Part shown: positions 1 to 64,000 of the stretch, one piece after another
Layout of the letters: every line of letters starts with the position of its first letter
Position numbering within the stretch: the stretch's first letter is position 1
Assembly: GCA_037189525.1 (NCBI GenBank)
Contig: JBBCJC010000001.1
Span: forward strand, 128,001 to 192,000
Length of the DNA: 64,000 nucleotides
Direction: 5' to 3'
From: Gemmatimonadales bacterium
Lineage (GTDB): Bacteria > Gemmatimonadota > Gemmatimonadetes > Gemmatimonadales > GWC2-71-9
Made by a program: the position numbers and the translations under genes
The notes under the pieces: model-generated
Seen by the model: only the letters and a program-made list of their open reading frames with translations
Told to the model about the DNA's origin: nothing
Database searches by the model: none

Positions 1-25
1 CACCATGCCGAGGCACGCGATAGCT

Positions 26-34
26 TGATATAAT
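26..34 (+). promoter_or_regulatory. Extended -10 promoter (TGaTATAAT) upstream of the dinD-like fragment
   Basis: TG at 26-27, TATAAT at 29-34, GGAG RBS at 47-50, ATG at 57. Confidence 0.55.
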
Positions 35-56
35 CTCTCGGCACTTGGAGCTACGC

Positions 57-218
57 ATGAAAAAGGAACTGATCCAGAAGCTGCACAAAAGCTTCGAGGA
101 CTGCGCCTATCACGAAGATGGCGTCGAGTTCTGGCTGGCGCGCGAACTGCAAGGGCTGCCGGGCTATACTGAGTGGCGCAACTTCACGCTCGTCATCGAG
201 AAGGCCAAGACGGCTTGA
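57..218 (+). pseudogene. dinD: Truncated DNA-damage-inducible protein D (DinD)-like gene
   Basis: Manual translation MKKELIQKLHKSFEDCAYHEDGVEFWLARELQGLPGYTEWRNFTLVIEKAKTA* matches the DinD N-terminus (W-x-AR-x-L...GY-x-x-WRNF...IEKAK-x-AC). Removing one A from TGACGAG restores ...TACEKAGQ. Confidence 0.7.
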
Positions 219-384
219 CGAGAAGGCTGGGCAGCAAGAAGAAGACGCCATAAACCGCCGCCTGAACGCGGACGGGCTTCAATCGGGGTGAACTCCCGTA
301 TCGCCGAGATTATCGTTCGTCGGCGGGTCACGAATGGAACCCGCGCCCGATTCCGAGGCCCGGAACGCCCGCGAGGAAACCGCC

Positions 385-1239
385 ATGCCCGCTCCGCTCT
401 GGTTGATCGACGCCTTTTCCAGCCGCCCTTTCAGGGGCAATCCCGCCGGGGTCTGCTGGCTCGATCACCCGGCGCCCGACACCTGGATGCAGGCCCTTGC
501 CGCCGAGCTCAACCAGGCCGAAACCGCCTTCGTCAGCCCGGCAGCCGACGGCTTCAACCTCCGCTGGTTCACGCCGGAAATCGAAGTCGACCTCTGCGGC
601 CACGCGACCCTCGCGACCGGCCACTTCCTCTGGACATCAGGCCGTCTCGACCCGCGCGAGCCGGTGCGCTTCCATACCCGGAGCGGGGTGCTGACCGCCC
701 GGCGGGAACATGACGATCGGATCGTGCTCGACTTCCCGGGCATGGAGGTCGTTCCGGTTGCGCCGCCGGAAGGATTCTTTGCCGCGCTCAACCTGCCGGG
801 CGGGCTCGTCTACGTGAACCAGGCGGCGCAACCCGACTACCTGGTGATGCTCGACCGCGAAGTCGATGTCCATATCGTGATGCCCAACTTTGCGGCGCTC
901 AAGAAGATCAACGCGCGCGGCGTCATCATCACCGCACCTGGCGACCGCAAGGAAACCGATTTCGTCTCCCGGTTCTTCGCGCCGGCCGTGGGCGTCGACG
1001 AAGATCCGGTCACCGGCTCGGCGCACTGCACTCTGGCTCCGTTCTGGGCGCCCCGGCTCGGCAAAAGCACGATGGTCGGGTATCAAGCGTCCAGGCGCGG
1101 CGGCGTGGTCGAAACCCGCATCGTCGGAGATCGCGTGCACCTTGCCGGCCATGCGGTGACCGTGATGCGGGGCGAGGTCGATGCCCCAGGCACCGAAGAT
1201 CCGGCAGCAGCCACCAACAGCTATAACCACGGCGCTTAA
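385..1239 (+). CDS. PhzF family phenazine-biosynthesis-like isomerase
   Basis: DAF...GNPAGV, ETAF, LRWFTP..EVDLCGHATLA, EDPVTGSAH motifs. Start moved to ATG 385 after a GAGG RBS. Confidence 0.9.
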   Translation: MPAPLWLIDAFSSRPFRGNPAGVCWLDHPAPDTWMQALAAELNQAETAFVSPAADGFNLRWFTPEIEVDLCGHATLATGHFLWTSGRLDPREPVRFHTRSGVLTARREHDDRIVLDFPGMEVVPVAPPEGFFAALNLPGGLVYVNQAAQPDYLVMLDREVDVHIVMPNFAALKKINARGVIITAPGDRKETDFVSRFFAPAVGVDEDPVTGSAHCTLAPFWAPRLGKSTMVGYQASRRGGVVETRIVGDRVHLAGHAVTVMRGEVDAPGTEDPAAATNSYNHGA

Positions 1240-1274
1240 GGCATCGATCAACCAGCTCGAGCGAGACGCGACCG

Positions 1275-1694
1275 ATGCCGATGCAACGCGACATCGTGCT
1301 GCGCTGGATCCGGCAGCTCGCCGCGCTGGTAGCCCGTCTGCTGCGCGGCGACCGCAGCCTGACCATGATGATCGTGCGGGAGGAGTTGGTCCAGGCGTAC
1401 GCGACACTGCTGGGCCCGATCGACCGCCTGGCGGCGCACCTCGACCCGACCCAGGTTGCCGAGTTACTGATCGACCCGTACCGAATCCACGGCTATGCGG
1501 AGCTGCTGGCGCTGGAGAGCGCCCTGGAACGCTTCGACGGGCGCGCCGAATCCGCCCAGCGCCTGGCCGAGCGAGCACGCGCCGTGCTGAACGAAGCCAT
1601 CCGGCGTAGCCGCGAACCCATGCCCGAATGGGAGGCATGGGCGCAGGCGCTCGATCGGGACCTGACGAGTCTCCCCGATCAGGCGCTCGGGTAG
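1275..1694 (+). CDS. Hypothetical all-helical protein
   Basis: 139-aa ORF with normal amphipathic composition, co-directional with the phzF-like gene, followed by a terminator hairpin. Confidence 0.7.
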   Translation: MPMQRDIVLRWIRQLAALVARLLRGDRSLTMMIVREELVQAYATLLGPIDRLAAHLDPTQVAELLIDPYRIHGYAELLALESALERFDGRAESAQRLAERARAVLNEAIRRSREPMPEWEAWAQALDRDLTSLPDQALG

Positions 1695-1712
1695 CCGCCA
1701 GCAGGCCAAAAC

Positions 1713-1752
1713 AGAAACGGCCCGATTCGGCATCTCGAATCGGGCCGTTTCT
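1713..1752. terminator. Probable bidirectional intrinsic terminator
   Basis: Perfect 17-bp inverted repeat AGAAACGGCCCGATTCG-gcatct-CGAATCGGGCCGTTTCT between convergent genes. Confidence 0.8.
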
Positions 1753-1770
1753 CGTACTTGGAAACGCTTG

Positions 1771-3324
1771 CTACGTACGTGCCGCCAGCATCCGCCGGAT
1801 CGGCGCCACCAACAGCGCCATCAGCACCGCAAAGACCAGCACGAAGATGGCATTGGCGCCGAAGATCGTCGGCACCGAGAACGACTCGTACAGGCCGCCC
1901 ACCCGGCCCGCCACCTTGTTGCCCACCGCGGACGCCAGGAACCACACGCCCATCATCAGCCCCTGGACCCGATTGGGCGCCAGCTTCGACATCGCCGAGA
2001 GACCGACCGGGCTCAAGCACAGCTCGCCCACGGTTTGCAGGAAGAAGCAGCCGATCAGCCACATCGGGCTGACCCGCGTACCGCTCGCCGCCGACAGCGC
2101 GCCCAACACCATCAATGCGTAGCTTGCAGCGAGGAAGAAGAGGCCGAGTGAAAACTTGGCCGGTTGCGACGGGTTCTTGGTGCCCAGCTTGAGCCAGACC
2201 AGGCCCACGATCGGCGCAAAGACGATGATGAAGAACGAGTTGACCGACTGGAGCCACGACGGCGGGAACGACCAGCCAAAGATCGTATTCGAGGTGTTGC
2301 GATCGGCAAAGAGGTTGAGCGTCGATGCCGCCTGCTCGAACCCGGCCCAGAACACCGCGGCGCCAAGGAAGAGCACCACGATGACGACCAGACGCTTCCG
2401 CTCCTCCGGCGTCCACTTGGCCACGGTAAAGAGCCAGGTGAAGAAGCCTAACGTCAGGAAGATCAGGAAGGCATCGACGAAGCCGGCAAACCCGGCCGCG
2501 GTGACGGTAATCGCCCCCATCCGATGGAGCAGCGCCGACACGCCGACCGCACCCAGCACCACCGTCGTCGCAATCCAGAACCAGCGCCACGCCGTCGGCC
2601 CCTCGGCCGGGTGCGCCAGGCCGAGCGGACGGTCCGCTTTCTCCGGAAAGCGCTTACGGCCCAGTTGATACTGGATCAGGCCGAAGAGCATGCCCACCGC
2701 CGCGGCCGCAAAGCCGAAGTGCCAGGCCGCCTCGGGCTGCATTCCCCACCCGGCCAGCGTGGTCCGGAATCCTTCCGACTGCGCGAAGTAGCCGCAGACC
2801 AGCGGTCCCAGGAAGCCGCCCAGGTTGATGCCCATGTAGTAGAGCGAGAAGCCCGCGTCACGACGGGTATCCTCGGGCGAATACAGCTGGCCCACCATCG
2901 CCGACACGTTGCCCTTGAGCAGGCCCGTGCCGAGCACGAGCAGGATCAGGCCGAAGTAGAAGGTCGCAAGTCCGGGAAAGGCGAGACTGACATGGCCCGC
3001 CATGATCAGTACGCCGCCCCAGAAGACGGACCGGCGGAGCCCGATCAGCTTGTCAGCGAACCAACCGCCCGCCATGGTCATCATGTAGACCATCGCGGTG
3101 TAGGTCCCCTGAATCGCTCCGGCGTCCGATACCGGCAGACCCAGCCCGCCCTCGGTGACCGGCGCCACCATGAACAGGATCAGGATGGCGCGCATCCCGT
3201 AAAAGCTGAACCGCTCCCACATCTCGGTGAAGAAGAGGGTGGAAAGGCCCAGCGGATGTCCAAAGAATCGGCGATCGATTGCCAGTGCGGCGTCGGTAGG
3301 TGCGGTCGAATCGGGCCCGGTCAT
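1771..3324 (-). CDS. POT/PTR family proton-dependent di/tripeptide MFS transporter
   Basis: FFGHP.GL..LFFTEMWERFSFYGM (ExxERFxxY), GFSLYYMGINLG, GELCLSPVGLS motifs and many TM helices. Confidence 0.95.
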   Translation of the reverse strand: MTGPDSTAPTDAALAIDRRFFGHPLGLSTLFFTEMWERFSFYGMRAILILFMVAPVTEGGLGLPVSDAGAIQGTYTAMVYMMTMAGGWFADKLIGLRRSVFWGGVLIMAGHVSLAFPGLATFYFGLILLVLGTGLLKGNVSAMVGQLYSPEDTRRDAGFSLYYMGINLGGFLGPLVCGYFAQSEGFRTTLAGWGMQPEAAWHFGFAAAAVGMLFGLIQYQLGRKRFPEKADRPLGLAHPAEGPTAWRWFWIATTVVLGAVGVSALLHRMGAITVTAAGFAGFVDAFLIFLTLGFFTWLFTVAKWTPEERKRLVVIVVLFLGAAVFWAGFEQAASTLNLFADRNTSNTIFGWSFPPSWLQSVNSFFIIVFAPIVGLVWLKLGTKNPSQPAKFSLGLFFLAASYALMVLGALSAASGTRVSPMWLIGCFFLQTVGELCLSPVGLSAMSKLAPNRVQGLMMGVWFLASAVGNKVAGRVGGLYESFSVPTIFGANAIFVLVFAVLMALLVAPIRRMLAART

Positions 3325-3911
3325 GAACCTTTCCCCATCTTGCGTTTGAGCATTTCCAACTGTGCGTTGACGACCGACTCGGCGCGTTGCCGATCGAGCC
3401 GGGCCTTGAGCAGATTCGCTTCCTCGGGATCGATTGCCGGGCCGGCGCCGCCACCCGGGCCATCCGACGGATCGCTCCCCAAGCCGTCGTCGCCAGCTGC
3501 GCTCCGGGAGCCGGTGTCGGCCACCCCGCGACGCGCCGCCCGATATCGATCGGCCAGCATGTCGTACTCCTGCTGCGCAATTGCGAGCTCGTCCTGCTGC
3601 ACCGCCTGCTTGCGCTCCAGCAGCGCCACCCGCTGGCGATGACGCTCGGCATATTCCCGCGCGATCGTCGCCGTTTCACTGTCGCTGATGTCGTCCGCCA
3701 GCTGGCCCCGGCGCAGCGCAGCCGCCAGGTGCTCTTGCTCGGTCGCGAGTTCACGGACGGTACGACCCAAGGCGTCGGTCATATCCTTGAGACCGACCTT
3801 GAGATCGACCAGTGCGTCGTGGAGGATGCCTGCCTGACTTCGACCCAGGCCACCCAACCCCTGCTCGTTCAGCAGGCGGTCGAGCCGGGCTTTGAGCTCA
3901 TCGAATCCCAT
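3321..3911 (-). CDS. PspA/IM30-like coiled-coil protein
   Basis: Start set at ATG 3911 (MGFDELKARL). Long coiled coil with A...A..D...A pattern and C-terminal QLEMLKRKMG. Overlaps the transporter start by 4 nt. Confidence 0.6.
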   Translation of the reverse strand: MGFDELKARLDRLLNEQGLGGLGRSQAGILHDALVDLKVGLKDMTDALGRTVRELATEQEHLAAALRRGQLADDISDSETATIAREYAERHRQRVALLERKQAVQQDELAIAQQEYDMLADRYRAARRGVADTGSRSAAGDDGLGSDPSDGPGGGAGPAIDPEEANLLKARLDRQRAESVVNAQLEMLKRKMGKGS

Positions 3912-3953
3912 AATGGCGTCAAATGTTACCGCCCGATGGTATCTTTGGGAACC

Positions 3954-4439
3954 ATGCGCCCCCTCGCTCTTGCCGCGCCGATCACGCTCCTGCTGCTTGC
4001 CGGATGCAACCTGTCGGAGCGGGCCACCCGGTGCGGCATTGCCGCCCTCGCGGGGCCGACCATGCTGCTCGAGGAGTTCACCCATCCAGGCAAGACGATG
4101 GGTGCGGTGACGGTCGCGATGCCGGAAGTCCTGCCGGTCCGATTTGCCGCCGGGGCGGCCCAGCGCGGCCTGGTCGGACAGACCGACAGCACCTGGATCG
4201 TCGGCGTCGACGGCCCCTTCCCGCCGGTCGCGGAAAAAAGCTTCGGCGTTCTGCTGGTCGATCCCGTAGCCGGCCCGCGCGGAGTCCTGCTCTACGAAGG
4301 CCCCCCGATCCGCGGGGCGCCGATCCTGGGCTCGATTCACGTCTCAGACCGCGTTCTGCCCATGATTGGCCTGAGCACCACGGTCGCGGCCTTCGAGGAC
4401 AGTAACTGCCCACTGTTCCCGGACTCGCTCCGGCAGTGA
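3954..4439 (+). CDS. Hypothetical lipoprotein
   Basis: MRPLALAAPITLLLLAGC lipobox. 4-nt overlap with the next gene. Confidence 0.7.
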   Translation: MRPLALAAPITLLLLAGCNLSERATRCGIAALAGPTMLLEEFTHPGKTMGAVTVAMPEVLPVRFAAGAAQRGLVGQTDSTWIVGVDGPFPPVAEKSFGVLLVDPVAGPRGVLLYEGPPIRGAPILGSIHVSDRVLPMIGLSTTVAAFEDSNCPLFPDSLRQ

Positions 4440-5515
4440 CGTCGGGCTTCCCCCGCGTCATCCATGTCGCGGCGGGACGGGAATGGCGCGGCGGCGAGCG
4501 GCAGGTCCTGCTCCTGGCTCGCGGCCTGGCCCAGGCCGGTCTCTCCCAACTGGTCATCACGGCAAAGCAAGGCCGCCTCTACACCGAACTCCGGGCGGCC
4601 GGCGTGCCCTGCCACGGTGTGGGATGGTCGTCGGCGCTCTCACCCGGCGCCGTGTTCGCCGTCCTCCGGGCCGCCCGCACCACGCCGTCGCTGCTTCATG
4701 CGCACGACCCCCACGCTCTGGTCGTCGCCGGCCTGGCCACACTGGCCGCATCCGCGCCGCTCGTCGTAACTCGGCGGGTGACCTTTCCGCTTCGTCGCCC
4801 GGGCTTCTGGGTGCGGAGCAACCATATCATCGCGATTTCCCATGCCGTCCGGGACGCGCTGGTCACGAGTGGCATCGATCCGTCCCGCATCACCGTCGTC
4901 CACTCCGCGATCGATCTCCAGGCCACTCGGGCCAAGCCACCGGCGCCACTCCACTCGCGATTCGGGATCCCGGCCGAGTCGCCGGTGGCGATTGCGGTGG
5001 CGGCGCTGACGGGGGAGAAGGATCATAGCACGTTGATCGAGGCCGCCCGGTCACTGCACAGCAAGCGTCCTGACCTGCATTGGCTCCTGGTGGGCGACGG
5101 GCCGCGTCGCGCCGCATTGGAGGCGCAGATCGGCGCCACGAACTCGGCGGCGTTCGTCCACCTGGCCGGCCAGGTCGAGGATCCCCGCCCCTTGATCGCG
5201 GCGAGTTCGGTTTTCGTGTCGACCTCAACCAACGAGGGACTGGGCACCTCCATTCTCGACGCCATGGCACTGGGAGTCCCCGTCGTTGCCACCCGGGTCG
5301 GGGGGACTTCGGAACTCCTGGACGGCGGCGCCGGGCTGCTGACGGAGGCCGGCGCCTCCGAGGCCACCGCCCAGGCGGTCGAGCTGGTACTGAGCGACGC
5401 AGTGCGCCGAGCCTGGACCCTCGAGCGGGCCCGGGAAGCGGTGGCCCGGTTCGACCTGCCCGGGATGGTCGAGGGGGTCCGGAGCGTTTATCGTTCTGTC
5501 GTCCTAGCACGTTGA
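4436..5515 (+). CDS. GT4 family glycosyltransferase
   Basis: WRGGERQ, HAHD, EKDH, NEGLGTSILDAMALGVPVVATRVGG motifs. Confidence 0.92.
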   Translation: MTSGFPRVIHVAAGREWRGGERQVLLLARGLAQAGLSQLVITAKQGRLYTELRAAGVPCHGVGWSSALSPGAVFAVLRAARTTPSLLHAHDPHALVVAGLATLAASAPLVVTRRVTFPLRRPGFWVRSNHIIAISHAVRDALVTSGIDPSRITVVHSAIDLQATRAKPPAPLHSRFGIPAESPVAIAVAALTGEKDHSTLIEAARSLHSKRPDLHWLLVGDGPRRAALEAQIGATNSAAFVHLAGQVEDPRPLIAASSVFVSTSTNEGLGTSILDAMALGVPVVATRVGGTSELLDGGAGLLTEAGASEATAQAVELVLSDAVRRAWTLERAREAVARFDLPGMVEGVRSVYRSVVLAR

Positions 5516-5521
5516 CGGAGA

Positions 5522-6307
5522 ATGATTTACGTCTGTATCCCGAGCCACGACGAAGCGGAAACCGTCGGTCTCGTGCTCTGGAAAATCCGCAAAGTGTTCG
5601 AGTCGCTTGGCCGCGAGTACCATGTCGTGGTGGGCGACGACGGCTCGACCGATCACACCGGTGAGGTGCTGGAAACCTATGCGCAGGTGCTCCCGCTGAC
5701 CTACCGATCCGATCGCATTCGTCGCGGCTACGCTGCCACGACGGAGTACCTTCTGCGGCAGGCCGTGGCCTCGTCCAATCGCCCCAAGCGCGACGCGGCG
5801 ATCCTGATGCACGGCGACTTTTCCCACGGGCCGGAACTGCTCCAGGACTTCATTCGCCGGTTCGACAGCGGCGCCGACATGATCGTGGGCGAGGGCGCCA
5901 TCGACCCGGCCTGGGACCGCGGCTACCGGTGGACCCGCCTCTGGAGCGGTTACCTCCTGGGCAAGAGTGCCGGGGTGCCGGGCGTCAAAGATCCGACCTC
6001 GGGCTTTCTGGGCTTCCGCCTGGCCACCCTCCGGACCGTGTTTCAATCGCCCGAGCCGGTCCTGGTGTCCGAAGGATGGGCCGTCAACGCTGAGCTGGTG
6101 GGACGGGCCGCCGTGCACGCCCGCAGGATCGAAACCGTCTCATTTACCGAGCGGCACGACCTGAAGACCCGGCCCCGCCGGATCGCTCCCTGGTCGATGG
6201 CGCGATCGCTGTGGTCGTCGAGCGGCGTGGTACGACGGGTGGTCCAGGCCGAACGCGGGGCCGCCGCCCACGCCAGCCGGCGACGTGAACAAGGAGGCGC
6301 TGCGTGA
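5522..6307 (+). CDS. GT2 family (DPM1-like) glycosyltransferase
   Basis: IYVCIPSHDEAETV, DDGSTD, D-x-TSGF motifs. The usual DxD reads HGD. Confidence 0.8.
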   Translation: MIYVCIPSHDEAETVGLVLWKIRKVFESLGREYHVVVGDDGSTDHTGEVLETYAQVLPLTYRSDRIRRGYAATTEYLLRQAVASSNRPKRDAAILMHGDFSHGPELLQDFIRRFDSGADMIVGEGAIDPAWDRGYRWTRLWSGYLLGKSAGVPGVKDPTSGFLGFRLATLRTVFQSPEPVLVSEGWAVNAELVGRAAVHARRIETVSFTERHDLKTRPRRIAPWSMARSLWSSSGVVRRVVQAERGAAAHASRRREQGGAA

Positions 6308-7047
6308 TTCCAACCCTGATCTCATTCGCCGCCCTGCTCGCGGCTGCTACCCCGTCGGATACGTCCTCGGCCGCGGCGCGCTATCCGTTCAAGGTCGGCG
6401 AGCGTTTCATCTATGACGCGCGGATGGGCATGCTCAAACTCGGCGAAGGATCCATTCATGTCGCCGGGATGGACACGGTTCGGGGTGAGGAGACGTTCCG
6501 ATTCCGGTTTCAGCTCGAAGGCGGAAACTTCGTATTCAAGCTGAAGTCGGTGCTCGAGTCGTGGACGACTGTGCGGGATTTCAAGTCGCTCCGGTTCCGC
6601 AACGACAACACGGAAAACGACCGGAACCGGATCCGGGACTACGACATCTTCCCCGATTCGGGCTTCTACCGCCAACGTGGCCGCGACGCCAAAGAGGCAA
6701 CCCCGACGCATCCGCTCGACGATGCGTCGTTCCTCTATTTTGTCCGCACCGCCGATTTCGAGGTGGGTAAGAGCTATCGGTTCGACAAGTATTTCATGAA
6801 CGACAAGAACCCGCTGCTGATTCGGGTGCTCAAAAAAGAAGAGATGACCCTGCCCGACGGCCGCAAGGTGAACTGCTGGGTCTTGAACCCGGTCATCGAC
6901 GACCGCGGCATGTTCGCCGATCGCGCCGACGCCCGACTCTGGATTACCGACGACGCCGACCGGATCCCGGTCCAGATTCGCTCGAAGCTGGCCTTTGGTT
7001 CCGTCACCCTCCGCCTGGCCCGGATCGAGACTTCAACGGCGGACTGA
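6304..7047 (+). CDS. DUF3108-like exported protein
   Basis: Signal peptide, PF..GE...Y start, C-terminal LWITDDADRIPVQIRSKLAFGSVTLRL. Confidence 0.8.
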   Translation: MIPTLISFAALLAAATPSDTSSAAARYPFKVGERFIYDARMGMLKLGEGSIHVAGMDTVRGEETFRFRFQLEGGNFVFKLKSVLESWTTVRDFKSLRFRNDNTENDRNRIRDYDIFPDSGFYRQRGRDAKEATPTHPLDDASFLYFVRTADFEVGKSYRFDKYFMNDKNPLLIRVLKKEEMTLPDGRKVNCWVLNPVIDDRGMFADRADARLWITDDADRIPVQIRSKLAFGSVTLRLARIETSTAD

Positions 7048-7084
7048 CGAAGGTTCCTCACCCGGTAGCACGGTGAGATACAGC

Positions 7085-7125
7085 ACGAGCCCGGACCGTC
7101 CGAAAAGACGATCCGGGCTCGTTTT
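7085..7125 (+). terminator. Intrinsic terminator
   Basis: ACGAGCCCGGA...TCCGGGCTCGT stem followed by a T run, between convergent genes. Confidence 0.7.
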
Positions 7126-7142
7126 CTGTCCCGCCGGCGGAA

Positions 7143-7361
7143 CTAGGCTTCGCTCGAGCGGCCGCGAATCGTCTCGCGGATATTCTGCGCCGTCGACGGG
7201 CTCACGACCTTGATAACCAGGTAGATGAGCCAACCGAGGAAGGCGAACCAGAGCAGGTTGAGGACCAGCCCGATCGCGCCTCCAATCAGGAAGCCGATGA
7301 CCTTCATCCCGACGATGAACAGGACAAAGAACCCAGCGAAACCTACGAGACCTCGGACCAT
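7143..7361 (-). CDS. Small membrane protein (2 TM)
   Basis: 72-aa hydrophobic ORF with GGAGGAAAGG RBS upstream. Confidence 0.75.
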   Translation of the reverse strand: MVRGLVGFAGFFVLFIVGMKVIGFLIGGAIGLVLNLLWFAFLGWLIYLVIKVVSPSTAQNIRETIRGRSSEA

Positions 7362-7442
7362 GGTACCTTTCCTCCACCGATGAATGGCTACAGGAATTTA
7401 CTGTACGCAGGACGTTTCAGAAAGTTTCATCCGGAAACCTAA

Positions 7443-8549
7443 GTGACTAATTCCCATGATGTTGTGATTGTGGGTGCGGGCCCGGTCGGCGCCGCGGCAG
7501 CGCGGGAGCTTTCCCGCGCCGGCCGGCGTGTCCTGCTGATCGATGCCGGCAGCAAGCCGGGTGAGGCCTGGCGGGCGTCGGCCGGGATGCTGGCGCCGCA
7601 GATCGAGACCCGGGAGGACACCCCGTTGTTCGAACTGGGCGTCGCGGGTCGCGAATATTATCGGGACCGCGCGGCCGAGTTGGCCGATGAAACCGGGATC
7701 GACATCGGCCTGGTGGAAAGCGGCATCCTGCGCCTGGCCCTGACGGAAGCCGACGAGACCTTGCTGCGTTCCGCCGTCGCCTGGCAACGCCAGCATGGGC
7801 AGCGGGCCGAATGGCTCGATCCGGATGAAGTACGCAATGAGTTCCCCTGGGCCGGGCGGAATCGTGGTGCGCTCTGGGCACCCAAGGACGGTGCCGTCGA
7901 TCCGATCCGATTAGTCGAAGCGCTCCGAGCCAGCGCAGTGCGCGCGGGCGCCAAGGTCGTCACCGATACGATTACCTCGCTGGTGCGGCAGGGCGGCCGG
8001 ATTATCGGCGTCGAAGGGGAGAGCGGTAGCTACGCTGCGGGAGACATCGTCCTGGCCGCGGGCGCGTGGACCGGACGCCTGGCGGGTTTACCTCGACCGG
8101 TGTCGGTCGAACCGGTGCGCGGCCAGATGATCGCCAAGCCGTGGCCCAAGCACATTCCTCCCGCCATCGTGTACGGCGCGCATGGTTACGTGCTCGAACG
8201 CGCCGGCGAAGCCTGCTGCGGAGCAACCATGGAGCACGCCGGATTTGCGGTCGAAACCACGGCGGCAGGTGAGCAACAGGTGGCCGCGATTGCGGATGAG
8301 TTGATCCCGACACTCGGCTCGGCGCCGGTAACCCGCCGGTGGGCCGGCCTGCGCCCCGGCACACCGGACGGTCTGCCGATCTTCGGCGCAGAGCCGGAAG
8401 CGCCCAATCTCTGGTACGCCACCGGTTACGGTCGAAACGGCATCCTGTTCGCCGGGATTACCGGCATTGCCCTCACTCACCTGATGGCGCAGGAGGCCAC
8501 CTACGAAGGGGTGGAAGCGCTCCGGCCCGACCGCTTCTGGAGCTGGTAA
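7443..8549 (+). CDS. thiO: Glycine oxidase ThiO / D-amino-acid oxidase family FAD protein
   Basis: GAGPVG dinucleotide motif, ASAGMLAP, PVRGQM, WAGLRPGTPDGLP, GYGRNGIL. Confidence 0.8.
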   Translation: MTNSHDVVIVGAGPVGAAAARELSRAGRRVLLIDAGSKPGEAWRASAGMLAPQIETREDTPLFELGVAGREYYRDRAAELADETGIDIGLVESGILRLALTEADETLLRSAVAWQRQHGQRAEWLDPDEVRNEFPWAGRNRGALWAPKDGAVDPIRLVEALRASAVRAGAKVVTDTITSLVRQGGRIIGVEGESGSYAAGDIVLAAGAWTGRLAGLPRPVSVEPVRGQMIAKPWPKHIPPAIVYGAHGYVLERAGEACCGATMEHAGFAVETTAAGEQQVAAIADELIPTLGSAPVTRRWAGLRPGTPDGLPIFGAEPEAPNLWYATGYGRNGILFAGITGIALTHLMAQEATYEGVEALRPDRFWSW

Positions 8550-8558
8550 CCCGGGCCG

Positions 8559-10136
8559 CTACGAGACGGGCCGAGTCGACGTCGTGATCTGGGTACCGGG
8601 ATCCGGCTGATCGTTGCCGTCCGCTTCCTGCTTGCCCAGGAAGCCCGGCAACTCCACTCCGCCGATATCCCGCATCACCTGCATCATCGGTGGCAAGGTG
8701 CGCACCATGCTTTGCAGGAAGTTGGCCGCCCCGCCCGATCCGGTGCCCGCACCGCCCTCCCACACCACCACCTTGTCGAACTTAATATTCGAGATGGCCT
8801 TGGCCGAGGTTTCCGCCAGCGTGTCGAGGTGCTCGAGCATCATCATCTGATACGCTTCCTTCGCACCACCGCAGGCCGCTACGATCTCTTTGAGCGCCGC
8901 CGCCTTCTTGGCCAGAATTTCGTACTGACCCCGCGCCTCGGCCTCGAGCTTCATGTAGATCGCCTGCGCCTCGGCGGCCGCCTCGAGTTTGCGCCGCTCC
9001 GCCGCCGCCTCCGCTTCCACGATGACCTGCGCCTTCTCGGCCTTGGCCGGCGCCTCCAACGCGGCGCGGCGCTCCGCCTCCACCCGCTCAGCCTCGGCGA
9101 TCGCGGCTTTGGCCAAAGCTCGGTTCTGGGCTTCGCGCACCAGCGCCTCGGCCTCGCGCTTCTTGATCTCGGTGAGCTGGAAGGCCTCGGCCTGGCGGAG
9201 CTGGAGCTGTGCCTGACTCGCGACGATCATCGTCTGCGACTCGACCTCTCCCGCGATCGCGGTGGCCTCGGCGGCGGCAATCGCGACACGGCGTTCCCGC
9301 TCCGCATCCTTGACCTGTGCCTCCCGCTCGAACACGGCGCGCTGCTCCGCGACCGTCTGCTCCTTCGCCAGCTCGGCAACCCGAACCGCCGTGTCCCGCT
9401 CGGCTTCACGGGTGCCGATTTCCCGGAGCTTGGAAGCGCTGGCCACCTGCACGGTCCGTTCGCGCTCGGCATCGGCCACCCGCACTTCGCCCAGCTTTTC
9501 CTGCTCGGCCACGTCGCCGCGGGCCTGCTGCACGGCTTGCGCAGCGGCTTTCTTGCCGATCGCCTCGATGTAGCCGGAGTCGTCCTTCAAGTCGGTGATG
9601 TTCACGTTGATCAGCACCAGGCCGATCTTCTTGAGTTCCGGCTCGAGCGACTTCTGGACCCGGTGCAGGAAGCCGTCCCGGTCGCGATTGATCTCTTCGA
9701 TGCCCATCGACGCAATCACCTGGCGCATCTGGCCGAAGATGATGTCCTGCGCCTGACGCTTGATCTGATCGTGCGGCAAGCCGAGCAGGCGGATCGCCGC
9801 GTTCTGACGAACCTCGGCTTCGGTCCCGATCGCCACCGTGAATACGCTGGGCACCGCCACCCGGATGTTTTCGAGCGAGAGCGCATCGCGCAACGGGATT
9901 TCGATCTGGATCGGCTCGAGACTCAGGTAGGCAAACTCCTGGATCACGGGCCACACGAAGGCGCCACCGCCGGAGATGCACTTCGCCACGCCGTCGCCGC
10001 CCACCTTACCGGAGATGACCAGCACCCGATTGGCCGGACAGCGCTTGTAGCGCTTCACCACCATCGAGATGAAGCCCAGCATCAGCGACGAGCCGAAAAC
10101 GATGGCCAGGATCGACCACAATGGGAGTTCGAACAT
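8559..10136 (-). CDS. Flotillin-like SPFH domain protein
   Basis: N-terminal TM, RYKRCP.N.VLVISG, GGGAFVWPVIQ, IEEINRDR, long Ala/Glu coiled coil. Start moved to ATG 10136. Confidence 0.9.
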   Translation of the reverse strand: MFELPLWSILAIVFGSSLMLGFISMVVKRYKRCPANRVLVISGKVGGDGVAKCISGGGAFVWPVIQEFAYLSLEPIQIEIPLRDALSLENIRVAVPSVFTVAIGTEAEVRQNAAIRLLGLPHDQIKRQAQDIIFGQMRQVIASMGIEEINRDRDGFLHRVQKSLEPELKKIGLVLINVNITDLKDDSGYIEAIGKKAAAQAVQQARGDVAEQEKLGEVRVADAERERTVQVASASKLREIGTREAERDTAVRVAELAKEQTVAEQRAVFEREAQVKDAERERRVAIAAAEATAIAGEVESQTMIVASQAQLQLRQAEAFQLTEIKKREAEALVREAQNRALAKAAIAEAERVEAERRAALEAPAKAEKAQVIVEAEAAAERRKLEAAAEAQAIYMKLEAEARGQYEILAKKAAALKEIVAACGGAKEAYQMMMLEHLDTLAETSAKAISNIKFDKVVVWEGGAGTGSGGAANFLQSMVRTLPPMMQVMRDIGGVELPGFLGKQEADGNDQPDPGTQITTSTRPVS

Positions 10137-10143
10137 CACGACC

Positions 10144-10713
10144 TCACGGCAAACGGGGAGGATCGCCGCTGCCGGCGACCAAATCCGACGCGACCACGAT
10201 CGTCTCGTCGTCCACGATGTCCACGACACGGATCGGCGTGCCGGTAGGGAGCGCTTCGTCGTCCGTCACCGCCACCAACTCGGCCAGCCGGCCGCTCACC
10301 GGGACGTGCACCTTGCCCGATCCGCTCCGCGCGCCGGGCACCGTCAGGTAGACGAAGCCCCGCTCGCCGATGGACGTCGCGATGTGCGCGGTGCGGTCGC
10401 TGTCGAGCCGGCGAAGCACCCGCGTCGCATATGCCACACTCGTCATCGCACCGAATCCGGCAACGACGCCCACCGGCGCCGACAGGATACTGCCCAGACC
10501 GAGCCACTGGCCGGCCAACCCGCCGATCCCGAAGAACGCGACGCCCGCCGAGAGCGCGCGGACGCTGAACAGATCGAGACCGCCATCACTCGCGAGATCG
10601 TGATGGTCGACACCGTGATCGGCGCCGTGGTCGGAACCGAAGACGCTGAGCGCGGTCTGCAGGAGGAGCAGAACCCCGCCGACACCCACGCAGACGAAGT
10701 AGAAGGTGGCCAC
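10144..10713 (-). CDS. NfeD-like flotillin partner protein
   Basis: N-terminal TMs plus C-terminal OB-like domain (G.VYLTVP...SGKVHV...G.PIRVV), directly upstream of the SPFH gene. Confidence 0.8.
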   Translation of the reverse strand: MATFYFVCVGVGGVLLLLQTALSVFGSDHGADHGVDHHDLASDGGLDLFSVRALSAGVAFFGIGGLAGQWLGLGSILSAPVGVVAGFGAMTSVAYATRVLRRLDSDRTAHIATSIGERGFVYLTVPGARSGSGKVHVPVSGRLAELVAVTDDEALPTGTPIRVVDIVDDETIVVASDLVAGSGDPPRLP

Positions 10714-10934
10714 GATCTGAAATGAATACCGCCACCTCTGACTCGGCACCAGCCCGGACCGGCGGATCTATCCCCGGATCCGGGGCATTCGGCCGGGCCG
10801 ACCCGTTTCCCGATTCGAGTGGGCGCAACTGACCTCGTTGCAAGAGGTTAGGATGCCGTCGCACAACGCTTCTCGCCATGCCGGTCCGCGACTATTCTTC
10901 TAGGTTGGATTCCGCCATCAGATTGGAGACCACG

Positions 10935-11888
10935 TTGGCGCTGCCGTTGGTGCAACTGACCCGTTCCCCCGCCGCTCCAGAAGCAGGGCGACCCCTCCCG
11001 GTCGCGGATGCTCCGATCGAGCGGAAGCCCTCCTGGCTCAAGGTGAAGGCCCCGGGGGGTGGTAACTATATCCGAATCAAGAAGTTGATGCGCGACCTGG
11101 GCCTGCACACCGTCTGCGAGGAGGCCCGCTGCCCGAACATCGGCGAGTGCTGGGAACACAAAGCCGCCACGTTCATGATCCTGGGCGACGTCTGCACCCG
11201 CAACTGTGCCTACTGCGCGGTTGCCCACGGCACCCCGGCGCCATTCGACCCCGTCGAACCGGTCCGGCTGGCCGAGGCGGTCGCCGAGATGGGGCTGCAG
11301 CATGTGGTTATTACCTCGGTCGACCGGGATGACCTGGAAAACGGGGGCGCCGAAGCGTTTGCCGGATGTATTACCGAGATCAAGAAGCGACTGCCTCGGA
11401 CCTCGGTCGAGGTGCTGATCCCCGACTTCAAGGGATCGGAAAAGGCCCTGGCCATCGTGATGGAGGCCCGGCCCGACATTCTCAATCACAATCTGGAAAC
11501 GGTCGAACGGCTCTACCGGCTGGCGCGACCGGGCGGGCGGTACCCGCGGGCCCTTCAGGTCCTGGCGAACGCCCGTAAGCTGGTGCCCGACGGCCTAACC
11601 AAGTCCGGCATCATTTTGGGCCTCGGCGAGGAATGGGACGAACTGCTGCACGCCATGCGGGATCTGCGTCGCTCGGACGTCAACATCCTCACCCTCGGCC
11701 AGTATCTTCGGCCCTCGGACGGCCACCTGCCGATTGCTCGGTACTATACGCCCGAGGAGTTTGCCGAACTCAAGGTCATCGGGATCGAGATGGGCTTTGA
11801 CCATGTGGAAGCCAGTCCGCTCACCCGATCCAGCTATCACGCCTGGGAGCAAGTCGACCAGGCCAAGGCTTCCAAAGCGAGCTCATGA
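10935..11888 (+). CDS. lipA: Lipoyl synthase
   Basis: RKPSWL, CEEARCPNIGECW, CTRNCAYC radical SAM motif, RSSYHA. TTG start after GGAG. Confidence 0.97.
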   Translation: MALPLVQLTRSPAAPEAGRPLPVADAPIERKPSWLKVKAPGGGNYIRIKKLMRDLGLHTVCEEARCPNIGECWEHKAATFMILGDVCTRNCAYCAVAHGTPAPFDPVEPVRLAEAVAEMGLQHVVITSVDRDDLENGGAEAFAGCITEIKKRLPRTSVEVLIPDFKGSEKALAIVMEARPDILNHNLETVERLYRLARPGGRYPRALQVLANARKLVPDGLTKSGIILGLGEEWDELLHAMRDLRRSDVNILTLGQYLRPSDGHLPIARYYTPEEFAELKVIGIEMGFDHVEASPLTRSSYHAWEQVDQAKASKASS

Positions 11889-12931
11889 CGACAACGACCA
11901 AGAAAACCTCGAGTGCCAAGTCGGCGGTACAAAAGCCGCCGGACCAGGCCACCCAAGCGCTCCATCGCTCATTCCTCCGGCAGATGCTCCTGATCCGCCG
12001 TTTCGAAGAGCGCGCCGGCGAGGCCTACTCGATGGGCAAGATCGGCGGATTCTGTCACCTCTACATCGGCCAGGAAGCGGTTGCCGTCGGCACCATGGCC
12101 GCCCTGCGCCCCGACGACCACGTCATCAGCGCCTATCGTGAACATGGCCAGGCACTGGCTCGCGGCATGACGAGCCGGGCCGTGATGGCCGAGCTGTTCG
12201 GCAAGGCCACCGGGTGTTCGGGCGGTAAGGGCGGCTCGATGCACCTGTTCGATGCCTCGCTCGGATTCCTGGGCGGCCACGGCATCGTCGGCAGTCACAT
12301 TCCGCTCGCGGCCGGCGTCGCGTTCGCGCACAAGTACCGCGGCGGCGACCAGGTCTGCGTCTGCTTTTTCGGTGAAGCGGCGGTGAACATCGGCGCCTTT
12401 CACGAGACGCTCAATATGGCGTCGCTCTGGGGGCTGCCGGCCATCTTCATCGTCGAGAACAACGGCTACGGGATGGGGACCGCCGTGTCCCGCGCCGCTG
12501 CCGTCACGACCCTGTCCGAGCGCGGCACCTCGTACGACATGCCGGCGGAAACGGTCGACGGCCAGGACGTCCTCACGGTGCGCGCGGCGGTTGAAGCCGC
12601 GGTCGCCCGGGCGCGCACCGAGTCGAAGCCCACGCTGCTCGACATCAAGACGTACCGCTACGTCGGCCACTCGATGTCCGATGCGGCCCACGGCACCTAC
12701 CGCTCCAAGGAAGAAGTCGACGAATTCCGTCGCCGCGATCCGATCCAGGTGCTGGTCGATCAGATGCGGGCCGGCGGGTATTGGGACGACGAGCAGCATC
12801 AAGCGCTCGAAGCCGATGTCGCCGCGGAGGTCGAAGACTCGTACACGTTTGCCGAGGAATCGCCCGATCCGGATCCGTCGGAGCTGCTGACCGACGTGTA
12901 CGCACCGACCGGCGACGAGGGGAGCAACTGA
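11885..12931 (+). CDS. pdhA: Pyruvate dehydrogenase E1 alpha subunit
   Basis: [25 protein letters not shown]...ENN TPP motif, [10 protein letters not shown]. Confidence 0.96.
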
Positions 12932-13908
12932 TGGCTACGCTCACATATCGTGACGCCCTCAATCAGGCGCTCCGTGAAGAGATGACGCGCGACGATCGCG
13001 TCTTCCTGATGGGTGAAGAGGTGGCAGAGTACGACGGCGCCTACAAGGTGAGCCGCGGCCTGCTCAAGGAGTTCGGCCCGAAGCGCGTGGTCGACACCCC
13101 GATTGCCGAGTTGGGTTTTGCCGGTATCGGCGTCGGCGCCGCGATGGTCGGCCTCCGTCCGATCATCGAGATGATGACCTGGAACTTCGCGCTCCTGGCC
13201 ATCGACCAGATCGTCAACTCCGCCGCCAAGATGCGGTACATGTCCGGCGGTCAGATCGGGGTGCCGATCGTGTTCCGCGGACCGGGCGGCGCCGCATTAC
13301 AGCTTGCTGCGCAGCATTCGCAGGCGTTCGAGAGCTGGTACGCCCACATCCCCGGGCTCAAGGTCATCGCCCCGGCCACGCCGGCCGACGCGAAGGGGCT
13401 GCTCAAAGCCGCCATCCGCGACGACGACCCGGTCGTCTTCATTGAAGGCGAGATGCTCTACAACCTGAAGGGCGAGGTTCCGGACGAGGAGCACGTGATT
13501 CCGATCGGCAAGGCGGACATAAAGCGCGCCGGCTCGGACGTGACCATCATCTGCCATTCGAAGACGGTCGCTCCGGCGCTCAAGGCCGCCGAAGCGCTCG
13601 CTGCGGATGGCATCGAGGCCGAAGTCATCGACCTTCGGACCATCCGGCCCCTCGACGTCGAGGCGATTCTGACCTCGGTTGCCAAAACCAATCGCTGTGT
13701 CGTCGCCGAAGAAGGCTGGTCCTTCGCGGGTGTCGGTGCGCAGGTGGTCGACACCATCCAGCGTGAGGCGTTCGATGCGCTCGACGCGCCGGTGCTGCGG
13801 GTGACCGGTGCGGACGTGCCCATGCCGTACAACAAGTTCCTGGAGCGGGCGGCCAAGACCGATGCCGCCAAGATCCAGGACGCCGCCAAGAAAGTGCTGT
13901 ACCGCTGA
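12931..13908 (+). CDS. pdhB: Pyruvate dehydrogenase E1 beta subunit
   Basis: [36 protein letters not shown] overlap with pdhA. Confidence 0.96.
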
Positions 13909-15197
13909 TGGCCACCAAGATCGTGATGGAGGCGCTCTCGCCCACGATGGAGGAAGGGCGCCTGGTCGAGTGGAAGAAGAACGAGGGCGACACCGTCGCC
14001 GTCGGTGACGTGCTGGCCGAGGTCGAAACCGATAAGGCCGTCATGGAACTGGTGGCGCGCGGCGCCGGCACCCTGCTCAAGCAGGCGGTCGCCGCCGGCA
14101 CCACCGTTCCCGTGTCGGATCTGGTCGGCTGGATCGGTGAGCCGGGCGAAAACGTCGACGGAAGCAAGGCCGCGCCCGAAGCGCCCGCCGGCGACAAGAA
14201 GGCCCAGCCGGCATCCGCTGCCAAGCCAGTGGATGCGGCTGCCGAGCAACCGGCCGCCGACACCTCGGCCAAGGCGGCTCCGGCTCAACCCGCGGCAGCA
14301 CCGGCCCCTGAAGCCCCCGCAACGACGGGCCGGGTCAAGGCGTCGCCCTTGGCCCGGAAGATTGCCGCCGACAAGGGCGTCGATCTGGCGCGGGTCAGCG
14401 GATCCGGACCGGAAGGTCGCGTCATCAAGCGCGATCTCGACGGCGTATCGGCCGCACCGGCCGCTGCAGCACCGGCCCGGAGCCTTCGGCAGGCGGACAA
14501 GCCGACAGGTCCGGCATTCGAGGACGTGCCGCTCTCGCAGATTCGCAAGACGATCGCCAAGCGACTGGTCCAGTCGATCGGCCCGATCCCGACGTTCTAC
14601 CTCACGTCGGAAATCGACATGGAGCGCGCCGCCGATCTGCGTGAGCAGCTCAAGGGCGCCTACGGCGACTCGGCCAAGGTCTCGTTCAACGACCTGGTGG
14701 TCCGGGCGACGGCCCTGGCGCTTCGTGCGCATCCGGCGGTCAACGCCTGGTGGCAGGATGATCACATCAAGCAGTGGAACGAAGTCCACATCGGCATGGC
14801 GGTCGCCATTCCCGACGGGCTGATCACGCCGATCATCCGGAACACCGATCAGAAGTCACTGCTCGAAATCGGCGCCGAGGCCAAGGCGTTGGCGGGCCGG
14901 GCGCGCGCCCGGAAGCTGCAGCCCGAGGAGTATACCGGCGCCACGTTCTCGATTTCGAATCTCGGGATGTACGACATCGAGCACTTTACTGCCGTGATCA
15001 ACCCACCGGAGGCCGGGATTCTCGCGATCGGGTCGATCGCTACCATTCCGGCGGTGGTGAATGGCGCCGTCGTGCCGCGGAAGCGGATGCGGATCACCAT
15101 GTCGTGCGATCATCGCGTCATCGACGGTGCCACCGGCGCCGAGTTCCTGAAGACGCTCAAGCAGCTGTTGGAGAATCCCGTCGCCCTGGTATGGTGA
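13908..15197 (+). CDS. pdhC: Dihydrolipoamide acetyltransferase E2
   Basis: Lipoyl domain ETDKA, E3-binding ASPLARK, catalytic DHRVIDG. Confidence 0.96.
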   Translation: MATKIVMEALSPTMEEGRLVEWKKNEGDTVAVGDVLAEVETDKAVMELVARGAGTLLKQAVAAGTTVPVSDLVGWIGEPGENVDGSKAAPEAPAGDKKAQPASAAKPVDAAAEQPAADTSAKAAPAQPAAAPAPEAPATTGRVKASPLARKIAADKGVDLARVSGSGPEGRVIKRDLDGVSAAPAAAAPARSLRQADKPTGPAFEDVPLSQIRKTIAKRLVQSIGPIPTFYLTSEIDMERAADLREQLKGAYGDSAKVSFNDLVVRATALALRAHPAVNAWWQDDHIKQWNEVHIGMAVAIPDGLITPIIRNTDQKSLLEIGAEAKALAGRARARKLQPEEYTGATFSISNLGMYDIEHFTAVINPPEAGILAIGSIATIPAVVNGAVVPRKRMRITMSCDHRVIDGATGAEFLKTLKQLLENPVALVW

Positions 15198-15255
15198 CAC
15201 CCGTAACTCGGGCGGCGCCTGGCGCCGCCTTTCAACCCTGACTCTCGAGGTAGCT

Positions 15256-16650
15256 GTGTCCACCTTTGATGTCATCGTGCTCGGCGGCGGCCCCGCCGGT
15301 TACGTCGCAGCCATTCGGGCTGCGCAGCTCGGCCTCTCGACGGCGGTCGTCGAGAAGGAGAAGCTGGGCGGCGTCTGCGTCAACATCGGCTGCATTCCGA
15401 CCAAAGCGCTGCTGCACAGCGCCTATGCGCTCAACCTGATCAGCCATGATGCCAAAGCGCTCGGCATCGAGGTCGGCGAGGTCAAGGGCAACTACGGCGT
15501 CGCCATGAAGCGGTCACGCCAGGTGTCGGAGCAGAACTCGAAGGGCGTCGAGTTTCTGATGAAGAAGAACAAGGTCACCGTCATCAAAGGGACCGGAACG
15601 TTGCTGCCCGGCAAGAAGGTCAAGGTCGGCAACGACACCCACAGCGCCAACAAGGCCGTGGTCATCGCGACGGGCTCCCGGGTCAAGGGGATTCCCGCCA
15701 TCGGGCTCGAGATCAACAAGACCACGGTCATCAGCTCCGATGAAGCGCTGTTCCTCGAGAAGGTGCCGGCCTCGATTGCCATCGTCGGCGCGGGTGCCGT
15801 CGGTTCCGAGTTTGCCGACATCTTCAATGCATTCGGGTCGAAGGTCACCCTGATCGAAGCCTTGCCGCGCATCATCCCGATCGAAGACGCCGAAGCGTCG
15901 GATGCCCTGACCAAGAGCTACAAGAAGCGCGGCATTGCCGTGCTCGCCGGCGCCAAGGTCCAAAAGGCCACGGTCGGTGCGAACGACGTGACCCTGGAAG
16001 TCGAAGCCGGCGGGAAGACCGAGAAGGTCACGGTCGAGAAGGTGCTGATGGCGGCGGGTCGCGCAGTCAACACCGAGAACATCGGCCTCGACAAGGTCGG
16101 CATCAAGCTCACCGACCGCGGGTTCATCCAGGTCAACCTGGCCAACCTCGAGACCACGGCCGCCGGCTACTACGCCATCGGCGACGTGGCCGGTCCACCG
16201 ATGCTGGCGCACAAGGGCAGCCGCGAAGGCACCTACGTGGCCGAGGTGATTGCCGGGCACAAGCCGCATCCGATCAAGTACGACAACGTGCCGAGCGTGA
16301 CGTACTGCCATCCGGAAGTGGCCAGCATCGGTTTGACCGAAGAGCAGTGCAAGGAGAAGAAGCTCGACTACCAGGTCGGCAAGTTCCCCTTCAGCGCCAA
16401 CGGTCGCGCGCGCGCGTCGAACGACACGGAGGGCTTCGTCAAGATCATTCGCGACAAGAAGTACGGCGAAATCCTGGGCGCCACGATCGTCGGCGGCCAT
16501 GCATCCGAGATGATCCACGAACTGGCCGTGGCGCGCGAGAACGAGTACACGGTGGAAGAGGTCGATCTCGCCATCCATGCCCACCCGACGCTCTCCGAGG
16601 CGATTGCCGAGGCGGCGCTCGACTCGATGGGCCGCGTCATCCACACCTGA
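15256..16650 (+). CDS. lpdA: Dihydrolipoyl dehydrogenase E3
   Basis: GGGPAGY, GGVCVNIGCIPTK, MLAHK, HAHPTLSE. Confidence 0.97.
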   Translation: MSTFDVIVLGGGPAGYVAAIRAAQLGLSTAVVEKEKLGGVCVNIGCIPTKALLHSAYALNLISHDAKALGIEVGEVKGNYGVAMKRSRQVSEQNSKGVEFLMKKNKVTVIKGTGTLLPGKKVKVGNDTHSANKAVVIATGSRVKGIPAIGLEINKTTVISSDEALFLEKVPASIAIVGAGAVGSEFADIFNAFGSKVTLIEALPRIIPIEDAEASDALTKSYKKRGIAVLAGAKVQKATVGANDVTLEVEAGGKTEKVTVEKVLMAAGRAVNTENIGLDKVGIKLTDRGFIQVNLANLETTAAGYYAIGDVAGPPMLAHKGSREGTYVAEVIAGHKPHPIKYDNVPSVTYCHPEVASIGLTEEQCKEKKLDYQVGKFPFSANGRARASNDTEGFVKIIRDKKYGEILGATIVGGHASEMIHELAVARENEYTVEEVDLAIHAHPTLSEAIAEAALDSMGRVIHT

Positions 16651-16653
16651 GGC

Positions 16654-17163
16654 ATGACGACCGGTCCATCCGATCCGAATTCTACCGAGCCGACGGCAAC
16701 GCCCGTCGGCTTGGTGTTTGGGTCCCTGATGATTGCCGTGCTGATCGGCATCGGTATCACGGCAGTCGTCAGCTTCATCGTCCGAACCCTGCAGATCCAG
16801 GCGGCCCCGCCGGCAGCGCCCGATGCCCAGAGCGCGCTCGCCAATGCCCTGGCGAGCGGTCCGATTCAGTTGTTGTTCGCGGGCGTCGTAGTGGCCTGCT
16901 TCAGCGCCGCCCTGGTCGCCTGGCGGCTCACCGCACCGACCCGTGATCCGTTCCGGCGGGGCGTCGTCGGCATCATGGCGGCACTCGGCACTTTCGTTGC
17001 CGGCTTTGCCACCACCGTCGTTGCGGACCAGGCGGCACTCGCGCTGGCGACTCCCGATCCCGACGGGCTGCCGAGCCGGATCGGCTTCGTGATCCTTGCC
17101 GTCCTCGCGTTCGGGGCGGCCGCCCTGCTGCGAGCCCGGCGCCGACCCGGTCATCGTTCATGA
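16654..17163 (+). CDS. Hypothetical membrane protein (about 4 TM)
   Basis: Hydrophobic ORF 3 nt after lpdA, with a 4-nt overlap onto lipB. Confidence 0.7.
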   Translation: MTTGPSDPNSTEPTATPVGLVFGSLMIAVLIGIGITAVVSFIVRTLQIQAAPPAAPDAQSALANALASGPIQLLFAGVVVACFSAALVAWRLTAPTRDPFRRGVVGIMAALGTFVAGFATTVVADQAALALATPDPDGLPSRIGFVILAVLAFGAAALLRARRRPGHRS

Positions 17164-17864
17164 GCAGAGCGATTCGCGTCGTCGACCTGGGCCGTCGAGG
17201 GTACGGTGAGGTCCTGGAGATGCAACGGCGCCTCTGCCGGGAGCGGATCGAAGGCGGCCGAACCGAAGATCTGCTCCTGCTGGTCGAGCACGACCCTGTC
17301 GTGACGCTGGGCCGCGGCACCAGGGCGTCCAGCCTGCCCTTCGACCGCCTAACGCTCGAAGCCCGCGGCCTCGAGGTCTTCGAGATCGAGCGCGGCGGAG
17401 ACGTCACCCTGCACGCGCCCGGGCAGCTGGTCGGATATCCGATTTTCCATCTCGAGACCTATCGCCCCGATCTCCACTGGTACCTGCGGCAGCTCGAGCA
17501 GGCGCTGATCGACGCCCTGGCCGAGCTCGGCGTGCCGTCCGATCGGAACCCCGGTCTCACGGGAGTCTGGACCGGCAATCGCAAGATTGCGAGCATCGGG
17601 ATCCATGTGAAACGCTGGGTTACCTTCCACGGCTTCGCGCTCAACGTCACCACCGCGCTCGATCTGTTCCAATGGATCGTGCCCTGCGGCATTCACGGCG
17701 TGACCATGACCAGCATCGCAGAGGAACTCGGCGATCGCGGGCAGGCTGGGGGACTGGATGGGCGGGTTCGCCAGGCGGTCATCGACGCCTTCGGTCGGGT
17801 CTTCGACCGTACCATGATTATTGGAGACCCCGCCGATCTTGCGCCGATCGAGGCGGCCTCCTAG
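17160..17864 (+). CDS. lipB: Lipoyl(octanoyl) transferase
   Basis: LLVEHDPVVTLG, RGGDVTLHAPGQLVGYPI, KIASIGI, HGFALNV, IVPCG. Confidence 0.95.
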   Translation: MSRAIRVVDLGRRGYGEVLEMQRRLCRERIEGGRTEDLLLLVEHDPVVTLGRGTRASSLPFDRLTLEARGLEVFEIERGGDVTLHAPGQLVGYPIFHLETYRPDLHWYLRQLEQALIDALAELGVPSDRNPGLTGVWTGNRKIASIGIHVKRWVTFHGFALNVTTALDLFQWIVPCGIHGVTMTSIAEELGDRGQAGGLDGRVRQAVIDAFGRVFDRTMIIGDPADLAPIEAAS

Positions 17865-17960
17865 CCCCCTGCCGCCGTACGGACCAGCCCCACGAAAATC
17901 ACACGAACCTCGGCAAACGATTGCCCATAGACCGCCCCAATCGGTTATCTTTCAGGCGCT

Positions 17961-18509
17961 ATGGCCGAACCGTTGGATCGCGCGAAGCTCGACGCCGCCG
18001 CAGGCGACAAGGTCAGGGATATCCTGCAGGCCTCCTCACGATGGGCCCAGGAAGTTCCGACGGCGCTCACGCCGAGTATTCGGGCCGTCTGCGTCCGACT
18101 GGCGGAAATGGTGGCCGACCAACGCCACTACCTGGCGCCGTTGCCGGAACCGCAGGAATCGGAGCGGGCCTCTCTCCTCACAGCCATTGCCGAGCAGCTG
18201 CGATCGGCGGCGGTCACCGAAGGCATTGACGGCCTCCTGGCCGAGTTGTCCGAGATGGAACTCCGCGCCACGGCATCGTGGTCGCTGGTCGACGGCGCAC
18301 AGAGCGAGTGGATCGCCACCGCGATTCGGTTCCTCGAAGCAAAATCGGCTGCCCTGCCGAAGGCGGAGCAGCCGGATGCTTATTGGGCCGACGATGTCGT
18401 CGCCGGAATCATCGCGTCGGTCCGCGCGCTGATCGGGGTCGACGAACTGCAGGCGCGGACCGAGGCTCGCTACTCAGGCGCCTACAAGCGGCCACCCGAG
18501 CCGGAATGA
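17961..18509 (+). CDS. Hypothetical helical protein
   Basis: 182-aa ORF with ordinary composition. No family recognised. Confidence 0.6.
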   Translation: MAEPLDRAKLDAAAGDKVRDILQASSRWAQEVPTALTPSIRAVCVRLAEMVADQRHYLAPLPEPQESERASLLTAIAEQLRSAAVTEGIDGLLAELSEMELRATASWSLVDGAQSEWIATAIRFLEAKSAALPKAEQPDAYWADDVVAGIIASVRALIGVDELQARTEARYSGAYKRPPEPE

Positions 18510-18556
18510 ACGAGGTGGCGTGCAGCCTTCGCCGCACGCCACTCCCTGCTACGGCC

Positions 18557-20035
18557 TCACACCTCCGGGGCCGTCGACGCCTGACCGGCTGATGCGGTTC
18601 CCTTTTCCGCCAGCTTCTCGAAAAACTTCCCGAACACCACCACGCCGTCCCAGAGCTGCTGGAGATCCAGCTTCTCGTTAGGCGAATGCAGGCCGTCATC
18701 GGGAAGACCGATGCCGCTCAACACCACCGGCGCGCCCAGCTTCGCGAAATCGGCCACCACCGGAATCGACCCGCCTGCGCGCACTGGTACGGTGCCACGG
18801 CCGACCACTTCGCGGAACGCCTCATCGAGCTTTTCGAACGCGGGGTGGGTCACGTCCATCTGGATCGGATCGCCGCCGTGGAGGATGGTGACCGTCACGT
18901 CGGCATAGTCAGGCGCAAGCTTCGCAGCAGCCTTGGCGAGCCACTTCGAGACCTTGTCGAAGGTCAGGCCCGGCACCAGGCGAAGGCTGACCTTGGCGGT
19001 GGCCACCGCGGGAATCACCGTCTTGGCACCCTCGCCGACGAAGCCGCCCTTGATCCCATGGATCTCGAAGGTCGGAAGCGCCCAGATCCGCTCCAGCACG
19101 GTCGCCTCCTGGATCCCGGTCAAGGCGCGGCCGGTCACCTCCTCCTTGAGGAAGCGGGCTTCGTCGAAGGGCAACGTGTTCCAGCCCTCACGTTCGGCGC
19201 GGCTCGGTTTCTCGACCGACTTGTAGAGCTTCGGGATGTTGATCTTGCCCGAACGCTTCTTGAGGTCGGTGAGCAGCCGGACCAGCGTCTCGACGGCATT
19301 GGGCGCCGCTCCGCCGTAGGAGCCGGAGTGGAGGTCGCGCTGCAAGGTGCGCACCTGGATCTCGGCGTAGCACATCCCGCGGAGCGCGGTGTAGACACCG
19401 GGCCAGCCCACGTCGAAGTAGGACATGTCACAGACCAGCACGGCATCCGCCTTGGCCCGTTCGGGCTCACGGGCCAGCAGGTCCTGAATGACGTGACCGC
19501 CGGACTCCTCCTCGCCCTCGATCATGAAACGGATGTTGATCGGCGGCTTCCCCTCGGCGTCGAGCACGGCACCGTAGGCTTCGAGGAGACAGAAGACCTG
19601 CCCCTTGTCGTCTGCGGCGCCGCGGGCGTAGAGGCGGCCGTCACGCACCGTGGGCGTGAAGGGCGGCGATACCCATTCGTCGAGCGGATCGACCGGCTGC
19701 ACGTCGTAGTGTCCGTAGATCAGGAGCGTCGGCGCCCCGGGAACGGGTGGGCTCTCCGCGTAGACCACCGGGTGACCCTTGCCTTCGAGGACTTCGACCT
19801 TGGGGCAGCCCAACCGGTGCAGGCGGCGGACCAGCCAGTCGGCGGCCCGGCGGCAGTCGGTGGCATGCTGGGGAAGCGCGCTGATGCTCGGAATCGACAG
19901 GAATTCGACCAACTCCGCGAGCATACGGTCGCGCTGCTGGTCGATGGCGTTTGGATTGAGGGCCACGGCAATCACATGGGAAGAGGGAACCCCATATCTA
20001 GCCGATGCCGCGGGCGGATTCCAGTCGTGCGGCAC
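18557..20035 (-). CDS. M20 family dipeptidase (start uncertain)
   Basis: YGHYDVQP, RGAADDKGQ, EGEEE, GGSIP, HSPNE motifs. Confidence 0.92.
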   Translation of the reverse strand: MPHDWNPPAASARYGVPSSHVIAVALNPNAIDQQRDRMLAELVEFLSIPSISALPQHATDCRRAADWLVRRLHRLGCPKVEVLEGKGHPVVYAESPPVPGAPTLLIYGHYDVQPVDPLDEWVSPPFTPTVRDGRLYARGAADDKGQVFCLLEAYGAVLDAEGKPPINIRFMIEGEEESGGHVIQDLLAREPERAKADAVLVCDMSYFDVGWPGVYTALRGMCYAEIQVRTLQRDLHSGSYGGAAPNAVETLVRLLTDLKKRSGKINIPKLYKSVEKPSRAEREGWNTLPFDEARFLKEEVTGRALTGIQEATVLERIWALPTFEIHGIKGGFVGEGAKTVIPAVATAKVSLRLVPGLTFDKVSKWLAKAAAKLAPDYADVTVTILHGGDPIQMDVTHPAFEKLDEAFREVVGRGTVPVRAGGSIPVVADFAKLGAPVVLSGIGLPDDGLHSPNEKLDLQQLWDGVVVFGKFFEKLAEKGTASAGQASTAPEV

Positions 20036-20181
20036 TCCCTACCGGAATCGGCCGGGGCAAACCGATGAGAGCGCGGTTGATCGAGGCCACGGTCAACCGG
20101 GCCTACCTCCGTCACGTCAAGCAGCAGGGCCTTCGCTTGGCCAGGTCCTGACCCGAGCGCCCGTCGGCCCAGTTGCGGACG

Positions 20182-20661
20182 CTATCTCCTGCGACTTCGA
20201 CCGCGGGCGGGAGGATTCTCCCGGCTGAGCGGCGGACGGGCCGGAACGGCCGGCGGGGCACCCCCGCTCCGCACCAGCGACTCCACCGTCGTATCCGCGA
20301 GAAAACGAAGGATCGACTCCGCAATCGGCTTCCAGCGGTGGTGCGCCACGCAGGCGACACGGTCGTTGCAGGCCGATTGACCGAGCAGACAGGTCCGATA
20401 CGCCGCCACGTCCTCGAACGGCGCGATAACGGTCGCGAGCCGGAGCCGCGTCGCGGGTTTGGCGAGCACGAAACCGCCATGACGGCCCCGGCGAGAAGCC
20501 AAAACGCCCGCCCCCGCCAGCTGATGGAGGATTTTGGAGAGGTAATTCGCGGGAACGTCGAGCGTGGCCGCCAGCTCGGTAGCGTGGGAAGGTTCCTCCG
20601 GTGGCCGGCTGGCGATCAGCGCCACGACTCGCAGCGCATATTCGGAGGTTTGGTTCAACAT
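20182..20661 (-). CDS. Rrf2 family Fe-S transcriptional regulator
   Basis: SEYALR, YLSKIL..L...G...S.RG..GGF.LA, C-terminal CLLG...C.....C..H..W. ATG 20661 after AGGTGG. Confidence 0.9.
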   Translation of the reverse strand: MLNQTSEYALRVVALIASRPPEEPSHATELAATLDVPANYLSKILHQLAGAGVLASRRGRHGGFVLAKPATRLRLATVIAPFEDVAAYRTCLLGQSACNDRVACVAHHRWKPIAESILRFLADTTVESLVRSGGAPPAVPARPPLSRENPPARGRSRRR

Positions 20662-20675
20662 CGGCCACCTACGGA

Positions 20676-21209
20676 TCAAGGACCTCGCACGACGAAAGCG
20701 CCATCCTGATAGCTCACCAGAACGGCGACACCAGGCTCAAAAGTAATCGTAGTATCGAGCACGAGCGGCGACGGAATCTGAGGTCCTGCTGACGCGGAGT
20801 CCATCGCCTCCCGCCGCGTGAATTGCACCCGGATGTGGCGCGCACCCGGCGAAAGTGGATAGGAGCGCAGCAGGAAAATCGGCCGATCCTGCCGGAGCCC
20901 GCCTCCGGTGACCACCGCCTCCTCCAGCGTGTCGCGCGCGGCCAGGACCAGCAGGGTGTAGGTCGCGGCGTGGCCCTCACACTCCACCGCGCGGCGCATG
21001 TGCACGGGGCGCTTCGCCAGCTCGGCAGCATCGAGGGTGCGGCACTGCTCGATCCGCTCCGGCCGCATACTCCAGGAGAGCCGCAACTCGGTCGCGTCGG
21101 CGGTATGCCACCGCCATGCGCCGCCCGAACTGGCCGCCAGCAGAGCCGCGAGCCCCAGCGTCACGACCACCGCCACCGAGGTGCGCACGAGTTGCCGCCC
21201 GCTCGTCAT
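20676..21209 (-). CDS. Membrane-anchored hypothetical protein, partner of the cytochrome b fusion
   Basis: C-terminal 177 aa of the listed 722-aa frame. Starts MTSGRQLV after GGAGG, with ATGA overlap on the upstream stop. One TM/signal, two Cys, beta-rich C-terminus. Confidence 0.75.
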   Translation of the reverse strand: MTSGRQLVRTSVAVVVTLGLAALLAASSGGAWRWHTADATELRLSWSMRPERIEQCRTLDAAELAKRPVHMRRAVECEGHAATYTLLVLAARDTLEEAVVTGGGLRQDRPIFLLRSYPLSPGARHIRVQFTRREAMDSASAGPQIPSPLVLDTTITFEPGVAVLVSYQDGAFVVRGP

Positions 21210-22798
21210 TTCGGCGCCTCCTCCCGGTCGCTGGCGCAAAGCGCGAGCAGATCCAGGGCATCGTCCGGTTCCACCGTTTCCAGCGCGGCGATCTCGCGCC
21301 GGAATGTCTCGAAGGCCGCCAGCACGTCGCCGTCCAATCCCACCGCGGCGGTGACCGTCCGCACTCGGCGCCGGTCGACTCGCGCCTGGAGTTCGGCCTC
21401 GCGATCGTGATAGAACCGCTGCTCGAGCCACTTGGGGCCTTCGCGTCCCACGCAGTCGCGCGGGGGGCACCCCGTCACCATCACCCCGCCGGCTCCCTGG
21501 CGCAGCAGCAACTCGACCACCGAGGAATGCAGTCCGCCCACGCAGGGCACCTCGTGGATATACGCACCCAGCGAGGCCAGCCGATGGCGGAGGGAGGCCG
21601 CTCCTTGTGCGCAGGCGACGACTACGAGACGTCCGCCCGGTTCCGGCGGTAGACCGGATACAGGCCCCTCGCGAATGACGGCGAATTGGTCGCGGCCCGT
21701 GCGTCCGGGCGGCCCCACCCCCATCGGTGCGCAGGAGCCGGCGCAGATCCCGCAACTCACGCAGAGGCTCGGATCGACCCGGGCCACCAGTGTCGGCCGA
21801 TCGTCGTCGCGCTCGACCATCCGGATGGCTTCCCAGGGGCAGTCCTGGGTGCACTGGTCGCATCCGGTGCAGCGCTGCGGGTCTACCACGCTCTGTGCCC
21901 AGCTTCCGGTGCGCGGCCGGCGAGCCAGCCGGGGCACGAGCAGCGCTCCCAGGCCCAGTACCCCGATCGTCATCCAGACCGCCCAGGCGGGAGCCCGCTC
22001 CGCCATGGGCAGCCACCACGTGGTCGTCAGCGCGAGCGGCGTCTCGCTGGGCAGGCCGAGCAGGTCGGCCGCCGGGCCGAGCGGCGCGGGCAGCACCACG
22101 GCAATGCCGAGCAGCGTCAGCGTCACGGTCCAGCGAATGACACGCGGCGGCGTCAGCACCGGGCGAGCCACCTTCGAGATGTGGAGCCAGAGGCCGGTCC
22201 CCATCGCGAGCGGAAGCGCAATGTGAATGAACAGGTTGAGAAAGAAAAAAGTTCCCGGCACCGGCCGGTCGCCGGCAAAGAGACGGCTGACCGGCTCGGA
22301 AACGATCGGCAACGCGTCGACGAGGCGCGCCCCCATCACAGCAATCCTGAGACCCAGCGTGTCCCAGGCCATCACGAACCCGGTCCAGGCGCAGAGGAGC
22401 CCGACGCCGAAGAGGAAGATCCCGCTCACCCAGGCGCGCGTGCGCGGCCCCCACTCGCGCGCCTGTCCCACCAGACGCACCGCATGGAGCAGCGCCGCGA
22501 GCACGAAGGCGTCGGTGGCGTACCGATGCAGCGACCGGACCCACGAACCGAGCCACGGGTCGGCCGCCAGCCGCGCGACCGATTCGGCCGGCGCGCCGAT
22601 CCGATAGACGAGCAGGAGATAGAGACCGGTGACGGTCAGGATGAGCAGCAGCCAGGACGCCAGCGCGCCGCTCTGGTGCAGCGGGTTTCCGCGCCAGCCG
22701 TAGACGCGGTGCATCAGGGCGTCGAGGGCGCGCGTCATCCGGCGCAGGGTGGCTTCCACCCGGCGCATCGCCCGAAGGCGTGCAGTGATAGACGGCAT
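21206..22798 (-). CDS. Fusion: cytochrome b (b6-like) + 2x[4Fe-4S] ferredoxin + MvhD/FlpD-like [2Fe-2S] domain
   Basis: His pairs in RSLHRYATDAFVLAALLHAVR and FIHIALPLAMGTGLWLHISK. CTGCDQCTQDCP and CVSCGICAGSC. ACAQ...VPCVG...TGCPPRDCVGREG. Confidence 0.85.
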   Translation of the reverse strand: MPSITARLRAMRRVEATLRRMTRALDALMHRVYGWRGNPLHQSGALASWLLLILTVTGLYLLLVYRIGAPAESVARLAADPWLGSWVRSLHRYATDAFVLAALLHAVRLVGQAREWGPRTRAWVSGIFLFGVGLLCAWTGFVMAWDTLGLRIAVMGARLVDALPIVSEPVSRLFAGDRPVPGTFFFLNLFIHIALPLAMGTGLWLHISKVARPVLTPPRVIRWTVTLTLLGIAVVLPAPLGPAADLLGLPSETPLALTTTWWLPMAERAPAWAVWMTIGVLGLGALLVPRLARRPRTGSWAQSVVDPQRCTGCDQCTQDCPWEAIRMVERDDDRPTLVARVDPSLCVSCGICAGSCAPMGVGPPGRTGRDQFAVIREGPVSGLPPEPGGRLVVVACAQGAASLRHRLASLGAYIHEVPCVGGLHSSVVELLLRQGAGGVMVTGCPPRDCVGREGPKWLEQRFYHDREAELQARVDRRRVRTVTAAVGLDGDVLAAFETFRREIAALETVEPDDALDLLALCASDREEAPK

Positions 22799-22845
22799 CT
22801 TGTGGAATATATATCACCTCTATATGATATTTACAAATGTCCACT
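22799..22845. promoter_or_regulatory. AT-rich overlapping divergent promoters with inverted repeats (candidate Rrf2 operator)
   Basis: Plus strand TTGTGG(22800)-N17-TATGAT(22823). Minus strand TTGTAA and TATATATT. Inverted repeats ATATCA-N8-TGATAT and GATATTT-AC-AAATGTC. Confidence 0.6.
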
Positions 22846-22888
22846 TCCGAATCCCGTCCCGTTTCCGTTTCCCGAGGAGCGTCCGCCG

Positions 22889-23056
22889 ATGGATCCGACC
22901 GATCCGCGCGTCCCCGACGAGCCCGTTCCGTTGATGCAGCGTCTCTACGACAACATCTGGCTGCTCCTGGTTGCCGGTCTCGTGGTCATGTTCGTCGTCT
23001 ATACCGGCTGGGGCATGTGGGAGATCCTCACGATGCCGGCCGGCACTCTCCCGTGA
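22889..23056 (+). CDS. Small single-TM subunit of the heme-copper enzyme
   Basis: MDPTDPRVPDEPVPLMQRLYDNIWLLLVAGLVVMFVVYTGWGMWEILTMPAGTLP, GAGGAG RBS, first gene of the operon. Confidence 0.8.
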   Translation: MDPTDPRVPDEPVPLMQRLYDNIWLLLVAGLVVMFVVYTGWGMWEILTMPAGTLP

Positions 23057-23063
23057 GGCATCG

Positions 23064-23669
23064 ATGCTGACCAAGATCCACACGGGGCTCGACCCCGTCC
23101 CGGGTGTCTGGTGGCGCCCTGCGCACAAATCGGAAAAGATCTGGGTGGCGATCGCGTTCGCCTGGTGTATGGTGCTCTTCGCGATGATGCCGCTCTGGCA
23201 CTGGAAGGGCGGCCAGAACCCGTCCGGGATCCGCAGCAAGGTGGATCCCAAGGCGTTCTATTCCCGGACCGTCGCCTTCGCGCGCGAGTACCGAGTCGGC
23301 GAGGATCGGGGCATCCCGATCGTCGCGCCGCCGCCGGGCAGCGACATCTATCTCACCGCGCTCTCGTTCCAGTGGTATCCCATCCTCCAGCTCGAGAAGG
23401 ACAAGGAGTACATCCTCCATCTCTCCGCGCTGGATGTGAATCACGGGTTCAGTCTCTATCCGCTCAACGTGAACTTCCAGGTGGTGCCGGGCTACGACTA
23501 CGGGCTCCGCGTCACCCCGACCGCGACGGGTGATTTCCGGATCATCTGCAACGAGTTCTGCGGGATCGGCCATCACACCATGGTGGGCAGGATGATCGTC
23601 GTCGACGCGAACGGCAGTCCGGTCGCCGACAACGCCGCAGCGGCAGTGCGGCGGGAGGAGGCACGATGA
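23064..23669 (+). CDS. Heme-copper oxidoreductase subunit II (CuA)
   Basis: One TM. CuA ligands in DVNHGF and CNEFCGIGHHTM. Confidence 0.92.
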   Translation: MLTKIHTGLDPVPGVWWRPAHKSEKIWVAIAFAWCMVLFAMMPLWHWKGGQNPSGIRSKVDPKAFYSRTVAFAREYRVGEDRGIPIVAPPPGSDIYLTALSFQWYPILQLEKDKEYILHLSALDVNHGFSLYPLNVNFQVVPGYDYGLRVTPTATGDFRIICNEFCGIGHHTMVGRMIVVDANGSPVADNAAAAVRREEAR

Positions 23670-25417
23670 CGGCCCCCGCACTCTCGCTCGACGCGTTCCG
23701 GACCTGTCAGTCCACCGGACGGCGCATCCACCGGCAGGTCGAGCCCCTCATCAAGGCCAACGCCGTCGTCGCCGTGGTCACACTCCTGATCGGAGCCGCC
23801 GCCGCGCTCCTGCTGGTGCTGACCCGCTGGCAAGCCGTGCATCTCCTGCCGGCGGAGTGGTACTACCGCCTGCTGGGCGTGCACGGCATGAACATGCTGA
23901 TCTTCTTCATCATCTACTTCGAGATGGCGGTCCTCTGGTTCGCAGGTACCGTGCTCCTCAATGCGCGCCCCGCCGCACCACGCTACGGCTGGTTCAACTT
24001 CGGCCTGATGGTGTTCGGGACGCTGATGGTGGAGTGGACTCAATGGACCGGCCGAGCCGACGTGCTCTTCACGTCCTACCCTCCCCTGCAGGCGCACTGG
24101 GCCTTCTATCTCGGCATCATCCTGTTCGCGGTCGGTGCGCTGGGCGTCACGGCACAGTTCTTCGCCACGATCACGATCGCCAAGCGGGAGCGGACCTACG
24201 AAGGATCGATGCCGCTCGTGGTCTACGGCGCGCTGACGGCGGCGATCATCGCCGTCATCACCCTGCTCCACGGCGCCATCATCTACATCCCGACCTTCCT
24301 CTGGTCGATCGGCCTGATCGAGCGGGTCGATCCCCAGGTCTACCGGATGATCTGGTGGGGGCTCGGCCATTCGTCGCAGCAGATCAACATGGCCGCCATG
24401 GTGGCAATCTGGTACATGCTCGGCGCGCTGACCGTAGGCGCCGTGGTGCTGAACGAAAAAGTCAGCCGTACCGCGTTCGTGCTCTATATCCTGTTCATCT
24501 CGATGGCGTCGGCGCACCACCTCCTCGTCGACCCCGGTTTCGGGTCCGCCTGGAAGATCACCAACACCTCGTACTTCATGTACATGGCGGTGCTCGCCTC
24601 CATGATCCACGGCTTCACCATCCCGGCCGGCATGGAGTTGGGCATGCGTCTGCGCGGCTTTACCCGTGGCCTCTTCGACTGGCTCCGTCGCGCACCGTGG
24701 GGCGACCCCGGCTTCAGCTCGCTGGTGCTGTCGGTGGTGGTTTTCGGGTTCGTCGGAGGCATCACGGGTGTCACGATCGGGACGGAGCAGATCAACATCA
24801 TCGTGCACAACACGCTCCGGGCGCCGGGACACTTCCACGCGACGGTGGTGAGCGGCACCGCGCTCGCGTTCATGGGAGCGACGTACTACCTCCTGCCACT
24901 CATCTTTCAGAAGAAGGTGGCGTTCTGGGGCTTTGCCAGGATCCAACCCTATCTCTTCTCGCTCGGCATCCTGCTCCTCTCGATCGGAATGACGTTTGCC
25001 GGCAGCTTCGGAGTGCCGCGCCGCCATTGGGATGCGTCGTTCTCCACCGCGATGTTCGACGTGACGATGAGCCCGGCGGTCGATCTCGTCCTTGCGATCA
25101 TGGGCATCGGCGGCATCCTCGCCGTGATAGGTGCATTCGGTTTCGTCGCCATAGCCGTGGCGTCCGTGTTCTTCGGGAAGCCGTTGGGTACGATCACGCC
25201 TGGTGTGGCAATGGCGGGAGTGCCGCAGGGCCTCACCCATCCGCCGGTACACGGCCCCGACGTCGATGCGCGTAACGAGGAACTCCACGCACCGGCACGC
25301 GACTGGATGGGCCCGACCCCCGGCACCATCGTCCTGGTAGCGGTCTTCCTGATCGCGTTCATGACGTACTACTTCACCAACTGGAAGTTGCTCTCGTTCC
25401 TCTGGAAGGTCGGATGA
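23666..25417 (+). CDS. Heme-copper superfamily subunit I, B-family-derived, putative eNOR-type nitric oxide reductase
   Basis: Six His ligands (GVHGMNM, GLGHSSQQI, SAHHLL, PGHFHA). B-family HNT...PGHFH. Gln at the His+4 position where O2 reductases have the cross-linked Tyr. Confidence 0.8.
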   Translation: MTAPALSLDAFRTCQSTGRRIHRQVEPLIKANAVVAVVTLLIGAAAALLLVLTRWQAVHLLPAEWYYRLLGVHGMNMLIFFIIYFEMAVLWFAGTVLLNARPAAPRYGWFNFGLMVFGTLMVEWTQWTGRADVLFTSYPPLQAHWAFYLGIILFAVGALGVTAQFFATITIAKRERTYEGSMPLVVYGALTAAIIAVITLLHGAIIYIPTFLWSIGLIERVDPQVYRMIWWGLGHSSQQINMAAMVAIWYMLGALTVGAVVLNEKVSRTAFVLYILFISMASAHHLLVDPGFGSAWKITNTSYFMYMAVLASMIHGFTIPAGMELGMRLRGFTRGLFDWLRRAPWGDPGFSSLVLSVVVFGFVGGITGVTIGTEQINIIVHNTLRAPGHFHATVVSGTALAFMGATYYLLPLIFQKKVAFWGFARIQPYLFSLGILLLSIGMTFAGSFGVPRRHWDASFSTAMFDVTMSPAVDLVLAIMGIGGILAVIGAFGFVAIAVASVFFGKPLGTITPGVAMAGVPQGLTHPPVHGPDVDARNEELHAPARDWMGPTPGTIVLVAVFLIAFMTYYFTNWKLLSFLWKVG

Positions 25418-26334
25418 TTCCGGCGCGAGCGTCGCGGCTGCCCCTGGCCGTCGTGGCGCTCGCCCTCGTGCTCGTCATTACCGCGGCCTGGTGGGCCCTG
25501 GCGCTCTGGCCGCTCGGTGCGGACACGCCGGACTGGATCGTGACGACCCGCGAAGTGTGTTTCGGCGCGTCGCGGACCGGTCTCCCGCATGCCGGCGGCT
25601 GGCTCCTCCTGATCGGCGAGCCGCTTGGCATGCTGGCGGTGCTGGTGGTGGTCTGGGGCGCCGAACTGCGCCAGGGACTCAGCCGTCTCCACCGGACGAT
25701 CCCGGGGCAGTTGCTGAGCGCGACGGTGGTGGTCCTTTGCGGCATCGGACTCATGGCCGCCGGGCGCCGCATCGCCGACGCCAACCGGGACACAGCCGTC
25801 TTCAATCCTGCAACACCGCTGCCGGCGCGCGACGATGCCCCTGCTCCCGCCCTTGCCCTCATCGATCAGCATGGCGAGACGACCGATCTCACCGCCTTTC
25901 GCGGCCGGTGGGCTCTGGTGACATTCGCCTTCGGTCACTGCGAGGACATCTGTCCCGTCATCGTCGACATCGCCAAGCGCGCGCGGCGGGACGCCCAAGT
26001 CGAACATGTTCCGATTCTGGTGGTGACACTCGACCCCTGGCGCGATACGCCGGGGCGTCTCCCGGCCATCGCCGATGCCTGGACGCTCGGCACGGACGAT
26101 CGGGTCCTCTCCGGTAGCATTGCGGACGTGACGGCAGCCCTCGACAGCTGGGGAATTGCCCGCCAGCGTGACGAACGCACCGGCGACGTGGTCCACGGCA
26201 GCACGATAGTAGTAGTGGATCCGGAGGGGCGCGCAGCATGGCGCCTCGACGGGGCGCCGCACCGGGTGCGCGAGGCGCTGGAGATCGTGGCTGCAGACGA
26301 GAGCACACCGGCCCGCTTCACGTCATCGAGATAG
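25414..26334 (+). CDS. SCO/SenC copper chaperone with N-terminal multi-TM extension
   Basis: FAFGHCEDICP (CxxxC), VTLDPWRDTP, VVHGS. Confidence 0.88.
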   Translation: MIPARASRLPLAVVALALVLVITAAWWALALWPLGADTPDWIVTTREVCFGASRTGLPHAGGWLLLIGEPLGMLAVLVVVWGAELRQGLSRLHRTIPGQLLSATVVVLCGIGLMAAGRRIADANRDTAVFNPATPLPARDDAPAPALALIDQHGETTDLTAFRGRWALVTFAFGHCEDICPVIVDIAKRARRDAQVEHVPILVVTLDPWRDTPGRLPAIADAWTLGTDDRVLSGSIADVTAALDSWGIARQRDERTGDVVHGSTIVVVDPEGRAAWRLDGAPHRVREALEIVAADESTPARFTSSR

Positions 26335-26516
26335 CCTGCGGGCGGCCGTCCGGATTGGGCGGGCCTTTCTTCGAGATCGCCCTGAAGACGATGGGTGTTC
26401 TCCGGCCGCGCCTTGCCCCACCGCGACGGCCAGCCCTGTCACCCCGAAACGCGATCGGCGGTCCGGTGTAGATTTCTCCCCCAGCCACCTGCTGATTCAC
26501 CCATCGGGAGAGGTCA

Positions 26517-27341
26517 TTGAACCGTCGAGCACTGCTGGCCTCGCTCTCCCTCTTCGGGGGAGTTTTGGGTTGCGGCCGGACGGCGAATACACCGCCCCCG
26601 GTCGTTACGGTCTTCGCCGCGGCTTCGCTCTCGGGCGCGTTTGCGGAACTGGGCCAGCTCCTCGAGCAACGACAGACCGGATTGACGGTCCGGTTCAACT
26701 TTGCCGGCTCGCAGCAGCTCGCCCTGCAGATCCATCAGGGCGCTGCGGCGGATGTATTCGCCTCGGCCGACGAGCGCTGGATACGTGCCGTGTCCGACAG
26801 CGGGCTCGTGGCCGGCGCGGCGGAGATCTTCGCGCACAACAGCCTGGTGGTGATCGTCCCCACCGCCAACCCCGGCCGGATCGAGCGACTCGAGGACCTG
26901 ACACGCCGAGGGCTCAAGCTGGTGCTGGCGACCGAGACGGTCCCGGTAGGCAAGTACAGCCGAGAAGTACTCGGCAAGCTATCCGGTGCTCCGGGCTTCG
27001 GGACGACCTATGCCGAGCTGGCGCTGCGCAACGTGGTGTCGTTCGAAGAGAATGTGAAGGCCGTCGCCGCCAAGGTGCAGCTCGGCGAGGCCGATGCCGG
27101 CATCGTCTACCGCTCCGACGTGACCTCGGCCACCGCACCCCAGGTCCGCATCATTCCGATCCCGGATCAGTACAACGTCGTGGCCGACTATCCGATCGCC
27201 GTACTCGCGCGGGCCAGAAACGAGGCCGGTGCGCGGGCCTTCCATGACCTGGTGCTCTCGGCGGAGGGCCAAGCAGTGCTCGAGCGCCACGGACTCACGC
27301 CTGCCGGTGTCGGCTCCGTGCCAACCTCGGACGCGCCCTGA
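26517..27341 (+). CDS. modA: Molybdate ABC transporter substrate-binding lipoprotein
   Basis: Lipobox VLGC, VFAAASL, FAGSQQL..QI..GA.ADVFASA, VPVGKY, ENVK, ADAGIVY.SD. Confidence 0.93.
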   Translation: MNRRALLASLSLFGGVLGCGRTANTPPPVVTVFAAASLSGAFAELGQLLEQRQTGLTVRFNFAGSQQLALQIHQGAAADVFASADERWIRAVSDSGLVAGAAEIFAHNSLVVIVPTANPGRIERLEDLTRRGLKLVLATETVPVGKYSREVLGKLSGAPGFGTTYAELALRNVVSFEENVKAVAAKVQLGEADAGIVYRSDVTSATAPQVRIIPIPDQYNVVADYPIAVLARARNEAGARAFHDLVLSAEGQAVLERHGLTPAGVGSVPTSDAP

Positions 27342-27346
27342 CACCC

Positions 27347-28174
27347 ATGCTGCGATGGTCGACGGTGCTGGCCCGTATCGGGGTCGGTCTGGCGGTGGCT
27401 CTGCTCGTGCTGCTGATCGCGCTGCCGCTCTTGGGCCTCGTGCTCCGTATCGCGCCGGGCGACCTGATCCACCAGCTGCGCCAGCCGATCGTCCTCGACG
27501 CCTTGCGTCTCAGCCTGATCACCAGCGTCACCGCAACGATGCTGGTCATCGGGCTCGGGTTGCCGGTAGCCGGGCTGATTGCCACCAAGGAGTTCCCCGG
27601 CAAGCGCGCGCTGGAGGTGCTGATCGAGCTGCCGATGGTGCTGCCGCCCACCGTGGCCGGGCTCGGGCTGCTGCTCGCCTTCGGGCGGACCGGGCTTGCA
27701 GGCCGATCACTGGACGCTCTGGGGATCAGCCTGCCCTTCAGCACCGCCGCGGTGGTGCTGGCGCAGGCATTCGTGGCGGCGCCCTTCTTCATCACTGCCT
27801 CGGTGGCAGGCTTCCGCGAAGTCGAGCGCCGCTATCTCGACACCGCGGCGACGTTAGGCGCTCCCCCGCTCACCCAGCTCATTCGGGTGATCCTGCCGCT
27901 CAGTCTGCCGTCGCTCCTGGCAGGGGCCGCCATGGGATGGGCGCGCGCCCTGGGCGAGTTCGGAGCGACCATCACGTTCGCCGGCAATCTCCAGGGCGTC
28001 ACCCAGACGATGCCCTTGGCGGTCTATCTGGCGCTGGAGGCCGATCTCCGCGCGGCGGTGGCGCTCGCCGTGCTCCTGCTGCTCGTCTCGGTGGTACTGC
28101 TCCTCGCGGTTCGCACCGTGGCCCCTCGTCATCGTCTCAGTTCTGCAGCGCATGCTGTCCGCCACACTCCATAA
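27347..28174 (+). CDS. modB: Molybdate ABC transporter permease
   Basis: LPMVLPPTVAG, WARALGEFGATITFAGNLQGVTQTMPLAVY. Confidence 0.93.
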   Translation: MLRWSTVLARIGVGLAVALLVLLIALPLLGLVLRIAPGDLIHQLRQPIVLDALRLSLITSVTATMLVIGLGLPVAGLIATKEFPGKRALEVLIELPMVLPPTVAGLGLLLAFGRTGLAGRSLDALGISLPFSTAAVVLAQAFVAAPFFITASVAGFREVERRYLDTAATLGAPPLTQLIRVILPLSLPSLLAGAAMGWARALGEFGATITFAGNLQGVTQTMPLAVYLALEADLRAAVALAVLLLLVSVVLLLAVRTVAPRHRLSSAAHAVRHTP

Positions 28175-29234
28175 ACGGCTCGGTGGGTTCGAGCTCACGG
28201 CGTCGCTCGAAGCGGAGCCAGGCACCACCCTCGTGCTCGTGGGTGAGAGCGGGGCCGGCAAGACGTCGGTGCTCCGTCTCCTGGCCGGACTCGAGCGGCC
28301 CGACGAGGGACGGATCGTGCTCGACGGCGTCACTTGGTTCGACGGAGCGCGCGGCCTCTTCGTTCCGCCGTGGGATCGCGCCATCGGGTATCTTGGGCAG
28401 GACTATGTCCTGTTCCCTCACTTCAGCGTATTCGACAACGTCGCCTTCGGGCTTCGCACCCGGCGGTTGCCGAAATCGGCGATTCGCGCCAGGGTGACGG
28501 ATGCGCTGGAGCAGCTGGGCATTGCGGACCTGGCCGATCGGCGTCCGGACCAGCTGTCCGGTGGCCAGCGGCAGCGTGTCGCGCTGGCCCGCACCCTGGC
28601 GCTCGAACCCCGCCTGCTGTTACTCGATGAGCCGCTCTCGGCCGTGGACCTGCAGACCAGGCGTACCGTGGCGCGAGAGCTCCGCCGAGTGCTCGCTCAG
28701 CTCTCGTGCGTGACGATCTATGTCACCCACCATCCGATCGAAGCTCTGACCTTCGGCGACCGGATCAGCGTGATCGAAGCCGGCCGGGTGAGTCAGACCG
28801 ACACGGCGGAGGTGTTACTGCGACGGCCACGCTCGCCGTATGCTGCGGAGCTGCTGGGTGTCAACCTGTTCCGGGGAACGATTCGCGCCGGCGACCCCAC
28901 CACCGTCGTGACCGACTCGGGTGCGATCGCCGTGGCAGGCATCGAGTCGGAGGCGGGCGTCGAGCCCGACGGTGAGGTCTGGCTTGCCGTCAACCCGCGT
29001 CACATCGTGCTCTCAGTCGAGCCGATGTCCACCTCGGCGCAGAATGTCTTTGAAGGGAAGATCACCGAGCTGATTCCGGAGCCACCGATGGGCGAGCGGG
29101 TCCGCGTCGTGCTCGCCACCACGCCGCCCCTGGTGGCCGAGGTGAGCGAGCACGCAGTGACGGAGCTCGGATTGCGACCGGGACTCGAAGTCTTCACCGC
29201 ATTCAAGGCAACCGGGGTGACGGTCTATCGGTAG
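28152..29234 (+). CDS. modC: Molybdate ABC transporter ATP-binding protein with TOBE domain
   Basis: GESGAGKT, LSGGQRQRVALAR, LLLDEP, C-terminal TOBE-like segment (LGLRPG..V...FKA). Confidence 0.9.
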   Translation: MLSATLHKRLGGFELTASLEAEPGTTLVLVGESGAGKTSVLRLLAGLERPDEGRIVLDGVTWFDGARGLFVPPWDRAIGYLGQDYVLFPHFSVFDNVAFGLRTRRLPKSAIRARVTDALEQLGIADLADRRPDQLSGGQRQRVALARTLALEPRLLLLDEPLSAVDLQTRRTVARELRRVLAQLSCVTIYVTHHPIEALTFGDRISVIEAGRVSQTDTAEVLLRRPRSPYAAELLGVNLFRGTIRAGDPTTVVTDSGAIAVAGIESEAGVEPDGEVWLAVNPRHIVLSVEPMSTSAQNVFEGKITELIPEPPMGERVRVVLATTPPLVAEVSEHAVTELGLRPGLEVFTAFKATGVTVYR

Positions 29235-29295
29235 TCTGGCATCATGAGGCGAGTCGAATCGGTTGTTTAGGAATTCGGCCGAGTTCTAGTTGAAT

Positions 29296-29393
29296 GCCTA
29301 ACACGCGGTTGACCTGTGGGATGCGGCCCAAGCTTTCAGAAAAAGAGGTGGTCCGCATCAAGCTTTACAAGTCGCATAGCAAGGTGTTCATGC
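29296..29393 (-). mobile_element. Degenerate integron attC-like site
   Basis: Minus strand: GCATGAACAC...GACTTGT...GATGCGGACC...GGGCCGCATC...ACAGGTC...GTGTTAGGC. Imperfect palindrome ending in a GTTRRRY core, starting about 10 nt after the stop of a small ORF. Confidence 0.4.
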
Positions 29394-29402
29394 GGATAGA
29401 AA

Positions 29403-29621
29403 TCACGTGCGGAAACGGCGACGACGCACAAGTATGAATAGACCGATTACGATACAAACCAGTCCTACGGCCAGCCAGGTACTCGAACCTCCAACGAGCG
29501 GCTCGCAGTTGGCAAAACACAGGATCGGCTTGATCGTTATCAGGTCAGCCCCTTGAAGAGTCCATAGCACTCCGAGAGACGTCAGCACGATCCCGAAAGC
29601 GATTCTCACGACGCTTCGCAT
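29403..29621 (-). CDS. Small 2-TM membrane protein
   Basis: GVLWTLQG...M/G-SSTW pattern, GAGG RBS, lower GC than flanks. Confidence 0.7.
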   Translation of the reverse strand: MRSVVRIAFGIVLTSLGVLWTLQGADLITIKPILCFANCEPLVGGSSTWLAVGLVCIVIGLFILVRRRRFRT

Positions 29622-29801
29622 GGTGGTATACCTCGTTGAGGCTCACTGAGGGCGCACATCCTCACAGTTCGTAGTTCTACCGTGCTGGCCGTCGGGAGGC
29701 GCCGCCGCACGGCAAGATCGCCCGCCGCCCACGCCAGCAACAAGCGCCTGTTCGAGGGTAGGCCTCCCCTACCCGGCCTCGCCTGGCACCCGAACGTCCG
29801 A

Positions 29802-30299
29802 CTACTTGCGCAGCACCTGGGACAGCAGCATCCCGCGCCGGTCCTCGATATCGTCGATGTACCAGCGCTCGCTGTTGCGTTCCAGGTCGTTGCGCAGCAG
29901 GTACGTCAGCGTCCACTCGTTCACGCCGTCGCTGAACTGCACGGGCACCCACGCCTTCTCGACACGGACCCGCGCATCACCGATCGTATAGGTCGTCGCC
30001 TCCTGACTTCCGGTAAACGGGTCGAGAACGAGTGCAGGTGCGGAATCGGTCTTTGCGATGCGTTCGAAGTAACTGTAGATACCGCGGCGAAAACGCCGAG
30101 TGAGCAGCCGCTCCTTCTGATCGAGCCCGCGAGGCGTGAACGAGCGCGAACTCGCAAAATGGATCTTGAGAAACTCGCGGACAGGGCGATTGGGATAGTC
30201 GCGCGGCGGCGCCGCGACGACCAGCGAGTCGAACGGCGCGAGCATTCCCAGCACGAGCCCGACGATGAAAAGAGACCGAAGGTGAGATGAGTTACGCAT
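29802..30299 (-). CDS. Exported hypothetical protein, DUF3828-like
   Basis: Signal peptide, DPFTGSQE, C-terminal WYIDDI. Confidence 0.65.
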   Translation of the reverse strand: MRNSSHLRSLFIVGLVLGMLAPFDSLVVAAPPRDYPNRPVREFLKIHFASSRSFTPRGLDQKERLLTRRFRRGIYSYFERIAKTDSAPALVLDPFTGSQEATTYTIGDARVRVEKAWVPVQFSDGVNEWTLTYLLRNDLERNSERWYIDDIEDRRGMLLSQVLRK

Positions 30300-30333
30300 G
30301 GTTTTATCAGGGTCGGCCGCGAACCCCTCTCAA

Positions 30334-30636
30334 CTAACTCGCGAGCTCGAGAAGAACATCGGGTCGCAGGGCCGCGATCCGCAACAGCTTTTGAGCCGGC
30401 CCGGTGGGGCTCACCCGTCCCTGCTCCCAGTTCTGGAGTGTGTCAACACTGATCCCAAGCAGTGCGGCGAACTTCGACTGAGAGAGTCGCATCCGTTTCC
30501 GAATAGCCGCAATGCCAGCCGGCGTCGTCACCACGTCCGCCGCCGTGTACGTGCGAGCCGCCTTCGCCTCACCCCGGCGCACCGCGCCCATTTCCTTGAT
30601 GCTCGACACGAGCTCGTCAAACAGTTCCTTCTTCAT
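30334..30636 (-). CDS. HigA-type XRE/HTH antitoxin
   Basis: LFDELV.SIKE, IR..M.LSQ..FA.LLGISV.TLQNWEQGR..P.GPA..LL. Confidence 0.88.
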   Translation of the reverse strand: MKKELFDELVSSIKEMGAVRRGEAKAARTYTAADVVTTPAGIAAIRKRMRLSQSKFAALLGISVDTLQNWEQGRVSPTGPAQKLLRIAALRPDVLLELAS

Positions 30637-30694
30637 CCACTCACCTCCTCTGAAAGCCCAAGCCTTTCAACCAATTCCTCGCCTGGACCCTATC

Positions 30695-31018
30695 CTACTC
30701 GAACTCTCGCTCTACCAGCTTTCGAAGAACGGCGACTTCCTCCGCATTCAGATCTGACTTCTCGTTCTTCGCGAAGATATACAACAGAAAGATCGAGCCT
30801 TCACCGTCGAAGTAGTAATAGATGACTCGAGCTCCACCCCGCTTACCCCGCCCAGAGGCGCCCATCCGGATCTTCCGAAGCCCGCGAGACTTCTGAATCA
30901 AGTCACCCGCTTCCGGATTCAGGATCAACTCCGCCTGCAGATCGGCCAAGGTCCCATCGTCGATTCCCAGCTTCTCGAGACGCTTCGAGAACACGCCAGA
31001 CTCGAAGAACGCAAGCAT
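30695..31018 (-). CDS. RelE/HigB family toxin
   Basis: NPEAGDLI...GLRKIR......GKRGGARVIYY...LLYIFAKNEK.DL. Lies upstream of the HTH antitoxin. Confidence 0.9.
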   Translation of the reverse strand: MLAFFESGVFSKRLEKLGIDDGTLADLQAELILNPEAGDLIQKSRGLRKIRMGASGRGKRGGARVIYYYFDGEGSIFLLYIFAKNEKSDLNAEEVAVLRKLVEREFE

Positions 31019-31023
31019 TGACA

Positions 31024-31052
31024 AATATACGCTATTAGCGTCTATACGTCAA
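31024..31052 (-). promoter_or_regulatory. Sigma70 promoter of the TA operon with operator palindrome
   Basis: TTGACG-N17-TATATT. ACGCTA-T-TAGCGT palindrome at 31029-31041 in the spacer. Confidence 0.75.
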
Positions 31053-31151
31053 GAGCGTACAAACGTTTATACGAGAGCCCGCACCGCTACCGGAACGGCA
31101 GTCGCTCCGCGCGATACGCAAACGACGGTGCAGCAGGCGGGTGAACTGCCG

Positions 31152-31754
31152 CTAGCACCGCACCTGCGGATGCCAATCGGCAAAGAGTCCCTTCGGATTC
31201 TCCCGCCAGACCCAGACGTGGAGATACCAGAGCTGGAGCGACGGGGCCTGCTTGAGTGGAAGCCCCATGATACGCGGCGGGGTGGCGGTTGGCGGGCGGA
31301 CAGAATAGGGGACGATGTACTCCACCCCGTTGAGGCGATAGGTGCCGTCGGGCAGCCGTTCGTAGACCAGCATCTCCGGCCGCTCGACTTCGAGGCGGTC
31401 GTCGAGCAGCGCGTCGTTCTGATGGTGATACCCCATCGCCCCGGCCGGCGGATTGTCCAGACACCGGCCGCCATCGCGGCTGTAGCCCGCGGCGACGGCC
31501 GAGTCGAGCAGGGCAAACCGCGCGGTCGCCGTGCGGATTCGGGCTACCTCCTCAGCCGCGGCTGCTTCGTCATGCGCGGCAAGCAAAATCACCGAAGACG
31601 ACTCCTGCCGCGCGGCGCATCCGACGGCCAGAGCCAGTACACCGATGGCAGAGAACCGGGAGCACCATGCCCGCCAGACCCCAGAGAACCGTTTCACTCC
31701 GGGAACTGCGCTCGTCGACTTCCGCCCCGAAAACGCCAATGGATCGATTCGCAT
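31152..31754 (-). CDS. Hypothetical exported His/Cys-motif protein (start uncertain)
   Basis: LAVGC lipobox-like segment. Motifs C...GAMGYHH...PEMLVY...GVEY...LHVWVW..NP.G.FA..HP.V.C. Confidence 0.7.
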   Translation of the reverse strand: MRIDPLAFSGRKSTSAVPGVKRFSGVWRAWCSRFSAIGVLALAVGCAARQESSSVILLAAHDEAAAAEEVARIRTATARFALLDSAVAAGYSRDGGRCLDNPPAGAMGYHHQNDALLDDRLEVERPEMLVYERLPDGTYRLNGVEYIVPYSVRPPTATPPRIMGLPLKQAPSLQLWYLHVWVWRENPKGLFADWHPQVRC

Positions 31755-31778
31755 CGACTGGAGGCTATCCGAAAAACT

Positions 31779-31795
31779 GGCTCTCAACCAGAGCC
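31779..31795. promoter_or_regulatory. Candidate MocR-family operator
   Basis: GGCTCT-caacc-AGAGCC inverted repeat between the MocR gene and the downstream gene. Confidence 0.4.
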
Positions 31796-31822
31796 GATTT
31801 TCATCGATTTGTTTGGGCCACT

Positions 31823-33238
31823 TTAGAGGCAGCGAGCCAGTAGCCGCAGTCCCTCCTCGACCCGGGAGACGGAAATGGCGCCATAGCCGAACAGAAAACC
31901 GGAACGAGGACGGGGCGAGAGATAGTGGTACGACAGTGCCGGCACGAACACACCGGCAGCCCTCGCGCGCTCGGCGATGGCCAGGTCGGCACGGCCGCGA
32001 GGGTGCGGCAACAGAGCCGCGAGATGCAGGCCACCCACGGAGGGCAGTGGCGTGAGCTTCTTCGGAAGCTCCCGTCGGATCACCTGCAGGATACGTTGAT
32101 GCCGCTCCGCATAGACCCGCCGCATCCGGCGGACATGCTGCGCCAGGAGTCCGTCGTCGATGAACTGCGCGGCGGCCGCCTGCATCGGCACCGCCGTGTG
32201 CCAATCGGTCAGGAACTTGGCCTTGCAGAGCGCGGCATGGAGCGGCGGTGGCGCAACGAGGAAACCCAGCCGCAAGGTCGGCAGCATCACCTTGGAGAGC
32301 GAGCCGACATAGAGGACTCGGCCGGAGCCGTCGAGCCCCTGCAGCGAATCCAGCGGCCGGCCACCGTAACGAAACTCGCTATCGTAATCGTCCTCGATGA
32401 TGGCGGCATCTGCTCGGCGCGCCCACGCCAGCAGCGCCTGCCGCCGTGCCATCGACATCGCCATGCCCAGCGGATACTGGTGTGACGGCGTGACGTAGAC
32501 CAGGCGGACCCGGCTCGGGATCGCATCGACTACCAGCCCTTCACTATCCACCGGCACACCCACCACCCGACACCCATGGGCGCGAAACGCCGCGCGCGGC
32601 AGCGGATAGCCCGGATCTTCCACCGCCACCAGATCACCCGGGGCGAGCAGCACCCGCGCGATCAGGTCGATGGCCTGCTGGCTTCCGTTGGTGATGAGGA
32701 CATCGTCGGGCGCGACACGCACGGCGCGGGAAACAGCAACGTGCCGAGCAATCGCCGCGCGAAGGCCGTCATGTCCAGCGGCGCCGATGTGGCCGCCGTT
32801 CCCGACGGCCCGATAATAGAGCTGACGCGTGACACGAGCCCGCCAGGCTGCATAGGGAAATCGGCTCGCATCCGGGATACCGGTTCGAAAGTCGAAGGCC
32901 GGCGTGCTCGCCGCCAGATTAGGCCCCTCCGACAAGGCATCCCAGACCGCCCTCGGCCTGAGCGGCGACCGGGCAACCGGGACCCTCGCGTGCGGCCGAA
33001 TGCCACTACGCACGAAGGTACCGGCGCCGCGCCGAGTCTCCAGGAATCCCTCGCCGCGGAGCCGCTCGTAGACCAGCATGACCGTGTTGCGGGAAATCTC
33101 CAGGCGGGTCGCCAACTCACGAGTCGATGGCATCGCCTGGTGCGCACGCAGACGGCCATCGAGGATCGCATCGCGGAGCTGGCGATAGAGCGACCCGCTG
33201 ATCTGCCGGGATGAATCGAGCGTAAGGTGCAGATCCAC
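31823..33238 (-). CDS. MocR/GabR (PdxR-like) PLP-dependent GntR regulator
   Basis: N-terminal wHTH (PSTRELA..L.ISRNTV), TPSHQYPLG, IIEDDYDSEFRY, GSLSK. Confidence 0.93.
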   Translation of the reverse strand: MDLHLTLDSSRQISGSLYRQLRDAILDGRLRAHQAMPSTRELATRLEISRNTVMLVYERLRGEGFLETRRGAGTFVRSGIRPHARVPVARSPLRPRAVWDALSEGPNLAASTPAFDFRTGIPDASRFPYAAWRARVTRQLYYRAVGNGGHIGAAGHDGLRAAIARHVAVSRAVRVAPDDVLITNGSQQAIDLIARVLLAPGDLVAVEDPGYPLPRAAFRAHGCRVVGVPVDSEGLVVDAIPSRVRLVYVTPSHQYPLGMAMSMARRQALLAWARRADAAIIEDDYDSEFRYGGRPLDSLQGLDGSGRVLYVGSLSKVMLPTLRLGFLVAPPPLHAALCKAKFLTDWHTAVPMQAAAAQFIDDGLLAQHVRRMRRVYAERHQRILQVIRRELPKKLTPLPSVGGLHLAALLPHPRGRADLAIAERARAAGVFVPALSYHYLSPRPRSGFLFGYGAISVSRVEEGLRLLARCL

Positions 33239-33486
33239 TCGGGTACCCTCGCCGCAGGGGCTGGAGCCCGCCTGGTGAGAAGAGCAGCACTCAACCGGCG
33301 CGACTCAAACGACGTGAACGCGGGCTTCGTCCGCACGTAACATACGTGCCGCCCATCAGACCAGGGAGGTTGATCGCCCCCCAACTGGACTCACCCCGAA
33401 TCGACCTACAACCAACAGGCCGGAACGGTTCCGTCCCGGGTGAGAACTCCGGTCGACTGGCGCTCTTGCTGGAGTCCGCCACTTCA

Positions 33487-33523
33487 TGTAGACTATCTAC
33501 CTATCATAGGTAGACAGGCTACA
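33487..33523. promoter_or_regulatory. PadR operator palindrome
   Basis: TGTAGACTATCTACCTAT-C-ATAGGTAGACAGGCTACA. 18-bp arms with 16 matches, ending 2 nt before the padR ATG. Confidence 0.7.
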
Positions 33524-33525
33524 CA

Positions 33526-33870
33526 ATGACGAAACCGCCCCGAACCGACCTCCTCCCCGGCACGCTGGAGATGCTGATCCTGCGGACCCTGAGCCTGGGA
33601 AGCCAGCACGGCTACGGCATTGCCCAGCACCTGGCGAAAATTTCGCAGGAGGCACTTCGGGTCGAGCAAGGCTCTCTCTATCCGGCCCTCGAACGCCTGC
33701 TGGCCGCCGGCTGGGTCACCGCAAAGTGGGGACAGTCGCCCACCGGACGCCGCGCCCGATACTACACCATCACGGCATCGGGACTCCGCCGGCTCGGTGA
33801 CGAAATCGCGAGCTTCGATACCATGGCCCTGGCCATCGCTCGCGTCTTGGGCCGAGCGGAGCCCGCCTGA
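33526..33870 (+). CDS. PadR family regulator (acidobacterial type)
   Basis: LLPGTLEMLILRTL...HGYGIA...VEQGSLYPAL.RL...GRRARYY. Confidence 0.92.
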   Translation: MTKPPRTDLLPGTLEMLILRTLSLGSQHGYGIAQHLAKISQEALRVEQGSLYPALERLLAAGWVTAKWGQSPTGRRARYYTITASGLRRLGDEIASFDTMALAIARVLGRAEPA

Positions 33871-36533
33871 TGTCCTGGCTCGACGGCCTCTCCCACCGGA
33901 TTCGGACCCTCCTCGCCCCGAACCGGCACGCCCGCGAACTGGCCGAAGAAGTCCAGTTCCACCTGGAGATGGACGCCATGCACGACGGCGACACGAACCA
34001 GGGCCGGCGCCGCTTCGGCAACCGCGCCTACCATCGGGAAGAGGTGCGCGAATCGACCTGGCTCCGATTCGTCGATCGCGTAACCCAGGACTTCAGTTCG
34101 GCATGGCGCTCGCTGCGGAGAACACCCGGCATCGTGGCCGTCGTCGCAACGACATTGGCGCTCGGGATCGGGATCAACGCCATGGCGTTTTCCCTGCTCG
34201 ACACCTTGTACCTGAGCCCACCTGGCGGCGTCAGTCATCCCGAGAACCTTCGGCGTTACTGGGTCGAACATACCCGAACCCACGACGGAGTTCCCTTTCA
34301 TTCACGCAACCTCGGCTACCCCATCTACCGCATCGTCGCCGAATTGGCCGACCGCCCGGAGAACGTGACCGTTTACATGGCGTCGGAACGACAGCTGGGC
34401 CGCGGCCTCGACGGACCGACCGTTCAAATGGTGTGGGCTCAGGAGAATTATTTCGATGTCCTGGGCATCCGGCTCACGATGGGCCGAACCTTTACCGCCG
34501 CGGAGAATCAGCTCGGCAGCGGCGCGCCCGTCGCAATCGTGAGCGAAGCGTTTCGCCAGCGTCACCTTGCCGACCGACCGGCGCCGCTCGGCACGACGAT
34601 CGACCTCGAGCAGGAGCAGTACACCATCATCGGTGTCATGGCGCCGGATTTCACCGGGCTCGATCTCCAGCCGGCCGAGGTCTGGATCCCGATCGGCAAT
34701 CTCCCGGTCCAGCGTGGGAGTGATCCGTGGTGGCTCACTCGCTACGCCGGATACTTCCAGGTCGTCGAGCGCATCTCGACGCCCGGCACACCCGCCGCAG
34801 CAGTCGAGGCGCGCGCTACCGACGCACTGCGCCGTTACAACCGGGAAACGCGGGGAGCCACCGCAGATACGCTGAGCCGAATCCAGCTGGGACCGATCCA
34901 GGCCGCGCAAACTCCCGGCAAGCTCGACACCTCGGTCCTGATCAGCACGCGTCTCACCGGCGTCGCGGCGCTCATCCTCCTGATTGCGCTCGCCAACGTC
35001 GTGAATCTCCTGCTGGGCCGCGCCGTTGCGCGACGACGGGAGCTCTCCACCCGACTTGCCCTGGGACTGTCGCGACCGCGCCTGGTCTGGATCCTGACCC
35101 TCGAAGCCGTCATGATAGCCTCGATCGGCGGCGCGGCGGCCACGCTCGCCGGCTGGGCAGGCGGGACGATGCTTCGGACCCTCCTGCTGCCGGAAATCCA
35201 TTGGGCGCGGTCTGCCTTCGACTGGCGTGTCGGCGTCGTTACTCTCGGCCTGACACTCGGGGCGGGCCTGGTAGCCGGGCTGATTCCCGCGCTCCAAGCC
35301 AGCCGTCCGGGACCCACGAGCGCGATGGAGCGGCTCTCGACCGGAGACCGGCATCGTTCGCGCTTGCAGAACGGACTGGTCATCGCGCAGGTGGCTCTCG
35401 CAACGGTCCTCCTGACCGGAGCAGCGCTCACCTTGCGCAGCTTACACAATGTGACGAGTCTCGACCTCGGCTACGATGTGGAGGCCCTGGTCTTCGGCTC
35501 GGTCAGTTTCATCAAGGGCCAGGCGCCTCCGAACCCGGTGGTGGACACCCGACTCGAATCGGCCGTTACCCGGCTGACCAATCGGCCCGGCATCCTCGGC
35601 GTGGCGCGCAGCAGTATGGCCCCCATGAGCGGGATAGGCATCCTGTCGCTCTTCACGGGAGCGGATTCGATGGGATCCTTTCCGGTCTCCCCAGTCCACC
35701 TCAGGGTCTCCCCATCCTTCTTCGACGTGACGGGGCTGGCCATTCAGCAGGGCCGTGGATTCATCGATGATGCCGGCGCCGAAACGACCGGCGAGGTGGT
35801 CGTCAACGCCGCAATGGCACGAATGATCTGGCCGAACGCCAACCCGCTCGGACAATGCATCCAGTTCGTGTCGCGCGACCGTCCCTGCTATCCGGTCGTA
35901 GGTGTGGTGGAGTCGGGCCGGATGACATATGTCATCGAGGGAGAGGACAAACCTCAGTACTACCTCTCGATCCGGGATCCCCTGGCGGAGGGTCCTGCGA
36001 GGACGATCGTGGTACGAACCTACCCCGACAAAATCGCGGCGGCAGAGGCCGAACTTCGAACCGCGCTGAGCGCGGAGCTTCCTGGCGGTGTACCGGAAGT
36101 CAGCAGTATGACGGAGGATCTCGGTCCTCAATACCGTCCCTGGCGCCTCGGTGCCGCGCTCCTGTCGGGAGTGGGACTCCTCGCGGTGATCGTGGTTTTG
36201 CTCGGTATCTACAGTACCGTGTCCTATGGAGTCGCCCGACGGACCCGGGAGTTCGGCATCCGGATGGCGCTCGGCGCGCAACGGCAGGCCGTCACACGGC
36301 AGGTCGTCACGAGCGGTCTGCGGGTCGTGATGGTCGGCCTGATCATCGGCACGGCGATCACCCTCGCCGCGGGCCGCCTGATTCGCGCCATCCTCTACGG
36401 CGTCGAGCCCGACGATCCCACGACCCTCGTCGTCGTGTCGGCCGGCCTCCTCATCGTCGCAGGTCTGGCGGCACTCAAACCGGCTCGTACCGCCAGCAGG
36501 ATCGAACCGGCCATCACCCTTCGGACAGATTGA
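33870..36533 (+). CDS. ADOP-type duplicated MacB/FtsX ABC permease
   Basis: EEVQFHLEM prefix, TLALGIGIN, two FtsX domains (RRRELSTRLALG, RRTREFGIRMALGA). No ATPase gene adjacent. Confidence 0.9.
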   Translation: MSWLDGLSHRIRTLLAPNRHARELAEEVQFHLEMDAMHDGDTNQGRRRFGNRAYHREEVRESTWLRFVDRVTQDFSSAWRSLRRTPGIVAVVATTLALGIGINAMAFSLLDTLYLSPPGGVSHPENLRRYWVEHTRTHDGVPFHSRNLGYPIYRIVAELADRPENVTVYMASERQLGRGLDGPTVQMVWAQENYFDVLGIRLTMGRTFTAAENQLGSGAPVAIVSEAFRQRHLADRPAPLGTTIDLEQEQYTIIGVMAPDFTGLDLQPAEVWIPIGNLPVQRGSDPWWLTRYAGYFQVVERISTPGTPAAAVEARATDALRRYNRETRGATADTLSRIQLGPIQAAQTPGKLDTSVLISTRLTGVAALILLIALANVVNLLLGRAVARRRELSTRLALGLSRPRLVWILTLEAVMIASIGGAAATLAGWAGGTMLRTLLLPEIHWARSAFDWRVGVVTLGLTLGAGLVAGLIPALQASRPGPTSAMERLSTGDRHRSRLQNGLVIAQVALATVLLTGAALTLRSLHNVTSLDLGYDVEALVFGSVSFIKGQAPPNPVVDTRLESAVTRLTNRPGILGVARSSMAPMSGIGILSLFTGADSMGSFPVSPVHLRVSPSFFDVTGLAIQQGRGFIDDAGAETTGEVVVNAAMARMIWPNANPLGQCIQFVSRDRPCYPVVGVVESGRMTYVIEGEDKPQYYLSIRDPLAEGPARTIVVRTYPDKIAAAEAELRTALSAELPGGVPEVSSMTEDLGPQYRPWRLGAALLSGVGLLAVIVVLLGIYSTVSYGVARRTREFGIRMALGAQRQAVTRQVVTSGLRVVMVGLIIGTAITLAAGRLIRAILYGVEPDDPTTLVVVSAGLLIVAGLAALKPARTASRIEPAITLRTD

Positions 36534-36624
36534 AATCGGGCGTCGAGTCCGGCGCCCGACCACCCCGCACCATTTACACAACAAGTGTTATATTCGATCC
36601 CGAACCCTCTTCGGGACAGTCGTC

Positions 36625-37134
36625 GTGAATCAGCCCGCACGCCTCCAGCAGGTTGGCCAGGAGATCGGCGTCTCCTCGTGGTACCGGATCGACCAGGATC
36701 GGGTCGACGCCTTTGCCAAGGTCACCGACGATGCCGACCCGATGCATGTCGATCCCGCCTGGTGCGCCCAGCACAGCCCCTTCGGACAAACCGTCTCCTT
36801 CGGATTCCTGACGCTCTCGCTCCTGACACATCTGAGCCATGAGGTCCTGGGCTGGAGCGGGTCCGACAGCATTGATCGGGACGGCTACGGGCTCAACTAC
36901 GGCTTCGACCGGATCCGGCTGATCGAACCGGTTCCGGTGGGGAGCCGGATCCGAGCCCGCTTCACGCTGTTGGATCGATCCGAGCCTCATCCCGGCGAAT
37001 CCCGATTCAAGTACGGGGTGACGGTGGAGATCGAAGGCAAGGCCCGCCCCGCCCTGGTGGCCGAGTGGCTGGCGCTCTGGGTCAACGGGTCCGCCGGCCA
37101 CGCGCGGATTGCCGGCAAGCACAAGAGCGCTTGA
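36625..37134 (+). CDS. MaoC family dehydratase
   Basis: FA.VT.D..PMHVDP, SPFG.T...GFLTLSL, NYGFDRIR. Confidence 0.9.
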   Translation: MNQPARLQQVGQEIGVSSWYRIDQDRVDAFAKVTDDADPMHVDPAWCAQHSPFGQTVSFGFLTLSLLTHLSHEVLGWSGSDSIDRDGYGLNYGFDRIRLIEPVPVGSRIRARFTLLDRSEPHPGESRFKYGVTVEIEGKARPALVAEWLALWVNGSAGHARIAGKHKSA

Positions 37135-37135
37135 G

Positions 37136-38740
37136 ATGACCCGGACGGTCCGACCGTCTCGCCCGCTTGCCGAGCAGGAGCGACCTCCCCGGCTGGACCT
37201 GATCAGCGACTATCCGAGATTCTGGGCTGGCGTCGAGCCGGATCGGGATGCCGTCATCTTCGGCCCGTCGCGATGGTCGTATCGCGATCTGGCCGACCAG
37301 GTCGACAGCTACGCACGCGCGCTGCTCGCCGCCGGTGTCCATCCCGGTGATCGGGTCGCCACCCTGTCCCCGCCGCACCCCGACTACTACGTCACCTTCC
37401 TGGCCACGGCATCGATCGGCGCCATCTGGGTCGGCCTCAATCCGCGCTATCAGCGGCGCGAACTCGACTACGTTCTGGGCGACGCCACCCCAGCCCTCGT
37501 CTTTACCCGCGAACGGGTGGGCGACCGCGATTTCCGAACCGACCTCGATGCTCTGAGCGAGGCCCATCCGGGCGTACGACGATGGGTGCGACTCGACGGT
37601 TCCGGCGAGCACGCCGATTCACAAACTCGTTTCCTCGAGCGTGGCGCATCGGTCAGCGATACGCAGCTTGCATCGATTCACGCCGCGGTCTCGACCGACG
37701 CTCCCTGCCTCATCGTCTACACCAGCGGGACCACGGGCCAGCCCAAGGGCGCGCTGATCAGTCACCATGGATTGATCCGGGTTGCCAGGGTGCAGCATGG
37801 GATCTGGCCCGTTTCCCCGCTCCGGGTGGTCAACAACCTGCCGATCAATCATATCGGCTGCGTCGGTGACATCACCTGCGACACCCTGGTGCCCGGCGGC
37901 GCCATCATCTTCCAGGAACAGTTCGAACCCGGTGGCATGCTCGAGCTGATCGAACGGGAAGGCGCCACGCTGTTGGGCCACGTGCCGACGGCGCTCGAGT
38001 ATCTGGCTCGCCATCCCCGGTTCGACCAGACCGATTTTTCGCGGATGCAATTGATCATCTGGTCGGGCGCGGCGGCTCCGGTCACTCTGATCGAACGCCT
38101 GCGCAGCAAATGCGCCGACATGGCCAGCGCCTACGGAATGACGGAAACGGTCGGTTCGGTGACTTTCACGTTCGACAGTGACGAGATGGCGGTCCTTGCC
38201 GGATCGATCGGATGGCCGGTCGACGAATACGAGATGCGGATCGCCGGCAGCGATGGCACAGCCCTGCCACCCGGCGAAACCGGCGAGCTTCAGGTACGCG
38301 GCGATTTTCTCACGCTGGGCTACTGGAACCGCCCCGACGCCACGCGCGACCTCTTCACCGCCGACGGCTGGCTTCACACAGGCGACCTGGGCACCATCGG
38401 CCCCGACGGGACCTATCGGCTGCTCGGCCGCCTCAAGGAGATGTTCAAATCCGGGGGCTACAACGTCTACCCTCGCGAGATCGAAACCGTGCTGGAGAGC
38501 CATCCCGATGTCGCCATGGCCGCCGTCCTCGGCGTCGCGGACCCCACCTTCCAGGAAGTCGGGCACGCGTTCGTGCTGGTCCACCCGGGCCGATCGCCCA
38601 CGCCCGAGGCGCTGGAGCAGTTTTGCCGGGAATCACTCGCGAACTACAAAGTCCCCAAGCGATTCATCGTGGCCACGGATTTTCCGATGCTTCCGATCGG
38701 CAAGATCGACAAGCAGGCGCTCCGAGCGTCGCAGACATAG
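37136..38740 (+). CDS. Acyl-CoA synthetase (AMP-forming)
   Basis: YTSGTTGQPKG, YGMTE, WLHTGD, GRLKEM.KSGG.NVYP.EIE, GKIDK. Confidence 0.92.
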   Translation: MTRTVRPSRPLAEQERPPRLDLISDYPRFWAGVEPDRDAVIFGPSRWSYRDLADQVDSYARALLAAGVHPGDRVATLSPPHPDYYVTFLATASIGAIWVGLNPRYQRRELDYVLGDATPALVFTRERVGDRDFRTDLDALSEAHPGVRRWVRLDGSGEHADSQTRFLERGASVSDTQLASIHAAVSTDAPCLIVYTSGTTGQPKGALISHHGLIRVARVQHGIWPVSPLRVVNNLPINHIGCVGDITCDTLVPGGAIIFQEQFEPGGMLELIEREGATLLGHVPTALEYLARHPRFDQTDFSRMQLIIWSGAAAPVTLIERLRSKCADMASAYGMTETVGSVTFTFDSDEMAVLAGSIGWPVDEYEMRIAGSDGTALPPGETGELQVRGDFLTLGYWNRPDATRDLFTADGWLHTGDLGTIGPDGTYRLLGRLKEMFKSGGYNVYPREIETVLESHPDVAMAAVLGVADPTFQEVGHAFVLVHPGRSPTPEALEQFCRESLANYKVPKRFIVATDFPMLPIGKIDKQALRASQT

Positions 38741-38749
38741 ATTCCGACC

Positions 38750-41700
38750 ATGACCAACCGTGACCGATCTTCGCTCGACGACAAGTTCCTTTTGGAAGAC
38801 GGTACGATTGCGCTTTCCGGCGTTCAAGCGTTGGTCCGTCTGCCGCTCGACCAGCACCGTGCTGATCGACGCGCCGGACTCAACACCGCCACGCTGATCT
38901 CGGGCTATCGCGGTTCTCCCCTGGGCGGCTATGACACGGCACTCGCCGCGGCCCGGAAGATCCTCACCGCGCATCAGGTCACCTTCCTCCCGGGCGTGAA
39001 CGAGGATCTCGGCGCCACCGCCGTCTTTGGTGCCCAGCTTGCCAACCTGCTGCCTCGGCCGCGCTATGACGGCGTACTCGGGATCTGGTACGGCAAAGGT
39101 CCGGGCGTCGACCGCACCGGCGATGCCTTCCGCCATGCCAACCTGACGGGTGTGGGCAAGCATGGCGGGGTCCTTGCCGTCGCGGGCGATGATCCGGCCT
39201 CGAAGTCCTCGACGGTGCCCTCCGCATCCGAAGTCGCCTTGTTCGATGCCCAGATGCCGATCCTCTATCCCGCGGACGTCCAGAGCGTCATCGATCTGGG
39301 GCTCAAAGGGTTCGCGCTCTCGCGCTATTCGGGCCTCTGGGTCGGCCTCAAAGTGACCACCAACGTGGCGGACGAGTTCTCCACGGCGCGCGTCTCACCG
39401 GAGCAAGCGGCGTGGATTCGCCCCAAGTTCGAGTTTGCCGGCAAACCCTGGCAGCCGACCCAGAGCCATACCCTCTTTGCTCCGTACAACCTCCAGTTGG
39501 AACAGGAACTCTGGGAGGGTCGTCTCGAAGCCGCTCGGCATTTCGCCGTGGCCAACGGCCTCAATCGCTCCGTGGTCGATCCGGCCAATGCCTGGATCGG
39601 GATCGCCGCCGCCGGCAAGACCTATCTCGACCTTCGCGAAGCGCTCTCCCGGCTCGGCCTGACCGATGCCGAACTCCATCGTTTCGGCGTTCGCCTGCTG
39701 CGCATCGACATGCTCTACCCGCTCGACGGGCCGAGCCTGCGGCGGTTTGCGGCGGGGCTGGAGGAAGTGCTGGTGATCGAGGAGAAGCGGTCGTTCCTGG
39801 AACTCCTGGTTCGCGACGCGCTCTACCGGATGCCCGACCGGCCGCGGATGGTCGGCAAGCAAGACGAACAGGATCGGGTCCTGATCCCCGGTCATGGTGA
39901 GCTCGACGCGGACACGCTGCTTCCCCTCATTGCCGGACGCCTGCGGGCGCGAATCCCCGATATGGACGCCCGGCTGGCCCGCATTACCGGTGGTCGTGCC
40001 ACGCCGGCTGCCCCGCTCGGCCTGGCTGCGCAGCGACTGGCGTACTTCTGCTCCGGTTGTCCGCACAACCGCTCGACGGTGGTGCCCGAGGGCTCGATTG
40101 CCGCCGCGGGGATCGGATGTCACGGCATGGCCGTCACCATGGAGCGGGTCGGCGCGGGCTTTACCCAGATGGGTGGTGAAGGCGCTCAGTGGGTCGGCGC
40201 ATCCCTCTTTTCGGATACGCCGCACATCTTCCAGAACATCGGCGACGGCACCCTGTTCCACTCCGGCTCGCTGGCAATCCGCCAGGCCGTTGCCGCCGGG
40301 ACAAACATCACCTACAAGATCCTATACAACGGCGCCGTCGCCATGACCGGGGGGCAGCACGCCGACGGCAGCATCGCGATTCCCGATCTGATTCGCGAAC
40401 TGGCGGCCGAGGGCGTCAAGCGCACTGTGGTACTCACCGACGAGCTCGATCGGTACCGGGGAGTTTCTCTCGCGGCCGGCGTCGACGTGCGGTCTCGCGA
40501 CACCCTCGATGCGACCCAGCGCGAGCTGCGCGAAACGCCGGGCGTCACCGCCCTGATCTACGATCAGCATTGCGCCGCCGACCTCCGCCGTCGCAGGAAA
40601 CGCGGCCTGGCACCCGAACGCAAGCTGCGCGTGGTCATCAACGAGCGGGTCTGCGAGGGCTGCGGCGACTGCGGCGTCAAATCGAACTGTCTGAGCGTGA
40701 TGCCGGTCGACACCGAGTTCGGCCGCAAGACCCGGATCCATCAGTCGTCGTGCAACACCGACTACTCCTGCCTCGACGGCGACTGCCCGGCATTCATCAC
40801 CGCGGTGCAAGATACGCATGGCGCCGCATCGCGACACGCCGCCAAGCCGTCGGCGCCAAGTTTCGAGATTTCTGATGCCCTGCTGCCGGAACCGGCGCGG
40901 CAGGTCGCGTCGGGAGCGAACCTCTATTTCATGGGGATCGGCGGAACCGGTGTCGTTACCGTCAATCAGGTCCTGGGCACCGCGGCCCTGCTCGACGGCC
41001 GGTCGGTGCGCTGTCTCGATCAGACGGGGCTGAGCCAGAAGGGAGGCGCCGTCGTCTCCCACCTGAAGATTGCGCCGACCGCGGAGGAGATGTCGAACAA
41101 GGTCGGCGCGGGGGAGGCCGATGCGTACATCGGTTTCGACGTACTGACCGCCGCCGACGCGCGCCACCTGATCCGGGCGCGACCCGATCGCACGGTTGCC
41201 ATCGTGTCCTCCAGCCGGATTCCGACCGGCCTGATGGTGCGCAACGCCGCAGTCGGCTTCCCCTCGGGCGATATGCTGCACCGGCGGATCGATGCCGCCA
41301 CGCGCGCCGACGCCAACGTCTACCTGGACGCCGAGGGTCTGGCCGATCGGTACTTCGGCTCGCACCTGGCCGCGAATTTCATCGTCGTCGGGGCTGCCTA
41401 CCAGGCGGGCGTCGTTCCGATTGCCGCGGCCCAGATCGAAGCGGCCATCGCGCTGAACGGCGCCGCCGCGGCCATGAATACCCAGGCCTTCCGGCTCGGG
41501 CGCCGGCTGGTGATCGACCCGCTCTGGCACCCCGATACGCCGGCCGCAACGACGCCAGACGCGGGCACGCTAGCTTCGGACCCCTCACCCGTCCTGCCCG
41601 ACGCGCTTCGGAACCGGATTCAGACGGCTGCGACGAGCCGGGAACTCGAACGCCTGCTCGCGAGCCGCGCGGCGGATCTGATTTCCTACCAGAATCTGAG

Positions 41701-42289
41701 CTACGCGGAACGCTACCTCGCATTCGTCGAGCAGGTGGCTGCCCGGGAACACGCGCTCGGCCTCGGATCGGAACTCGCCGAAGCGACGGCTCGATACTAC
41801 TACAAGCTGATGGCGTACAAAGACGAGTACGAGGTCGCCCGCCTGATGCTCGATCCGGCATTCCAGACGGCCGTCGACGATGCGGTCGGTCCCGGCGCGG
41901 CCGTCCAGTACCGGCTGCATCCGCCGGCCCTGCGCGCCATGGGGCTCAAAAAGAAGATCGCCCTGGGCAGCTGGTTCCGCCCGATGTTCCGGTTGCTGCG
42001 CTTGGCGCGCGGCCTCCGCGGCTCCTGGCTGGACCCGTTCGGACGGGACGGAATCCGCCGGATCGAACGGGCGCTGATCGTCGAATACCGGGAGATGATC
42101 GAAGAAGAATTGGCTGCACTGTCGGAAGCGACCCATGCCCGGGCGGTGGCCCTGGCCCGCCTGCCCGACATGATCCGCGGTTACGAAGGGGTCAAACGCG
42201 GCAACGTCGAGCGCTATCGGACCGCGGTTCGGGAACTCAAGGCGCCGCCGGCACCGGCGGAACCGAGTCCGGCGCTGGCTGCCCGCTGA
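38750..42289 (+). CDS. Fused indolepyruvate:ferredoxin oxidoreductase family protein
   Basis: SGYRGSPLG, WYGKGPGVDR, FCSGCPHN, GDGTLFHSG, CEGCGDC, GIGGTGVVT, KLMAYKDEYEVARL. Confidence 0.93.
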   Translation: MTNRDRSSLDDKFLLEDGTIALSGVQALVRLPLDQHRADRRAGLNTATLISGYRGSPLGGYDTALAAARKILTAHQVTFLPGVNEDLGATAVFGAQLANLLPRPRYDGVLGIWYGKGPGVDRTGDAFRHANLTGVGKHGGVLAVAGDDPASKSSTVPSASEVALFDAQMPILYPADVQSVIDLGLKGFALSRYSGLWVGLKVTTNVADEFSTARVSPEQAAWIRPKFEFAGKPWQPTQSHTLFAPYNLQLEQELWEGRLEAARHFAVANGLNRSVVDPANAWIGIAAAGKTYLDLREALSRLGLTDAELHRFGVRLLRIDMLYPLDGPSLRRFAAGLEEVLVIEEKRSFLELLVRDALYRMPDRPRMVGKQDEQDRVLIPGHGELDADTLLPLIAGRLRARIPDMDARLARITGGRATPAAPLGLAAQRLAYFCSGCPHNRSTVVPEGSIAAAGIGCHGMAVTMERVGAGFTQMGGEGAQWVGASLFSDTPHIFQNIGDGTLFHSGSLAIRQAVAAGTNITYKILYNGAVAMTGGQHADGSIAIPDLIRELAAEGVKRTVVLTDELDRYRGVSLAAGVDVRSRDTLDATQRELRETPGVTALIYDQHCAADLRRRRKRGLAPERKLRVVINERVCEGCGDCGVKSNCLSVMPVDTEFGRKTRIHQSSCNTDYSCLDGDCPAFITAVQDTHGAASRHAAKPSAPSFEISDALLPEPARQVASGANLYFMGIGGTGVVTVNQVLGTAALLDGRSVRCLDQTGLSQKGGAVVSHLKIAPTAEEMSNKVGAGEADAYIGFDVLTAADARHLIRARPDRTVAIVSSSRIPTGLMVRNAAVGFPSGDMLHRRIDAATRADANVYLDAEGLADRYFGSHLAANFIVVGAAYQAGVVPIAAAQIEAAIALNGAAAAMNTQAFRLGRRLVIDPLWHPDTPAATTPDAGTLASDPSPVLPDALRNRIQTAATSRELERLLASRAADLISYQNLSYAERYLAFVEQVAAREHALGLGSELAEATARYYYKLMAYKDEYEVARLMLDPAFQTAVDDAVGPGAAVQYRLHPPALRAMGLKKKIALGSWFRPMFRLLRLARGLRGSWLDPFGRDGIRRIERALIVEYREMIEEELAALSEATHARAVALARLPDMIRGYEGVKRGNVERYRTAVRELKAPPAPAEPSPALAAR

Positions 42290-43397
42290 GCGGCTGATCC
42301 GTGGCGTTGGGGTCGACTCCGATGGCCGCCGCCAGTCGCTCGAAAGCCGCGTTCCCTTCGGCTCCGTCCATCAGCTTCACCAATTCCGCCACACTGCGGG
42401 TCACATCGCCCTGGTGCTGTTGGAACCAGCGTTCGAACCAATCGAGGTGGGTTCGATAGATCAGCACCCCCACCAGCTGGGCGTTGTTGATCGGCCGCTC
42501 GGCCAGTCGCGCAACTTGATAGGTACGCAGACGTGATCCGATCGGCCCCTCGAGCCGTTCCTTCGACCAGCGACCGATGGCCGCGCGTCCTTCATCCAGC
42601 GCCGCGCCCTCGGGCTTACTCCCATAGAACGTCGTCAGCGTGTCGATCAGTTCCCGGTAATACTCGGCCAGAACGATCTCATCGAGCCAGCGGTCACGGG
42701 CACGGTCGGCCCGGAGCGAGTCGCCCCGTCCGCGGAAAAATTCTTCGGCGGCGCGGTACCCGATCATCTGCGCCGCGCTCTCATTGAACGGCGTAGCGCT
42801 CTTGATGTAGAGGGTGTTGTGGGCAATCTCATGGAAAACGAGCGCGGTCAGCTCGACGGAATCCCGCACCAGGGCGGTCGAGAGCAGCGGATCGTTGAAC
42901 CAGCCGAGGGTCGAATATGCAGCCGCCGGCCGGAGCGAGATGTCGTAGCCGCGGTCGGCCCATTTCGTCGCTTCCTTCTGAGCCATCTCGACGTCGAAGA
43001 AGCCTTTATACGGCACCCGGCCGACGATCGGATACTTCCAGGTCACCGGACAGATGCAGTCCTTCCGTGATCCGGTGAGCGACAGGAGCAGCGTGTCCCG
43101 ACCCACATCGGTGTACGCGGTGTAGGTGTCCTTGGCCTCCAGCCCGATGGCGGCCGCATGCTCGCGCACGTCGAGCACCAGTTGCAGGAAGGCGCGATCG
43201 CGCGCGGGAATGGTCGAATCAGTGAGCATCTGCTCGAGCGGCTTCCGCTTCTGCAGGATCCGCGTCTGCTCGAGCCCGGCGCGGCTCAGGTAGCGGACGT
43301 CCTCGCTTGCCACGTAGGCGGTGCCATAGCCGACGAAGAGCGCGACGGCCGCAATCAGGATTCCCATGCCGATCCGCTTCTTTCTCACGGGGTCCAA
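42237..43397 (-). CDS. Predicted zinc aminopeptidase
   Basis: W.YPIVG.VPYKGFF, AYSTLGWF.DP, FHEIAH...FNES. Confidence 0.85.
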   Translation of the reverse strand: MDPVRKKRIGMGILIAAVALFVGYGTAYVASEDVRYLSRAGLEQTRILQKRKPLEQMLTDSTIPARDRAFLQLVLDVREHAAAIGLEAKDTYTAYTDVGRDTLLLSLTGSRKDCICPVTWKYPIVGRVPYKGFFDVEMAQKEATKWADRGYDISLRPAAAYSTLGWFNDPLLSTALVRDSVELTALVFHEIAHNTLYIKSATPFNESAAQMIGYRAAEEFFRGRGDSLRADRARDRWLDEIVLAEYYRELIDTLTTFYGSKPEGAALDEGRAAIGRWSKERLEGPIGSRLRTYQVARLAERPINNAQLVGVLIYRTHLDWFERWFQQHQGDVTRSVAELVKLMDGAEGNAAFERLAAAIGVDPNATDQPLSGQPAPDSVPPVPAAP

Positions 43398-44266
43398 CGG
43401 ACGCCGAACAGGTGGACACCCTTACCCAACGGGCTTTCGGGCTGATAGGCGTAATCGAAGCGCGCGCTGCCAGCCACGATGCTCCCGCCGTAGGTCGTCT
43501 TGGACAGCGTTCCGGACACGTCATCCGGCTGTCCGCCGTGCCCGATCCGTCCGATCAACCCCAGTCCGTAGAATACGGCGCCGGCCTCGAGTCCGAACAC
43601 GGTGCGTCGTCGCTGCCGTTCGGTCCAGACCGTCTCGACCGTCGCCAGCAAGCGGCCGTTGGAATAGGTATCGAGCAGATTCATACTGAAGCCGAGCCGC
43701 CAGGCGCGCGGTAACTGCAACCCTCCGGACGATACGGTCCAGTCGCCCAGATTATGGACCGAGAGGGCCAGCGCAGCGATATCGAAGAATGCGACCGTGG
43801 TCCCGACATCCGTCGTAACGGCGCGAGCAATCGTCCCCCCCGAATCCTCCACCGAGACGTACTTGGCGCTGGTGCCGAGTGCCACGCCACTTCGGCGATA
43901 GACGGCGGTGCCGACCCAACTGAGATTGTCGTAGATCGGACTGGTATTCGGCAGCCGGAGGTACTGGTACCCGCCGCCAAAGTTGAAATCGGCCACCCGG
44001 AAGGCCGCGCTGCCCATGGTGTAGGTCGACCGATCCGGCAGGCGCGCCAAGGTGCCTTCGATGCTCAGCGCGCGGATCGGGGCGAGACCGGAGGGATTGC
44101 TGAAGACCGAGCCGGCATATCCCGGCATGGCGGCACCGGCGCCCGCTAGGCCGGCGGCCCGCACATTGGCCGGGAAGGACAGGATTGCAGGCGTGGGCCG
44201 GGCCGGTTGCGCAGCGAGCGGTGCGACACCGCAGGCGAGGCAGAGGAGGAAGCGGAGAGCCTTCAT
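43385..44266 (-). CDS. PorV/FadL-like outer-membrane beta-barrel protein
   Basis: Signal peptide. RAAGLAGA.AA...SVFSNPSGLA plug motif. Alternating beta strands, FDYAY, C-terminal GVRW. Confidence 0.65.
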   Translation of the reverse strand: MKALRFLLCLACGVAPLAAQPARPTPAILSFPANVRAAGLAGAGAAMPGYAGSVFSNPSGLAPIRALSIEGTLARLPDRSTYTMGSAAFRVADFNFGGGYQYLRLPNTSPIYDNLSWVGTAVYRRSGVALGTSAKYVSVEDSGGTIARAVTTDVGTTVAFFDIAALALSVHNLGDWTVSSGGLQLPRAWRLGFSMNLLDTYSNGRLLATVETVWTERQRRRTVFGLEAGAVFYGLGLIGRIGHGGQPDDVSGTLSKTTYGGSIVAGSARFDYAYQPESPLGKGVHLFGVRWTP

Positions 44267-44334
44267 GGACGTCTCGGGAATCTGCCTCCGCCGGGCGGCT
44301 GGCTCAAGCCGCGCCGCCCGGCGGACGACCCCGC

Positions 44335-46053
44335 CTAACGGATCCGCACGATGCCGAATCGGGCGCCGAGTGCCGGATCGATGGCATCGCCCGCGGCATT
44401 CCGCGCCAGGCGAACGTCGAGCGCAGCGCCGTTGGCACTCTGAACCAGGCGGAGGTGCCGCGCGCTGCCCCCGCGGAGGGTACCCGATCGGGTGTAGTTC
44501 CCGCTGGCCTGATCGGGCACGAGCGGAAAGCCGTTGAACGGCCCCGGCGGGTTTGCCGTCGACTGGTTGACCGGATTGGTCCACACCCCCCGGAGTCCCC
44601 AGCTCTTGAGGCGGAGGCGCGGACTGGTGGCGACGAACCCGGGCAAGTCATCGAGATAAGTGGCCAGGTGCCATTCGGTGACCAGATCGGCAAACGAGAC
44701 GCCGGTCCGCGCCGCAAACGACGCGGCCCCGCCGGCGGCACTCACCAGCGACGGCGTGAAGTCGCCGCCCAGAATGGAATCGCTGGCAAAGTGGTCGACC
44801 ACCCAGCGCAGGAAGAGCCAACTGGCGCCTCGTTCCTCCAGGGTGCCGTTCGACGAAATCGGGTAGACCAGGAAATGGCTTTCCGGATCGACCATGTAGT
44901 CGTAAGAATTGATGATGTTGCCGGACACGTACTGGCTCCGGCACGAGGAATAGCCGGGACACTCCTCATCCGGGATCAGGCGCCCGCCCAGCTCTTCGGC
45001 AAAGTGAGACAGCGCTTCGTTGAGCCAGGTCTCTTCGGAACCGAGCCCGCGCCGGATGACCCGCTGATTCCAGTTGATCATGTGCTGCAGTTCGTGAATC
45101 AGCGTCGGCTTGATGATCCGCACCGCGGAGGTACGACTCATGGCCGAGCAGGTAGCCGTCGCGGGGCTCGGGACCAGGGTATAGAAAATCTCGCCCTGAT
45201 TCGAGTTGGGACCGTTGGTCAGGTCGGCGCCGTAGAAGTATCCGAGCACCCGGCCGTTGGTGCAGTCGGGCGTCAGGTTGTTGACCGACTTGGTGAGCAG
45301 GATCACGACCCGCTCGTTGCCGTCGAGATCCGACTCCGCGCCGAAGGCCGCCGCATTGATCGGATAGTGATAGAGATCGAAGGTCCGGCCCAGATCCTGG
45401 TAGTCGACCTCGAGCAGGGTGTCGGCGGTGGGCACGTCGATTTCCATGTAGATCGCGGCCTTGTTGCCCACGTAGCGTGCCCTTGCCGGGACGTCGTCGA
45501 ATTGGCTACAGGTCACGGTTCGGCAGGTCTTGAAGGTGCGCTCATGTCCCACCACCGGCGGCGCGGCCGCGATACTCGGCGCCGACATCACCGGCGCCCG
45601 TGCCGCACCGCTCGCCACCAGTTCCGCCTCTTTCCGCCGCAGCATGTCGTGGAAATCGTCGGCCGCCGTGCGGCGCCCGACGCGAATCGGTACCTCGTCC
45701 CGCACCACGGCCGCCGACGCGGACAACGCAGCCGACGGATTTCCGACCGCGAGGTGGTAGGCGCCCGCAACGCCGGCGGTCGACCGGGTCCCGGTTCCGG
45801 AGGCCACCACCACGAGATACTCCGCGCCCTCGGCGCCAGCGGCCGGGACCCGGACGCACCCGTTCCGGGTGACCGGATCGATCAGCACGTGCTGTCCGAC
45901 GGCGAGCTGGGTAACCGGCTGGCTGGCACACGCCGCTACCCCAGCCGACGGGGGCGGCGGCGGGGGAGGCGGGTCGCTCGGTTCCGAACTGCAGGCGGCC
46001 AGCGTGACGACCGCCAGGGCCGCCGCCAGGTTTCGGGTCGGGGTCGTGCACAT
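44335..46053 (-). CDS. Lipoprotein zinc metallopeptidase (gluzincin, M30-like)
   Basis: TLAAC lipobox, poly-Pro linker, HELQHMI...WLNEALSH. Confidence 0.8.
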   Translation of the reverse strand: MCTTPTRNLAAALAVVTLAACSSEPSDPPPPPPPPSAGVAACASQPVTQLAVGQHVLIDPVTRNGCVRVPAAGAEGAEYLVVVASGTGTRSTAGVAGAYHLAVGNPSAALSASAAVVRDEVPIRVGRRTAADDFHDMLRRKEAELVASGAARAPVMSAPSIAAAPPVVGHERTFKTCRTVTCSQFDDVPARARYVGNKAAIYMEIDVPTADTLLEVDYQDLGRTFDLYHYPINAAAFGAESDLDGNERVVILLTKSVNNLTPDCTNGRVLGYFYGADLTNGPNSNQGEIFYTLVPSPATATCSAMSRTSAVRIIKPTLIHELQHMINWNQRVIRRGLGSEETWLNEALSHFAEELGGRLIPDEECPGYSSCRSQYVSGNIINSYDYMVDPESHFLVYPISSNGTLEERGASWLFLRWVVDHFASDSILGGDFTPSLVSAAGGAASFAARTGVSFADLVTEWHLATYLDDLPGFVATSPRLRLKSWGLRGVWTNPVNQSTANPPGPFNGFPLVPDQASGNYTRSGTLRGGSARHLRLVQSANGAALDVRLARNAAGDAIDPALGARFGIVRIR

Positions 46054-46305
46054 GGCCGAATCGGTCAATCGCATGATAACTCGTTGAAAATCAAGGTGTT
46101 TTGACAACGTCCACTATCATGGATAGCTTCCGAAACGTCGCCGGATACGCGTCGCGGGAACCTGCAAAAAGTAGCCCCGGCGAGGACCTCCGACTAGCGA
46201 CAAGAGTTTGACTGTGCCCCCCTGACCGGAGCCGCGTCCGGAGCCGGATCGGGAGGTACAAATTGTTTGAGGTGGCCCGCTGGCCGCCGACGAGGTCTTC
46301 CGACG

Positions 46306-49300
46306 ATGGGTTTCGTCCATCTCCACACGCATAGCGAATACTCCCTGCTGGACGGGGCCAGCCAGATTCCCGTCCTGGCCGACTACGTCCGGACCCTGGG
46401 CATGGACAGCCTGGCCGTTACGGACCACGGCAACATGCACGGCGCCTGGGAGTTCTATGAGGCCGCCAAGGCGCGCAAGATCCGCCCGATCCTCGGTTTC
46501 GAAGCCTACCTGGCTTTCGGCGACCGGCGATCCAATCAGAAGCCCGCCGAGGCGCCCGCCCACTATAGCCATCTGGTGCTGCTGGCCCGCAATCGGGTCG
46601 GCTACAAGAACCTGATCAAGCTGAGCTCGATCGGATACGTCGAAGGCTTTTACCGCCGTCCCCGGATCGACAAAGAGGTGCTGGCCGAGCACGCCGAGGG
46701 CGTGATCTGCCTGGCGGCCTGCCTGTCGGGCGAAGTGGCTCTGGGCCTGCGCGCCGACCGGTACGACGAAGCGAAACGCTCCGCCGAGTGGTTTTCGCAG
46801 ACCTTCGGACCGGACGGCTTCTGGCTCGAGATCCAGGACCACGGTATTCCCGACGAGAAGAAGGTGCTCGAGGGAATGCTCGAGCTTTCTCGCGACCTCG
46901 GCCTGCCGGTGGTGGCCACCAACGACGCCCACTACCTCCGCAGGGAAGATGCGGAAGCCCACGACGTCCTGCTCGCCATCGGCACCGGCGCCGATCTGGA
47001 CGACCCCAAGCGCTTCCGCTTTACCGGCTCGGAAACGTACGTCAAGAGCGAAGCGGAGATGCGGAAGCTCTTCTCGAACGTGCCGGAGGCGCTCGACAAT
47101 ACGGTCAAAGTCGCCGACCTCTGCGAGTTCGACTTCGAGAAGCGGTACTTCGTCCCGAGCTTTCCGCGTCCGGAAGAGTACGCCGACGACAACGCGCTGC
47201 TGACCGCGCTTGCCACGCAGGGAGCGGAGCGGCGGTACGGCACGCCGCTGCCCGAGGCCGTGACCGAACGTCTTCGCTACGAACTCGACGTCATCATCAC
47301 GGCAGGATACTCCGGCTACTTCCTGATCGTCCAGGATTTCATTGCCGCCGCCCGGGAGCGCGGCATTCCAGTCGGACCGGGCCGCGGATCGGCCGCCGGA
47401 TCGCTGGTGGCGTACGGGCTGGGCATTACCGACGTCTGCCCGCTCAAGTTCGACCTCCTCTTCGAGCGATTCCTGAACCCGGAACGCGTCTCGATGCCGG
47501 ACATCGACGTCGACTTCTGCTTCGAGCGCCGCGGCGAAGTGATCGAGTACGTCCGGGAGCGTTACGGCCGCGAAAGCGTAGGGCAGATCGTCACCTTCGG
47601 GACGATGAAGGCGCGCGCGGCCGTGAAGGACGTGTCGCGGGTGATGAAGATCCCGCCGGGCGAGGCCGACAAGATCACCAAACTGATCCCGTCCGGGCCG
47701 GCGTACAGCCTCACCATCCCCGAAGCCGTCAAGAAGGTTCCGGAGCTGGCGGAGCTGGTGCGTCTCTCGCCCCAGTACGCCAGGATGACGGAACTGGCAT
47801 CCCGGATCGAAGGGATCTCCCGCCATCTGTCGGTCCATGCGGCGGGCGTGGTCATCGCGCCCGGCCCGTTGCCCGAGTACGTCCCCGTCTGCACGGCACC
47901 CACCAAGGGCGCCGGCGCCTCCGCCGACGGCGAGAACGCCATGATCACGCAGTACGACATGGTGGCGCTCGAGAAGGTCGGCATGCTCAAGATGGACCTC
48001 TTGGGCTTGAAGACGCTGACCGTGATCCATGACGCGGTGGCCATGGTCAAGGAGCGCCATGGCGTCGAGCTCGACATGGGCACGCTCTCGCTCGACGATC
48101 CGGCCGTGTACGAGTTGCTCCGCCGCGGACGTACCGCCGGCGTCTTCCAGTTCGAATCGTCGCTGGCGACCGAAACGCTCCGCCAGATGCGCTGCGACCG
48201 GTTCGACGATCTGGTCGCGTCGAACGCCCTGCTCCGCCCGGGACCGCTCGACACCGGGATGCACCTGGTATTCATCAAGCGGAAGCTGGGCCAGGAGCCG
48301 GTCTCGTATCCGCATCCGTCGCTGGTCGACGTGCTCGAGCCGACCTACGGCGTCATCACCTATCAGGAACAGGTGATGCGGATTGCCAACGTGCTCGCGG
48401 GCTTCTCGCTCGCCGAAGCCGACGTGCTCCGCAAGGCGGTGGGTAAGAAGGACGCCGAGCTGATCAAGAAGGAGCTGGGCAAGTTCGTCGAGCGGGGCAT
48501 TGCCCTGGGCCACAAACCCGATCTGATGGAGGAGCTCTCCGGGCAGATCGAGACCTTCGGACGCTACGGCTTCAACAAGTCGCACTCGGTTGCCTATTCC
48601 GTCCTGTCGTATCAAACCGCCTGGCTCAAGGCGCATTATCCGGCCGAGTTCATGGCGGCGTTGCTGTCATCGGAAATCGGCGACACCGACAAAGTCGTGC
48701 AGTACATCAACGAGGCGCGTGAGCTGGGGCTCGAAGTGCTGCCGCCGGACGTCAACGAATCGGGCTTCAAGTTCACGGTGGTCGAGGAGACCCGGATCCG
48801 CTTCGGACTCGGCGCCGTTCGCAACGTGGGACGCGGCGCCATCGAGTCGATCGTCGGGACCCGGACGGAAGGGCCGGTCACCAGCCTGACAAACCTGGTC
48901 ACCCGGATCGACCTGCGCCTCTGCAACAAGCGGGTGCTCGAGTCGCTGATCGCGGCGGGCGCCTGTGATTCCCTCCCCGGTCATCGGGCCCAGTTGATGG
49001 CGGCCCTCGACAACGCCCTCGGCGAGGCGCAACTTCTCCACCAGGAACGGGAAGCCGGCCAGGGATCGCTCTTCGGCGATGCCCCGGCTCCAGCCCGGCC
49101 CCAGTCGGCGGAATTGCCCGATCTGCCGGAATGGACCGAGGCAGAACGGCTGGCCCGGGAAAAGGAGCTGCTGGGCTTCTTCATCTCGGGGCATCCGCTC
49201 GAACCGTTCCGGAGCGAGGTCGAGCTGTTCGGCACCCGAACCACCGCGACCCTGTCGACCTGGAGCGAGCAGCAGGTCACGATCGGCGCCGTGGTGACCG

Positions 49301-49788
49301 CGGTCAAACGCCAGATTTCGAAGAAAACGGGGAAGGAATACGCCCGGCTGGTGCTGGAGGATTTCCATGGGACGGCGGAAGCCCTGGTTTTCCCCGATGC
49401 CTGGGCGCAGCTCAACCAGACCATCGTGGTCGACGGGTGCATGCTGCTGACCGGCGGGTACAGCCAGCGGGACCGGGGCGAGGACCGGGCCCCCTTCGTA
49501 GTCGAGTCGGCCCGGATGCTGTCGGATTTTCGGAAGATCGGCGCGGTGGCCCTGTCGATCCGGTGGTCTGCGCCTAACCCGCCGTCCACCAACGACATGC
49601 AGGCCCTGGCCGCGCTTTGCGCCAGCCACGATGGACCGGCGCCGGTCTATATTGAGTGGAACGATGGCAACGGGGAGTCGGCCCGGATGCAGTCCCGCCG
49701 GCTTCGCGTCACCCCTGAAGAAGACCTGGTCCACTCGCTCAGGACCCTGCTCGGGCCCGATGCGGTGCGACTGGTGAAAGCCGGATAG
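46306..49788 (+). CDS. dnaE: DNA polymerase III alpha subunit
   Basis: [51 protein letters not shown]. Confidence 0.98.
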
Positions 49789-49790
49789 AT

Positions 49791-50750
49791 ATGGCCGTAC
49801 ATACCTTGGACTTCGAAAAGCCGCTACTCGAGCTGGAACGCCAGATCGAGGAGCTTCGCCGCGTCGGTGAGGAACGGCAGATCGACGTCGACGAGGAAAT
49901 TGCGACGCTCGAAGGCAAGCTGGTGAGCCTGCGGCAGGACATCTACCGCAGTCTGACCCCGATGCAGCGGGTCAGCGTCGCGCGCCATCCCAAGCGTCCA
50001 TACACCCTCGACTACCTCGGTTCGATCTTCACCGATTTCGTCGAACTGCACGGCGACCGCCTCTTCCGCGACGACCTCGCCATCGTCGGCGGGTGGGCTC
50101 GCCTGGCCGGACAGACGGTGATGGTGATCGGCCACCAGAAGGGCCGCGACACCCGGGAGAACATCCGGCGGAACTTCGGCATGCCACACCCCGAGGGATA
50201 CCGCAAGGCGCTCCGGCTGATGAAGCTGGCAGCCCGTTTCCATGCGCCCGTCGTCACCCTGATCGACACGCCGGGCGCGTATCCCGGTATCGGCGCGGAA
50301 GAGCGCGGACAATCGGAAGCGCTGGCCACCAATATCCTGGAGATGGCCGCGCTGCCGACGCCGATCATCAGCTGCGTCATCGGCGAGGGCGGCTCGGGCG
50401 GTGCCCTGGCACTCGGCGTGGCCGATCGCGTCCTGATGTTCGAGAATTCGGTCTACTCGGTGATTTCGCCCGAAGGCTGCGCAGCGATTCTCTGGAAAGA
50501 CGCCAGTCAGCGCGAGCGGGCCGCCGAGGCGCTCAAAATCACGGCGACCGATCTGCTACGTTTCAAGATCATCGACGAGATCATCCCGGAACCGGTCGGC
50601 GGCGCGCATCAGGACCCGGAGGCCGCGGGTGAGTCGCTCCGCGCCATCCTGGTCAAGCACGTCAACGAGCTTCGGAAAATTCGACCCGAGAAACTGGTCA
50701 AGCGCCGCGCCGACAAGTACGGAGCGATGGGGGTCTTCGCGGAGGTCTGA
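49791..50750 (+). CDS. accA: Acetyl-CoA carboxylase carboxyltransferase alpha subunit
   Basis: [38 protein letters not shown]. Confidence 0.97.
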
Positions 50751-51808
50751 TGCCGACCACCGTCGAAGTACGCTTCAAGGGCAACCGGAAAGACTACTTT
50801 CTCTGGGACGCGCCCGAATCGCTGCACCTCCACCAGCCGGTCATCGTGGAGGTGGAGCGGGGGCTCGATTTCGGCCGGGTCGGCGTCACGGGTGAGACCG
50901 CCGCCAAGAAGTGCGCGGCCGGCTGCAGTGGCTGCGCATCCGGGAGTACCCCGCCCGCACCGACCCGGCCCGTCCTCCGGGTCGCAACACAAGAAGAAAT
51001 CCGCCTGGCCAACGACCTCCGCCGCTCGGAGGACAGCACTCGGATCCGCGCCGCCGAGCGGGTCCGCCATTACGGCCTCGAGATGAAGATGTCGGACGCC
51101 GAGTGGCAGTGGGACCGGAAGAAGCTGACCTTCTACTTCACGGCGGAAAAACGCGTCGATTTCCGCGATCTGGTTCGCGACCTGGCTTCGACTTTCAAGG
51201 CCAGGATCGAACTTCGCCAGATCGGCGTGCGCGACGAAGCCGCGCGCCTAGGGGGGGTCGGTCGCTGCGGCAAGGAATACTGCTGTTCCACCTGGCTCAA
51301 ATCGCTCGATCCCGTCAGCCTGGCGCTGGCCAAGGATCAGCACCTGTCGCTCAATCCGGCCCAGATCTCGGGCGGATGCGGCCGCCTGCTCTGCTGTCTC
51401 AAGTATGAGCATGAGTTCTACGTGACCTCGCGCAAGCGGTTTCCCAAAGAGGGGAAAACCGTGCGCACCGGGCGTGGCGCCGAGAAGGTCATTGCGGTCG
51501 ACATCTTCCGTGAGCGGGTCTTCCTGCGCAGCGACGAACACGGGCATCGCACCGTTCTCCTCGCCGACCTGCGGGAAGAAATGGCGGGCGTCGACCAGAC
51601 TGCCCCAACTGCCCCGGCCGCCGAGCCCGCAGCGCGGCCCCGAACCGAGCGTGCTCGGCCGCCCAAAGCGCAGCAACCGCTCCTTCCACCCCCGCCGCCG
51701 ACCGACGCGCCGAATCAGGCATCGGCCGATCCGGACCGTGCCGGCGGGCGCACCAAGCGACGTCGCCGCCGCCGGGGACGCGGCGGGAGCGGGCCTTCGA
51801 ATCCTTAG
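50750..51808 (+). CDS. RicT/YaaT (PSP1 domain) protein
   Basis: RVDFRDLVRDLA..F.ARIELRQIGVRDEA, G.CG...CC, ISG.CGRLLCCLKYE. Confidence 0.9.
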   Translation: MPTTVEVRFKGNRKDYFLWDAPESLHLHQPVIVEVERGLDFGRVGVTGETAAKKCAAGCSGCASGSTPPAPTRPVLRVATQEEIRLANDLRRSEDSTRIRAAERVRHYGLEMKMSDAEWQWDRKKLTFYFTAEKRVDFRDLVRDLASTFKARIELRQIGVRDEAARLGGVGRCGKEYCCSTWLKSLDPVSLALAKDQHLSLNPAQISGGCGRLLCCLKYEHEFYVTSRKRFPKEGKTVRTGRGAEKVIAVDIFRERVFLRSDEHGHRTVLLADLREEMAGVDQTAPTAPAAEPAARPRTERARPPKAQQPLLPPPPPTDAPNQASADPDRAGGRTKRRRRRRGRGGSGPSNP

Positions 51809-51823
51809 ACACCGGACGTGTAA

Positions 51824-53347
51824 GTGGCCAAGTTCTACCTCACCACCGCAATCGATTACTCCAACGGCGACCCGCACCTGGGGCACGCGCTCGAGAAGGT
51901 CGGCGCCGACGTCATTGCGCGCTACCGGCGACTGCGGGGTGACGACGTTCATTTCCTGATGGGCATGGACGAGAACTCCCAGAGCGTGATCCAGATGTCC
52001 GAGCGGCACGGGATTACGCCGCAGGCCTGGGTCGATCAGATGGCCGACCGGTTTGCCCGATTCTGGAAGCGGCTCGATTGCAGTAACGACGACTGGATCA
52101 GGACCACCGAGGCGCGACACGTGCGCGCGGTCGAAGATCTGCTGCGCCGGATTCAGGAGCAGAGCCCCGACGACGTCTACCTGGCGGACTACGAGGGCCT
52201 CTACTGCACCGGGTGTGAGGAGTTCAAGACCGAGAGCCAGATCGTCGACGGGCGCTGCGGCGAACATCCGACCCTCACGCTGGTCCCGACCAAGGAGCGG
52301 AATCACTTCTTCCGCCTCTCGGCCTACGGCGATCGCTTGCTGGGCATGATCACGTCGGGTGAGCTGAGCGTCGAGCCGGCCATCCGGCGCAACGAGATGC
52401 TCCGGCTGATCGAAAGCGGCCTGCAGGACATTTCGATTTCGCGGTCGCGGCTGCCGTGGGGCATTCCCTTCCCGGAAAGCAGCCAGCATACCATCTACGT
52501 CTGGTTCGACGCCGTCATCAACTACCTCTCGGCGACCGGCTTTCCCGACGAGGGATACCAGCGTCTCTGGCCGGCCGATCTCCACATCATCGGCAAGGGC
52601 ATTTCCCGGTTCCACTGCGTCCTCTGGCCGGCGATGTGCCTGGCGGCCGGGATTGCGCCGCCGCGGGCCGTCTGGGCGCATGGCTATGTCCAGTGGCTGG
52701 GCACCAAGATGTCCAAGACGGCGGGCACGGCGGTCAACCTGGACGACGCCATCAACCGGCATGGTTCGGACGCGCTGCGCTACTTCCTGATGCGCGAAGT
52801 CGGCTTCGAAAATGATGGCGACTTTACCTGGGACCGGTTCGATGCGCGCTACACCTCCGACCTGGCCGACGGACTCGGCAACCTGACGGCGCGCTCCCTC
52901 GCGATGATCGAGCGCTACCGGAACGGTCTGGTCCCGGCCGGCCCGGACACCGAACTCGATCTGGTGGCGCGGGACCAGCTGATCCCGGCCTACCAGACGG
53001 CGCTCGACCAGTACGACCTGAAAGGCGCGCTCGAGGCCGCCTGGGGACTCGTCACGGCCGCGGACCTGTATATCACCCGATCCGCACCGTGGACCCTCGC
53101 CAAAGGCGGGGCCACCGAGGAGCTCGATACCGTCCTTGCCGCGCTCCACCGGACGCTGACCCGGCTGGCCCTCCTGACGTCGCCGTACCTGCCCGACCGG
53201 GCTGCGAAGATCTGGACCGCCCTCGGATACGGCACCCCGATCGACCGGGACGCCTGGGGCTTGCTGCAGAATGCGTCGGGGGCCGGGCTGACTGTTGCAC
53301 GTCCCGACATCCTGTTCCCCAAGCCCCCTCCGGCACCTGCATCGTAA
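51824..53347 (+). CDS. metG: Methionine--tRNA ligase (short form)
   Basis: FYLTTAIDY.NG.PHLGH, YVWFDA..NY, KMSKT, DALRYFLMRE. Confidence 0.96.
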   Translation: MAKFYLTTAIDYSNGDPHLGHALEKVGADVIARYRRLRGDDVHFLMGMDENSQSVIQMSERHGITPQAWVDQMADRFARFWKRLDCSNDDWIRTTEARHVRAVEDLLRRIQEQSPDDVYLADYEGLYCTGCEEFKTESQIVDGRCGEHPTLTLVPTKERNHFFRLSAYGDRLLGMITSGELSVEPAIRRNEMLRLIESGLQDISISRSRLPWGIPFPESSQHTIYVWFDAVINYLSATGFPDEGYQRLWPADLHIIGKGISRFHCVLWPAMCLAAGIAPPRAVWAHGYVQWLGTKMSKTAGTAVNLDDAINRHGSDALRYFLMREVGFENDGDFTWDRFDARYTSDLADGLGNLTARSLAMIERYRNGLVPAGPDTELDLVARDQLIPAYQTALDQYDLKGALEAAWGLVTAADLYITRSAPWTLAKGGATEELDTVLAALHRTLTRLALLTSPYLPDRAAKIWTALGYGTPIDRDAWGLLQNASGAGLTVARPDILFPKPPPAPAS

Positions 53348-53388
53348 GTCATTACGCTGCAACACAATACCTCGTCGGGTGCGAATGC

Positions 53389-53417
53389 TTGACAGGGGTG
53401 CCTTCGAGACGCATAAT
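53389..53417 (+). promoter_or_regulatory. Sigma70 promoter
   Basis: TTGACA-N17-CATAAT. Confidence 0.75.
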
Positions 53418-53420
53418 TGG

Positions 53421-53554
53421 TCGGCTCCGCCAGGCGGGAAACTTGCTGGCGGACGTCACCGGGGGGCCTGGCTTCGGCCAGGTATCGTGGGGCATCAAGC
53501 CCGTCACATCGTGCAAGCCGGACATCCGCCGTCCTTAAACGACGGCAGGGCCGA
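53421..53554 (+). ncRNA. Candidate structured RNA or 5' leader upstream of the M23 peptidase
   Basis: Multiple stems with GAAA and C-TTCG-G tetraloops, and end-to-end closing helix, directly after a strong promoter. Confidence 0.5.
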
Positions 53555-53571
53555 GTCCGTGCCAGGTGGGC

Positions 53572-54492
53572 ATGAAGAAGAACCGCTGGACCGTCATCGT
53601 CGTTCCGCAGGGATCGAGTACCTCTCGCGTCATCGAGGTTACCGAAACTGCCATGAAACTCGGCGGCATTCTCGCGCTGGGTGCGGTGATCGTCGCGCTC
53701 TTCCTGGGTTATGGCACCGTGGCCCGCTCGATCAACATGTACGAAGCGCAGACCATCGCCGAAGAGAATGCGCGGCTGGCGGCTGACCTCAATACCATCC
53801 AGGGCCGTCTGGCCCGGCTGACCGATTCGATCTCCGCTCTCGAAATCCACGACAACCGGATCCGCCTGCTCGCCAACCTCGAGCCGATCGATCCGCAGGT
53901 CCACGCCGCCGGTATCGGTGGTCCGGCCCCGGTGGACAGTCGCTCGGAGGCCAAGGGTGAACTCGAATCGCGCGCGAGCGCAGTCCGGGTCGACGTCGAT
54001 GCCCTGATCCGGCGGGCCAATCTGCTGACGCGTTCCTTCCGCGAAGCCGCCGACAGCCTCGCCTCGCACACCGACCGGCTGGCCGCCACTCCGTCGATCA
54101 TGCCGACCAACGGCTGGCTAAGCAGCGCCTTTGCCGCCATGCGCGACCATCCGATCCTGCACACGGCGCGCCCGCACGAAGGGGTCGACATTACGGCGCC
54201 GATGGGCACGCCGATCGAGGCCCCCGCTCGGGGACGCGTCACGTTCGCGGGATGGGAAACGGGTTACGGCAACATGGTGGTGATCGATCACGGCTACGGC
54301 ATCGTCACCAAGTTTGCCCACGCATCACGCTTGCTCGTGAGCGTGGGCACTCGGGTCGAACGGGGCCAGCGGATTGCGCTGGTCGGCAACAGCGGCCTGT
54401 CCACCAGCCCCCACCTGCATTACGAAGTGCACGTCAACGGCCGTCCGGTCAACCCGCTGCGCTACCTGCTTCCGGACGTCGTTACCGACTGA
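53572..54492 (+). CDS. M23 family peptidoglycan endopeptidase
   Basis: N-terminal TM and coiled coil, HEGVD, GYGN, HLHYEV. Confidence 0.93.
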   Translation: MKKNRWTVIVVPQGSSTSRVIEVTETAMKLGGILALGAVIVALFLGYGTVARSINMYEAQTIAEENARLAADLNTIQGRLARLTDSISALEIHDNRIRLLANLEPIDPQVHAAGIGGPAPVDSRSEAKGELESRASAVRVDVDALIRRANLLTRSFREAADSLASHTDRLAATPSIMPTNGWLSSAFAAMRDHPILHTARPHEGVDITAPMGTPIEAPARGRVTFAGWETGYGNMVVIDHGYGIVTKFAHASRLLVSVGTRVERGQRIALVGNSGLSTSPHLHYEVHVNGRPVNPLRYLLPDVVTD

Positions 54493-54499
54493 CCTCCCG

Positions 54500-55066
54500 C
54501 TAGAACTTGACCTGCGGCGCCGCTTCCGCGCCCGGGCTCGCTTCGAAATACGGTTTCGTGGTTCCCGCTCCGAAAATCTTGGCCGTCAGATTGTACGGGA
54601 AGGTCCGGACGTAGGTGTTGTAGTCCCGCACCGCGCCGTTGTAGTCCTGCCTGGCTACCGAGATCCGATTCTCGGTGCCCTCGAGCTGGCTCTGGAGATC
54701 CAGAAAGTTCTGGTTCGACTTGAGCTCGGGATAGTTCTCCACCAGCGCCAGCAGGCGCCCGAGCGGCTGACGGAGCGCTTCGTCGGCCTGGGCCATGTCG
54801 GCCACGCTGCCAGACTGGACCGCGCCCGCCAGCCGCGAACGCGCTTCGGCCACCGAGATGAAGATGGTCGACTCCTGTTTGGCTACGCCGCGCACGACTT
54901 CGACCAGGTTCGGAATCAGGTCCGCCCGACGCTGCAGCTGTGCCTGGACGTCGCCGAGAGCCTTGTTGACCCCCTCGTCCTTGGCCTGGATCTGATTGTA
55001 CCCGCACCCGGTTCCGGCGCCGATCACGAGCGCAGCCAACGCAATGGGGCGAATCACGGCGAGCAT
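54500..55066 (-). CDS. lemA: LemA family protein
   Basis: GCGYN, LQRRADLIPNLV, ENYPELKSNQNFLDLQSQLEGTENRI. Confidence 0.93.
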   Translation of the reverse strand: MLAVIRPIALAALVIGAGTGCGYNQIQAKDEGVNKALGDVQAQLQRRADLIPNLVEVVRGVAKQESTIFISVAEARSRLAGAVQSGSVADMAQADEALRQPLGRLLALVENYPELKSNQNFLDLQSQLEGTENRISVARQDYNGAVRDYNTYVRTFPYNLTAKIFGAGTTKPYFEASPGAEAAPQVKF

Positions 55067-55788
55067 TACGGGGTCCCTCCCAGATGGAATTGATCGATGA
55101 ACTGCACGGCGCGGCCAACCGCAGCCAGATAACGTTCGGTTGCCTCGCGCCCAATCGCGGGCCGACTGCTCCCGCGCGCCTGATAGATCGCACGCACCGA
55201 CGGCGCATCGAAGCCGATGACCGCCGATGCCCGTTCGATGACCTGTGGGGTATCGATCGGCGCCCTGCCCTCCGCCAGCACCAGCGTGGCCCGAAACAAG
55301 ACCCCCAGCACGGCAATGCTGCGCACCACCGTGTCCGCCAGGACGCCGGGCTGCTCGTCGAGCAGGGCGTACGCCTGACGCAATCGCAGCAGCTTGCCAC
55401 GGAACTCCCGCTCCAGAGCGCGCCGGAGATCGCCCGGCGCCACCACCATCCGCTCGAGCGGATCGGGGCCGGCCAGGATGCGGCGGGCCACCTGCATATC
55501 GACGATCTCGATCGGAAAGACGTCGGCCGAGCGGCGCCATTCCTCGAGGGTGAAAATGAGCGGCGGCACCCGCGAGTGCGCCCGGAGCGGTTCGATGGCC
55601 GCCCGCAGGCGCTGCAGCACCGGCGGTTCGAGCGACTCGGTCACCAGCAGCACGTTGAGATCCGAATAGTCGTCGAGATGCTCGCCTCGGGCGGCCGAGC
55701 CGTACAGCACGGCGGAGGCGGTCGCGCCTAACGACTCGCTCACGCTGACGCCGACTTTGTCGATGATCGCCCTGACCTCTGGTCGCAT
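55066..55788 (-). CDS. Pol-beta-like nucleotidyltransferase domain protein
   Basis: LYGSAARG......SDLNVLLV, DVFPIE..DM. 1-nt overlaps with both neighbours. Confidence 0.8.
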   Translation of the reverse strand: MRPEVRAIIDKVGVSVSESLGATASAVLYGSAARGEHLDDYSDLNVLLVTESLEPPVLQRLRAAIEPLRAHSRVPPLIFTLEEWRRSADVFPIEIVDMQVARRILAGPDPLERMVVAPGDLRRALEREFRGKLLRLRQAYALLDEQPGVLADTVVRSIAVLGVLFRATLVLAEGRAPIDTPQVIERASAVIGFDAPSVRAIYQARGSSRPAIGREATERYLAAVGRAVQFIDQFHLGGTP

Positions 55789-56702
55789 CAGAAATTCCCT
55801 CCGGCTCCGCCCCCGCTGAATCCGCCGCCGCCGCCGAATCCGCCAAACCCGCCTCCGCCACCACCCCAACTGCCGCCGCCCCAGCCACCGCCGGACCGGC
55901 GTCCCATCTGACTGCCCAGTACGGCGCCGAGCCAATGGGCCCACTCGTCCTCGGAACCGCGTCTCGAACGATAGCGGCCTCCTCTGCCGCCACCGGACCC
56001 GGGGCCGCCGCCGCGCGAGATCGCAATGGCCATGACCACGAGGATGATGGCCCCGGCGACGACGAGCCCGATGGCCTCGCGCGGAATGGCCCGATCGTCC
56101 CGCGCGAAGATCGACCGATCCTCGCCCACCAGGCTGGAGTCGGTCACCCCAAACCCGGTGGCGATGACCGAGACCAGGTCCGTCACGCCGCGCTCGATGC
56201 CGCCGCCGTAGTCGCCGGCCGAGAGGAGCGGGCGCATCCGGTCGCGAATCCGGCCGGCCATCGCGTCCGTCACGAAGCCCTCGACGCCCCGACCGGTCGC
56301 AATGAACATCCGGCCTGCCGTCGAATCGGTCCGCGGAACGATCAGCATGACCACCCCGGCATTCCGGCGCGGATCCCCGATCTCGGCCGCCGCGCCGACC
56401 TTCCAGGTGCGGCCGATCGCGACCGCCACGTCCACCGGTTCGTAGTTGCCCAGCGTGGGAAGGGTCACCACCGCGATCTCGGCCCCGGTCCGCTGGCGGA
56501 GCAGATCGATCCGCGCCGCGATGCTCGCCGAGCGATCGGCGGGAATGAGGTGCGCCTGGTCGACCACATACCCGGCTGGCGTCGGGGGAAACAGCTGCTC
56601 GATCGAGGCGCGCTGCGCCACCGCTGCCCCCGCAATGCATTGGAGCAGGCCCAGTATCAGACTAACTTTCCCGTGTGTTCCGAGCCGCATTCGTCGCGTC
56701 AT
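55788..56702 (-). CDS. TPM domain protein (start uncertain)
   Basis: GYVVDQA, EIAVVTL, WKVG, GRGVEGFVTD, TM, Gly-rich tail ending FSGGGAGGNF. Confidence 0.9.
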   Translation of the reverse strand: MTRRMRLGTHGKVSLILGLLQCIAGAAVAQRASIEQLFPPTPAGYVVDQAHLIPADRSASIAARIDLLRQRTGAEIAVVTLPTLGNYEPVDVAVAIGRTWKVGAAAEIGDPRRNAGVVMLIVPRTDSTAGRMFIATGRGVEGFVTDAMAGRIRDRMRPLLSAGDYGGGIERGVTDLVSVIATGFGVTDSSLVGEDRSIFARDDRAIPREAIGLVVAGAIILVVMAIAISRGGGPGSGGGRGGRYRSRRGSEDEWAHWLGAVLGSQMGRRSGGGWGGGSWGGGGGGFGGFGGGGGFSGGGAGGNF

Positions 56703-57385
56703 GCCTCTTCGTTGCCGCGTGTGGTCGGCCTGACCATACCGTGCGCGTGTCAGTTCCCGACCTCGATGGCATCGACACCCCGCTCGCCGGGGTCATCGTC
56801 ACCTTCCTGCCCTACGACCGTGACCAAATCCTCGCACAACTCGAGGAAAAAGCCGGGTCGCGTCCTCATACGCAGGAACTCGACAGTCTGTTTCGGCTGT
56901 TTCGAACGCCGTACTCGGCCTATGTCCGCGCCAGCGAGCGCGCGCGGACGACACGACGGCTGCACGACAGTCTGCTCACCACCCGCGGTGCAGACGATGC
57001 GGAGGTTCGGGCTCTGGCTGACTCGGCCGCCCGAATCGATCACGAACTCATAACGGCGCGAGCGACGCTGGACGCCGTACGCGACACTGTTGAGCCGGCC
57101 ATTGCCCGACTGCGAGACGCTAGCCGACGCTGGGAAGATACCACCTATCGCGAGTTCCGGCGATTAGCGCGCAATGCGAGGCGCGGATTCTTTGCCCGCC
57201 CCTTTGCCGATACCACCGATGCGGAAGGCTGGGCATCGATCCGGCTGGTCGGGCGGAACTGGTGGGTCATGGCGCAGGCCCTCGATCCGACGGACCCGAA
57301 CGGCGAATGGTACTGGAATCTCCCGCTCGACGGCGATACCGTCTATCTCGACTCCCGAACCGGCCGGCTCCGGCCCAGGTACTGA
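56675..57385 (+). CDS. Hypothetical lipoprotein
   Basis: FVAAC lipobox, coiled-coil middle, Trp-rich C-terminus. Confidence 0.7.
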   Translation: MFRAAFVASCLFVAACGRPDHTVRVSVPDLDGIDTPLAGVIVTFLPYDRDQILAQLEEKAGSRPHTQELDSLFRLFRTPYSAYVRASERARTTRRLHDSLLTTRGADDAEVRALADSAARIDHELITARATLDAVRDTVEPAIARLRDASRRWEDTTYREFRRLARNARRGFFARPFADTTDAEGWASIRLVGRNWWVMAQALDPTDPNGEWYWNLPLDGDTVYLDSRTGRLRPRY

Positions 57386-57387
57386 TC

Positions 57388-58002
57388 ATGTTGCGTACCC
57401 TCCTCGTCGTCCTCTCGTTAGGCACCGCGCTGGCCGCGACGGCGGACGCCCAGAACATTCCGCTGTCGGCCCGGTCCAAGGGATCGCCGAATGCGCCGAT
57501 CGTGGTCTACGAGATGTCGGATTTCCAGTGCCCGTTTTGCCGCCGGCACGCGCTGGAAACCTTTCCGTCTCTCGACCGTGAATACATCCAGACGGGCAAG
57601 GTCCGCTGGGTCTTCGTGAATCTGCCGCTCACCTCGATTCACCCGAACGCGGTTCCCGCGGCGGCGGTCGCCATGTGCGCCGCCAAGCACGGGAAGTTCT
57701 GGCCCGCGCATGATCTGATTTTCCGCCATCAGGAAACCTGGGGACCGCTCCGCAATCCGGCCCCGTTCTTCCTGACGCTGATCGATTCGCTCCGCCTGCC
57801 CAAGGCGCCGATGACGGCCTGCCTCGAGAAGGACGAGATGGTGGCGCAGATCCGGTCGGATGCCGAAGGCGCCGTCAAGAGCGGAGCGCAGAGCACGCCG
57901 ACGTTCTACGTCGAAGGCGGCCTGATCGTCGGATCGCAGCCGCTCCAACTCTTCCGCGCGGTCCTGGATTCGCTCCACGCAGCCAAGACCCGGAAACCGT
58001 GA
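57388..58002 (+). CDS. DsbA/thioredoxin-fold protein
   Basis: Signal peptide, SDFQCPFC, STPTF cis-Pro loop. Confidence 0.9.
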   Translation: MLRTLLVVLSLGTALAATADAQNIPLSARSKGSPNAPIVVYEMSDFQCPFCRRHALETFPSLDREYIQTGKVRWVFVNLPLTSIHPNAVPAAAVAMCAAKHGKFWPAHDLIFRHQETWGPLRNPAPFFLTLIDSLRLPKAPMTACLEKDEMVAQIRSDAEGAVKSGAQSTPTFYVEGGLIVGSQPLQLFRAVLDSLHAAKTRKP

Positions 58003-58904
58003 TCCTCAAGAATCTCCAGTATCTGGTGGCGCTCGCACGAGAGAAACACTTCGCGCGCGCCGCCGCCGCCTGCGGCGTGACGCAACCGACCCTGTCGGCC
58101 GGACTCAAACAGCTCGAGGAAGATTTGGGTCTGCTGCTGGTCAGGCGAGCTCAGCGGTTCGAAGGCCTGACATCGGAAGGCGAACGGGTTCTGGAGTGGG
58201 CCTTCCGCGTTCTGGGCGACTACGACAGCCTGCTGCAGGAAGCCAGCGAACTTCGAGGCGGACTCTCCGGACGCCTGAGCATCGGCGTGATTCCCACCGC
58301 ACTGCCCATGGTGACCCTGCTGACCGCTCCCTTCGTGGCGACTCATCCCAAGGTAGCGGTGCAGGTGATTTCCCTATCTTCCCAGGAAATCCAGCGAGGC
58401 CTGGACGACTTCAGCCTCGATGCGGGCGTCACCTACCTCGACAACGAACCGCTCGCCAACGTCCGGGGCATTCCGCTCTACCGGGAGCAATATTTCCTGT
58501 TCACTCCGCGGACCAGCGAAATCGCCGGCCGCGCTCACGTCAGCTGGGCAGATGCCGCCGGAGAGGGTCTCTGCCTGCTGACGCCGAACATGCAGAACCG
58601 GCGAATCATCGACGGCCACTTTACCGCCGTCGGCATCGCGGCCACGCCCGCCGTGGAGACCAATTCGGTCCTGGCGCTCTGGGCGCATCTGCAGACGGGT
58701 CGCTGGGCCAGCGTGCTGCCCCAGACCTTCCTGTACCTGTTCGGCGTTCCTGCGAACCTTGCGGTCATTCCCATCGAAGGGCCGGACCAGGGATTCACCA
58801 TCGGCGTCGCCGTCCCCGACCGGGAGCCGCTGACCCCGTCGGCCCGGGAGTTGACCCGCCTGGCCGAGACCTTGGACCTCGACTCGGCCATGAGCCGACG
58901 CTGA
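57999..58904 (+). CDS. LysR family regulator, probable fds regulator
   Basis: HFARAA..C.VTQPTLS HTH, LCLLTPNMQNRRII. Next to the fdhD/fds locus. Confidence 0.88.
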   Translation: MILKNLQYLVALAREKHFARAAAACGVTQPTLSAGLKQLEEDLGLLLVRRAQRFEGLTSEGERVLEWAFRVLGDYDSLLQEASELRGGLSGRLSIGVIPTALPMVTLLTAPFVATHPKVAVQVISLSSQEIQRGLDDFSLDAGVTYLDNEPLANVRGIPLYREQYFLFTPRTSEIAGRAHVSWADAAGEGLCLLTPNMQNRRIIDGHFTAVGIAATPAVETNSVLALWAHLQTGRWASVLPQTFLYLFGVPANLAVIPIEGPDQGFTIGVAVPDREPLTPSARELTRLAETLDLDSAMSRR

Positions 58905-58935
58905 GCGTCAGGCAGTGATCGTCAGGCGGTGATGG

Positions 58936-59784
58936 TCAGGCGGTGACCCGCTCCGCCCCGGTATAGACGGTGCGGCGGTTCCCCCGGGCAAAACCCACCA
59001 GCGTCATTCCCGCCTGCTCCGCAACTCGAATCGCCAGGCCGGTTGGTGCGGATATGGCCGCGAGCAGCGGGGCGCCGAATCGGGCCGCCTTCTGCGCCAT
59101 CTCGAAACTGGCCCGACTGGTCACCACGACGAAGCCGGCCCCCGGATCGACCCCGCGCCGGAGGGCCGCGCCGATCAGTTTGTCGAGCGCGTTGTGCCGG
59201 CCGACATCTTCCCGCACCAATTCGAGCGTCCCGTCGGCGCGTGCCCAGCCGGCGGCGTGCACCGCCCCGGCCTCCGCATTGAGCGGCTGCGCCCGATCCA
59301 GCGCAGCAAACGCCGACGCCAGCGCCGCTCCCGAAACCGGACGCCCGGGCGCCACCGGTCGCACCTCGCGCACCACGTCGCGAAACGCCTCCGCTCCGCA
59401 GATCCCGCACCCGGTCCGCCCGGTCAGCCGCCGCCCGCGCGCCTGAATCCCGGCCATCCGTTCCTCCACGACGTCGATCTGCAGTTCGATCCCCTGGCTG
59501 AATCGAACGACGGCGACACCCCGGATGTCTCCCGCGGATTCGATCAGCCCTTCGGTATAGCTGAAGCCGAGGGCGAAATCCTCGAGGTGCTCGGGGGTCG
59601 CCATCATGACGAGATGGGAAACGCCGTTGTAGACCAGCGCAACCGGGACCTCTTCCGCCACCGGTTCCACCGTATCGGCCACCTCGGCTCCGGCCCACCG
59701 CCGCGCCGGCCGACGTTCGATCGGCTCCAGGTACCCCAGTCGGCCGAGCCCCGATCCCGGGACCATCGCTTCGTGCTCGCTCAT
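58936..59784 (-). CDS. fdhD: Formate dehydrogenase accessory sulfurtransferase
   Basis: MMATP..LEDFALGF..TEG, GCGICG, GAVHAA, REDVGRHNALDKL. Confidence 0.95.
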   Translation of the reverse strand: MSEHEAMVPGSGLGRLGYLEPIERRPARRWAGAEVADTVEPVAEEVPVALVYNGVSHLVMMATPEHLEDFALGFSYTEGLIESAGDIRGVAVVRFSQGIELQIDVVEERMAGIQARGRRLTGRTGCGICGAEAFRDVVREVRPVAPGRPVSGAALASAFAALDRAQPLNAEAGAVHAAGWARADGTLELVREDVGRHNALDKLIGAALRRGVDPGAGFVVVTSRASFEMAQKAARFGAPLLAAISAPTGLAIRVAEQAGMTLVGFARGNRRTVYTGAERVTA

Positions 59785-59844
59785 CGGAAATGACCCCGTC
59801 TGATCGATCCTGCCTCAATATATCGGTCAATTCGTCCGCGAATC

Positions 59845-59871
59845 GTCATGATAGTTTTTGTCTATCACGAC
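59845..59871. promoter_or_regulatory. LysR-type operator between fdhD and fdsG
   Basis: GTCATGATAG-N7-CTATCACGAC inverted repeat containing T-N11-A. Confidence 0.65.
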
Positions 59872-59921
59872 ATCGGACTATTCGATTTGCGGTTCGGCAC
59901 CGATGCACGAAGCTTAGAAGG

Positions 59922-60410
59922 ATGTCTGATGATGTATCAATTCCGACCCCTGATGTCGGCGAAACGATCGATACGGCCATCCGCCAACACCAGCATCGCG
60001 CCGGCCCGCTGCTCCCCATCCTTCATCAGGTTCAGGAACGACTCGGCTACGTACCCGGTGAAGCCGTGGCGATGATTGCGCAGCGACTGAATCTGTCCCG
60101 GGCCGAGGTCCACGGAGTGGTGTCGTTCTATCACGACTTCCGCGAAGCTCCGGCCGGACGAACGGTGCTGCGCATCTGCCGGGCCGAGTCGTGTCAGGCA
60201 GTCGGGGCGGAAGGGCTGATCGACCGGGCCCGCGACGTGCTGGGCATCGACTGGCATGAGACGACCTCGGACGGCGCCGTAACGCTCGAACCGGTCTATT
60301 GTCTCGGCAATTGTGCCCTGTCGCCCGCGCTGACGCTGGGCGGGCGGATTCACGGCCGGGTCACCCCCGAAGGGTTCGAGCAGTTGCTGACCGAGGCGCG
60401 CGAATCATGA
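59922..60410 (+). CDS. fdsG: NAD-dependent formate dehydrogenase gamma subunit (NuoE-like)
   Basis: LLPILH.VQ, NLSRAEVHGVVSFYHDFR, CRAESC, CLGNC. Confidence 0.92.
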   Translation: MSDDVSIPTPDVGETIDTAIRQHQHRAGPLLPILHQVQERLGYVPGEAVAMIAQRLNLSRAEVHGVVSFYHDFREAPAGRTVLRICRAESCQAVGAEGLIDRARDVLGIDWHETTSDGAVTLEPVYCLGNCALSPALTLGGRIHGRVTPEGFEQLLTEARES

Positions 60411-61966
60411 CCAAGATTTTCGTCCCCGGCGATTCGGGCGCCCTCTCGGTCGGTGCGGAGGAAGTGGCCTGGACGGTGGCCCGCGAGGCCGCGATTCGGG
60501 ACATTCCGATTTCGCTGGTCCGGAACGGATCGCGCGGCCTCTACTGGCTCGAGCCGATGGTCGAAGTCGAGACGACGGCCGGCCGGGTGGCTTACGGCCC
60601 GGTCACCGGCGACGATGTGCCCGGACTGTTCGACGCCGGTTTCCATCTCGGTCAGCCGCATCGTCTCTCGCTCGGCCGGCCGGAGTCGATTCCCTATCTC
60701 GCGCGACAGGAGCGGTTGACCACGGCCCTGGTCGGGGTGATCGATCCGCGGTCGATTGCCGACTATGTCGCACACGGCGGCTACCAGGGGCTCGGCCGCG
60801 CTGCGCAGCTTGCGCCTTCCGAAATCGTCGAGACGGTGATCCGTTCCGGCCTGCGAGGGCGCGGCGGTGCGGCTTTCCCGACGGGAATCAAGTGGAAGAC
60901 AGCTGCGCAGGCGGAGACGGATCAGAAGTACATCGTCTGCAACGCCGACGAGGGCGACTCCGGCACTTTCTCGGATCGGATGATCATGGAGGGCGACCCC
61001 TTCGTGCTGCTCGAAGGGATGACCATCGCCGGCCTGGCCGTCGGAGCGACCAAGGGTTTCATCTACCTGCGTTCGGAATACCCGCATGCGCGGCTGGCGC
61101 TGGAAGCCGCGATTCGCGCCGCCGAGGAGTACGGGTACCTGGGCGCCGACGTGGCGGGCTCAGGCCGACGTTTCGAAATCGAGGTGCGGATGGGCGCAGG
61201 CGCCTACATCTGCGGCGAAGAAACGGCCCTGCTCGAAAGCCTCGAAGGCAAGCGCGGAATGGTTCGCTTCAAGCCGCCGCTCCCGGCAATCAAAGGCCTC
61301 TTCGGCAAACCGACGATCATCAACAACGTGATCACCTTGGCCTCGGTACCGATCATTCTCGATCGCGGGGCGGAGTTTTATCGCGACTACGGCCAGGGCC
61401 GCTCCCAAGGCACCCTGCCGATCCAGCTGGCCGGTAACATCAAGCATGGCGGGCTGGTCGAGAAGGCCTTCGGCATCACGCTCCGCGAATTGCTCTACGA
61501 CTTCGGCGGCGGCAGCCGTTCCGGACGGCCGATTCGCGCGGTGCAGGTCGGCGGGCCGCTGGGGCCGTTCATGCCCGAATCGCAGTTCGACACGCCGGTC
61601 GACTATGAGGCGTTCAGCGCGGTCGGGGCCATGGTGGGACACGGTGGCATCGTGGTGTTCGACGATACGGTCGACATGGCGGCGATGGCACGATATGCGC
61701 TCGAGTTCTGCGCCATCGAGTCGTGCGGCAAGTGCACCCCGTGCCGGATCGGTTCGACCCGCGGCGTCGAAGTGATCGACCGGATCGTGCGCAACGAGCG
61801 GCGCGAGGAAAACGCCGAGCTGTTGCGCGATCTCTGTGAAACGATGGTGAGCGGTTCGCTGTGCGCCCTGGGCGGGATGGCCCCGTACCCGGTGCAGAGC
61901 GCCCTGCAGCATTTCCCGGAAGATTTCGGCCTCGAAGCCCTGGCGGCGACAGGCCGGAGCGTTTGA
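60407..61966 (+). CDS. fdsB: NAD-dependent formate dehydrogenase beta subunit (NuoF-like)
   Basis: RNGSRGLYWLEP, GRGGAAFPTG.KW, NADEGD, YICGEET, ESCGKCTPCRIG. Confidence 0.93.
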   Translation: MTKIFVPGDSGALSVGAEEVAWTVAREAAIRDIPISLVRNGSRGLYWLEPMVEVETTAGRVAYGPVTGDDVPGLFDAGFHLGQPHRLSLGRPESIPYLARQERLTTALVGVIDPRSIADYVAHGGYQGLGRAAQLAPSEIVETVIRSGLRGRGGAAFPTGIKWKTAAQAETDQKYIVCNADEGDSGTFSDRMIMEGDPFVLLEGMTIAGLAVGATKGFIYLRSEYPHARLALEAAIRAAEEYGYLGADVAGSGRRFEIEVRMGAGAYICGEETALLESLEGKRGMVRFKPPLPAIKGLFGKPTIINNVITLASVPIILDRGAEFYRDYGQGRSQGTLPIQLAGNIKHGGLVEKAFGITLRELLYDFGGGSRSGRPIRAVQVGGPLGPFMPESQFDTPVDYEAFSAVGAMVGHGGIVVFDDTVDMAAMARYALEFCAIESCGKCTPCRIGSTRGVEVIDRIVRNERREENAELLRDLCETMVSGSLCALGGMAPYPVQSALQHFPEDFGLEALAATGRSV

Positions 61967-61979
61967 CGCGGAGTCCGTT

Positions 61980-64000
61980 ATGACTGCGATCCACGAAATC
62001 GACTACGGTACACCGGCTCGCGAAGGCGCGCAGGCCGTGACCCTGACCATCGACGGCGTGCCGGTCACCGTACCGGAAGGCACCTCGGTAATGCGCGCCG
62101 CCATCACGGCCGGCGTCGGGATTCCGAAGCTATGCGCCACCGACAGCCTGGAGGCGTTCGGATCGTGCCGGCTCTGTCTGGTGCAGATCGAAGGGCGCCG
62201 CGGCTTCCCGGCCTCGTGCACCACGCCGGTCGAGCCCGGGATGAAGGTGACGACACAGAACCAGCAGATCGGCAAGCTGCGGCGCGGGGTGATGGAACTG
62301 TACATCTCCGACCATCCGCTCGACTGCCTCACCTGCGCCGCCAACGGCGACTGCGAACTCCAGGACGTGGCGGGCGAAGTCGGGCTGCGCGAGGTGCGTT
62401 ACGGCTATGAAGGCGCCAATCATCTGAAGGCGGAAAAGGACACCTCCAATTCGTACTTCACCTTCGACCCCAGTAAATGCATCGTCTGTTCGCGGTGCGT
62501 CCGCGCGTGTGAGGACATCCAGGGCACCTTTGCGCTGACGATTTCCGGACGCGGCTTCGATTCGGTCGTCTCGCCGGGTCAGCTCGGCACCTTCATGGAG
62601 TCGGAGTGCGTCTCCTGCGGCGCGTGTGTGCAGGCCTGCCCCACCGCGACCCTGATGGAGAACACGGTCATCGAAGCCGGTACGCCCAGTCACTCGGTCA
62701 TCACGACCTGCGGCTATTGCGGCGTCGGCTGCGCCTTCGAAGCGGAGATGAAGGGCAGCGAGGTGGTGCGGATGACGCCATACAAGGACGGCCAGGCCAA
62801 CCACGGGCATTCCTGCGTCAAGGGCCGGTTTGCCTGGGGGTATGCGACCCACCCGGACCGGATCACCAAGCCGATGATTCGCCACTCGATCAGCGATCCG
62901 TGGCGCGAGGTTTCCTGGGAAGAGGCCATCGGGTACGCGGCGTCCGAGTTCAAGCGGATCCAGGCCAAGTATGGTCGTGGCGCGGTAGGAGCGATTTCCT
63001 CCTCGCGCTGCAGCAACGAAGAAACCTATCTGATGCAGAAGCTGGTGCGCACGGCGTTCGGCAACAACAATATCGATACCTGCGCACGGGTCTGCCATTC
63101 ACCGACCGGCTACGGCCTCAAGCAGACGCTGGGTGAGTCGGCCGGGACCCAGAACTTCGACTCGGTGCGCACGGCCGACGTGATTTTCGTCATCGGCGCC
63201 AATCCGACCGATGCCCATCCGGTCTTCGCGTCGTACATGAAGCGGCGGATCCGCGAAGGGGCTCGCCTGATCGTGGCCGACCCGCGCCGGATCGACCTGG
63301 TGCGGTCGGCGCATGTCGAGGCGGATTACCATCTCAAGCTGCGTCCCGGCACCAACGTGGCGCTGCTCAGCTCCCTGGCGCACGTCATCGTCACCGAAGG
63401 ACTGGTACAGGAAGCGTTCGTGGCCGAGCGGTGCGACCCGGCCAGCTTCGAGGCGTGGCGAGCGTTCGTGGCCAAGCCGGAAAACTCCCCTGAGGCGATG
63501 GAAGCGGTGACCGGCGTTTCCGCTGCCGACGTGCGCGGCGCCGCGCGGCTCTATGCGACCGGCGGCAACGCCGCGATTTACTACGGGCTGGGCGTCACGG
63601 AACACAGCCAGGGTTCGACGGCGGTCATCGGCATCGCCAACCTCGCCATGGCCACGGGCAACGTGGGTCGCGAGGGGGTCGGGGTCAATCCGCTTCGGGG
63701 GCAGAACAATGTCCAGGGTTCCTGCGACATGGGGTCCTTCCCGCACGAGTTGCCCGGCTACCGTCATGTACTGGACGACACGGTCCGCTCGAGCTTCGAA
63801 TCGGCCTGGGGCATCAGCCTCGACCCCGAGCCCGGCCTTCGGATTCCGAACATGTTCGCGGCGTCGATCGACGGCTCATTCAAGGGCCTCTATCTCGAGG
63901 GTGAGGACATTGCGCAGTCCGATCCGAACACCCAGCATGTCACCGCCGCGCTCACCGCGATGGAATGCATCGTGGTGCAGGACCTCTTTCTGAACGAGAC
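61980..64000 (+). CDS. fdsA: NAD-dependent formate dehydrogenase alpha subunit (partial, runs off the window)
   Basis: Manual translation, absent from the ORF track because there is no stop: MTAIHEIDYGTP...IPKLCATDSLEAFGSCRLC..., TCGYCGVGC, DTCARVCHSPT, PLRGQNNVQGSCD. Confidence 0.93.
   Translation, partial: MTAIHEIDYGTPAREGAQAVTLTIDGVPVTVPEGTSVMRAAITAGVGIPKLCATDSLEAFGSCRLCLVQIEGRRGFPASCTTPVEPGMKVTTQNQQIGKLRRGVMELYISDHPLDCLTCAANGDCELQDVAGEVGLREVRYGYEGANHLKAEKDTSNSYFTFDPSKCIVCSRCVRACEDIQGTFALTISGRGFDSVVSPGQLGTFMESECVSCGACVQACPTATLMENTVIEAGTPSHSVITTCGYCGVGCAFEAEMKGSEVVRMTPYKDGQANHGHSCVKGRFAWGYATHPDRITKPMIRHSISDPWREVSWEEAIGYAASEFKRIQAKYGRGAVGAISSSRCSNEETYLMQKLVRTAFGNNNIDTCARVCHSPTGYGLKQTLGESAGTQNFDSVRTADVIFVIGANPTDAHPVFASYMKRRIREGARLIVADPRRIDLVRSAHVEADYHLKLRPGTNVALLSSLAHVIVTEGLVQEAFVAERCDPASFEAWRAFVAKPENSPEAMEAVTGVSAADVRGAARLYATGGNAAIYYGLGVTEHSQGSTAVIGIANLAMATGNVGREGVGVNPLRGQNNVQGSCDMGSFPHELPGYRHVLDDTVRSSFESAWGISLDPEPGLRIPNMFAASIDGSFKGLYLEGEDIAQSDPNTQHVTAALTAMECIVVQDLFLNE

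Follow-up and report, generated by a model that had tools for sequence, protein, structure and literature searches.

A cytochrome b-ferredoxin-FlpD fusion and its predicted periplasmic partner: a candidate accessory module of eNOR-type nitric oxide reductases

RESULTS

A 530-aa protein of a bacterium that its genome relatives place in the Gemmatimonadota joins a cytochrome b, a dicluster ferredoxin, and an MvhD/FlpD-like domain, and its gene lies opposite an operon for a heme-copper enzyme of the eNOR type. Modules of this kind accompany 84 of the 85 eNOR-type genes recognized by paired whole-genome searches of 754 genomes, related rather than independent, from four phyla. Together with its 177-aa neighbor, the protein may form a conduit that carries reductant across the membrane for the assembly or reactivation of eNOR metal sites, a reading to which we assign a probability of about 0.45. 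Electron supply and maturation, the two options of the original prediction, are still the two leading readings. Under the former, which we consider possible although we do not favor it, the protein would be a dedicated electron donor, passing electrons from a cytoplasmic carrier or quinol to a His-Met redox center or a cytochrome c and from there to CuA in turnover, for fast Rieske-free NO removal. Coordinates refer to the window, meaning the whole 64-kb stretch of DNA analyzed (Table 1).

Table 1. Features of the locus, with positions in the window and residue numbers in the respective proteins
Feature	Position	Strand	Remarks
Rrf2-family regulator, three Cys	20182..20679	-	Present in 52/80 related loci
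177-aa partner (S domain), one TM helix and beta-sandwich	20676..21209	-	ATGA overlap with the stop of the fusion
Hairpin C56-C77, H70-M71 at tip	20979..21044	-	Candidate metal or heme ligands
530-aa cytochrome b/2x[4Fe-4S]/FlpD fusion	21206..22798	-	ORF, Pfam, homologs, AlphaFold model
FlpD/MvhD-like domain, residues 391-506	21281..21628	-	C396, C419, C444, C449; putative [2Fe-2S]
Dicluster ferredoxin, residues 304-357	21728..21889	-	Predicted cytoplasmic; best structural-database match, HdrA C-terminal ferredoxin
Cytochrome b part, helices A-F, residues 23-295	21914..22732	-	Heme ligands H91, H105, H192, H206; Qo motif eroded; no heme-ci Cys
Palindrome ATATCA-N8-TGATAT	22811..22830	.	Divergent intergenic region; candidate regulator site
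55-aa single-TM protein	22889..23056	+	Conserved before subunit II; presumably subunit IIa-like
Subunit II	23064..23669	+	CuA motif H127; C162-x-E-x-C166-x3-H170-x2-M173
eNOR-type heme-copper subunit I	23666..25417	+	H235-S-S-Q-Q239; Gln where ba3 oxidase has cross-linked Tyr
SCO-family protein	25414..26334	+	C176-x3-C180, H261; 3-TM N-terminal extension; extra conserved Cys49

Domain architecture of the fusion

The fusion of cytochrome b, dicluster ferredoxin, and MvhD/FlpD that had been predicted was confirmed by a Pfam scan, in which every domain scored above its cut-off: Cytochrome_B at residues 43 to 207 (E = 1.5e-12), Fer4_7 at 309 to 356 (E = 6.7e-9), and FlpD (PF02662) at 413 to 506 (E = 3.4e-10). 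The FlpD match, 40.4 bits against a cut-off of 22.3, supports the MvhD/FlpD likeness of the C-terminal four-Cys domain, on which the original prediction had depended. Its term "triple fusion" holds for these three domains but falls short of the whole unit, which has four parts, the 177-aa neighbor being normally a fused, predicted periplasmic domain. Homologs of the fusion number 2,394 among 8,000 scored candidates, and the AlphaFold model has a pLDDT of 94. The true start may be Met10, where a 96% identical relative (520 aa) begins.

All four heme His residues and all twelve Cys residues are kept in 120 of 120 close homologs. The two H-x13-H pairs, H91/H105 and H192/H206, are invariant in 131 of 131 aligned homologs, as originally described, and agree with the bc1/b6f hallmark of four His in helices B and D, which, judged from sequence, would hold two b hemes. 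Residues from about 23 to 295 of the model superpose on cytochrome b helices A to F (Z about 20 to 24), and the suggested subunit-IV-like segment is therefore real; the family profile matches cytochrome b6 at E = 2e-41. A heme-ci site was considered and rejected, as column 42 of the alignment holds Q, R, H, Y, K, or W and no Cys precedes helix A.

The absence of PEWY was likewise borne out. The Qo position reads L-A-L-T-T, and the protein lacks an intact Qo site (PEWY-type motif and cd1 Trp). In the wider family the pattern is mostly x-D-W/L-F/W-Y/F, with Asp at the position of the PEWY Glu in 119 of 131 diverse homologs, mostly followed by aromatic residues; the 530-aa protein is therefore an eroded case within an Asp-keeping family. 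Retention of the Qo Asp would suit a protein that feeds electrons to eNOR in turnover. Against such a feed, the 120 closest homologs have lost the Qo aromatics, retain the Asp in 75, and have Arg for the cd1 Trp in 120 of 120.

In cytochrome b topology, helix F ends in the cytoplasm; the iron-sulfur domains that follow it are therefore predicted to lie inside, and the loop charges agree. Seven of the eight ferredoxin Cys residues are invariant in 131 aligned homologs and C313 is present in 130, while FlpD residues C396, C419, C444, and C449 are found in 130, 130, 129, and 106 of the 131, respectively (the four occur together in all 120 close homologs and in 105 of the 131 diverse ones). Residues 302 to 508 match residues 571 to 773 of NCBIfam NF040770 (HdrA2-type) as one block (E = 2.7e-13), corresponding to the HdrA C-terminal ferredoxin plus MvhD, although the fusion has no FAD domain; MvhD structures are matched by the family profile. 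Profile searches gave the fusion as the sole cytochrome b hit and the sole FlpD hit of this genome, with no other FlpD domain, and the logic of MvhD and Hdr therefore probably does not carry over.

The likeness of the ferredoxin-FlpD cassette to the HdrA/MvhD junction does favor a reading with the electrons reversed, in which a supercomplex would let NO reduction drive quinol-to-ferredoxin/NAD+ transfer. Such a scheme has been proposed for Ferrigenium, with the proteins detected in the proteome (bioRxiv 10.64898/2026.01.22.701106). We rate it the least probable of the readings considered here: the protein has no flavin/NAD domain, the locus has no Rieske or other bifurcation partner, the model leaves the conserved periplasmic arm without a role, and the cytoplasmic arm can be lost. 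That loss is seen in P0290 and P0291 (55% identical), 2 of the 120 listed matches, in which the iron-sulfur arm is cleanly absent and the four His, the ef-loop Asp, and the C-HM-C motif are kept. One case comes from genome G460, where cytochrome b is joined straight to the S domain within an eNOR operon; the second comes from another source. Cytochrome b and the S domain are therefore the core, and the cassette behaves like an insertion that follows helix F and precedes the next TM helix. The original emphasis on the FlpD/ferredoxin arm thus fell on a part that is dispensable in two homologs.

The S domain

The S-domain gene lies 3' of the fusion gene in 74 of 80 loci, the other six reaching a contig edge, and the domain is fused to the C terminus of the fusion in 106 of 150 listed distant homologs. 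Its model (pLDDT 92) has one TM helix, a beta-sandwich, and a long hairpin between C56 and C77; the sandwich, and with it the His-Met arm, is predicted to lie outside the membrane, in the periplasm. M71 and the two Cys residues never vary among 93 aligned S domains, and H70 almost never does. The His-Met pair persists in 93 of 106 more distant fused S domains (it is missing in 13) and the Cys pair in 68; since His-Met is the better kept of the two, it is probably the working motif, and the two Cys residues probably form a structural disulfide.

Neither Pfam nor PDB sequences yielded a matching family for the S domain, and no Atlas family was named at 0.9 or more. Fold searches returned generic beta-sandwiches (best Z 8.4, rmsd 3.1, 93 aligned). 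Cox11 and NosR serve as comparison systems beside CcoG/FixG; set against Cox11 or FixG_C-type periplasmic beta-sandwiches, the S domain showed this generic fold. When the S domain was modeled in complex with subunits I and II, the score was 0.27 against a mark of 0.32, a result that counts neither for nor against contact.

The locus and the genome

An eNOR is recognized by Gln in place of the active-site Tyr (PMC8756737). The enzyme opposite the fusion has this Gln and a CuA-bearing subunit II and is, by sequence, of the eNOR type; it shares both traits with the eNOR family, along with closest solved relatives among the ba3 oxidases (PMC11214002). A palindrome similar to that of the divergent intergenic region occurs in 10 of 75 loci, against a mean of 0.37 and a maximum of 4 after shuffling, a count made with a pattern derived from the same loci.

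The statement that the locus has no Rieske or cytochrome c gene stands: motif scans of the 64-kb window found no Rieske motif and no heme c motif in called genes, with two CxxCH strings in other frames. No cytochrome c or Rieske gene recurs in four or more related loci, a pattern that would suit the electron-feed alternative. Elsewhere, the genome has a single Rieske-like gene that we found, without cytochrome b or c, and it carries NirK, clade II NosZ, CtaA, caa3- and cbb3-type oxidases, ccoG, an ACIII-like cluster, and c-type cytochromes (labels from motifs and gene order); its other strong COX1 matches read as caa3 and cbb3 types. Quinol:cytochrome c routes thus exist, both here (the ACIII-like cluster) and, to judge from additional cytochrome b matches, in many genomes with the module, which argues against an electron feed and weakens the idea that the fusion stands in for a missing bc complex. 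A search of sequencing runs returned one RNA run, at a share of 0.07.

Co-occurrence with eNOR

The gene-neighborhood census that had been suggested for Gln-type subunit I came out in favor of the link. In the Gemmatimonadota, the organism's own phylum, 58 of 251 genomes have an eNOR-type gene, 57 of them with the module, which is adjacent in 56. In the Myxococcota (18 of 151), the Bdellovibrionota (5 of 151), and the Acidobacteriota (4 of 201), the genomes with an eNOR-type gene and those with the module are the same. The total of 84 in 85 counts G155 in the denominator only and rests, outside the organism's own phylum, on cut-offs of E = 1e-85 (subunit I) and E = 1e-45 (module) and, inside it, on near-full-length or contig-split module matches and subunit I matches of at least 48% identity, with the Gln motif read in fetched loci only and heme-copper matches of 27 to 38% identity left unclassified. 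The census covers these four phyla; for Thermus and Thermomicrobium, plasmids were examined.

Conversely, eNOR subunit I or II is present in 76 of the best 80 of at least 555 confirmed genome loci. Three of the remaining four stop at a contig edge; the fourth, L014, is a second module copy, about 60 kb from an eNOR operon with a frame-broken copy on the same contig. Distances in the cytochrome b tree go along with those in the subunit I tree (rho 0.87; 82 of 130 loci), which shows co-inheritance only, as expected for any co-inherited operon.

The link is not without exceptions, and the word "dedicated" in the original prediction is only partly upheld: the 84-in-85 pairing supports it, whereas divergent eNORs lack the module nearby and a sister form occurs elsewhere. 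We found neither module nor S domain for the divergent eNOR of G189 (WIIGHGTQQ), and no module near the eNOR loci of Thermomicrobium and Thermus plasmids, whereas Defluviimonas has one. Of 80 eNOR loci from metagenomes, ordered by similarity to the G189 enzyme, 44 carry the module and 5 lack it despite wide flanks (two of these five are near-identical); the remaining 31 are too short to judge. The sister form, in G692 and G714, consists of cytochrome b plus ferredoxin, with a separate FlpD gene and no S domain, and sits inside a cbb3-Rieske-cytochrome b cluster; these genomes carry a ccoG-like gene elsewhere. This respiratory setting counts for an electron feed and against maturation. The same is true of the cytochrome c that is fused in P0244 (one case, which lacks His-Met) or adjacent in L172. 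An SCO-cytochrome b fusion, P0254, was set aside as a single sequence with an odd linker.

Assembly genes recur beside the module. SCO is found in 67 of 80 loci, directly upstream of the module in fused Myxococcota and Bdellovibrionota loci. In the WGFGHPAQQ clade, 6 of 8 loci were examined, and all 6 have a heavy-metal P-type ATPase gene that separates subunit I from the fusion; one of these ATPases scores above the Cu-ATPase cut-off and is next to DsbD_2. Other neighbors would suit a co-regulated protein of NO stress or redox sensing, or a reductase that serves heme A(s) synthesis, in either case without acting directly on the metal sites of eNOR: the Rrf2-family regulator (52 of 80 loci), ctaB-like and ctaA-like genes (21 and 14 of the clustered loci), and the hemerythrin that adjoins the module in Defluviimonas. 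This explanation seems improbable to us, as the co-occurrence with eNOR is far tighter than with any stress gene seen. In G126, moreover, a module remnant and a broken SCO gene decay side by side and eNOR is gone, which also speaks against it.

DISCUSSION

We conclude that the fusion family is real, widespread, and uncharacterized. Literature searches, to which subscription papers and bioRxiv supplements were mostly closed, turned up no biochemical or genetic study of the fusion, in agreement with the original statement, and the sources available in part contained no description of the S domain. The architecture itself has been published for M. magneticum and T. parva, under the name of the PDWF-FeS clade (Kao and Hunte 2014, PMC4122944; accessions in the supplement include YP_421588 and YP_006440259). 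Like that clade, which we compared by its description, our protein joins a cytochrome b to 4Fe-4S and MvhD-delta domains and has no Rieske gene in the cluster, and it is probably of the same family; the PDWF/PDWY motif is lost (L-A-L-T-T), and we therefore do not file it as a motif-defined member. The accessible description gives the clade no eNOR link, periplasmic His-Met domain, or function.

One eNOR pairing has also been published. The eNOR operon of Ferrigenium straubiae has cytochrome b-[Fe-S] genes and SCO; the genes are called rather unusual and possible Ferrigenium markers, and NAD+ reduction is proposed (bioRxiv 10.64898/2026.01.22.701106). In contrast, eNOR-type genes of four other phyla come with the module as a rule, and no paralog with a FAD/NAD domain lies in the window. 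New here are the two-way census, the His-Met S domain as a fourth and core part, the dispensable iron-sulfur arm, and the sister form in Rieske/cbb3 clusters.

Several sources touch on the pairing in passing. T. parva and Alicycliphilus stand in the eNOR list of Murali et al. (2024, PMC11214002), and an eNOR neighborhood of AMB-1 is named in a legend (bioRxiv 2021.10.15.464467). The Accumulibacter paper (PMC6446978) calls the enzyme ba3 and, in its accessible text, leaves the module unmentioned. Schwartz et al. report a cytochrome c domain in one such protein, and the domains given for RME88945.1 (cytochrome b6, FlpD, C1 cytochrome) are consistent with a dedicated electron donor, as are flavin/NAD-domain versions reported in Alicycliphilus and Ferrigenium.

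Among known systems, b6f (b6 plus subunit IV) and bc1 cytochrome b share helices A to F and the four heme His with the fusion. The fusion differs in having no Rieske protein, cytochrome c1/f, or heme-ci Cys, in its eroded Qo site, and in carrying the iron-sulfur cassette after helix F, followed by a TM-anchored, predicted periplasmic domain. CcoG/FixG resembles it as a membrane protein with 4Fe-4S motifs among oxidase copper-assembly genes, with a Cu-type ATPase adjoining the module in one clade as ccoG pairs with ccoI (PMC8267372). The two are not homologous, CcoG having no di-heme cytochrome b, and the parallel is one of analogy only. TIGR02745 (CcoG) did not match the fusion; its only match in this genome (G000) is the true ccoG at C5:954854, in the cbb3 cluster.

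In the reading that we favor, the fusion and its 177-aa neighbor would form one eNOR-specific accessory unit. Electrons would pass from a soluble donor to the FlpD [2Fe-2S] cluster, the two [4Fe-4S] clusters, the inner heme, the outer heme, and finally the periplasmic His-Met site, supplying reductant at low flux for building or reactivating eNOR metal sites. The target may be Cu(I) for CuA, delivered together with the SCO protein, or an active-site metal, in a role that would parallel that of CcoG for cbb3 oxidase. We favor maturation because the module sits among assembly genes, because one clade has a heavy-metal ATPase gene placed between those of subunit I and the fusion, because quinol:cytochrome c routes are already present, and because eNOR from R. 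marinus was purified as two subunits (bioRxiv 2021.10.15.464467). The retention of His-Met and the status of cytochrome b and the C-HM-C motif as a core that outlasts the iron-sulfur arm also count for it. Outward electron flow would spend membrane potential, which suits low-flux jobs; in a dedicated donor the same outward wire would cancel the charge separation of eNOR, and the two-subunit preparation would likewise tell against that role if R. marinus has the module gene. The R. marinus enzyme reduces NO and turned over with TMPD/ascorbate (PMC11214002).

Maturation has its own difficulties. A Cu-ATPase is missing from most loci. The copper on which CcoG acts is cytoplasmic (PMC8267372), whereas the His-Met site is predicted to lie outside. 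The S domain has neither a Pfam family nor a clear chaperone fold, and some S domains lack His-Met altogether. Since the cytoplasmic arm is lost in two proteins, quinol may be a donor, which a simple wire leaves unexplained.

A further reading, rather unlikely in our judgment, would make the protein a cytochrome b of bc/b6f descent rebuilt as a one-way wire. An unrelated beta-sandwich with a TM anchor and a hairpin would have replaced the Rieske protein, its His-Met tip shuttling a metal or an electron between the outer heme, at the former Qo site, and eNOR. If true, the protein would be the physiological donor or metal-insertion factor so far missing for an enzyme that is widespread and produces N2O, and it would bring a new type of periplasmic redox domain.

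The enzyme is about as widespread as cNOR and qNOR, and the accessible text of the paper that says so gives no natural electron donor or assembly factor for it and mentions CtaA alone among the operon genes (PMC11214002). A module that accompanies 84 of 85 eNOR-type genes in four phyla is therefore an obvious candidate for the donor or assembly job. Its spread speaks against regarding such genes as Ferrigenium markers, and the focus shifts from the MvhD domain to the His-Met arm and the two hemes. The module may also be relevant to the expression of active eNOR in laboratory hosts.

Genes and sites around the module and eNOR

Loci and features near the module and the Gln-type haem-copper NO reductase (eNOR)
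Feature	Location	Remarks
Palindrome ATATCA-N8-TGATAT	window 22811-22830	between divergent operons
SCO protein with N-terminal extension	window 25414-26334	three TM segments, extra Cys (C49)
modABC-like molybdate transporter	window 26517-29234	immediately after SCO gene
Fe-S-less module form	L130:11259-12635	second example, protein P0291
Degenerate second COX1-fold gene	L127:8605-10047	also in L130, L173, L176
eNOR without module	L087:10001-11683	Thermus thermophilus plasmid
eNOR neighborhood	L188:1930-10908	nirK, peroxidase-like, molybdoenzyme genes
cbb3/Rieske/cytochrome b cluster	L212:1956-11283	genome G714
cbb3/Rieske/cytochrome b cluster	L213:2361-10599	genome G692

The intergenic palindrome is a candidate Rrf2-type or Crp-type site, and similar sites occur at 10 of 75 related loci, the same loci from which the pattern was derived. 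C49, located in the membrane extension of the SCO protein, is kept in 98 of 99 relatives. The transporter probably lies outside the module/eNOR system, as the full trio is present at only one (L064) of the best 80 of at least 555 related loci.

In the L130 gene and P0291, the S domain directly follows cytochrome b, a natural layout without the Fe-S part. One contig (G254 C4; L014 and L131) carries the module twice, ~60 kb apart; the eNOR-adjoining copy and subunit I are both frame-broken, which may reflect assembly error.

The degenerate COX1-fold genes (16 loci, chiefly Myxococcota) adjoin eNOR operons and encode products of ~450 to 510 aa with the motif W-G-x-G-H-V/L/I-L/F-Q and without the His-His pair. 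They may correspond to the "eNOR scaffold protein" named in the Ferrigenium preprint (bioRxiv 10.64898/2026.01.22.701106).

On the Thermus plasmid, eNOR adjoins nitrite reductase genes, and its low-spin haem His is replaced by Lys (GHFK). At L188, eNOR lies beside nirK, a pair of genes resembling those for di-haem cytochrome c peroxidases, and a gene for a molybdoenzyme similar to arsenite oxidase.

Probable sister clusters

Both Rieske-containing clusters run from cbb3-type oxidase genes through Rieske, cytochrome b, and two small membrane proteins to a second, ferredoxin-fused cytochrome b and a stand-alone MvhD gene. Such a cluster possibly encodes a heterodimeric bc complex with an Fe-S arm on the cytoplasmic side, and its cytochrome b-ferredoxin form is likely a sister of the module's cytochrome b/Fe-S family.
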